A stretch of DNA of 64,000 nt, taken from positions 7,812,001-7,876,000 of the forward strand of contig OZ176050.1 of the NCBI GenBank assembly GCA_964247055.1. Reading direction: 5' to 3'. Both the position numbers and the translations under genes were made by a program. This DNA comes from Paragordius varius (lineage: Eukaryota; Animalia; Nematomorpha). This document shows positions 1-64,000 of this stretch, one piece after another (position 1 is the first letter of the stretch; every line of letters starts with the position of its first letter). The notes beneath the pieces were generated by a model. It worked only from the letters and a program-made list of their open reading frames with translations. It ran no database searches and was not told the DNA's origin.

Positions 1-323
1 ACAATATTAATAAGTTTCTAACGCTCAATCTCGGCATTTATGCGTTAATTTAAAGAGAAATAGCCCGATATTTTTCATCAGGTTATTTTATTTTTGTGGA
101 CACTGTGATATGAGTTCGGTATTTTTAACCTATAATAATCTTTATATTTTAAATGGTAATGAAGTAATAATAAGTATTAATAAGGGTTTTTATTCACTTC
201 CCATAAATTATGTATTTGCAAATTAGTTTTTTGTAAAATTATAAAAAATTATCATAAATGTTCTGATTTTTTCCGTTATAATTATGATGTGTTTCACAAT
301 TTTTTTCGCATGGTTATTTTTAA

Positions 324-895
324 CACTTCGATTCAAATTGAGGTATCTAAATACCCCAGACTAAATTAAAATTAAAATTTTAAAAAAACTACTGAAGGAA
401 ACGGTCCCAATTTAAATTTATGCTTCTATCCTAATAAATATTATATAAATATGCCAAAATATCTTGATGAAATTTTGTTTTGAAAAAAAAAGTTCCATCT
501 CCAACTACTTCGACGCCATTTTTATTTTACAACAATTTTGCAATATCGTCTTCATATAATTTTAAGGGTAAAACTAAAGCTTATTTTTTTTATAAATTAC
601 ATTCAACATTGATAGAAACAGAAAAAGCGGTTTGTTTTGTATTATTTTTTAATTTTAAAATTTGACACATGTCACGTTGACTAAATTTTTACCTTAGCTA
701 AAAATAAGTATTATCAAGTATTTTTGAATAAAATTTTTTATGTATTTCGGTTTATTTATGTTATATAAGTGCAAAATTTTGCCATGGTTTCGATTGCTCC
801 CATACTTTTAAAATATTTGATTTTAAACAAGCCTGGGGTATCCAACTACCCCAAATCGAATCGAAGGACTAAAATGAGTGTCTTGTATCCAAGTG
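324..895 (+). mobile_element. piggyBac-like MITE (family A), ~572 bp
   Basis: TTAA (320-323) | CACTT ... AAGTG | TTAA (896-899). The subterminal inverted motif CGATTCAAATTGRGGTA follows the left terminus directly and lies ~25 nt inside the right terminus. Closely similar copies at 61036-61612 and 49777-50348. Confidence 0.85.
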
Positions 896-1181
896 TTAAT
901 CGTGTGCGCCCTTTATAAAATTTTTGCGTCTAAGAAAATTTATTTCCACTTTGTTAACACACATTATAATTGCACTTAACTATTAATCTAATATTTTTGC
1001 ATAAGTTAGTAATATTTTATGTCAATTGTTTAAATTTATAATAAATATTTTTTTGCCACAGCATATTTTTTTATTTAGTTTTTAATTTATAAATATTCTA
1101 CATTGTCATTCTTATTTGCCTTGCGCCATCCAATTAATTTTTTTGATTCCGGTAGTCAATTATAAAAACAACATATTGAAA

Positions 1182-2318
1182 ATGGTGTCAGAAAATAAAA
1201 ATTTTGATGATTCAGATCAACAATTAGAGGATTATGAATTGCCTCATCCGCAAGTTGTTGGATCGGAATTTGTTCGTCAATATTATACCACCTTAAGCAC
1301 TGCACCAAATATTTTACATAGGTATTTTATTCATATAATTTAAGATTTTATACCAATAAATCATCTTTTGTTCACGGTGGTTTGAACAACACTGACGAAG
1401 AAGCTGCTGTCATTGGACAAAAAGTTATTTTCATTATAAATTTTAGGCCATAAAAGAGAGGATTGAGTTGCTTAAATTTAAAGATTGCAGGACGAAAATT
1501 AGAAAGGTAGATAGTCATGCAACACTTGCTAACGGAATAGTTATACAGGTATCTTTGATTATAAAAATCAGGTGTCTGGCGAGTTATCCAATAATGGTAA
1601 ACCGATGAGAAGATTTATGCAAACATTTGTTTTAGGCTACCAAAAGCCCCGAAAATATTTTGTTATTAATGACATCTTTTGTTACCAAGACGAAGTATTT
1701 GACGATACTGAAAGTATATTTTAATATTTTCACATGATGATAAACTTGCCCTCACTGATTATGATGAGTTTTTTGTCTGATATATCATTTTGCTTACATT
1801 ACAATTTACACATTTTTGTTATGATATAATAGGTAAACTTAACACTATAGCAATTTCACAAGGCGAAAGCGATTATCAAATACCATCACCTAACCCTTTA
1901 AGCGAAAAAAATAATTCTAACGAAGTTTTTGCTAAATTGACCAAATCACAAGTCGATAACAATACTCTCACACATAATTTAATGAACGGACACGCCGCTC
2001 CAAACAACATTAGTAGCGATGGTAATTTTTAAATATTTTTGCTATTTATTTGCTTTGATGTATATTTTATGAAATATTTAATAAAAATGAGTTCCCTTTT
2101 TATTAAATACCAAATTTTTGATCATTTAACTGAATTTTCAATATTTGATCAATTAATGCGTTTGCTATAATCAATAGTGTCTATTTTAAATCCGCCATTT
2201 TTTTTAAGTTTTTTCTACTTGTATTAAGAGTAGCTGGTGTGAATAAAGATTCAAATTGTTATTATTGGTAGCTTATAGCCGATTATGGGTCGTTTTATCA
2301 GTTTTTGTGAATCTACAA

Positions 2319-2373
<55 letters not shown>

Positions 2374-5300
2374 AAGGACCCTTTGCGACTCTTTTAGCAT
2401 TCACAAGTTTTCTTTATATATAGCTTAATTTCTGCAAAATTCTATAATGGATTTTAGTTGTAATTTTATATGCAGTAATATCCTCACCCATTTTAAGCTT
2501 ACTCTTTTTTTTCATTTTTTTAATGGTTACTCAAATTAAATACCTTATTTATATGTGGTATAATATAAATGTTCTTTTGCCTTTACAATTCAATATAATT
2601 AAATATCTTAATTGGAAGTGAGTATTATTTTTTTTAATTATTGGGCAATTTATTTACTAAAGTTTTAACAACTCCAGGGTACTGTTTTCCAGTTTCTTAT
2701 TAGTCTGATCTATGCGCGCTATAATTTTAGGTTTCTACAATAAACCATTCCACCAAACGACATCTTCACAACAACAACAACAGCACCAGTATAAAAACGA
2801 TTCATTTTTCACTGACACGTTTCGTTCGACAGTCGCTAATGCCGTGAAGAGTAGAGAGATGAATGCTTACAATAGTGATGAAACAAACACAATTACAATA
2901 TCATCATCCATGCAACACGTGAATCAACCATCCCCATCGGCTAATAATCATACCGTACCACCAACTTTCAAGGATTCGGCCCTCGATTCCAATATCAGTC
3001 GCAATACAGCCTTTTTGACGGCGGCCCAAAAGTATTTATTACCAATTTTTAAGTGTTTACAATATGTTGTATTATTGATACTAATCAAGATTATTCTGAT
3101 GATAGCTACTTTATAGCGCATTTATCTCTTTTTTACAATTAGCTTTAGAGATACCAACGTGTCTCAACAAAGCAATAGTAAACCTTTAAGCCCATTGACA
3201 CAGTCATCATTGTCAAATCAATCCAGTTTTATGCCTTCATTTCTTAGTCAATCTCAACAATCTTCCTTCTTCGATACCAAGGGTATATACCTTATTTTTT
3301 TGGTTTAAAAAGATCTAAAATTCACGTTTATTGATTTTTACTTCATATATTTAGACTCCATATTAAATTACAAAAAACCCGTTGAAATCAATGTTTCCAA
3401 AGATAATTTAAGGTTAGTCGATGTTTGGGATAATGCAATGTACATTACGACAAGTAGCCAATCTATTATATCAAAGTCTAATAACTTGGATACAAATACA
3501 AATAGCTTCAAAACTTCGTTCACGACAAACAGCACAACCCCATCTTTTATATCAAATGAAGATACTCGCAAAGGTATTTTAAATAAAATATAAATCGCAT
3601 CATTCTTCTTTAAGCGACGGTGCACCAATTTAACCTACAAAAATTTATTATCTAAAAATGCATAATAATTATAAACATTCAAAAATTTTATGGTAAATCT
3701 TAATTATAATTTGTAACTGAGTCTCCTTAGTACTAACATAGATCTTTTTCTCTATTCCTAGTAAATTTTGCTTAATAATATTTTTTAGGAGGTCAGTACA
3801 TGAATAACAATTTTTCCACCAGTTTTCAATCATCCTCGTCCAATTTTACTATTCCATCCCAATCACAAGCAAAATTGTCTTCGATTCCATCTACAAATTC
3901 ACAATCTCTTTACAATAGCTCAGCACAAACCGAAAAAAACGAAGGTGATTTTAATTTGAATCTTATTGCCTATCTCTTTTTTTTTACATGTTGGAATAAT
4001 GTCATGTATTTTTAGTTTCTCTCATCAATTTATAAAGCAATTTTAGTATTTTATCAAAAATTATTTATGATAGGACCGTTGTCCACATCAGCTCCTAAAA
4101 CATATGCACAGTTATTGAATAAAGCTGCAAATAATTTCCAAAAACCTATTCCCACTTCAACATTTGATCATCCAATTATGACGAAGAATATTGGTAATAC
4201 AAGGGCACCTGAAAGCAAATCATCGTTGGACAACACCACTAAAAACACTAAAACCAATGAAGGTTTGTAAGATTTTGTTATGTATATATATATATTATAT
4301 ATATATAGCTGATGGGAATTTTTTTTCTATTTACTAATACAAAAGTATTAAATCACAAATTTGCCAAAATCCCAAATTTTTAATTATTTAATTAATGCAT
4401 TTTATGTATACTTATGCAGATTTTGTTAATCAAGACAAACCATTAACCAATCCTAATGTCGAAAGTAATTTTAATTTTAGTGAAATATAGTATATTTTTT
4501 AAATAACAGTGAAAAATTATTCTATATTTTGTTTTAAGGTGCCCAAAAAACAAATCAGTCTCGCTTATTTGATACGAATCGCATAGCAAACGCCAGGTAA
4601 CCATTTTTTTGTTATATTATGTTTTTCCATAATTTTATACGTAATATTATTTTAGTAATGCCAACATTAATAATCCATTGCACAAGCCATTTAATCAACA
4701 ATCAAGACAATTTCCTAATCAATCAATGAATTCTTTTTATAACGCACCAAATAATTTTAACAATAATAATAATTCGAGATTAAATACGAATGCCTCATTC
4801 AAAGACAGAAAGTCACCGCTTACATCTTCTGAAAGTATTTGACAATTTTTATTAGGATTGGTTTATTAATCTATTCTAAAATGAAACGTTCTAATTATCT
4901 TGGGATCATAAATACTCGACCATAACAATAACACATTAAAAAACCAATACGAAATAAACTTAGCTTTTTAAGATCATTAATAACAAATAATAAATTTTAT
5001 AATCTCTATTATTTTACATTAAATTAAGGTATTAATGCCATTATTTGTATTTACTTTATGTGAATATGTAGACACGCATGTTTTATTTTGAATGCGACCA
5101 CGGTCTTGAATGCATTTATAACCGGTTAGATCAAATCTAATTTATATATATAATGTATGTTGAAAGCTATATTGAAAAACCCTGCTATAAAAACACATAT
5201 ATATTCTTTGCCCTTTTAGATGGTGTAACTGGCAACGTTTCCAAAGAATCTCGAATAATAAATCATCCTTCAAATGCTGGTGCAAATACATCAAGGCTGC

Positions 5301-7138
5301 CCTTTACAGCAAATCACAATGGCAATAATGGTACTAATAGGCCACCTAATGTAAATCAACATACACAACAGACACAACATTTGAATCAAACATATGTCAA
5401 TAAAGGAGATCAACCCTCCTCTAATTTCTCTCAACACCATAACAATAATAATAATCATCCTAATGTTAATTCTACGCTTCAACAAGCACCTAGGCAGGTG
5501 GGGACAAATCATGAGAATGTTTCACCCGCAACTATGATAAACACGGCAGCTATCCCAGATAGTCATCAAATATTTGTGGGTAATTTGCCTCACACCATGA
5601 GTGAAGAGGAACTTAAAACATTTTTTACACGTAAGTTTGTTATACTATATATAGTATTTGTGTAATAGATTTGTAATAATTATTTTTATATAGTAGCGTG
5701 AAGGAAATTAAGAATATTTCGCATCATACATTAGTTTTTGTGGGCGGCTATCGTCTATATAGTTTTTTTGGCAACAAGCTTTGTTTTAATAAATAGCTTT
5801 GTATTTTTAAGGTATTTATAATATTTTTACATTATTATTTATCGTGTTTTCCCTACTTGCCTTATATATGTAAAAACCTTTTTTATGTTAGAATTTGGGG
5901 ACGTGCTTGATATAAAGATTAAATCTGGACCCAAAGATGGTGCCCGCAGAATGCCGGTAAATAAATCATAATACTTTTATTTTCGTTTTTACACGTTTTA
6001 TGCAAATTGCTTTTTATATTTAGAACTTCGGTTTTGTTATATTTGATGGACCAGAACCCGTAAAACTGCTTATTAGTCAGAAGGTATTTATATATGTTAA
6101 ATGATCTATTTTTAAAACATATCTGGAATATAATAGAATTATTTTATTGGATTTTTATATGAATTTTTAATTTTTTACAATAATATTTTAAACGATAACT
6201 CTTTATAATTAAAGATGGAATTAGTTTTATTATAAAATATTTACCGTTTGGGGATCATTTCATTAGCCAGCTCATTTTTTGTGATTATAAAAGAGTTAAT
6301 TTTTATTGGCTTTTCATGTTTATTTTAGCCCATTATATATAATGGCCATCGATTGAATGTTGAAGAGAAAAAGAATATGCGACCTGGTGGAGGAAATGGT
6401 CCCGCTCACTTTAAAGCAAGTGGTGGTAATGCATCCCCAAACATTGTTAGCCAAGCCAATTCTAATTTTGGAAATCGATTATACAATTCAAAGTTTATAA
6501 TTTACTTGTGCTAACTATGTTTAATTTAAGCAAATATCTATTTTATAATTTTTGTTAAAAAAAGTAAACCTGAAAATTTATCATTTTTTTTAAATTTTTA
6601 ATGATTGAATAAAATGATACAAGATTTAGCAAGGTTGTTAAAAGAAAATTTTTTAGTAGATTAACAATTGGTGGCCATTATTTATATAAAAACTATATAA
6701 TTTGCTTGCTTACTAAATAGCACCAATCGAACTCATCCAAATCCTCCTTTCAATAATTCATCCGGACCGAATCCGAATCAATATCATCAACAAACGCAAC
6801 ATCATTTATATGGGACTTCAAACGCTAATGTTGCGGGCGGAGGCTTTGGGAATCGGAACATTAACACAAACACCAACACTTCTGGTTCATACACTAATAA
6901 TAATAATGCTAATAGTAGACCGATGCAACAAAATCAATCGTCGTCCTATCATCATCATTCTTCGAATTCCAATTTTAACAATTCTAAACATCCGCAATTA
7001 GGTAGCTATTCTTCTGGGCCTATGATGAATAATCGATTTAATAATAACCAAAACCCCCATAATAATCAAAGTCAAGGTTCTCACCCTGGGCCCACATCTC
7101 GTCAAGGCCCACCAATCATAAATGCCGCCTCGAATTAG
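1182..7138 (+). CDS. G3BP: G3BP/Rasputin stress-granule protein (NTF2-like domain, long low-complexity linker, RRM, N/Q/G-rich tail); ~18 exons, about 1000 aa
   Basis: Spliced exons give [71 protein letters not shown] (NTF2-like) and [36 protein letters not shown] (RRM). ATG 1182, TAG 7136-7138. Middle exons were assigned by splice sites and frame only. Confidence 0.93.
1734..1780 (+). ncRNA. Intronic box C/D snoRNA, predicted guide for 18S rRNA 2'-O-methylation (human Gm601 / yeast Gm562 equivalent)
   Basis: ATGATGA (C, 1734-1740), guide TAAACTTGCCCTCA, CTGA (D', 1755-1758), ATGATGA (C', 1761-1767), CTGA (D, 1777-1780), on the sense strand in G3BP intron 4 (1714-1832). ACTTGCCCTC is complementary to the conserved 18S sequence GAGGGCAAGT. 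Confidence 0.8.
2320..2370. repeat. (TA)n microsatellite, ~25 units
   Basis: Perfect TA run in a G3BP intron. Further runs near 14161-14196, 15608-15638, 19567-19606, 36891-36918, 43347-43366 and 54463-54487. Confidence 0.95.
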
Positions 7139-8276
7139 TGATAAAATCTAATATAGTATTTCATTATCCCCTAGTTTTGTGTATTATTATATCTTATCAT
7201 TATTTTTTACTTACGCACCCTTATAACAAATATGTATGTAGGATTTTTGCAGTTGACTTTTACTGACATTTTTGCAATCTAAATTATACACTTATGTTAA
7301 ATATATACATAAAATATATTACGCTTATTTTATTTCATTCCTTTAATGTCTTTGTTTTCATCAGTATACAAAACATTCGAGTTTGCAGTGGCTTTTATTG
7401 GCAAAAATTAATTTTATATTTTTTGTTGTTTTTAGATTGCTGTACATTTTGTAAAAATTTAACTATACCAATCTATTCATTTTAGAGAATTTGAATTTAG
7501 CAATTGTCACCTCCACTCACACTTTTTAATATATATTTGCATTTTACGCTATTTTTATTGATTGAACCTATGTGTAATTATTGCAAATTTTACCAATAAA
7601 TGAATAAATTTTTAATATAATGACTATTCCAATAACAGATCTTTAGAATTTGTTTATTTTGGATTATCAATTATTTTTTTAGTGTTTTTTAAAGAATGAT
7701 AAATTATATTAATTTTTAGATGAATTTTAAAAATCTACCTTTTAATTAAATTCTGTAAACACCAAAACACATTGATCGACATATATTTTTTGTGTAAAGT
7801 ATGAGTGACAATACATTACTTTACTACAATAATAGAAGCGAAATATTTAAGCCAAAATTATTGTGTTCACTGTTTATGCTAAGTGTAATGAACAACTAAA
7901 AATGTAAATTTACTGATACTGTATAACCTGACCCCTAATTTATCCATCCTTAAAATGCACCATTTACACTTCGTGTCATTTAACACTTCAAATTGATCCT
8001 TCAACTTTTTTATTAACTTGTAATACTAGAACCGTATATCATTCATCTATTATTTTTAACGTATTTTCTTGATTTAACCCAAACTTTTAAATCAATATCG
8101 ACTTTTATCATTTAAAAACCTTATATCCTTATTAATATCATACGAAATATTTTAAGATATAAACATAATTGGAAATATATATTATATGGGGTTTTGATTA
8201 CAATTTTTCATGGAAAACATATATAAGTAATAATGTAAAAGTGGTTTTTAAATGGAATATATAAATTTTATATATA

Positions 8277-9152
8277 TCGTTTACAGTTCAAATTCATCCT
8301 TGAACAATTCGAATTTACCCTTGAACTCGAAACCCTAAAATAAATTTTGCTTTTTAAGATTAAAAATCACTTATATTTAATCATATTTTTTAAAAAATGA
8401 AATTTTGTGTAGAATTAAAAAAATACTGAAAAATAAAATTTATCACATAAAGCTATTTATTTCATATCAATAATGAGTTATGTTAGTTGGAAAACGCATA
8501 ATTTATTTTAGGGTAATGTGACCAGATAATTGAACCCTGGCGCAGTACAAAATTAAAACATATTTTGCCTATTTTACACCAGAATTTAGCTGCGGTTTAT
8601 TAGATGATATAGTTCTTTACTTTTATTAGCTTATTAGAAACAATTAAAAATATCCAACAAATGCGTTAAATTAACTGAACAAACATTTTTAAATTTAGAT
8701 CAATTTTTTGCTAAAATTGTTTTGTGTTCATTTTATTTTTTGAGACTTTGCGGAAGGCCTGAGGAGGGCTGTTAGCCCTAAATCTTACGGTAGAAATAAT
8801 AGTTCCGCCACTGCGCGATTGCCTTCATAAGCTGTTTACCGGTCCGAAACCCGATTCCATGTATAACTCAATCAGAAAATAAAATATTTACCAACTAAAA
8901 ATAGGCCAATCTTAATATTTGAAAAATGAACCTTTTATTTTTTTACAAATTATTATTTTAACAATGGTACTTTATAAAATTCTACATTAATTTTTTCACA
9001 TAAATAAAGGTAATTAATATATTTTCAAAATATTTTAAAAGCAGGACAAAAGTCAGGGCAGTACAGACGCAGTTTTTTCTCTCGAAAAACCAATATTGTA
9101 CTGCGAAAAACAGCCTATTTGGTCACATAGGGTGAATTTGAATTGTAAATGG
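8277..9152. mobile_element. Foldback MITE family B, interrupted copy
   Basis: Left end TCGTTTACAGTTCAAATTCATCCTTGAACAATTC and right end AGGGTGAATTTGAATTGTAAATGG match the termini of 28387-28736. The right arm is split by the insertion at 8517-9127. Confidence 0.75.
8517..9127. mobile_element. Unclassified TIR element (TGTGACCA...TGGTCACA), ~610 bp
   Basis: Imperfect ~38-bp inverted termini (TGTGACCA.ATA..CGCAGTACAA). The host sequence is duplicated on both sides (TAGGGTAA / TAGGGTGA). Confidence 0.65.
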
Positions 9153-9514
9153 TGTATATATAAAGTAATTTAAAAAATAAGATGCAAAATTAATGGAAAA
9201 GGTTTAAGCACCAACTTGAAGTGTTTAAGGACGAACTTAAAGTGTTCAATGACCACCATGAAGTGTTTAAGGAGACTATTAAAGTGGATATGGTATAAAT
9301 TCAAATGGTATGTATAGATAATATTTATTGGCGTGATAATAGAAAACAAATTTCAATTGTGCAATGAACAAAGGTTTACAAATTTTCCCTGAGGTACATT
9401 TATTGAAAGTTTGTGCATTATATTATCAATGTTTAAGGTTTTAATATTAACTTCAATAAATAGCATATTTTTATTCCATAATTTTGCATAGAAACGTGAG
9501 TTGGTAAATACAAT

Positions 9515-12500
9515 TTAATTTTGATATAAAATTTTATCTGTAGTATCCATTATGGATCTATTTAATAACGTGTGTTTACGTAAATGCGTTTTTATTATCT
9601 TGCACAACATGTCACGTTGAATTTTTTTGTTGGTTTCATTAGGGAATTCGCTGGTTTCTTGTTCCATTGTTTTTTCCATAATACTTCCAATGGATACAAT
9701 AACTCTGTTAAAATAAGATTCACATTCCAACTTAAGCTTCAACACAGTTTCCAAAATATTGAGCATAATTGCATGGGTAGAAGAACTGTGCACGGTATCA
9801 ATATTAACAGGATTATCATTATTTAATTTTTCGTGGGATTTTATATAGATGGAATCGATGTGGGTGTTTAACTGTTTTATCTGATTCAAAAAAATGTAAA
9901 TATTAACGTTTAAACCAAAAAAATATTATTAATGTTTCGTTTTTAACCGGAAATTATATGATTTTGGGTTCGCCAGCATGCAAACTTTTAATTTTTAGTC
10001 GCTTACCTGCTCAATTTATCAAATCATAAAGAAATGAAGAACATTAATTGTTACAGTGTGAGCCCCTATTTCACTGTTAGTCGTTAACATTTTATATGTA
10101 AACCTAATATATATTAAATTTGTAATAATTATAAATTATAGACCTGTTCATCCAAACCAGATGATAAAAGGTTGCAATTTAGGAGTTTGTTAAGATCTTT
10201 TAGATAATCTGAAATAAATAATGTGTAAAAACGTTTGAAACTATTATAAATAATGCGTAAATACGTAATGTTTATAAGAATAAAGAATTATTATACTTAT
10301 CAAATAATGTTGTAGATCTTTTATGGAAGAATCATTTAAATCCATATTCCACACATTCATTTCAAGATTGGCAAGGTTAGGAAGGGACGCCCGATAATCG
10401 TTTATTTTGTTGGAATTTGTTTCTAAGCATAGAAATGTTAAAGGTTTGACTATATTAAAAATATATGCATAAACCTTAAATAGGATATAAAAAATAAATG
10501 TTTTTAATTATTAACAATATATTTATCTATCAAATACAAATAAATTATATCCAAATTTGATAAAAGGTAAAATAATAAATAAAGCAATTTCTTCATAAAT
10601 TTACAAATTTGAACCATTATATGTTCTAACACACTAAGTGAAAAGCTAATAAATAAAAACTTATTTTGCTATTAAACCTTTTTTCCTTTCAGAAGTTTCA
10701 TGATTATTAATACTTTCGTTTAGGTTCAAATTTGATTTATATTTATTGGGGTTAAAACGGCTCAGGATCGGCTCCCTAGATTTTGGAAGCATGCTTTTAA
10801 CTTTTTGATTATCAAAAGAAGTTTTGCATAGCGTTTCGCCTCCAATGTTCGATGACAATGTAAGGCTACTTAATTGTGAGGTATCGTTTCGATCCATCAC
10901 ATTATTTGGTTTATTAGTTTTGGAAGTGGTGATTAATGTAGATTGGGATGCATTACAATGTTTATTGTTATCAAAATTGATTGTGCGATTATCAAAATCA
11001 ACCAGATGATGTTTTACGGATACACCTTTATTTGTTGCAGCTAATAAGTCTTTAAATGAAGGCGATCTTTTATACAAATTAAGTCGACCACATATGTTGG
11101 AAGAACTTCTATATTATTTAATAATGGTTATTTTAAGATTTATATTTTTAAAACTATGCATTCCATTGTATATCGTATATATATAACGTAATCACAAATG
11201 TAAAATTTTAGTCGATACAAAAATAAGTTAATTTGATAATAAGTTGTATCAATTAACGTTCCAAATGATCGGATTAAAACAGGTATGACAAAATATTAAT
11301 TGATATAAATATATTATTTTCATAAAATATCTACCCCAATTCACTTTCGTTTTGATACATGCTACGATGCAATGGGGGAAGAGTGCTCATACTTTTCCAT
11401 TTAGCAGGAGTTTCATAAGACCCATCATGATTATGAGGCATGTGATCTAAGCCCTTTAAATTCATATATTTTAGGGTGTAAATTAAATTTTTACCACAAA
11501 AAGAATTTATGAGTTAATTTGGCAGAGCTGACATTATAAAATTGTGGATACTGCCCGAATCCATTAAAAAGATTCTACAAGTTTTATTAATTAGTAAATT
11601 TAAAAAATAAGTATATTTATGATAACTGATAATACTGATTTATAAATTTTTAAACCTAATGTCATTATCATTCCGTTTAATAATTACCAATTACTTTATT
11701 AGATACATAATTAAGTCTAATCCATAATTAGAAAATAGAGAGACATGTAAACCAGGAGATTCCAACAATGGCTTCACGCGCCGCACTTCTGAAACAAAAA
11801 TCCAACGAACCGCATTCACAAAATATATAAACATCAACAAATATTTCATTAGATTTTATACATAAAACTATAAAAACTACTATTCATTATTTGGTGATTT
11901 TTGCCAAAACCCAGTAAAAATTTTCCGAAAAATTTGTTTAAAAAAATCAATTGCATTTATAATACTAAAAAATAATAGGCTGAAGAAACATTTTAAAGCC
12001 GCATGAGCCCGCGGGGTGCGCGTTGGACACTCCTTGGTTTAAATCATTCACTTTGCCATTTCAGCCTAATGAGATTAATAAACTTTTTTATATCATTTCT
12101 AGATCACATACTTTACGTCGATCCCGTTGTAACAATTCCTCATCCGGAGTCAGGGAGGACGAAAGAATTGATGATGAAGTTTCATCATCAAAAATGGCAG
12201 GGAGCGTTGCATTTAAATGACTATGAGAGTATTGCTGTTTGTTCGTTGTAATGATATTATTATTCATTGGAATCAATCCAAAATTTGATGGTCTGATATG
12301 ATTTAAATGCGGTGAATAGGTGGTTCCTTTGCTTTTACTGTTTATAATTCCATGATTTGGAGAATTTGATTCACTTTGTGCCTCTAACCCAGAGGAAGGC
12401 GAGTTTGAGTAATGTGATAGCGAACTTTCTCGCTTTGGTTCAGGGATGTAATTATCCGCGTGTGTTAAGGCATACAACGATTTGGATTGTAATTCTATTA

Positions 12501-14160
12501 GAAGGAAAAAAAGTATAATTTAATAAAAACTTCACTTTGTATATAGATTTTTGGTAAAAAGTACATTTAGATAAAAAACGTTTTCCCTGTATAAAAAATT
12601 CTTTTGAAACTAACTGCAGTATATGCCAAATATCGCTTTAAACAGCTTTCTTTGATTTCTTGATAAAGTTATATAGAGAGTAGCTTGTTTGTTGTGAAAA
12701 AATATTCATATGCTAATAATTTTTTTTAAAATATTCATGGGGAAAATTAAATACTATTTTTTTTTAAAAAAATTATAAATTATGAGGTCCTTAAGGAAGC
12801 AATATATTTTCCCGAATCGGGAATATTTCAAAGGGAATCATTATTTTAGATAACCTTACTAATTTATAAAAAAATAAAAAAAATACGGAAAATGGGCTGT
12901 GAATGACGTCGATTGCTGGGAGATATAGCATAACTTTTATAAAAGCTGGAGTTGGCTAAATATTAAATAATTAATATATGGTTTAAAAATTAAAAAAATG
13001 CAAAATTGAATCAATACCATTAGGTTTCTTTAGGCTAATGACTGAGTTATCTGGATACATTGTTAAATGCGATGCTAAATTTTGCTAAATATAAAAAAAT
13101 ACATTTTTAATATATTTTCAAGATAGAGAGATAATAATAAATAGTATACATTTGATGTATTAAATATTTTCCTTGCTTCATCCAACACATTCCTGAGCTG
13201 TGCTTTGTTCTGCTTTAAAAGCTAAATAACACGAAAAGATATAATAAAAAATATGTATGTTAAAAAAAATTTACATTTGTTTGATATCAACTGAGTATAT
13301 ATAAATTGCCAACGGCCTTAGTAAGATACGGTTGGCAAATTTTGAAAGCTTAATTTTCAAAAATTATTACACTATAATGATAATGTCCGCAAAAATTAAA
13401 AGCACATATAAAATGTTTTAATTAAACCAAAGTAATTATTTGTTACTAATAGTATATATATCAAGAGGTAGAATTTAACACCAAGTCAAATGATGTTTTT
13501 TAATTTTCATTTAAATGATAATTATATTTTATAATTAATATTCCCTTAATGATCTATATTTGTTTACATTGATAAAGAAATGTATAATTTTAACCAAATT
13601 AAACAAGGAAATAAACATAGTATATTTCGCTATGCCTCATATTACACAATAAGTTAAGTTATGATTATCAGACACCTCTGCATTTTTTAAAAAAGTCATT
13701 TTTATCTAATTACTATGAAACAAAAAATGCCATTTTTATTTAATTACTATAAAACAGGCAAATAAATAATTTTAATAATATTTTTATACAAGTGTCAGGA
13801 TAATGAACCGGCACTATTTTTTTAAAAAAATCCAAATTATTTAATCAAATCCGCACCAAATTAATATATATATATGCATTAGAATGAATTGAATATAAAA
13901 TTTACCGCTATATTTTCTTGAGACTTCATGTAATCTTCTCTCTGGTGCTTAGGATATGATTTGTAGCAAGATTCAATTTTATCTTGATTGAAGAGATGAT
14001 GTGTGCTATTAACCCTGCTACCCATGGGATATAATTCTTGTTCGCTGTTTGTTACAATAAATGATTGAGACATTAAGTTTTTCTTAGTTTCCAAACTCGG
14101 GCTTGACAAATTGTTAATGTGTTGTGTAAGTGAATAAGGTGTATAATCCAAATGTTTAAC

Positions 14161-14197
<37 letters not shown>

Positions 14198-15604
14198 CAT
14201 TACATTTCAAATTCACCCTTGAACAATTCAAGTTCACCCTAAAATAAATTATGTGTTTTTTAAAAATTACCTATATTTTTTTATGTTTTAAAATAAAATT
14301 TCGTTTAAAATCAGCATAATACTGAAAAAATAATAATTTCTGCCATAAGGATATATTTCTTATTGATCATGACGAGTTATATTAGCTCAAAACATATAAT
14401 TTATCTTTAGGATAAATTTGAATTGTTTAAGGGTTGAATTTGAATTGTTCAAGAATATATTTGAATTGTAAATGGTATATATAATATAAAAATTAATATA
14501 TTACACATTTATACATTGAAAAAATTAAAACCCAAGCTTATTAGTACCAAACGTAGAACGAAAATCAAAGATAATATTTTGATGTTTAATTTTAAAAATA
14601 GAAAAAAAAGGCCAATTGAAATTTAAAAATCTAAATCTATTAAAAGGGTCAAACGATTTATACTAGTTTTTTTTATTATAAAAGTAACACAATCCTTTTT
14701 TATAAATGGTAAGTATCAATACTATCCTTTATGGAATAATAGTTAATATTAAAAGTAACATCCAACACATCATTTTTTATAAAAAGAGTATTATGGATGT
14801 AATTGTTTAATTCAAAATAAACTCTGACATACTAGTTAATAAACTTTTACTAGCACACAATTTTTTTCGTTAACACCAAAAAATTACTTGTTTGATCTGT
14901 TGATTTGCCAGTATCATTATATGTGGTTTCTTTGTTACCCAAATAATAAATTGATTTGGGTGAATTTTGAGTTAAATATTTGGCAGATAGACTCATACGG
15001 TTGGGTGTTGAAACAATATGTTTGGATGAATTATTTGTAATTTTTTGTGGAGATAATTTTGTTTGTAAAATATTTTGGTATAAATAAGGCGACGATTCTG
15101 AATGGTTAAAATTTAATTTATTTTCTGATGGTAATGATAAAGGATTATTTATGTTTGATAAGTATGATGGTCCATTTGTGTATGATAAAATAGCCGGTTG
15201 ATCATTTTGCTTATGTGTTGTTGCCTTATTGGCCAAATACGTATTAGCAATTTGAGTATTGTATGAAGTTATACTTTCTAATTCATCGGAACTTGAAATT
15301 AAATCTAGGTTTGTGGCTATAAAACATAGGCAGGCACACAAATAAAATAAAGGAAACTTCCATAAAAATATAAGATATATATGTTAAAATTACATTTAGA
15401 GTTATCAATATCCATGGAAACGTCTTCAATCTGTATAAAATTAATGTTATATCAAAAATTTAAACAAATGATAAATTAAAATTACTACCTTATTTTGTGC
15501 CCAAGATGGTAATTGATTTCTAAAATTTTCAACATTTTCAATGGGCTTAACTAAATTTCTAAATAATGTATAATATTAAAAAAGTTAAGAAAATTAGATA
15601 TTAA

Positions 15605-15641
<37 letters not shown>

Positions 15642-18600
15642 TACTCGTATTTTGTTTTGTGTAAATTGAGATGCTTATTATAATTGCTCCAAAGAGCGTT
15701 GGAAAATATTTTTTGTCCTGATATGGGCAAAACATTGCTTGGATGTATTGCAGACAATTTTTCAGATATTTTGACGGATACTTCATTCGGTATATCCCAC
15801 TCTTGTAAGCAACTATTTTTTTGTAAAACGGATTCATTATATCAAATACTATAAAATTAAAATTTTTTACAATATTTATATCTTTCATTCAAAAATTTTA
15901 GGATATAAACAAATATGATATATATTATCTAATGTTTTAAAAATAATGCTTGACAAATAAAAGTTATGTGTAAAATTTAGATTTACCCATCAAAGGTTGC
16001 TGTATACAAATATTTGGCATCCATAGAAAACTTTAAGCAAATCACAAGTTCTGAAAAAGAAGTTATATTGGCCATTATTTCGCCTGTGGCACAATCAAGA
16101 ATATAAACTGTTTTATCACTTGAACTTACAGCCACATATTGTGAGGATGGATCAAATGCTACCTAATTTTTTATATGATTAGTTAAAACTTATTTTAAAA
16201 TATTTTATGACAAAAATGAAAAGATTATGTATTGGTAGTATTGTTGTTTACCGAATAAAAATGCTTTTTGACTGTAAAGGATTAAGTATGTAGTATATAT
16301 ATATATATACAGTTTAGAGTCTCTTTTTTGTTTTTTATTTAAGGGTAATGACTTAAATTGTATCCTTATGAAGGCTTTAAAACTCGCCTGCCCAGTAACA
16401 GTGATGATGGAAAAATTGCGTAGTTTCTAGGTTCGAATGCAGTGTAATAGTCCGGCGCCCTACCTACTATACCATCACGCGCCTTATGTATGTGGTAACA
16501 TATTATAAAAAAATAATTGTAAAATCATTGATGTCAGTAATAAACCAAAAATGTTTGTGACACATTGTATTTTAGATAACTTTTAAACAATTATCATAAT
16601 ATATTATAACATAAATTATAATATTACAAAAATTTAACTTTTATCAAGATTCCTTCTTCTTGTGGTGATCCCTTCATAGCGTTAATAAGTTTACCATCAT
16701 ATACGTCATAAAAACTAAAAGAATATATACATGTATATATATTAATCGAAATTTGTGTATATTAAATGTCAAAATTTTATTAAAATAAATTAGATTCATG
16801 CTTTACCGTATAAAACGATCTTGACAAGCAGCAGCTAAAATTGTACCGCTTGGATTTATATCAATATCATAAAGATAGCAAAGATTAGTTATGGTGTGTA
16901 AAATGACAAAAGAAACAATGTGATTGCTATGTTCTGGTATATCAACAGAATTTTCACGGGTTACTAAATGTACTCCTGAATCCATATTTTCCTAATTTTT
17001 TTATAATAATAATATGTAATATCATTAAATATCAGTAAACGGTATGTATAGCAATATATAAGGGTTTAATGTGTTCAAAAAAACGTTTTTCAAATGTCTA
17101 TAAAAAAAATTATGAAGTAACAACACTAAAATCGGGTTTTAAGAATAATCCGCAAAAAAACAGAAAACTATCACATATGAGAATTAATAGTATCGGTCTC
17201 ATTTCCACATACTTTTTAAAAAAGCTGCTTCTTACAAAATAATTTTACATCCAAAAAAAGTGGCCAAATAATCTTGGTTCTGGTTTCCGTTTCGATTTTA
17301 TTTGAACAAACTATTATTTCGGTTTCATATTTTAATCTACTAGTCTAATTATTTGGATACAATGTAGAGAGTCACAAAAATATAGAGATATATAAACCAA
17401 AAAAATTATTGAATGCTACTTTTCGCTAAAAACGATCAAAGAGTGCTTTATTTGATACAAATAACATAGACACCAATATCAAAAAAATAATGGTTAAAAA
17501 ACAAATTATTTTGAAACGTTTAAAACCTTGATTCCGGTTTTTAAAACGATTTTAAAAAGAATCGGAAACCGTTTTAAATATTTATTTAAAAAATAATAAT
17601 TATATTAATCGGAAAAAGGGAAAAACAAATTTAAAAACCATTTAAAACCTTATTTTTAAAATTTATTTTTAGGTTTAAAACGGTTCCAAAATGCCGAAAA
17701 TGGACATAAAAACGTTTGCGGTCTTTATCCCTTGTACGCTAAAAATCACTTAAAACCAATAAATGCAAAGGCACATACATATATTGCTTCACGAATCAGG
17801 ATTGATTTATCAGCGGCACATGATATGAGCAATAATTTACATTCACAATGGGAAACACCATTCATATTTTCTTCAAAACTACTTGATTGTTCAATAATGA
17901 ACGTAGAATAATATGGGCAAATATTTGATCGATTATAGGGGTTAACATGGACAAATTTTACATTACATATTGGGGCTGAATGATCATTTAGCGTTTGAAA
18001 ATGTTGAATTGCAATGTTATCAGACACGTAAATACTGTTATTATCATTAATATTGGAGTCAAAATTTTCGTGAATGAAATTTTGTTGAAAAATGTGAATT
18101 AATCGATCCTTACTGCCAGATGCTAGAAAGTAAGAAGTTATACTTCCTCCGTTGGTCGTATCTTAATAAAAAAATATATTCAAAAATATTAAATGATGGC
18201 ATTCCACAAATTTGTAATAAAAAATAATAAAATTAAGGTTTATCATGAAGTCAGTCTTCCATTCATAATTACATAATGCTGAAGGAACAAATATATTACT
18301 TTGTACGGCAGAATAATCCAAAGACACTATTTCACCGTCATGTGCTTCCAAAATTTCTATCAAACTCATGTCACAACATCGAAAAATTCTATTAATAAAG
18401 AGTGTGTATAAATACATTTAAAAGCAGAACTAATAACTTGATACTAAGGATATATAATATTTTTAGTATACACAAATGTATAGATAATAAAAATGATAAA
18501 AATTGATATAAAGGTGTGCATTATATTATAAATCGGGTAAAGGGCTAATAATTATATTTAAGAGAAATAAATTAGGTATATATGTATAGATTTAAATATT

Positions 18601-19564
18601 AAAACCAATTAATAAATCAAATTAATCTCACTATTCTGTCAATAATATCTTTTTATGTATGTAAAAAAAGAGGATAGCATATTTTATGATAATTCACGGC
18701 AAGTAGTTATAGAAGTTTACCTAATATTTCCAATCTTATCTCCAACTGATATAATACTTCCATCATTACTAATCGCTAAAGATCTAATACCCATGGCATT
18801 GCCTTGTTTAACATTGTTTGGTGAATCTTCTATGGTAAAAAACGATATTTTTGTAACAAAAGCTCGAAATTAAAATGGTTAAAAAAATTTTAATTTAATA
18901 CCTCTCCCTTGAATGTTGCTTAAATTATTATTGTTTTCAGACGTGTCATATTCATTTAAATCGATGACATAGAGTAATTTGAGAGTGTCAGAAATTTTCA
19001 TATTTAACCCATTTTGATGATTTTCAATGTTTTTTTCGCATGTATTTTGAGGGACGATCCAACATCGTATACAACCGTCATAAGATACGGTCATTAAAAG
19101 AGGACACATAATATCATTTTCACCGGTATTATCATTTGGCATCAAGATACAATTCTAATAAATAATTAAACGATTCCAATTAATACACTAATATTTCAGC
19201 GTAAACAATATCCAATAATTTAAATAAATTTTCCTTACTGACACAATACATATTTTTTACACGCATTTTTAAATTAAATGTTGTCATATACATCTAAAAA
19301 AGAGAGGTAAAAATATAGAAAAAAAAGCATACTGTAACTTTAAAAAGCCCTAATAAATTGTGACATTTAAAAATATTAATATAATAATTAAGTATACAGC
19401 GATACTCCACACACATGCAGCATGAAACTTCTGATAATACGTTAGAGAGTAAGGTAAGCTTTGGTCTTTTGAAGGCTTAGCCAATTCCCACACATAAAAA
19501 CTGTGATCATTGTAAACTGCAGTAATCTACGATATGTAATAAGTTGAATTAATTGTTTTTTTCG

Positions 19565-19611
<47 letters not shown>

Positions 19612-22600
19612 TTTAATCGACAGGAAAAGGAAAATAAAAATATTCAATTCAAAATAAATTTTATAAAATATTCTTATTATATAACTTTAATAAAGTTAAA
19701 CCATTAATATATCAATATTTATTATAATTCTGTGGGCCAAAAAGTAATAATAAAAGAAAATGTAACATATCATCAATATATTAATAAATATAATATGATA
19801 ATTATATTAGACATATATTGTAAATATAACCATCCATGTAATATCATAGAAAATATATTTTTATTATAAGGAATATTAGGTATTTATCATAATGACAATT
19901 AAATGGCAGACGATGGTTAAAATTTAGCAAAAAATCTTGAATTTTAGATGAATATATATATGCTAAAAATCATAGAATGATCATAAAACATACATTATGA
20001 TTTTGATCAATTCCACAGGCTACACAATCGACATATCGCATCGAACCTATTATAAAAACTATCATTGACAAGGCCAAATAATCAAAGACTAGGTAACTGA
20101 ATTTGTAAAAATCAGCGTACAAAATTAAAAAAAATAAACAGAAAAATTTAAATTAAGACAAGAAAAAACTAAAAAATATTAAAACAACTGTTATCATTTC
20201 TTTTTATATAACTACTGTTTTGGGCCAAATAAGGAATTATATTTAGAACGATAATAATATTGGTTATATATAAAATATTATTTTTTGAATGGAAAAAGTC
20301 TTTTTTATGTTTTGACTATCTAAATAATTTTAATTTTTAACCTTTTAAAGGAGATGTTTGAAATGATTCAGGCATAGTTGGAAAAGCTAAACCGTAGGGT
20401 ATAGGCTGCAAAATATGACTTATAAAATCCAAATTATTGGCATCATAGAGTTGTATAATGCCCTGTGAACAAGCACATATTAGGACTCCTTCGTTGGCCG
20501 AAATAGCAAAGGTTGATTCACACTATATTACATCGAAACAAAATAGATAAATTTTAAATAATATATTGAAAAACCAGATAATTTATCACAAAAATCATTA
20601 TTTTTTTGAATCCATTTGTTAAAAGAATATTTTGTCAAACAAAAAAATTATTTAGATTATAATCATCCAGACTATTGATAAATAATATTAATTATATTTA
20701 TTAAAATTAACAAGAAAACATTATTTGCATATTAACAATGACCCTTTAACATCATCATAATATAATTGAATAAAACTAACTTTTGTTTCAATCATTTTAT
20801 CGAGCTGGCGATGGGGTGGTCCTAAAAATAGACAAAGAATCCCAGTTGTGGTAATAGCATAAATTTTATCGCTATTTTGATTACTGCCACATTTAACATC
20901 TTGAAAGGTTTCATTTCTCAACTCTCTAAGGATTGCAGCACGACCAATAAGGGGAATGGGTTCATTTGTTCGCTAAAAACCGCGGATTATATCAAAAATA
21001 TATGATAGACAAGTTGTAATTTAAAACTTTTCCTAAACATTATGTTAGCAATCTATTTTCGAATGTTATACTGGTTACAATTCATGCAGGTTAGCACTAA
21101 AGAGTAAGAAACAACTATTTGATTCAAATTCAGATATTATTAAAATTTAAAGTTATAAAGATAAAGTATACCGAAAAATTTATAGTATATTAAAGTTATA
21201 AAGATAATATTGAAATTCAGATTTTCGATTATTACAAGCCACCTTTGTCGAATGTAAACATAAAACAAAAATAAAAACTTTGAAAAAAATTATTAAATAT
21301 ATACCAATCCTGAGGGATAACCAGCATTATTGCAATAATTATTATTATTATTATTAGTCATTCCATCCAAAGATTGCATTGAGCCCCCAAAGGAATCTGC
21401 CGAATAATTGGATGAAGGGAAACTGATAGAAGAGCTCATCATTGAAGTCATATTAGGTCCAAAATTAAGAGACCAAAATTTGACATGTTTCACGCCGGCT
21501 GTTACAAAATACGTTGAATCTTGACTAATGGTCATGGCTTTAACCTATGTTTGTAACATAAATGAGTTAATACAAAAACCTGACAAAGTTAATAGAAAAT
21601 AGTTTTTAATACATATTTAACTAATGGTCATTTTGAAATAACTGAATTAATTAATTGCGACATATTGATGGGTATAAAAACAAGTGGTTTCCTCAAACTA
21701 ATGGTCATGGCTTAAACCTATGTTTGTAACATAAATGAGTTGGTTCAAAAACGTGAAAAAGTTCATAGAAAATGGTTTTTAATGCCTTTTTAACTAATGT
21801 CATTTTGAAATAACTAAATTAATTAATTGAGACATATTGATGCGTATAAAAACAAGTGGTTTCCTCAAACTAATGGTCATGGCTTAAACCTATGTTTGTA
21901 ACATAAATGAGTTGGTTCAAAAACGTGAAAAAGTTCATAGAAAATGGTTTTTAATGCCTTTTTAACTAATGGTCATTTTGAAATAACTAAATTAATTAAT
22001 TGCGACATATTGATGGATTAAAAACAAGTTGTTCCTTCAAACTAATGGTCTTGGCTTTAACTTATGTTAAAGATACAGTAAAACTCTAAATTATATTAAC
22101 AAAACGTAAATAATAAAAAAACAAATATTTTTCTATAAAAACAATCGTTTATGTAGATAGATTATTAAATCATAACCAATTATTTTGGATTGCAAAATAA
22201 AAACAAATAAAAATAAATTGGTAAGACAAAAATATATAAAATACAATTATAAAAGTATTTGGAAAACTCAAGGTTTGAAAATGTTTAATTTTTTAAATTA
22301 TTTTGGTTTTACATGTCTGTTTCCAATTTTACTCTAATTTGAACCAAATAGTTAATGAACCCTCTTCGCTCATAATGACGCTCATTGTGGGAAATAATTC
22401 ATTATTAGTAACATAACTCAATATTTACAAAATTATTTTTTTTCATTTAATTGAATTTTATTTGATAATATATAATAATTTATAATTAAACAAAAAAAAA
22501 TTAAATTTATTTTCGGCTCCTGATTTTAACATTATTTTTTATTACATTAGTTATGAAATTTTTTAATCGGTTGCATTCTTTCTATTAATTGCGCGTAACA

Positions 22601-23528
22601 AATAACACATAATAAATGACAATGATATAATAAAAAAATAAAAAAGAAATGATTAATATATTTTTTTGAGTTAAACAAAAAACTAAAGTAAAAATTTTAT
22701 TCATTTTATGAGCATAAAAATTATTTTAAATTTATTAATTGTATAATTTTAATTTAATTATCTATTAATATACGGCATCTAATGAACAAAAGATAGATAG
22801 ATAGAATAAATAAATACTTGTGTAGAAATTTTATTGCATGCAATTTTGGATTTTGTTGACCAATCCCATACATTAACAGACATATCATGAGGTGAACCGA
22901 TTGAAATCAAATATTTTCCGTTTGGGGTAATTCCCTTAAATTTTTAAAAAATATTGCGGGTGGTAAAATTATCATATTATTGAAAATTATAAAAATCTAA
23001 ACAAATAAAATAGTACCACAGATGCTATATCATATTTGTGGCTATAAAATTGAGCAATTTCCAATTTTTCTTTAATGTCCCATACGCGTAAGGCTGGTTG
23101 CTGTCCACACTATTAATTAATTAAAATATTATATAAATCAAAAAATAAATATTTATTTGAATTAGTTTACTTCGCCGACAAAAAGATACTTCCCATCAAC
23201 CGACAATGAACAAGATGATAACGCTTTTTTGCCATTTATGGTGAGATAATCGGTCGATTTGGTTCGGATATTAAATATAGCAATCGATGACCTATTTACT
23301 ATTATAAGATAAAGTACCCAGCGATATAAATGCAGCAATCATTGGAACTAATACAAAAATTGGCATTAGATTGAGTTGTTATACCCATAACTGAATGCAA
23401 TTTTAGCTAAAAATTATGTGCAAACAATAAACTTTTTTTCCAGTATAAACTAATTTTGTATTTTTACGCAAAATAAGTTTCATGGATGGAGATCGCGATA
23501 CATATGGCTTTGGTTTACGGCTATGCAT
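9515..23528 (-). CDS. WDR62: WDR62/MAPKBP1-family WD40 protein with long low-complexity C-terminal half
   Basis: Spliced N-terminus LHSVMGIT..YIAGSSIAIFN..GKKALSSCSLSVDGKYLLSAECGQQPALRVWD..FTPNGKYLISIGSPHDMSVNVWDW..VKAMTISQDSTYFVTAGVKHVKFW, then LEAHDGEIVSLDYS, LLISCAADKSI and LYDIDINPSGTILAAACQDRFIR. ATG 23528. The last exon is taken as ORF 9515-9889 (3' end less certain). WDR62 versus MAPKBP1 is not resolvable. Confidence 0.88.
14197..14475. mobile_element. Foldback MITE family B, ~279 bp, inserted in a (TA)n run
   Basis: TATA|CCATTAC..TTCAAATTCACCCTTGAACAATTC ... GAATTGTTCAAG..TGTAAATGG|TATA; same termini as 28387-28736. Confidence 0.8.
16343..16483 (-). mobile_element. Putative tRNA-derived SINE
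   Basis: Minus strand reads GGCGCGTGATGGTATAGTAGGTAGGGCGCCGGACT (A-box-like) then CATTCGAACC (B-box-like) and ends GGATACAATTTAAGTC. Homologous copy at 59708-59861. Confidence 0.6.
21524..22067. repeat. Tandem repeat, ~172-173 bp unit, three copies plus a partial fourth
   Basis: ACTAATGGTCATGGC recurs at 21524, 21697, 21869 and 22041. The unit spans a WDR62 intron/exon boundary. Confidence 0.92.
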
Positions 23529-23593
23529 TTTGATCCAGATTACTCCAATATCATGTAAAAATCAGGTAAGCACACTTTTTGGTGTTAGTAGGC
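23529..23593. promoter_or_regulatory. Inferred bidirectional promoter / overlapping 5' UTRs of WDR62 and GFM1
   Basis: Only 65 bp between divergent ATGs. Contains a candidate 23-nt plus-strand 5'-UTR intron (GTAAG..TTAG, 23566-23588). Confidence 0.5.
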
Positions 23594-26500
23594 ATGGTTT
23601 TTCATGTACGCTACTCACCGTTTTTATTACAGGGATTAAATAAATTTAAATACTCTACTAATGTTAAAAATGATATCAAGAAAATCAGAAATATTGGTAT
23701 ATCCGCTCACATCGATTCTGGAAAAACGACATTGTCAGAACGTATCTTATATTATACTGGTAAAATTGACCAAATGCACGAAGTTAATTTATTAAATTTA
23801 AATAATAGGTCAAAGGTAAAGATAATGTCGGGGCTAAAATGGATTCTATGGAGTTGGAAAGGCAAAGGGGAATCACTATCAAATCTGCTGCAACATACGT
23901 GAATTGGAATGATCATAAAATTAATATAATTGATACTCCTGGTATGATGTAAAATAATTTTATAATTATCAATAGAAAATTTTTCTATTTAAATTATTTT
24001 TCTATTTTTTTCTACTATGTTTCTGTATTTTCTTATACATATATTATGGAAGTTAAGCCATTTTTTGACTCAATTAAATATTGATTATATTTACTCAAAA
24101 TAATTAAGGTCATGTGGATTTCACGATTGAAGTCGAACGAGCACTCAGAGTGTTAGATTCTGCCGTTCTTGTTATTTGTTCTGTTGGTGGGGTTCAATGT
24201 CAAACTCATACAGTAGTCCGACAAATGAATCGATATTCTATCCCTTATCTCACATTCATTAACAAATTGGATCGAAATGGGGCTGATCCATATTCTGCTT
24301 ATGATCAAATTAGGTTTATATGTTAAACTTTGTAAAATTGCATCTTATAAGAGCTTTTGGGTTGAATTAATTTTATGGGCATTTACAAAATCTATATAAA
24401 AATATAAAAAACTTTATATTTACAATCTTTTTTTCCTTATTATTAAAGACGTTAAGTTAAATTGTATTAAAAGTGTTCAAGGACACTCTTGCAAATGGTA
24501 CACCTCAGTTGCCAAATAGTTGGCTTAATTGGTGTGTCTTGACATAAATTTAATTTTAAAACATTGCGTTTTTATTTTTAAATGTTTAAACAGATTGAAT
24601 CAAAGTTGTTAATTTAATTATTTCCAATATTAATTTATTCTATTCCGAATAAAATTATTGCATTTAACGATATTTATTAACTTTATTGTAAGGACAAAAA
24701 TTCATCAAAATTCAGCCCTTATGCAAATACCCATGGGTTTTGGGAATAACAATCGAGTCGAAGGATTAATTGATTTAATCACACGCGAATGTATATATTT
24801 CAAAGGCAATTTTGGAACCGAAATCGTAAGGAGTCCTGAAATCCCTGCTAATTATAAGGATCTCGTAGATAGGCATAGGTATATACGATAATTATGTATA
24901 TTTTAATATTACATTAAAAGTTTAATGCCACATAGCTTATTATTATTTATTAAGAATAGTCAGTAAATTTTGGATAATGGAGGGAAATAGTTAATTAACA
25001 TTAAGGTAATTTGTTTTAAGCGATACTATATGCAATATTATCTCTAAACCTTCAATTTATTAATAATTAGTTTCAACTAATCTATAATTAGAGTTTCTGA
25101 TATATGATAATATCTTTTTCAATGGTTAAAAATTAAAAATAATTGCTTATAATAATAATGTGTTATATATCGATTTGTGAGCCTATATACCTTTTCATGG
25201 TCTTGTGGAAATTTGAAATATGTGTGTCGGGTAATTACTGTTAATTAACATGTCGCATAATTTATGATCTTGTACTATAGATACAGGGTGTCTCAATTTA
25301 TTTGAACTATTGAAAAAGATATTGTGTAATATTCTAAATATAGTTTAGTTTTAAATGTATTGTATAATCAAATTATTATCACCTAAAATATTGGTTTTCT
25401 CTGACAATATTCAATTAATTTATTATAGTTAAGTAATTTTTATTATTGAAAGATATCATGACATATAACAAATTATAATAAATTACTATAGATCTCACCT
25501 TATTGAAGTACTCAGTGGAATTGATGAAGAAATTGGCTCATATTACATTCAAGAACAAGATCCTCCTCATAAATCTCTGCATGAGGCCATTAGACGGAAT
25601 GTCATAACGAGACAATTTTTCCCCATTCTACTTGGTAACATTACATTGTTACTTTCTATAGGGAACTATAAAAAATAAATTATAAAATAGTATATAATAA
25701 TTTACAAATTTTATTGAATTTCTAAAACTTAGTAGGATTAGATATAATTATTATATAAGTTAAATAGTGTTTATAGAACTATTTGTTTAAGTAATTATTC
25801 CATTTGATTAAAAACAAACCTTTTTTTATTTCATATAGAAATAAAATGTATCGGATGTTTGATATGTTAATGTTAAAATAATGGACAGTATACATTTAAT
25901 TTTTAATTCTAATTACTATTAAATATTAAAATACCTTTTGCCAAATTATTTTGCAATGATATTAATATTTATATTTTTACATATTGTTATTAGGTTCGGC
26001 ATTAAAAAATACCGGCGTTCAAACCCTTTTGGATGCCGTTGTGAATTATTTACCCAATCCAACCGAAGTCACAAATTACATTATGGATAATTCCAAGTAT
26101 AATACAACACATATCTTGCTTAAATTGATAGAATTAAAAATATAACCTTTTAATGCGTATAATTAAAGTATAGCTTAATATTATATTAAATAACCGTTAA
26201 ATGTGGAGTTAATTACTTTTAGAAATCCAATCGAAAAAGTAAAGTTACAACCTGATAAACCTTCAGATCCTATGGTGTGTTTAGCATTTAAATTGGAGGT
26301 ATTATTACAACATTTTAATGCACATCATCATATATATAGGGATATTTTAGACAATTAATTATCTTAATAATATCTACAACCGCAAATATACCCATAATTA
26401 TATTAAAGAAACATTTTTTGTTTAACATAAATTTTATAAATAATAAAGTAAGAATCATGTGAACAAATATACCCTTCCTTATGAATTTTGGAAAAACGCA

Positions 26501-29500
26501 TATTGTAAAACATATATTTTATCTATATAAGTAATTTTATTTTCATAATGTGTAGTCTGGATCTCATGGAAATCTTATTTACCTTCGAACATATCAAGGA
26601 ACCCTTAACAAAGGTGATTTCGTCTACAATACTCGAACGCAAAAAAGGTAAAGAAAAATATTTATTTAAAAATATCTTTATGTTAGGATTATTTATGTCA
26701 GTTTACCCGATTTTCCGTCTCATTTTAAATGGTTTTTATATTACCCTTTTTTTCCACAAATAGGCATAAACTATTTGGTTTTCCAAAAGATAAATTTAAC
26801 TATACTTTACATAAGTAAAGAATTTATACAATTTTTTTTGCAAAAATTTACCTTTATACGACAAAGCTGGTATTTTTGAATGTATAATATAAATTTTTAA
26901 TTTGTGTGCGATCGTGTCGTTATTTTGACAAAAAGAGGTTCATTTGTTTTTATTTAATTTAATTGATTAGGTTCAAAGTTACGCGTTTGGTAAAATTGCA
27001 CAGTGATGAGTTGGAAGAAATGAATTGCATTGAAGCTGGTGATATTTGCGCACTTTTTGGTGGACAATCATCCTCATCGAATATACAAACAGGTTTACTA
27101 AAAAAATTAAATGAGTATTCTTTTTAAAATACGATTTGCTATTGTTAAATTTACTTTGGAAAATCATTATATCTATCGAAATTAATATGTCAGCATATAA
27201 ATGTCATGTGCAATAATCAATTTTATTCAAATTTTTAAAATTCTTATTTAGGTGACACACTTGTTAAACCCGTGAATGACTCAAATGTTGAAAATTCATC
27301 CGATAACAGTGTTTTGAAATGGAGTATGGAAAGTATGTTTGTTCCCGAACCGGTTATAAGCATGTCTATCAAACCTGATACCTCGGGTTCGATTATTTTT
27401 ATTCCCAAATTAATTTATCATATTAAATTATTTTTTTAAAATATTATATTTATCCTATTATTTATAATCTTAATAGGTGATAAAAACTTGACAAAAACTG
27501 AAAATAGTAAAAATTTGGAGGCTTTTGGTAAAGCAATAACAAGGTTTGCCCGAGAAGATCCAACTTTTCGAATAATATTTGACCAAGAAAATCAAGAAAC
27601 TCTAGTCCAAGGCATGGGTGAATTGCATCTTGAAATATATAAACAAGTAAATAATTTACGTTTTATTATATATGGAATAATTCAGCAAAAATAATATAAA
27701 TTTATTATAATATTTCGATTACTACAAGTAATCTTTGTCAAACGTAAAAATAAATTAAAATATAAACTAAAATTTAAATTATAAAGTAAAAATATATAGT
27801 GTGATTGTATTATTATAATAATACAATCACACTTCAGCGTAAACAATATCCAATTAAGTTTTAGTTTTAAATGAATAAAATTTCAGCAATTTTTGTAAAT
27901 AAAATTAATGTAAAAACATTTTATTTAAACATTTTACAGTAATAATATAATTTTTAACATTTAACAATTAAATCTTGATATAATTTCAACCTAAATTATA
28001 TTAAATTCAGTAAAACATATTTTTTAAATATTTAAAATTTCATAGAATATTATTTATAAAATTATTTATCAACATATTTCAAATATATAATTGTTTTGTT
28101 TTAAGATTTATATTCTGCATTTTTTGCCAATATCTTTTATTTAGGTTTTTATAAATATTAATTCTTATTGAATAATATTGTAGCGAATGGAACGAGAATA
28201 CAATGTTAAATGTATTATGGGGGCACCTAAGGTTGCTTTTCGCGAAACTATTGAATCCCCAATAGAGTAAATATTTTATAGAATTAATTTAGTTTATAAT
28301 ATCATTTGAAAAATTAATTTGAGATTAATTTACTAATATGCATAATATAATTATACAAATATTGAAATTATTATTATTTTAATATACCATTTACAGTTCA
28401 AATTCACCCTTAAACAATTCAAATTCATCCTTGAACAATTCAAATTCACCCTCGAACAATTCAAATTCACCCTAAAAATAAATTATGAAATTTCGGTCTA
28501 ATATAACTCATTATTAAAAAAAAATATATTTGTATGGCAAAGTTTATTATTTTTTCAGTATTATTTTGATTACATACAAAATTTCTTTTTTTAAAAATAT
28601 AAAAAAATATAGGTAATATATAATTTTAAAAAACACATAATTTATTTTTAGGGTGAATTTGAATTGTTTAAGGGTGAATTTGAATTGTTCAAGGGTGAAT
28701 TTGAATTGTTTAAGGTTGAATTTGAACTGTAAATGGTATATTTACACTACATTACCTTTTCACTTTTTGCCCTAGTTTACTTTTGAAGGTTGTTTTATTA
28801 TCCCATAGCTCGATTTTGTAAATCAACTATAGTTTTGAAAGTATTTTATTCAAGATTTAAATATCAAACATTGTTCTCATATATTAGATGAAAAACCTTT
28901 TTTTACAGTTTTGTGACTTCTAGAGTCTAAAATTGAGACAGCTCCGAACGATATACATGAACAACCAATATTAAAATTAAAATTCAATTTGCTACTAAAA
29001 TGTACAAAAGCTCTTAAAGTTAATTTTTTACATTTTCTAACCAAATATACATTTATTTGTCGGTTGAATTAGCAAATAGAAAAAAATGGCAGCAAAAAAT
29101 TTTGAGGTAAAAATTATTTTACAATATTACATTTTTAAAAAAAAATGTATCATGTGCCTAAATGGCTAAGGTAGTTTTATATCCCAGAGCGATTTATTTG
29201 AAAAAGGTAATGGAGTGTTAAAAATAATTATATCAATATTATTATATATTTTTGAAATTTTTACAGTATGTTTTAATGATGTATTTATCACAGATTTGAT
29301 TACTTACACAAAAAACAAACTGGTGGAGCAGGTCAATATGCTCGAGTTATTGGTGTTTTAGAAGTATATACCTAAAAATAAATTACCATTAAACTAAAAT
29401 ATTAAATAGCATTTACATAAATTATATGATTATCTTTCTTTGCTAGCCTCTTCCCCCCGAAAAATATGCCGTAAACGAATTCGTTGATAATACTGTCGGC

Positions 29501-30719
29501 ACAAATGTACCAAATCAATTTATATCATCTATAAAAAAGGTTTTGTCTCTTATTTAAACTAACCTAATATAGGGTTTTGAACAAATTTGTCACAAGGGTT
29601 CAATGACCGGACATCGCATATCTGGTGTCCGTTTCAATCTGCAAGATGGTATGATTTTTAAAATGTCATATATTATATAGAGTGTACTTTTTTAACTCTT
29701 AATAACGAGCTATTTGTGGATATTTATATTTATAAAATTGTTTGTGCAATATATGCCTAATATTAGGGAATCGAGCTGAATCATTTTAAAATGTTTTCCA
29801 TTTCTTGAAAAAACGGTTTTGAGAAAATGGTTTGGGTTTTATTATTTTTGGAAAAATGTTTTTGATAAGAGTTTACTTTCATTATCTTACGGTTAATATG
29901 CTAATTTTTTTCTGAAAAATCTAAAAACACATGCTATATGATATTAATAAAATTAAAACAATAGTTAAAATAAGGTTAATATTGTTATAAAATAAATTAA
30001 GGATAGATTAAATTTTTTTATAAACTATTAAGAACCACGCTTAAAAACGGTAATACCGGTTCTGAAATGTTTTGGTTTTAAAGTGATGGCTTAAGTTTTT
30101 AATTTTTTTGGAATAACTATTATTTTTTATATATTTAAATTTTTTGTTAGGGGACAATCATGTTGTAGATTCAAATGATATCGCTTTTGTTATGGCAACT
30201 ATTGGTGCTATCAAACAAAGTATATTTTAATAACCTTTTTATCCATTTCTTTTTATCAAAAAACTGCATACATATTTTTTGCGACTTATTTTATAAAAAA
30301 AATTTTATGACTTCTAGCTTATGAATATGGGACCTGGATCATAATTGAACCCATCATGAATGTCGAAATATCGGTGCCCAATGAATTTCAAGGAATTATA
30401 ATGCCTTTAATGACGCGAAAAAATGCAATTATTATTAATTCAAATCAATCTCTCTCCTATTACACATTAGTTTGCGAAGTATTGAAATAAAATTTATCAT
30501 CAAAAATTTTATAACTAATTATTTTATATTTTTACCTAGGTACCTCTGGACAATATGTTTGGTTTTGCTTCAGAACTAAGATCAATCACACAGGGAAAGG
30601 GTGAATTTACCATGGAATTTTGCAAATATGCTCCTGCTTTACCGGAAACACAAACAAAATTAGTTAAACTTTATCAAGATAATCAGCAACAATTGCGTGC
30701 AGAGAAAATGCGAAATTAA
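23594..30719 (+). CDS. GFM1: Mitochondrial translation elongation factor G1
   Basis: Short presequence, then [114 protein letters not shown] and [22 protein letters not shown]. Stop TAA 30717-30719. Confidence 0.95.
27798..27833. repeat. Perfect 36-bp palindrome
   Basis: AGTGTGATTGTATTATTATAATAATACAATCACACT equals its own reverse complement; lies in a GFM1 intron. Confidence 0.9.
28387..28736. mobile_element. Foldback MITE family B, near-intact 350-bp copy
   Basis: TATA|CCATTTACAG...CTGTAAATGG|TATA. Each ~105-bp inverted arm holds four 21-bp units (TTCAAATTCACCCTTGAACAA; starts at 28397, 28418, 28439, 28460). Confidence 0.9.
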
Positions 30720-31308
30720 TTAAAAATTTATTTTACATAAAATAAATGAAAATTATTTAAGAAATTGTTTAAACTTCATTTTAAATTTTTTAATTTTAAG
30801 TTAACTTGGCCTGGGAGAATCTAAACCTGGTTAAATTTCCATTTTATAACAAAGTTATGTTATTTTAGAAAATTTGTAGGTTAAACATTTTGCCAACTTT
30901 ATGTCAAATATTTTTATGGCGAAAAAGATAAATCTAAATTATATATTTTTGATATTGTTATCATGCTAATTTAAATTATTTTTTAAATTAAGCTACGAAA
31001 TATTGTTAACATATGCTCTCATAAACTTTGCATGAAGCCACGATTGTGACAAACTTTCTAAATCAGCATACACCAGTGTTCTAATAAACCTGTTGAAGAT
31101 AATCAAACCATTTTTAATTACTAACCGTTTGAAAGAGGTATTAATATTGGATTCATTACTGGCATTATATGAATATAAATTTTCACCTGCAAACTGATAC
31201 TAAGGCATGAGTTTATTAATTTTTAATGATAAATACAGACAGCATGATATATATATAAAAATTTGTATATAAAAATAAAAACGCCGATAATCACATGACA
31301 AAAAAGTA

Positions 31309-36112
<4,804 letters not shown>

Positions 36113-36194
36113 AGCTTGATTTTATAAAGCACATGGTAAAAGCATGATAATGAGCTTATGAACAAACACAGGTGTAAAAATTAAAACTTGATAA

Positions 36195-36890
36195 TCAATA
36201 TATTTATAATAATGGAAAGTGGTGGCTTTGTGATCTGTTTCCGAAAAACCGTTAGACCCAATCAAATCCAAACTTCGAAAAAATGTAATCTTTAATGAAT
36301 GCCATGACAATATCTTCGGCCTTTTTTTGAATTAGGTCCCCAGTTCGGGCCCACCCGGTGTAAAAAACGGTTTTTTTTGAAAAGAGAAGTCCACAAAAAT
36401 TGTGATTTTGAGACAATTTTTCAGAGAACGTGTTGGACCATTTAATTTCAAATATGATTTTTGTTTACTTATTTTCGATCGCGGCGAACATAGTCGGCTG
36501 GCTTTTTTAATTAAGGCCCTCTTTTTACCCGCTCCCCCCGTAAAATGCCATTTTTTTCAAAAGTCCATAAAAATAATTTTTTGAATCTATTTTCGCCAAA
36601 GGTAGGAGACCGTAAAAATTTAATAAGGATTCCACGTATTCCATGTTAAAAGGCAAAAATTTTAGTCAAGCTTTATATTGGCCTCTGGGTAGGGGGCTAG
36701 CCGCATACAACTGCGCCATCATATCGATACAGCATGCCTATGGGGCCAAATTTCACAAAGTTTATGAGACTATGTGAATCTTTTTAAAACTTCGTGCCGC
36801 ATAATAAAATTGCTTATAAAATCAAATATGCCCCCCCCCCCAGAACAAAGGACTTCCTCGGGCTGAGTAGCAGCAAGAGATTTACGCTAG
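36195..36890 (+). mobile_element. Non-autonomous Helitron (family C), 696 bp
   Basis: A|TCAATATATTTATAATAATGGAAAGTGG ... poly-C ... GCTG-AGTAG-CAGC hairpin ... ATTTACGCTAG|T; lies 82 bp upstream of the ACTR1A ATG. Confidence 0.85.
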
Positions 36891-37228
36891 TATATATATA
36901 TATTTATATATATATATAAATAATTTATTTGGTAATAATTTTATTGATCACAAATAAATTAATTTTGTAAAATGACCGGTTTTTTGGCATATATATGTAC
37001 AAATGCAATCACATATAAAAAAATATTATTAATTAAATCTAACAGAATTCAATATAATTGAATATAAAATTAATAAAATATATACTTAAAAGCATATTTT
37101 TTGTGCTTTATCACTATAATATCTAAACTAACTATTCCTACAAATCAAACAAATCTTCAATACTATTAATAGTCGGTAATTATATTACGATAAAGATCCA
37201 TTTAAACTTTATTCAAAAGCAATAGCAT

Positions 37229-38785
37229 TTAAATATTTTTTGATTTATATTCTTTGATTAAGTTATAAGGGTCATACACTACATTATTGAGCAAGTATAA
37301 TTCAAGAGCACTAATGTCGGACACATCGTCGTTATAAGATGCACGGGAGACCATACGTGCAATGATTGGAAAATCTGGCACAGATTTTACCGTTTTCCAA
37401 TCAAACGATTTATGCCTTTCATAATAAATTGGTGGGAACATAATACTGGCACTAAAAGAGTATTTAGGTTCCATTGGCCGTGTTACATTTATACCGGATT
37501 CCTTTAATTTTACATCATGCGATGGACTGCGATAAAAATCTAAGATTGAGTAAAATGCTCGCGTAAATGCCGAAATATCTCCAAACAATCTATTATTGTT
37601 TTGGGTGTTTGGCGAGAAAGAGCGTCGAAAAATAATCATAAACTCGTTTTCTTTTACTGGATTTAAGTAGGGCAAAACTACGCAATTATGATTTGACGGA
37701 GCATCAATAATATTATAGGCATCACCAGTATAAGGGCATGGTGCAGCTAATCCAATTAGAACATAAATTTCAATTAACTTATTTATGTAAGCATTAAAAA
37801 TATGAGACAATTGCGATAATGAATCGCTATCGAAATTGGTTGGTATCTCAAAATCTGTAAATGGATAGGCATTCCTTTCATTGTAATTTTCAATGACTTT
37901 GGACATCAACCCCTGAATTTTACCATAATATTGATTTGGTGATAAAAATACATGAAGATGTGGATGTATTTGGCTGGCACCTCCTTTAGGAAATAAATCC
38001 CAAGAAACCATTGGAAACATGGCTTGAGGTATATTAGGTTTATGTGTGTTGTGATAAAATGCCGATTCAAAAAACCAAAGTTGAGCAAGATCCAGCATTG
38101 AATGGACTATACTGTAATTAAGGGCAAATGGGTCATGAACCCTAGATACAACTAAACCATGCCAACGGTCCAATTTAAACGCGTTTGAGAAAGAAAGTGC
38201 AAGGGTATTTGATAAACTTTTGTTCAATTCATCGAAAGCTGTGTTCGTTTCATGGTTACAAAAAGCACAAGTTGGTTGAGAAGTTTTAACCAAATCGCTC
38301 AAAAAGCTACGAGCCTTATTACTAGCTAAAATATCATGCGGTTTACGAAGACCACGGAGTATATTAAAAGTTGTGTGTTCTTCTGTAATCCTATTTATAA
38401 CATGAATCACTGGTTGATTGTAAAACTGATTGGAAAGTGTTCTGTAATTATATCTTGAAATTTTATTTCCAAAGAGTATATTAAATAATTTAGTGTGAAA
38501 TTTTGGAGAGATACGGTCATACAATTTGGTTTGTATATGAATGATTTCATAAAAACTTATAAAACTTTGATATAGTAGACAATTCTGATCTTTGGAATAA
38601 TCGTAAAAAAGAGCTAATTCTGATAAGGATGATGGTGAAATTAATGATACACATTTAACATGTTTAAAATTGTGGAATAAATTTGTATAATTTATCAAAA
38701 CGGATAATGTAAATATTAGAAAAATAAAAACGAGAAAAATTTTCTTTGATCGCACCCGCAAAAGATGTGTGCACCATTCAGGCAT
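37229..38785 (-). CDS. Intronless 518-aa HIT/GalT-superfamily-like protein with N-terminal membrane anchor
   Basis: Single uninterrupted ORF. Basic residues followed by a hydrophobic stretch (RSKK-IFLVFIFLIFTLSVLI), a CAFC zinc-site-like motif, and GGASQIHPHLHVF resembling the GalT G-x-S-x-x-HPH loop and the HIT HxHxH motif. The coding call is strong; the family assignment rests on motifs only. Confidence 0.8.
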   Translation of the reverse strand: MPEWCTHLLRVRSKKIFLVFIFLIFTLSVLINYTNLFHNFKHVKCVSLISPSSLSELALFYDYSKDQNCLLYQSFISFYEIIHIQTKLYDRISPKFHTKLFNILFGNKISRYNYRTLSNQFYNQPVIHVINRITEEHTTFNILRGLRKPHDILASNKARSFLSDLVKTSQPTCAFCNHETNTAFDELNKSLSNTLALSFSNAFKLDRWHGLVVSRVHDPFALNYSIVHSMLDLAQLWFFESAFYHNTHKPNIPQAMFPMVSWDLFPKGGASQIHPHLHVFLSPNQYYGKIQGLMSKVIENYNERNAYPFTDFEIPTNFDSDSLSQLSHIFNAYINKLIEIYVLIGLAAPCPYTGDAYNIIDAPSNHNCVVLPYLNPVKENEFMIIFRRSFSPNTQNNNRLFGDISAFTRAFYSILDFYRSPSHDVKLKESGINVTRPMEPKYSFSASIMFPPIYYERHKSFDWKTVKSVPDFPIIARMVSRASYNDDVSDISALELYLLNNVVYDPYNLIKEYKSKNI

Positions 38786-38804
38786 AAATTCAGTCGTTAA
38801 TAAA
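38786..38804. promoter_or_regulatory. 19-bp spacer between divergent start codons; 5' ends must overlap or promoters are intragenic
   Basis: CAT at 38783-38785 and ATG at 38805-38807. The next Met of the minus-strand ORF is more than 200 codons downstream. Confidence 0.5.
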
Positions 38805-40614
38805 ATGACTACTGCTGCAAGACCAACTTGGGATACGGCTAAAGGTGGTGAAAATGATTTAAGTAAACTTACTAAACAATATTCCTCTCGTGATTTGCCA
38901 GCTCATACAAAATTAAAATACAGGTATTTTAATTTATTGATTTTAAGGCAACCGGGACAATCTACCCATTTAGATTTGACGAAGCGCAATTTAAAATTAG
39001 AATTAGAAGAAAAGGAAAAGAATAAAGAAAAGATCAACATCCAGCCAGTGAAAAAGATAAAATATGAACTGGCAAACTTGGATGCCGATGATCCTTTGGA
39101 TGAAGATGAGGTTAAAAATACTTTTGCTTTGCAAACAGCCATATTATTGGCTAAAGTATTTCCCATTGGTGTTAACAAAAAATTCTATTTTTAGGACATA
39201 GGATTTTTTATAACTATGTTTTGATTATCTATATACGATTTAACCAACATTCAATTAACTCTTTCGTTACGCACCAAATAAAAGATTACTATAACCACTT
39301 ATATGGTCCTTTACTTTGTGTCATTTTTTGTGATATCTTGGATAGACTAAATACAAATTGGCTTTCTCTTAATCTTAACTTTTTAAAAGCAATCTGTAAG
39401 GTAAGGTGCTTAAAAAATAATCCATTCACTATATTTGAATAGAAAAAAAATTTAACTTGCTTGCTTCTAACGTTAAATATCTATTGTAATTCTTAATTTA
39501 TTTACTCAACTAATTGTTGTAATTGCCAAATTTTATCGATATAGAATGATGAACAAGAGGACGATCAGGATGAAGACGAAGAAATGGCCGAGTTAATGGC
39601 TGAACTACAAAGAATCAAGAAAGAAAGGGCACTCGAGAATGCAAAAAAGGTTATAAAAAATATATCTATGTATAACTTAAAACCTTTTTAAAGGCATAAT
39701 TTACATTAAATATCGGAGAAAGTTATATCAACGTTTAATGACTGCGAACGGTCGCTAATCTTATTTTGTTTTGTATAAAATTTAGGTTTATTATTGAATT
39801 ACTGTGAAACACTAATAAGATAATTAATGCAATAATTTTACCTGAAAATATCAAATATTAGTATAATTTATTTTTTAAATATAAATCATCCAGGTTTTGG
39901 CAGGCAGTTTTTATTATTAAGCCTATACATGACTTATTTACTCTTAACTTAAAATAAATTGTAAAACAAAATGTTTAATTCAAAGCTGAAGTTGTCTATA
40001 ATTTTATGGAAATTTATTTGCCAATTATAATTACATTCTAACATTTTATAACGAAATTTCTTGAGCTATTTACAATATATTTTATTTTCGCGTTGACTTG
40101 TATGACATATTTTTAATCAAATGGACACATTGAAAGAATCATAATATATGGTGATTTAATAGACAAAATTTCAAATAGAGTTTTACAATTAAAAACTCAC
40201 TTATATGATAATCCTTAATTTTTATTTGCACTGGCCATATCAAATTTTATAACTTTATAAAACTTTGATATTTTTTTATTTTTTTGTGCTTTTAGGAAAT
40301 GGAATCAAAATTGGAACAAGAGAAAATTCGTACTGAAAATATTTTGAGTGGTAATCCTTTGTTAAATAATCAGCCTGGCTTTAAAGTCAAACGAAGGTAC
40401 CCATTTATTTGTCATATTATCCTAATATTTTTCAAGCTTACTAAAAAAAATATATTTAAAATTTATTTATTTTTTAAAAAAAATTAGATGGGACGATGAT
40501 GTAGTTTTTAAAAATTGTGCAAAAGGTGATGTCACAACCAAACCTAAACAATTTATTAACGATATTGTGAGATCCGATTTTCATCGAAGATTTATGGAAA
40601 AATATATTAAATAA
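38805..40614 (+). CDS. CWC15: Spliceosome-associated protein CWC15 (5 exons, ~198 aa)
   Basis: [99 protein letters not shown]. Confidence 0.95.
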
Positions 40615-40684
40615 ATTGTATAATATAATATCAAAAATAAATTTTATATTTATTTTTATCATTATTGTGAATGAATTACAGAAG

Positions 40685-43600
40685 TTAAGGTAAAAAGGCT
40701 ATTTCTTTAGATACAACATTCTTCCAATACATGTATCTTGATCTAACAATCGTAGCTCTAATAACAAAATGAAAAAAATAAGAAATTAATATTGTAAAAT
40801 TTCATATTTTTTGAAACTATTAATATTTTACGCTAAAAATTATACGAAATCATAAGTGATATCTTCTATTTTATCAGCCACACTATTATATATATAAGGT
40901 TGTAAATTTCTGCCAACTATTATTTTGCAATCCCAAAATGCAAACAATACAAATAAAATGATTAATAAAACAAATAACAACTTTTTCTCAGAATATATTG
41001 TAATGTAAGCTCATAATAGGGTATTAACCGGATATAAACTCTTGGGCTTAAGTCATAAAATCAAAATTTCCAGTTATAAGTTAATTAAATCTTCTTATTA
41101 TTTAAAGACTAATTGGAACATATATACGATTGATAAAAAAAGATTGTGGAAAATAGTTGCGTGCATCATAATTCCAAGCTAAGAATATGGCCGCGCACAC
41201 CATATCGATTTTGAAAATCCGCTAATTTTTCAATTATAATAAAAGTTCTGAGTAAAAAAATATAAATGTTGTAGGATTTGTTTAAAAAAATGATTCCAAA
41301 AGTTTTCTAAATAAAGCACATAGCGGATAATCAATCTTTTTTAGTTATAATATTATACAGATTATTAAGAAAAATTATTTATATTTTTTAGCGATAAAAG
41401 TAAAAGGTTAATATGTTACATAAAACGGATTCTTGTATTTGGTGGTAACGATTCTGGTGCAATCCAGATGAAATCGGTTCCCGAAAGTCTTTTATTATTA
41501 CTGGTTTGGGTGAGGGAATCTTGATTTTCTATTTTCTCTGCGCTTATTCTATTCGTTAAGAGTTTCCCAAATTTTTCTTGGAACAAATCGCGACAAGACA
41601 TAGATTGAGTCAGGTTATTTGTTACATTCCAACGACCAACGATAGCATTGATTATGTTCCAGTGAAGAGGATATGATTGATTTAAGGGTACCGTATCAGG
41701 AACGTAATTCATAATTGGAACTTTACCAGTTGTGCTGCCAGTTATTCGTGCTTGAATCAATATACCTCTGAATCCGGTTATTTCTGGGTCGGTGGAATTT
41801 ATGAAAACTGCAAAATAAATATGTTATAATTTATTTCTTTCCACATACTCAATAAACATTCTGCCGTCAATTATAAAATTTGTCATCCAAGTAATGAGAA
41901 ATATCTAATTAATAAACAGAGTTTTCATTTTTCAGAATTTGTAAGATAAAATTTCAAGTCGCTCTGGCATATAAAATACCCCAAAATATAGTGTTAAGGG
42001 ACTCTTTACATTTAAAATGCTTTAACAAAAGAAAACTTATTAAATAGTTAAAATGTTAACTTTGGTTCGAAAAATGTTGAGTTTGATTGGAAAAATTAAG
42101 TATAAAAAACTGCTAAAAGTGTATGAAAAAAAAATTTAAGTTTATTTTAAATCAAATGATAGTCAAATATTCCAAAAATCCAGTAACAAATAAACTACAA
42201 AACAAGTGGTAAGCTTAAAAAGTTATAAAATTATTTTAAATTTATAAAAACTGAGAGTAGTTACGGTATCTTAAGGGATTTAGCCACAACACCTAATTAA
42301 AATAAAAATCAAAATAATAATATATGAATGATAGGTATAATTTTTATATTAGATCTTAGAAATTACATTTAAAGCAATAATGTGTGAAGATGCTATAACT
42401 ATGATAATTTATATACTGGATATGAAAGGCGGAATCGGAATCATAAAATTTTTTGAGCTTTATCAAAGCAATGAAACGGGTCCAAAAAAATATATTTTAT
42501 TATGTAAATATTATTTATAATTAAATAAACGCGTTGCCTTAGTTTAAAACAGGATTTTCAAATCGCGGCACACAGGCCCCATACTGCCCTAAAAACGCTT
42601 TCTTATGTCCCTGAAGTACTTATTTTGGTTATGAATAGCTACAAATGTGAACAGCATTAAAACTCTAACCGTATTATGGCCCTTGAGACAAAAAATATTT
42701 TTTTGGCCCTTTACAAATATTTGGTTTTTAATATATCAAAATAATGCAAATCCCAACCTTGAGTCGCTTGTTGATAAAATCTCAAATCACTTGTCTAATG
42801 GTGTATCCATCGTTGAAATCAGTTTTTTAAACGGTATCTAACACCCAATTTCCCTTTGTATATTAATTTTTTTGATCTATTACAGTTAAATATTTCTAAA
42901 TTTTTAATTTAAAAATACAGCTTTATGACCATAAATAAAATAAATACAATGAATTAATTGATTTAAATTAATATTTTTATAATTACTATTCCCATAAATC
43001 AAAGTTATTGACAAGGTTTTATTTTTTACCACTTATTTTTACACTGCATTATTATATTATATGACTAAAATTGTCTGCTATCCCAGTTTTTATCGGGTAG
43101 CTCGAATGTATGATTTTTATTTTTTAAAATATTAAATCATTCGAATTTTTCAGCCAAAATTATGACAAATTCGGCTTTATATAAGAACGTTTAATATATC
43201 TTTTAGGATTGTTCGAAATTATATTTTTTGTAAGATATAAGGTAATTTACGCATTTTTAATTTGCATTTTATACCTTACCTACTTTAACGGTATGATGCC
43301 CTTATATATATGCATGCAAATATTTTATATAATCCATACATAATACATATATATATATATATATATTTAAATTAATTATTATAAATAATTAACCTTCTTT
43401 TGTGCCTTTTTATCTAAATCTTTCATAATTATTATTCAATAAAAAAAGTTTTTCTAATTGGATTAGATAAAACTATTTAGGGGAAAAATTTATAATCTTG
43501 ATTTTAATCCTCATCATTTATCAAAATGACAGATTAAACTCATAACAACTTGGGACAAAAAAATATTTTTCTCTACCTGAAATGGTGTACATAGTTTATA

Positions 43601-44422
43601 TATGCTACATCAGTGACTTTGGACCTGGCGGGCGTAAAAAAATTGAGAATGTTTGAGAAATACAACTTGACGTTTTTGCATTTATTGCATTTGTAATGAA
43701 TAACTCGATTAACGCGTTATTTAACCCAAAACAATACATCATTATTATATAACAAGTGCATGGATTAAAAGCCATAAAAAATAAATTAGAATAGTTTTTT
43801 AGGAACCGGAGCTGAAACCTTTTTGCGAAGCCGGAATAACCATTACGTTTTTAAAACACAAAAACGCGAGATTAAGGAATAATTCGGTTTTAATAAATAA
43901 TTAAAGATAATCCATGCAAAGTGAAGGAAAATAAACATTTGATAAAATAGGCGTGGACAAAAAAGCTTTTAGAACCACATAACTTAAAACAATACTTACA
44001 TAAATATTACTATTTTGATATAGTAATAAAATAGTTTTAACAACAATAAGTTTCCAATTTTTTCTAATCAAATAATTGAAATTAACTGCCTAGGTATTCG
44101 ATATCATATTTGTACATATTTTTGTATAAAGAAAGTCATCAATAAAATGTTCAAAACCAACTATTACAATAGTATTACTAACATATACCTCTGACAGCTT
44201 CATTGGGTCTAAATGTGTCTTGTTCAACATACAAGATATAAGGTGATGTCGCATTAGACGGTTCTCCATGCTTTTCAGGGTTTGGCGACAATGAAAAACA
44301 GGTACCTCTAGGAGCTCCTTCTGAAAAGGCCCATGTCCAAAAATTGTTTTTCAGGAGAATGGCAAAACTATATTAGAAATTATTCGCAATGTATACCATA
44401 AAAAAGGCAAGAATGATATCAT
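40685..44422 (-). CDS. Secreted single Reeler-domain protein (221 aa, 4 exons)
   Basis: Exons 44397-44422, 44189-44367, 41420-41807 and 40685-40757 (666 nt, in frame). Signal-peptide-like MISFLPFLCFAILL, then AFSEGAPRGTC..P..H..SPY, GFRGILIQAR, FIWIAP and IRFIATIV..YWKNVVS. Confidence 0.8.
42550..42735 (+). mobile_element. Degenerate hAT MITE remnant
   Basis: CAGGATTTTCAAATCGCGGCACACAGGCCCC resembles the hAT left ends in this window; no clear right end or TSD. Confidence 0.3.
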
Positions 44423-45655
44423 ATCGAATTTACGCCCAAAAGGAAATAATGCAATTCAAAATTATGAAAGAAATATATGTGTATTACAATAATGCTTATT
44501 TTTGCATAAAAATGTAATATAGAATAATTAACTAAAAATGTGACAATATTTAACCCCCGTGGTAATGGATTTATTTGTAGTCATTTTACCAAACCACTAC
44601 ATTAGACTCTGTATGCCTTTGTATATTATTTACATGAATTACGTAAGTTGTGCCCTTCAAAAAGTTGTTTATATCATGTTAAACATTTTTTAATGATTTA
44701 TTTACAAATAACTAAAAAAATATAGCTAAAAAAACAATGAAAAGTATATACGGAACTTTCTTTTATTTTTCTGGCATTAATGGTTTAATTAGAAGTTATT
44801 GCCAAATTACCAACCAACCCTTTTTGACTGTTTCAAATCAATTTTTGTCTGTGCCGGCCGGTTTCATAGAATTTGCGAAAAAAATGGTTCCATTTTATTG
44901 TTTTTCAATTAATTGGTTGATTTAAGTTTTCATAATTGCATATGGACTAATTATTTTAAGACGATGCTCATAATTAAAAATAAAAGTTTATAAACAGCAA
45001 ACTTTTGCTACTTTTTAATAAATCTAATCAAAGTTACTCTTTTACATTAAATAAAATTTATTGAAAATCATATATTTTGATGCGTTTAAAACCGTATGTA
45101 TGGAATATATTTTTGGTTTCAAACCAATTCCAAAAAACCCAACGGTTTTGGTTTCGTTTTAATCCCTGATAATAATTCACCCAAACGTTTTCAAAATATC
45201 GGTCAATCATTAATACCATTATCTTAACCGATATATTTTATGCGAGAACGTAGTAAAAGAGAAAAAAATCACAAGTGGAGACATGAAATAAGGCAAAAAA
45301 TAGGGAAAATTATCTGTCGTGTTCCTTTTTCTCTAAAACTAACTTTTAATATCGAATTTCTCCGTTTGAATGAGGATATATCTGGATTTGAAATTGAGGT
45401 GAATTATTACCGGCCAGGGCTAAGATATAATATAAATGTTGCGTCTCAAATTGTTAAAAAAAACCTGGTTCATTAAATGGCCACATTTTTTGAAAAATTT
45501 TCCATTACAAAGATGAGATATAATAATGTTGGATATACCATTATTGAATAATTTTTATAGCACATATGACTAAAATTTTTTATAGGAATTCAATAAATAT
45601 GCACATTATATTTGGTCAAAATCGTCTTTAGATTATATATTGAAAATAAGGAATA

Positions 45656-46676
45656 TCTATAATTTATAAAAATGGAAGGTGGTGGCTTTGTGATCTGTTT
45701 ACGGAAAACCGGTAGACCCATTCAAATCCAAATGTCGGAAAAATAAAATCATTAATGAATGCCCCGACAATAGCATCGCCATTTTTTGAATTAGGTCCTC
45801 AATTCGGGCCCACCCCGTGTGAAAAACGGGTTTTTTGAAAACAGAAGTCTACAAAAATCATGTTGAGACAATATCCTGGAAAACGTGTTGGACCATTCGA
45901 TTTCAAATATGATTTTTTTTATTTTCGATTGCGCAGACCCGTACCATTTTTTTCAAAAAAAACACCACAAAAATAATTTTTTGAATCTATTTTTCGCCCA
46001 AAGTATGAGACCGTAAAAATTCAATACGGATTCCAGGTATAGCCTGTTAAAAGGCAAAAATTTGAGTCAAGCGTTTCTTTGATGATTTTTGAGCGAAGGC
46101 TAAATTTCGGAAAACCTATCAAGCCATATGAGTTCAATAGCTGCTTAAAGTATTACCCGTAAGGCAAAAATTTAGGTCGAGCGGATTTTTTAAAATAGTG
46201 GTTAAATAGGCCCTTCACGCCCTGAAAAATGCGCTACCATAGAATGTTTTATTTTGAGGGAATTTTTCCAAAAACTAATGAGAGCATATGGAATCAATCA
46301 TGATTCCAGGTATTCTCCGTAAAAAGGCAAAAATTTTAATCAAGCGCTTTTTTGTATCAGCCTCTGGGTAGGGAGCCCGCCCAAAACTTCGCTATCATAT
46401 CGATACAGCATGTTGGAGCCAAATAAAAAGGTAAAAATTATAGTATAACGGTTTTTTCCGTTGGCCGTCAATTTGGTGCATTTACACCAGTAAACAATAT
46501 ATTAGTATGAATGCACCGATTTGAAAATCCTATGAGATCATAGCTATTAAATAAGGTTTCGAAATAATCCACATATATGGATTTTATTAATCCCTTTTTT
46601 CAAATAGCCCCCCCCCCCCCCTTCCCAGATGTCCGAAGGATTTCCTCGGTGCGTAGCAGCACGAGATTTACGCTAG
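45656..46676 (+). mobile_element. Non-autonomous Helitron (family C), 1021 bp
   Basis: A|TCTATAATTTATAAAAATGGAAGGTGG ... CTC(G)GTGC-GTAGCA-GCACGAG hairpin ... ATTTACGCTAG|T; longest of three copies. Confidence 0.85.
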
Positions 46677-47712
46677 TAATTATATAAATCATAACAACGG
46701 CCACAAAATTGCAATTTGTTTTAATTAGGTATAATAAAATATTTTTTTAGAGTTAATGGTAGGTAGGATTTTTGGAATCGAAACAAATTTGGGTGTCAAT
46801 CACATTACAAAAAAAAGCAAAAAAGACCATAATGCGCCAGACAAACTGGTTTGCCACAATATTTTCACCAAAATAATGTATAACGGCTAATTCTTTTGTT
46901 TTTAATAATGGAGACACAGAAATTAAAATATTTTAAATATATCCATCCCTTTAAATTTTAAAATTAAGGTCTGTGTTGAAAACTAAATTTTATCAAGTGT
47001 TATAATTGTCAAAAAATCATGATTTGTTTAATAATAATCATAATAATCTTTTTATTTTTTGTAAACCATTATGTCTGAACTTATAATTCAAGATTGCATA
47101 TGTCTGTTTTTATAAATCACAATAGAACAATGTTTAATTAAATTTTAACTAAAACATGAAACAGTAGTTTATTTACAAAATTTAGCTTTGGGATATAAAA
47201 TTACCCCATATGTTAATTAGGATCCAAAAGTGAAAAGGTCATAAATTATATGGTTTCTTAGAATAATCCAAAATTTATATATATATATTTTTCTAAATCT
47301 CGCGAACAAGTAATTTAATAGTTAATTTTATAAACGGTACAAATAACAACAAATTAGAAAAAGTTAATATTTATCTGAATTTCTACCCTAAAATCATTTA
47401 TAAAGAATTTTAAAATAAAAATAATTTTGTCTAATTTATAAACATCTAATGCTTTTAGATTTCAATTAATTCTATATGCTTTAAAAAGCGATATTTGGTC
47501 AATATTACTTAATACAATTATGTCAGAAAATTTATTTTAAAAAATATAAATAGGAATTGAATTCTCAAAACTTAAAGCCGAATTTTATATATTTGAAGCT
47601 GGTGGACTTACCTAATTGATAAAAAAAATTACCACCAAATACAGCGGCTAAACTTCAATACGATTCCCAAAATCAAGTGCATATAATAAATCGATATACA
47701 AAAGGTTTAGCA

Positions 47713-47980
47713 GAATGGTTCCCAAAAGGGGGCGTAGAAAAATCTAAGAGGGCCGCAAAAAATTTGGAAACAAACAAATTAAAGGACTTCAGGGGCGAAT
47801 TATTAAGCTTTGTCACCTATACGGATTTTTTTTTCAAAAAATGCAGATAAAAGGACCTCATTGATTGGGATTTTTTATATTATTATAAGTTACATTTTCC
47901 CGGATTTTTTAAGAGGGTGGACGCAAGAATAATTATTTTCAATTTGGTGGGCGTAAACAAAAAAAGGTTGGAAACCACTA
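47713..47980 (+). mobile_element. hAT MITE (second family), ~268 bp
   Basis: GAATGGTTCCCAA ... GGTTGGAAACCACTA; 8-bp TSD GTTTAGCA / ATTTAGCA. Confidence 0.7.
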
Positions 47981-48082
47981 ATTTAGCATATATTTAGTCA
48001 AATGGAATCTAGATCTACGCTTTTCTGATAATTTAGTATAGTAAAATTTGTTTAAACCCCAGAAATTTTAGTCAAGAACTAA

Positions 48083-48228
48083 AAAAATGTTTTCCATAAA
48101 AATATACAGCAAATGCCCAATATAACATATCATTCGCAAGAGTAATTAAAAATGCATACAAATATGTTTTCCATCGATTTTTTGGACATAGCGACAAACC
48201 CGCGAAGCGAGAGCGTTCTCAATTAATA
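48083..48228 (+). repeat. Dispersed repeat family E, second copy
   Basis: Homologous to the reverse complement of 32005-32168; CGCGAAGCG at 48201-48209. Confidence 0.55.
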
Positions 48229-49534
48229 TATATTTGTACTAATGGATGTAAATAGATCAAACTTTGTGTAATTGCAATCACAATTAAGATTTTTTGATTA
48301 TAACACTTAAATTTTATGTCATTAAAAACAGCCATTTTTTGTTTTTAAAAAAATTACCATCTGATTAATATTAATTTATTTTCTTTAGAAGGCTTATAAT
48401 TTAAAAATTTCAAAGGCTAAATACAAAGTAAGGTATTCTTGATCTTTTTTAACGATTTTGTAATTAATTTACAGAAATAACTTTGCGTTTTAGCATCCAC
48501 TGGGTCGAATTTAAAAAACCAAAAGCTTTTTTAAAGATTTTTTTAAAATTTAATGTAACTTTAATTATTATATTAAAATAATTTATATGACTTTTAAATT
48601 AGTTTGTTTGTGAAAATTTGTGTTTTTTTATCACCTATCTTCAAGTGTACACTTGCTGGCTGAAGTAAACTTGCTCAACTTACCACGCTTGACAGTGCGA
48701 TTTTTTTTATCACCCCACCCTTATACTAAAATGGCCTCATTTTGATTTAATAATCGTCTTTTATTTAATTTAAATAAAAATTATGTTCACAAAAAATATA
48801 CTCAAGTTTGATGACGAACAAAAAGCTTTTAACTTAATTACCTAATCACATTACTATCCGCAGGGATATATTAGGGCAGTTTTATATCTCAAAGTTCAAT
48901 CTTGTTAATACTGTTTCAAACTTATTTTAGTGAAAATTTAATTATCAAATGTTCACCTATAAGAAAAAGGGGTTAAGTTTTGTTATTTCTACAGTGTAAA
49001 TTGGGCCATCTCCAAAACACGATTTAACTAAACCGCTGAATTTAAAATCAACGAATATCAAGTTTTTGCTGGTAAAATGTAACTTGGAAGCTTAGTAAAA
49101 ATAAATATTTACATTTTCTAACCATTTAAAAATTAATAAAAAATGGCAGCGAACACTTTTTATAGGAAGATTTTTTTACCATTTTACATTTTATAAAATA
49201 GTTTTATTGTATTACGTGGCAAACGCTTATTTTTAAATTCGGCCTAATAATTACCTTATAAGATATTGAAATTTTAAATAACTTTGGGATATGAAGCTAC
49301 GTTTAAAGGTCATGTAATTAAGAAGTGATGAAATGGTCAGCATCATCAAATTATAAAAAAGTATATTTACAATAATTAAAGTTTTTATAGCGTGATCATG
49401 CTCCGAAATACCATAAAATAATTTATTAAAATTTTGCATTTTAATTTTGATATATATTTTTTAAAATATTTTTTCCCATGTTCAAATTCAGTATCCAAAA
49501 TTTTTAACGCACTTATCGGTTTTTTACATTTTAA

Positions 49535-50678
49535 CGCCTGGATTCAAATTGGGGTATTTAAATAACGGAGACTATATTTAAATTGAACTTTTTTAAAAAC
49601 TACTGAAAGAAACGATAACAATTTAAATTTATGCTTCTATCCTAATAAAAATTATATTAATAAGCCGAAAAATCTATATAAAAATTGGTTTTAAAAATTT
49701 TTTTTATATGAAACTACTTCGACGCCATTTTTATTTTACAACATTTTTGGAAAATATCGTGTTTATTTGTTTTTAATATTTGGATACAACACACTCATTT
49801 TAGTCCTTCAATTCAAATTCAGGTAGTTGGATACCCCAGGCCTGTTTAAAATCAAATACTCTACAAAGTATGGAAGCAATCGAAACCATGGCAAAATTTT
49901 GCAATTATATAACATTAATAAACCGAAATATATAAAAAAGTTTATTCAAAAATATTTGATATTAGTTTTGAGCTAAAACCTAAAGGTAAAAATTTAGTCA
50001 ACGTGACATGTGTCAAATTGTAAAATTAAAATATAATACAAAATAAACGCTTTTTCTATTTCTATCAATGTTAGATGTAATTTATAAAAAAATAACCTCT
50101 AGTTTTACCCTTTAAATGAAGACGATATTTTGGAAAATTTTTGTAAAATAAAAATGGCGTCGAAGTAGTTTGAGATGGAACTTTATTTTCAAAACAAAAT
50201 TTTATCAAGATATTTTGGCATATTTATATAATATTTATCAGGATAGAAGCATAAATTTAAATTGAGACCGTTTCCTTCAGTAATTTTTTAAAAATTTTAA
50301 TTTAAATTTAGTCTGGGGTATTTAGATACCCCAATTTTAATCGAAGTGTTAAAGCTAAAATAAAGACTAATTTTACATTTGTATCACATCTAACATTTAT
50401 AGAAACAGAAAAAGTGGTTTAATTTGTATTATTTATTAATTTAGCTAATGCACACATGTCATGTTGAAAAAATTTATACGAGGTTTTACCTAAAAATAAG
50501 TAATATCAATATTGAATAAAAATTATTTGATATTTCGGATCATTAATGTTATAAATGTGCAAATTTTTGCCATATACAATTCACATATTTTTTAAATTAT
50601 TTAATTTTAAACAGGCCTGGGGTATCTAACTACCCCAATATAAATCGAAGGACTAAAAATGAGTCTTGTATCTAAGTG
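49535..50678 (+). mobile_element. piggyBac-like MITE family A, older outer copy interrupted by a nested copy
   Basis: TTAA|CGCCTGGATTCAAATTGGGG ... TCTAAGTG|TTAA. The left and right halves are collinear with family A once 49777-50352 is removed. Confidence 0.8.
49777..50348 (-). mobile_element. piggyBac-like MITE family A, full-length inverted copy
   Basis: Reverse complement of 324-895, flanked by TTAA at 49773-49776 and 50349-50352. Confidence 0.88.
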
Positions 50679-51104
50679 TTAAATAAAGAGTCTACAAACA
50701 TTATATAAAGGTTAACAATTCAAAATATCTACCATTTTTAAATTATTGCACATTCATGAATGCATTCATTAGTTTTGATTAGCCTTGATTAATGAATCAA
50801 TAATTTTTAGTAATTGGATCAAAAATTAATTGGCAAAATCTTGTTGAAGCGTATTTAAATTATTTTACATTATACTGGAACATTAAGTCTAAAAAACAAT
50901 GGTTTTTTACGAAGCATTCATTAAATTTGCAATGGCCGGGTTTAAGCATTTATCTCTGATAAAAGATTTTTAAACCATTTATTGTTAGCTAAGTATTAAT
51001 TTTATACATTTTATGCAGAAAAATTTTCTAAAAATCTAGAAAGATAATCACAATAGAAACAGTTAACATATGGCGTCACATTTGTGCGATATTCACACAT
51101 TTTT

Positions 51105-54100
51105 ATGAATATTCTATCCATCAATATTACATTTTTATTTTATCTAGGCTATGTATTATCTGAAATAGATTTTTTAAATGTCAATGATTATTATGAACTT
51201 TTAGGAATCTCAAAAGAAGCATCCAAGAAAGAAATCAGGAAAGCATTTAAAAGTTGGGCACTTATTTATCACCCTGATAAATCGGTATTTTAACATTTTA
51301 TTTTAGGATAACCCGAAAGCTCATGAAATATTTTTAAAAATTAACAAAGCTTATACCGTCCTTATTGATGATTCTAAACGCGATATATATGATCGATTGG
51401 GGGAAAGTGGCCTAGAAAAAAGTGAAAAAGATGGTAATCAACAACAATGGCAGTGGTATGAAAGTTTTACGTTTTATCACCAAAACTTTGGTTTATATGA
51501 CGATGATCCAAATATATTGACCCTAACTCACCAAGATTTTATTAAGTACGTTGGACCTTTGATTGGAGCGAATAGGGAAGCTACTCACAACATACCCGGT
51601 TACACTGAGATATGGTTTGTGGATTTTTATTCAGCTCAATGCTCTCATTGTCGTGATTTAGCTCCCGATTGGAAACGTTTAGCGGCGGACCTTTTGGGTA
51701 TTGTTAAAATTGGTGCTGTAAATTGTCTTGAGGAATGGAATCTTTGCATGTCTCAGCATTTAACCTCATATCCCACATTGATACTTTTCCCATCAGGTGA
51801 AAGATTTGAGGGTACAATGAGTTACACAGCTCTTAAAAAATGGCTATTAACCCGTATCCCATCTCATCACCTTAAGTTTAATGGTATGATACCTGCTAAA
51901 GATAGTAAAGATACCAATGATAAACCATTGTTGTTGGATCAAATTGTTACGGATAACAGGAATCTTTATTTCACAATCCAAACTCTGTTTAAAAATGACG
52001 ATACGAATATAATGACTTCCACTTATTTGCATAATCATTTCAGTATGACATCCGATACCTACCCTTGGTTAATTTATTTTTGTCCATCAGCCACCAATGA
52101 TGCAGAAATTCAACACCATGCGTGCCCAAGTAATATCGAAATTCGACGCTTATCAAAACAATTGTATGGGTATGTTAATGTCATAAATTATAAATGTGCC
52201 ACGATAAATAACGATAATACCACGCATACAAATCATATACTTTGCAATGAAAAATACCTGGCAAAAGAAACCAGCTTTTCACTGTGGTATATGCCAGGAG
52301 GATTGGTTACTACATCATATAATGACAAACAAGATATTGAGATAAATTTGACTGATGGTCTGGGCATAAATATTTTAAGCGCAGATGGTAAATATAAATT
52401 TATACCTTTTACAATGTTAAATGATCCATCCAAATTTTCCACTTTTGTTGTTAACGTAATATTTCAATCAAATCTCCCTCCTATCATACCAACTATGGCC
52501 TTTTCCGATTTCATTAAGTTATTTCACGGTTATTCTGAACCATACAACGTGGCTGCATTAAACACAAAACTGGAATTTAATAAGGATATGTTGATTAATT
52601 ACCCGACCTTGGTGATTTTACTTTTGACCCCGATGAACTATGAATCCGATGTTTTTGAACGATTTAATTTAACACTTTACAGATTCAAAGCTACCCTTGA
52701 TGAAAAGGTATCAAACATCCCTTCCCTCAAAATCTTTTATTTCAAATGTTATGAAACAGAATACATATCAAAATATTGTCGAGAAACTTTGGGTATACAC
52801 GGGCCTGCTTCAAAATCTCACGATACTTCCGATACCCCTAAAAATCCAGAACACTTTGTCAATGCATCTTTCATTCTCTTCAAACATTTATTTAGTTTTC
52901 GGCCAAACACGGCTTTTCTCTATGGTTATGAAGCGTTTAAAGGGGATGTTAATCAACATCTTGAAAGTGTGTCTTCTAACAATCTTATGTCAGAACTTTT
53001 GACATTCATTATTGCTAGTCAAACTAGTCCTATGCTTACGCTCACACCAGCCGAATTTGACAAGTACCAGAAAATACGGCCTAAGCACAACGTTCATCAG
53101 TATTGGATTGTGGATTATTTTGCACCATGGTGTCCACCATGTATGCGTATGATGCCTGAAATACGAGTCCTTGGTTCGAACCTTATAACTCAAATTGCAA
53201 AAGCTGACCCATCCTTCAAAACTTATATTGCCATAGTTTCCATAGATTGTTCAGATCACCTGGAATATTGCAAAGCTATGGGTATTACCTCTTATCCATC
53301 CCTACGTTTCTACAATTTGTCCCAATACAATTCGGTAGGAAATAAACCCCTTGAAACATTACATAAGATTGAAGGGTTTCAAGCCTCACCAGCCATAGAA
53401 GAATGGGTAGAAGATATCATGAACCCGCCTCCTTTGGTAAATCTCAATGGTGAATTACATGAACGTTATTTAACAGAAGATTCTGGTCATTATATATGGT
53501 TCATATACTATGGGGCACAATGGTGTGGACCCTGTCTTCAGTTTGAACCGACATGGAAAAAGTTTGCAAAGGTAATCATTATTTCATTTGTTTTTATGGA
53601 TGTGGTGAATCTATTATATACATTTATAAATTGCGTAATCATTCCATTAAAAATATGATTATATTTCTTTGTATAGTCAATGCAAAAATTAGCCTACATC
53701 GGTAAAATCGATTGTGGGTTAGAAAAGGAGTTTTGCAGATCTATTGACGTACGAAGCTTTCCTCGCATCCGCGTTTACGTTAATAAAACTACTTTTTAGT
53801 AAGCACATTTTCTATATTTATTTCTTCCGCTTTTCATTTTTTTCATGTGAAACAGGTAGTACGATGAAACAAAAATATGTAGGTCGCACATTATCTTGTT
53901 CCTGAAGCCTTTTCTTTTTATCATATTTTTTAAATGTAATATGTACTTAAATAAAAATATATTTTTTAAAATAGTTTAAACATGATGATGATTTAATCTA
54001 ACTTTTGAGAAAAATGATATATGAGATTATAAAAAAACTCTCTTATTACAAAATTAATTAGATACTCTAACATTGTTTAAGAACTCCTCATGTTTTTAAC

Positions 54101-55689
54101 TTTTATTGGTTTGGTGTATATTCTATACAAATTTGATAATTATTAAAATCTTGTTGCAAGGAAAATGTTGCATCATCATAAAGGGGTAGGACTCCAAATT
54201 CGGAGTTTTTGTACCACGAAGTAATTTATTCATAATACTTTATGGTAATTTAAGGCGATTTTTTACGTAACATTTTACAGATAATTAGAAACTGGCCTTT
54301 GCGTTAGCGCATTTTCATATCCCAGTCAACATCGTAAGGAGGTGGAATTAGGACTTAGGCATATTTTTTTTAAAAAAATATTAATAAAAATGGTGTAATT
54401 ATGTTTACCATTTTTCTATACTTGAATTGTTTAATTATTATATAGATTTACAGAGAAATGGATATATATGTATATATATATATATATGTTAGTTTAACTT
54501 TAATAAATATCACATTATTATTTTTTTAACCAAATCCTATGTTTTTTAACAGTGATTACCCCGACAGCTGGTGGCGAGATTTGGCATCAATAAAGGCTTG
54601 GGGCATGCGTCACATTCCCTCCAACGTTGTAAGTTTCAATGATCAACCCACTATTGTAAAGGAGGTAATCGAACCGTTTAAGCAAAAAACGCTTGTAAAA
54701 CCTTGGATTATCGATTATTACGCGAATTGGTGTAGTCATTGTATACAATTTGCCCCAGAATTCGAAGAACTGAATAAGGTATTAAATAAATTAATAACTT
54801 CTTTCACAAGTCTTAATATTTGTTAGTTTTACAAGTTATTTTTAAGGGTTGAGTTTTTGCGGTTTATCAAAAAGAATTACTGGTTTGACTGCTTATAAAT
54901 GCAGTCATTTACTGTCAAAATTAATTATTAATAAAAATAAATGTTAACAAAATAATATAAAACGAAGATACATAACACCCAACCGAATGAGTATTATATA
55001 GACTCATTTCTATTGATATTTATGCAGTAAGATAAATTTGATTGGAACAAATTAACAATAATTTCTTCCCCATAATACTAGAGAGTTGCCCAATTTATCA
55101 ACATGGGGAAGATTGATTGTGCTGTACATGGAGTATTTTGCCAAAACCAAAGCATACGACACTACCCTACTGTACGTTTGTATACCAATGAAGTAATTTT
55201 ATTATTTGAAACAATATTTAAAATGGATGCATATACATCTTTTTTTAAATAAAGTATTGGAAAGCATATCAATATGGTCTAAACAAATTTTAAACCTTTT
55301 TAAAATACAGTAAAATATAAAAACGAAACAATCCTATTTTTTAAATTTTGGATCATACAACCTCTGAATATAATCGGATATGTGAATTTACTAATTTATT
55401 TTGCAACCCAAAGCGATAGGTTATATTAGAAAAAATCAAGGTCATTAAGATATCGTTGTCTTTTTAAAAAAATATTTGTCTTTTACTTTTGCCGTTTGTC
55501 TTTATAATTTCAGTTTAATGCATAAATTATTTTAAAAACGATTTTATTAAGGCAATGGTGGAATTAGATAGTATTACTGCGGATGAAATCGAAGACACTT
55601 TATACAATAATTATCCACACTTCTTCCAAATAGCTCAACCCGGGGAATCAGAACGACCTTTTCAGGCCAATCTCAAGGATGAGTTATAG
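51105..55689 (+). CDS. DNAJC10: ERdj5: ER J-domain / thioredoxin reductase co-chaperone, ~1000 aa
   Basis: Signal peptide; J domain [23 protein letters not shown]; thioredoxin motifs CSHC, CPPC, CGPC, CSHC; C-terminal KDEL* (TAG 55687-55689). Exon 2 spans 51307-53571. Confidence 0.95.
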
Positions 55690-56155
55690 TCAGTCATCTC
55701 AATTTAATGCATTATTTTTGAATTTTTACTTCACATAAAAATTATAAAAAATAAACTAGAAAATATTTTTTTATAAAAGACCACACCATACTTTATCAAA
55801 TCCAATTTTTATATAATTTAAATAGCTACACATAAATGTATAACTATTTTAAATATAAATACCAAATTTTGCAACCCAAAACAATAGGTCATATTAAAAA
55901 ATTAAGGTCTAAAAAAGTCACCGATTTTTGAAATGTCTTCTAGTTTTTACCTTTCCTTATGATTTAATGTATGACTATTTATTTAGATATTGAATCTCAC
56001 ATGATATTATGCATTTATTTAAATAATTATTTATATTAATTTATTAAATTTTTAGTTCGTATGTATACCAATGCATAATTTTTATCACTTATCTGCAATA
56101 AATTTATTACTATTAATTAGTTGAATAAAGTAATATGTATGAGATATATTAATTT

Positions 56156-60787
<4,632 letters not shown>

Positions 60788-61035
60788 ATTATGTTTGGGG
60801 TTTGGATTTAGAATTAAAAAATATATCGTAAAATTTGAATTTATAGTTATGATTTGGAGTTGATGCTAACTCCACTTTCTAAAATCTTATTTTGTGGTGA
60901 ATCTAAGAAAACGGTAAAAAACTTTTTCACGAATCATTTTTCATTATAAATTTATACAATGTAAAAAAATACTTATCTGGCTATATTAACATTCATTCCA
61001 TTACCTTTGATTAGTGTATTCCAGCTCGGTATTAA

Positions 61036-61612
61036 CACTTCGATTCAAATTGGGTTATCTAAATACCCCAGACTAAATTTAAATTAATATTTTTAAAAAA
61101 ATACTGAAGGAAACGGTCCCAATTTAAATTTATGCTTTTATCCTGATAAAAATTATATAAATATGCCAAAATATCTTCATAAAATTTTGTTTTGAAAAAA
61201 ATCCATCTCAAACTACTTCGACGCCATTTTTATTTTACAAAATTTTTGCAAAATATCGTCTTCATTTAATTTTAAGGGTAAAACTAAAGCTAATTTTTAA
61301 TATAAATTACATCTAACATTGATAGAAATAGAAAAAGCGGTTTATTTTGTATTATTTTTTAATTTTAATATTTGACACATGTCACGTTGACGAACTTTTT
61401 ACCTTTCGGTTTTAGCTTAAAATAAGTAATATCAAGTATCTTTGAATTAAATTTTTTATATATTTCGGTTTATTAATGATATAAAAGTGCAAAATTTTGC
61501 CATGGTTTTGATTCCTTCCATACTTTTTAAAGAATTTGATTTTAAACAGGCCTGGGGTATCAAACTACCCCAATTTGAATCGAAGGACTAATATGAGTGT
61601 GTTATCCAAGTG
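61036..61612 (+). mobile_element. piggyBac-like MITE family A, full-length 577-bp copy
   Basis: TTAA (61032-61035) | CACTT ... AAGTG | TTAA (61613-61616); collinear with 324-895. Confidence 0.88.
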
Positions 61613-61784
61613 TTAATACTTACTTCATTATATTTTCATTTTATGCGATGACATTTTAGGGTAATATTTGCCCCAGAGTTTAAAGTAGTATAAACCTACT
61701 GTCTAAAACTTCTTTTGATTAAAATTCAATTATCAAACCCTCTTCTCCTGTATTAGATAAAAGAAAATTTTTACCGTTTAATTT

Positions 61785-62076
61785 CAGTTTCTCCACCATG
61801 CAGTCCGTTGAGTCGCATGCGGCTTTCCAAAATATTTCTCAGTTCACAAGAAAATTAAGTAAAAATATTACAGAATATACGTAAAATTCATTTTCTTTAA
61901 CATTTTTTTTGAATCGAATTTCGGCATTATTTAGCAATGAATCCTAAAATACATAATTTTTGAGTCCTATGTTTAGAATCAATAAAATATTTGTTAATCC
62001 CCACATATTTTGCAAATAACGAGTTTTTTTTATTCAAAAATGGAGTCAATGAAGCAATTTGTGTTGGACACCCCTG
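61785..62076 (+). mobile_element. Degenerate hAT MITE, family of 32853-33125
   Basis: Right end GAAGCAATTTGTGTTGGACACCCCTG matches 33100-33125; left end degenerate. Confidence 0.5.
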
Positions 62077-62249
62077 TTTTAATGTCACAAATTAAGATAG
62101 CTCCAAAACAGGATAAAAACGAACAACCGATATTAAATTCAATACCAAAAAATTTGTTTGTTTGTAATTTAAAGCTGTCCAATTATTTATATTTTGGAAC
62201 AATGATATACATTTATTTGCCTGTTGCAACCACGATGTAAAAAAATCTA

Positions 62250-62706
62250 AAATGGCGTCGAAAAAGTTTGAGATGAGGATTTTCACACATTTTACATTAA
62301 ATAAATTGTATCGTGCGCTTCTGGAAAACATATTTTAACATACATTTATTTCAGTCCGATTCAAATTGGGGTCTTTGGGGACCCCAGGCCTGTTAAATCA
62401 CATATTGATGAAAATATGGAACAAATGGAAACCATTGAGTTTGCACGCATATAACATTGGTGCACCTAAATATAAAAAAGATTCATTTAAAAAACTTAAT
62501 CACATATTTTATGGATAACTCGAAGATAAAAATTTTGCCAAATGTGCATTATCTAAATATAAAAATAATACCAAATAAACCATTTTTTATATGAGTGCAA
62601 ACTTTTGCCATGGTTTCAATTCATTCCATATTTTTTGAAGTATTTAACTTTAAACAGGCCTAATTTGGATCAAAGCACTGAAATGAATGTACTGTAACCA
62701 AGTATT
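62250..62706. mobile_element. Decayed, rearranged fragments related to MITE family A
   Basis: AAAATGGCGTCGAA, CGATTCAAATTGGGG..CCCCAGGCCTGTT (inverted) and GTGCAAACTTTTGCCATGGTTTC..AACAGGCCT (direct) match family A blocks. Confidence 0.45.
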
Positions 62707-64000
62707 AAATCAGCTATTTAGAAACAGATTCGGAGCTATCCTAATTTACGACTGATATAAACTGTATAATATATAATTTTTAATCTTAAAAACACAGTGT
62801 TAAACATTGTATGGCGCAATCGGCTTCATAGCTTTTATATGGGGGTTTTAAAAATATAAGACTTTTCCAGTCCATATAAATATTTTAAAATAAAAAGTTT
62901 GATTATTACATAAAATTAATAATAAAATAGTGTTTTAAACATTTTCAACCTTGGTAGAGCAATTTTCTTATTTAAAAACTCTGAACTAGTATTAAATATC
63001 AAGACAAACCCAGAGCCTACTTTTCATTTATTTGATTGGTTGTATACAAGATTCTAAAATATAATAATCCCCAGTTTCTGAGGTCATAGCAGGAACCGGT
63101 TTAGTTGGGTAGGAAACAACTCTGTTCCGGTTCCAAAATTTCAGGAACTGCTGCGGTTCCATTTTATAATACAGGAATGAGCCCGGATTCGGTTCCACCT
63201 TGGTTTCCATAAATTTTAATGTTTAAATTATTATCTAAGTGATTGTGTGATAACATTTTTTCCGTTTTCGCATCAAAATGGAATGACCATCGTCATTTAA
63301 AAATTTGTTTAAAAATATTGATCATTTTATAACATTTTTTTCTCGTATCCGACTGAAATAGATCATGATGGCATTTTTTTCTGAATGTATACCTTTAACA
63401 ATTGAAGAGAACGACAGACCTAATTCGTAGATTTTTTTAAATCATGATTAAGGAATATTTACCTTAAAAATTAATGAAATCAATTACTGGTAAAAAAACC
63501 ATAAATTGAGTCTCAAGTTTAGGAAAAGGTAAAATACGATAAATTATCTAGGTTGAGTCTTTTTATAGATTTTAAATGTTATATTTTAATATTCTTTAAA
63601 AGTTTCCTTAAATTAACAAAACCATAAACTATAGCAGCTATAATCAATTGACAATAACAGAAAATATCAGCCACATTATATATTAGTGGTATTTAAACCC
63701 GGGGCCATGAAGCCATCAATCTGATTTTCTGGCCACAGATTATGCCATTAAAATATTATTATTAAATTTACCCGAGCTTTTTTGATAGTTAATAGAAATG
63801 TAAATTAGCAACAAAAACGTTTTTATTCAATATTTAGCAAGTGGTGCTATACTAGAGTTTTCAAATTTCTAATAATTTAAAGCGTTTCGTTAAATATTTT
63901 AAATGTTATGGCCGAACACGGGCCTTTATATTGTTTTACAATGTTAATTTTATATGACAAATTTTTAAAAAAATGGATTCGTAAAGCACATGATCCACTT

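Follow-up and report, generated by a model that had tools for sequence, protein, structure and literature searches.

GalT enzymes (E. coli, 1hxq and 1gup; human GALT, 5in3) are cytosolic, have no membrane anchor and carry a glutamine at the third position of the active-site histidine motif. In GalT this residue, Gln168, hydrogen-bonds the nucleotidyl phosphate. HIT hydrolases of the Hint and Fhit type are single-domain proteins of about 110–150 residues with the motif HxHxHxx. In the ER and Golgi lumen, transporters, glycosyltransferases and NDPases are regarded as controlling the supply of nucleotide sugars. To our knowledge no histidine-mediated nucleotidyl-moving enzyme acts in this lumen, and we know of no HIT/GalT-fold enzyme in the ER/Golgi compartment, nor did we find one in the literature. 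The protein described here, from the hairworm Paragordius varius, differs from GalT in having an N-terminal anchor and a histidine at the third motif position, and from Hint and Fhit in its two-domain architecture. As judged from its sequence and those of its relatives, it is a member of an ancient, unnamed, membrane-anchored GalT-branch HIT subfamily for which we found no characterised member in the literature.

The gene lies in a 64,000-nucleotide window, the whole stretch of DNA that was analysed, and occupies positions 37229..38785 of the minus strand as an intact, single-exon open reading frame of 518 aa running from ATG to TAA. This is by far the longest ORF of its neighbourhood, and the chance that a frame of 518 codons stays open at about 30% GC is estimated from base composition at ~1e-19. 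A search of the 110.5-Mb assembly found a single copy. A sequence-only reading of this DNA had described a 518-aa protein with a type II signal-anchor pattern, a CAFC motif and the loop GGASQIHPHLHVF, all of which were confirmed on the intact frame. The features of the gene and of the encoded ‘window protein’ are collected in Table 1.

Table 1. Features of the GalT-like gene and the window protein, with positions numbered along the window.
Feature	Residues	Window position	Strand	Remarks
Basic N-terminal tail, MPEWCTHLLRVRSKK	1–15	38741..38785	(-)	Predicted cytosolic
Transmembrane helix / signal anchor, IFLVFIFLIFTLSVLINYT	16–34	38684..38740	(-)	Kyte–Doolittle mean up to 2.4
Juxtamembrane stem and N-terminal extension	35–122	38420..38683	(-)	Carries the cysteine pair C45/C69
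GalT-like catalytic core, two HIT-like half-barrels	124–490	37316..38416	(-)	
CAFC	173–176	38258..38269	(-)	Aligns to zinc cysteines C52/C55 of GalT and C63/C66 of At5g18200
His217	217	38135..38137	(-)	Aligns to zinc ligand His133 of At5g18200; 110/121 rows
Active-site loop, GGASQIHPHLHVF	268–280	37946..37984	(-)	HPHLH at 274–278; S271, H274, H276, H278
C-terminal motif, R481...D490-x-S-x-x-E-L-Y	481–497	37295..37345	(-)	R481 in 115/121 rows, D490 in 109/121
Putative poly(A) signal, AATAAA		37208..37213	(-)	16 nt past the stop codon; weak, genome AT-rich

The catalytic core consists of two tandem HIT-like α/β half-barrels within one chain. An AlphaFold model built with a 121-row alignment has a pLDDT of 85.9 (about 90 from residue 50 onward) and a pTM of 0.85, compared with a pLDDT of 34 for a single-sequence model. 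Among the structures retrieved with this model by Foldseek, the best 24 are all of the GalT branch, which bears out the GalT-like fold that had been proposed from sequence. The family profile matches PDB entry 1z84 (2.9e-7), a Bacillus HIT protein (5.9e-7) and E. coli GalT (6.6e-6), and hhalign aligns the family with E. coli GalT at a probability of 92.5%. A PDB sequence search with the window protein alone gave chance-level matches only.

The active-site histidines of the window protein can be placed by alignment. H276 corresponds to the nucleophile of the known enzymes (H166 of E. coli GalT and H186 of At5g18200), whereas H274, the equivalent of the fourth zinc ligand, corresponds to their H164 and H184, and H278 sits at the position of Gln168. 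Among the 121 aligned rows, H276 is present in all 121, H274 and N201 in 120 each, and S271 in 119. The other predicted zinc ligands are kept in 97 (C173), 113 (C176) and 110 (H217) rows, and the CxxC site is invariant in the transmembrane (TM) clade. Together these residues form a predicted structural zinc site of the CxxC-plus-two-His type.

Modelling also supports homodimer binding, with a prediction scored at 0.84 against 0.01 for the best control, a value that may reflect the model's memory of GalT dimers. Three runs share at least 85% of their contacts, with a partner pLDDT of at least 78; 21 of 30 solved homodimers, but none of 23 solved monomers, attain the mark used for the dimer score. 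The predicted interface pairs the active-site loop of one copy with the C-terminal motif of the other (residues 266–271 and 278 contact residues 488–493), placing H278 at the dimer interface. GalT likewise shares its active sites between subunits.

The third position of the histidine motif had been taken as diagnostic by the sequence-only reading, in which HxHxH marks a hydrolase-type triad. The wider family does not sustain this interpretation. Position 278 is Q in 87 of the 121 rows, H in 32 rows and G in the other 2, and the tree requires at least 13 changes of state; the nearest orthologue, from the hairworm Gordionus, reads HPHLQ where the window protein reads HPHLH. Within the membrane-anchored holozoan clade, histidine is over-represented at this position (29 of 45 rows, against 3 of 76 elsewhere). 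Since the two residues interchange between close relatives, we argue that H and Q serve one role, and by analogy with Q168 of GalT, H278 probably hydrogen-bonds the nucleotidyl phosphate.

A HIT-type hydrolase, in which HxHxH would pass the nucleotidyl-His intermediate to water and the substrates would be lumenal or extracellular nucleotide sugars, dinucleoside polyphosphates or nucleotidylated proteins, is therefore unlikely, given the HPHLQ of the closest orthologue and the repeated H/Q switching, which suggest that the residues are interchangeable for one function. The architecture is also that of the two-domain GalT type and not of the single-domain hydrolases, and the conserved motif that the predicted dimer brings from the partner subunit to the active site is suggestive of acceptor binding, as in GalT. 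It is general knowledge, moreover, that the third motif residue alone does not decide between hydrolysis and transfer. We infer that the window protein catalyses transfer rather than hydrolysis.

The window protein has the hallmarks of a type II membrane protein: one N-terminal helix, a positively charged N-terminal side and no cleavable signal. In the AlphaFold model the anchor helix is longer than the hydrophobic segment, spanning residues 7–45. Four Lys/Arg residues precede the helix and two follow it, and the same bias is found in 33 of 40 TM-bearing homologues, which are richer in Lys/Arg in the 15 residues before the helix than in the 15 after; the net charge is +2 to +8 before the helix and about 0 after it. 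Under the positive-inside rule this bias indicates a type II orientation, in which the tail is cytosolic and the catalytic domain lumenal or extracellular. Within the TM clade the stem cysteines C45 (39 of 42) and C69 (36 of 42) are the only conserved cysteines apart from the CxxC. The soluble prokaryotic relatives have only about 50–85 residues ahead of the catalytic core, too few for a stem. A cysteine pair conserved in a stem that these relatives do not have fits a disulfide formed in an oxidising compartment, and a C45–C69 disulfide is probable on this pattern of conservation.

A lumenal or surface-exposed catalytic domain had already been suggested by the sequence-only reading. The charge bias and the stem cysteines add to that suggestion, and the aligned homologues count against it in having no conserved N-glycosylation sequon. 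On these sequence features we consider location in the ER/Golgi lumen fairly likely. As a serious alternative, the same enzyme could be tethered to the ER, to an organelle or to the plasma membrane with its catalytic domain facing the cytosol and serve localised NDP-sugar metabolism. All characterised GalT-branch enzymes are, as is generally known, cytosolic or plastidial, two-cysteine zinc sites are common in reducing compartments, and the missing sequon is as expected for a cytosolic domain. This orientation nevertheless appears rather unlikely in view of a positive-inside bias that is consistent among the homologues, a cysteine pair conserved in precisely the segment that the soluble prokaryotic kin lack, and a tail–TM–stem–domain layout matching that of Golgi enzymes. 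The C-terminal KSKNI was considered as a KxKxx retrieval motif; it is not conserved in Gordionus and is treated as a chance occurrence.

An exhaustive HMMER search of 1.84 billion representative proteins returned 376 relatives at E ≤ 1e-3, of which 143 reach E ≤ 1e-10. The GalT/HIT hybrid of the sequence-only reading is thus not a one-off but belongs to a widespread family. The nearest relative is the Gordionus protein (42% identity), which is also the sister of the window protein on the tree; the branch that carries the hairworm pair is long (0.98), and a holozoan clade of 45 rows has an SH-aLRT support of 99%. The family spans at least ten animal phyla, together with Capsaspora, Salpingoeca, Chromosphaera and Trypanosoma. 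Priapulids, annelids, molluscs, echinoderms, hemichordates, cnidarians, rotifers, arthropods, unicellular holozoans and a trypanosome are represented. Named members include proteins of Haliotis, Coptotermes, Priapulus, Asterias, Capsaspora, a bdelloid rotifer, Capitella, Exaiptasia, Salpingoeca, Chromosphaera, Creolimax and Trypanosoma conorhini, with others from cnidarians, sea urchins, hemichordates and a crab. No member was present among the named vertebrate proteins retrieved. The recurrent motifs of the family are CDFC and, about 91 residues further on, GASQxHxH[H/Q].

No domain database names the family, and among the sequence searches with the window protein the exhaustive HMMER search alone recovered it. 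In their source records the members are named ‘uncharacterized’ or ‘hypothetical’, or carry an automatic ‘GalT’ label; Pfam has no domain on record for any named member, and NCBIfam has no match for the window protein even at E ≤ 10 and none for ten prokaryotic members. A word-index protein search returned nothing with the window protein alone, and nothing with the 42-row alignment A2, whose own members were present in the database; we attribute this blank to the poor handling of a gappy alignment by a word index and do not take it to mean that relatives are absent. A language-model look-up of the window protein led to rotifer clusters labelled ‘GalT’. We found no study of a characterised member in the literature, in agreement with the uncharacterised function that the sequence-only reading had assigned.

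Two features of individual sequences stand out. The gene models P0002 (Haliotis rubra) and P0023 contain the active-site segment (AGASQ[IV]HPH[VM]HGFL) two to three times in tandem, which is probably a duplication in assembly or annotation and not a real repeat. A subclade placed near the hairworm pair (P0132, P0093 and P0149) has K or S at position 173, F, A or V at 217 and no anchor; it has thus lost the first zinc cysteine and His217, yet retains HxHxQ. These proteins may be a zinc-free offshoot, or their placement may be a long-branch artefact.

The long branch of the hairworm pair raises the question of whether the gene is still functional. The window protein keeps 22 of the 25 columns conserved throughout the superfamily and 33 of the 37 conserved throughout the clade, including every catalytic and zinc residue. 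Gordionus likewise departs from the consensus at all three of the superfamily-wide exceptions and at three of the four clade-wide exceptions. Retention of the conserved columns, with deviations common to both hairworms, indicates a live enzyme and not a relic; family membership and catalytic competence are, on sequence grounds, very likely. Contigs from public DNA runs match the ORF base for base, including one of 1640 nt with no differences; seven differences occur among other public DNA contigs, five synonymous and two non-synonymous, and both of the latter fall in the anchor/stem. The intact 518-codon frame at 30% GC, the conserved columns and these few, mostly synonymous polymorphisms make a gene copy that has decayed, lost catalysis or fallen silent in a fast-evolving parasite genome a very unlikely reading, though one that might otherwise be suspected from the long branch and from the public runs on record as RNA, none of which contains the locus.

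The gene was described in the sequence-only reading as intronless among eight spliced neighbours. The single-exon ORF stands, and among the neighbours the CWC15 homologue and the actin-like gene are clearly split. The CWC15 (spliceosome protein) homologue, in the segment 38786–38925, starts at 38805 on the plus strand, so that the two start codons are divergent, on opposite strands and 19 bp apart. With this spacing, which leaves no obvious promoter space, either the 5′ untranslated regions overlap the coding sequence of the partner or transcription starts in an unusual way. No CWC15 was found within 6 kb of the Gordionus orthologue, and no synteny was found there. Downstream of the GalT-like gene lies an exon of actin or an actin-related protein (35572–35793, minus strand). 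Just 3′ of the gene, the segment 36900–37110 has a word depth of up to ~8000 in the public DNA contigs, against ~330 over the gene, and a second haplotype is present there that differs by small indels and by the replacement of 116 nt; the segment resembles a high-copy repeat or the edge of a transposon adjoining the gene. Elsewhere in the window, 51397–53658 (plus strand) encodes a DNAJC10/ERdj5-type multi-thioredoxin homologue (E 2e-53 to 5ayk) in an uninterrupted exon of 753 aa; because this exon starts past the J domain, one or more further exons should lie upstream. Very long exons therefore coexist with ultra-short introns in this genome, and long exons are not exceptional here.

Retroposition or horizontal origin had been offered as the reason for the missing introns. 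The Gordionus orthologue is also intronless (a single ORF of 555 aa), as is that of Priapulus (one tblastn segment over residues 1–493), whereas in Asterias, Exaiptasia and Capitella the orthologue comprises 8–11 exons spread over 5–13 kb. Because the intronless state is common to Gordionus and Priapulus, intron loss or an old retroposition predates the Paragordius varius genome; as read from these gene structures, the loss is common to at least two ecdysozoan phyla. Recent horizontal acquisition, contamination or a young retrocopy would also yield an intronless gene amid spliced ones, and the family does have many prokaryotic members. The nearest relatives are animal proteins, however, and the sister on the tree is a hairworm. 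GC content (33%) and GC3 (26%) match the AT-rich DNA around the gene, a typical animal gene, CWC15, lies within 20 bp, and the gene is single-copy with no intron-bearing parent in the genome. With the same state found in Gordionus and Priapulus, such a recent origin is extremely unlikely: the tree rejects horizontal transfer, and contamination and recent retrocopying are rejected as well.

Soluble prokaryotic relatives of about 350–390 aa occur in DPANN and Methanosarcinales archaea, Rubrobacteraceae, Anaerolineae and others, a branch unnamed in both NCBIfam and Pfam. Scanning prokaryotic genomes with a 12-row alignment confirmed at least 539 loci, and gene neighbourhoods were counted within two genes at 80 of them. 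A glycogen-synthase-like protein was found at 16 of the 80 loci, a sucrose-phosphate-synthase (SPS)-like glycosyltransferase/sugar kinase fusion at 15 (same strand, gaps mostly 5–15 bp), a sugar-1-phosphate nucleotidylyltransferase at 11 and GlgA at 7 (same strand, mostly overlapping). At least one of these four types of NDP-glucose enzyme was present at 38 loci. Single contexts with glycogen synthase, GH57 and a CBM48 protein agree. Apparent operons with GlgA or the SPS-like fusion are seen in Rubrobacteraceae and Chloroflexota, and the DPANN and Methanosarcinales relatives adjoin a GT3-like glycogen synthase. The prokaryotic branch may represent an unrecognised route to or from NDP-glucose.

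These neighbours, together with the best structural match, point to NDP-glucose, as a lead only where the eukaryotic clade is concerned. An NDP-hexose is accordingly a tentative assignment by analogy, to which we give a little less than an even chance. The prokaryotic clade is distant from the window protein (~25% identity), and a change of substrate may have accompanied the move to a membrane-anchored form.

Our proposal, which we hold to have an even chance of being correct, is an active type II GalT-branch enzyme of the lumen or cell surface that carries out nucleotidyl transfer on an NDP-sugar. The catalytic domain would be homodimeric, contain zinc and face the ER/Golgi lumen or reach the cell surface. 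His276 would attack the α-phosphate of a nucleoside-diphosphate sugar, releasing sugar-1-phosphate and forming a covalent nucleotidyl-His276 intermediate, which His278, in the place of Gln168 of GalT, would stabilise. The nucleotidyl group would then pass to phosphate, in a phosphorylase reaction like that of ADP-glucose phosphorylase, or to another sugar-1-phosphate, in an exchange like that of GalT. We infer the covalent intermediate and the turnover of NDP-sugars from the conserved residues and the prokaryotic neighbourhoods. We know of no pathway that needs such a lumenal nucleotidyl transfer, and this counts against the proposal, as do the failure to find the locus in any RNA run and the 19-bp gap to the CWC15 start codon.

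On the most far-reaching reading, the family would be the first HIT/GalT-fold nucleotidyl-transferring family to work inside the secretory pathway, and its activity an ancient eukaryotic one of the lumen, a possibility that we regard as somewhat less likely than not. It would imply phosphorolysis or exchange of UDP- or GDP-sugars to give sugar-1-phosphates in the lumen or, alternatively, the movement of nucleotidyl groups onto or off phosphorylated glycans or proteins. Such an activity would have been kept in lineages that range from kinetoplastids and unicellular holozoans to the majority of invertebrate phyla, and lumenal nucleotide-sugar or phosphoglycan metabolism would then include a step that has so far gone unrecognised. 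For annotation, hundreds of entries named ‘uncharacterized protein’ can be grouped by the pattern CDFC, ~91 residues, GASQxHxH[HQ]. The soluble prokaryotic relatives, with their links to glycogen synthase and SPS-like genes, offer easy first substrates for biochemistry.

Comparison with known systems sets the window protein apart from each of them. The curated GalT model TIGR00209 (EC 2.7.7.12) does not detect it. A six-frame search with the same model located a canonical GalT of Paragordius varius on contig 2 (5855038–5857957, minus strand) in seven exons (loci L002–L008); the enzyme of the Leloir pathway is thus present and distinct from the window protein. The Arabidopsis ADP-glucose phosphorylase At5g18200 (PDB 1z84, 2h39) has 10–14% identity to the window protein and is soluble, with HxHxQ, whereas the window protein is anchored, has histidine at the third position and contains in addition an anchor, a stem and extension of about 90 residues, and several insertions. 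DUF4921, DUF4931 and the Ap4A phosphorylase Apa2 also belong to the GalT branch and are more distant than GalT and At5g18200. Hint- and Fhit-type hydrolases match the first half-barrel only, with scores far below those of the GalT-branch matches. Type II enzymes of the Golgi and ER, such as glycosyltransferases and FICD, share the layout of a short basic tail, a helix, a stem and a C-terminal catalytic domain, but have an unrelated catalytic fold.
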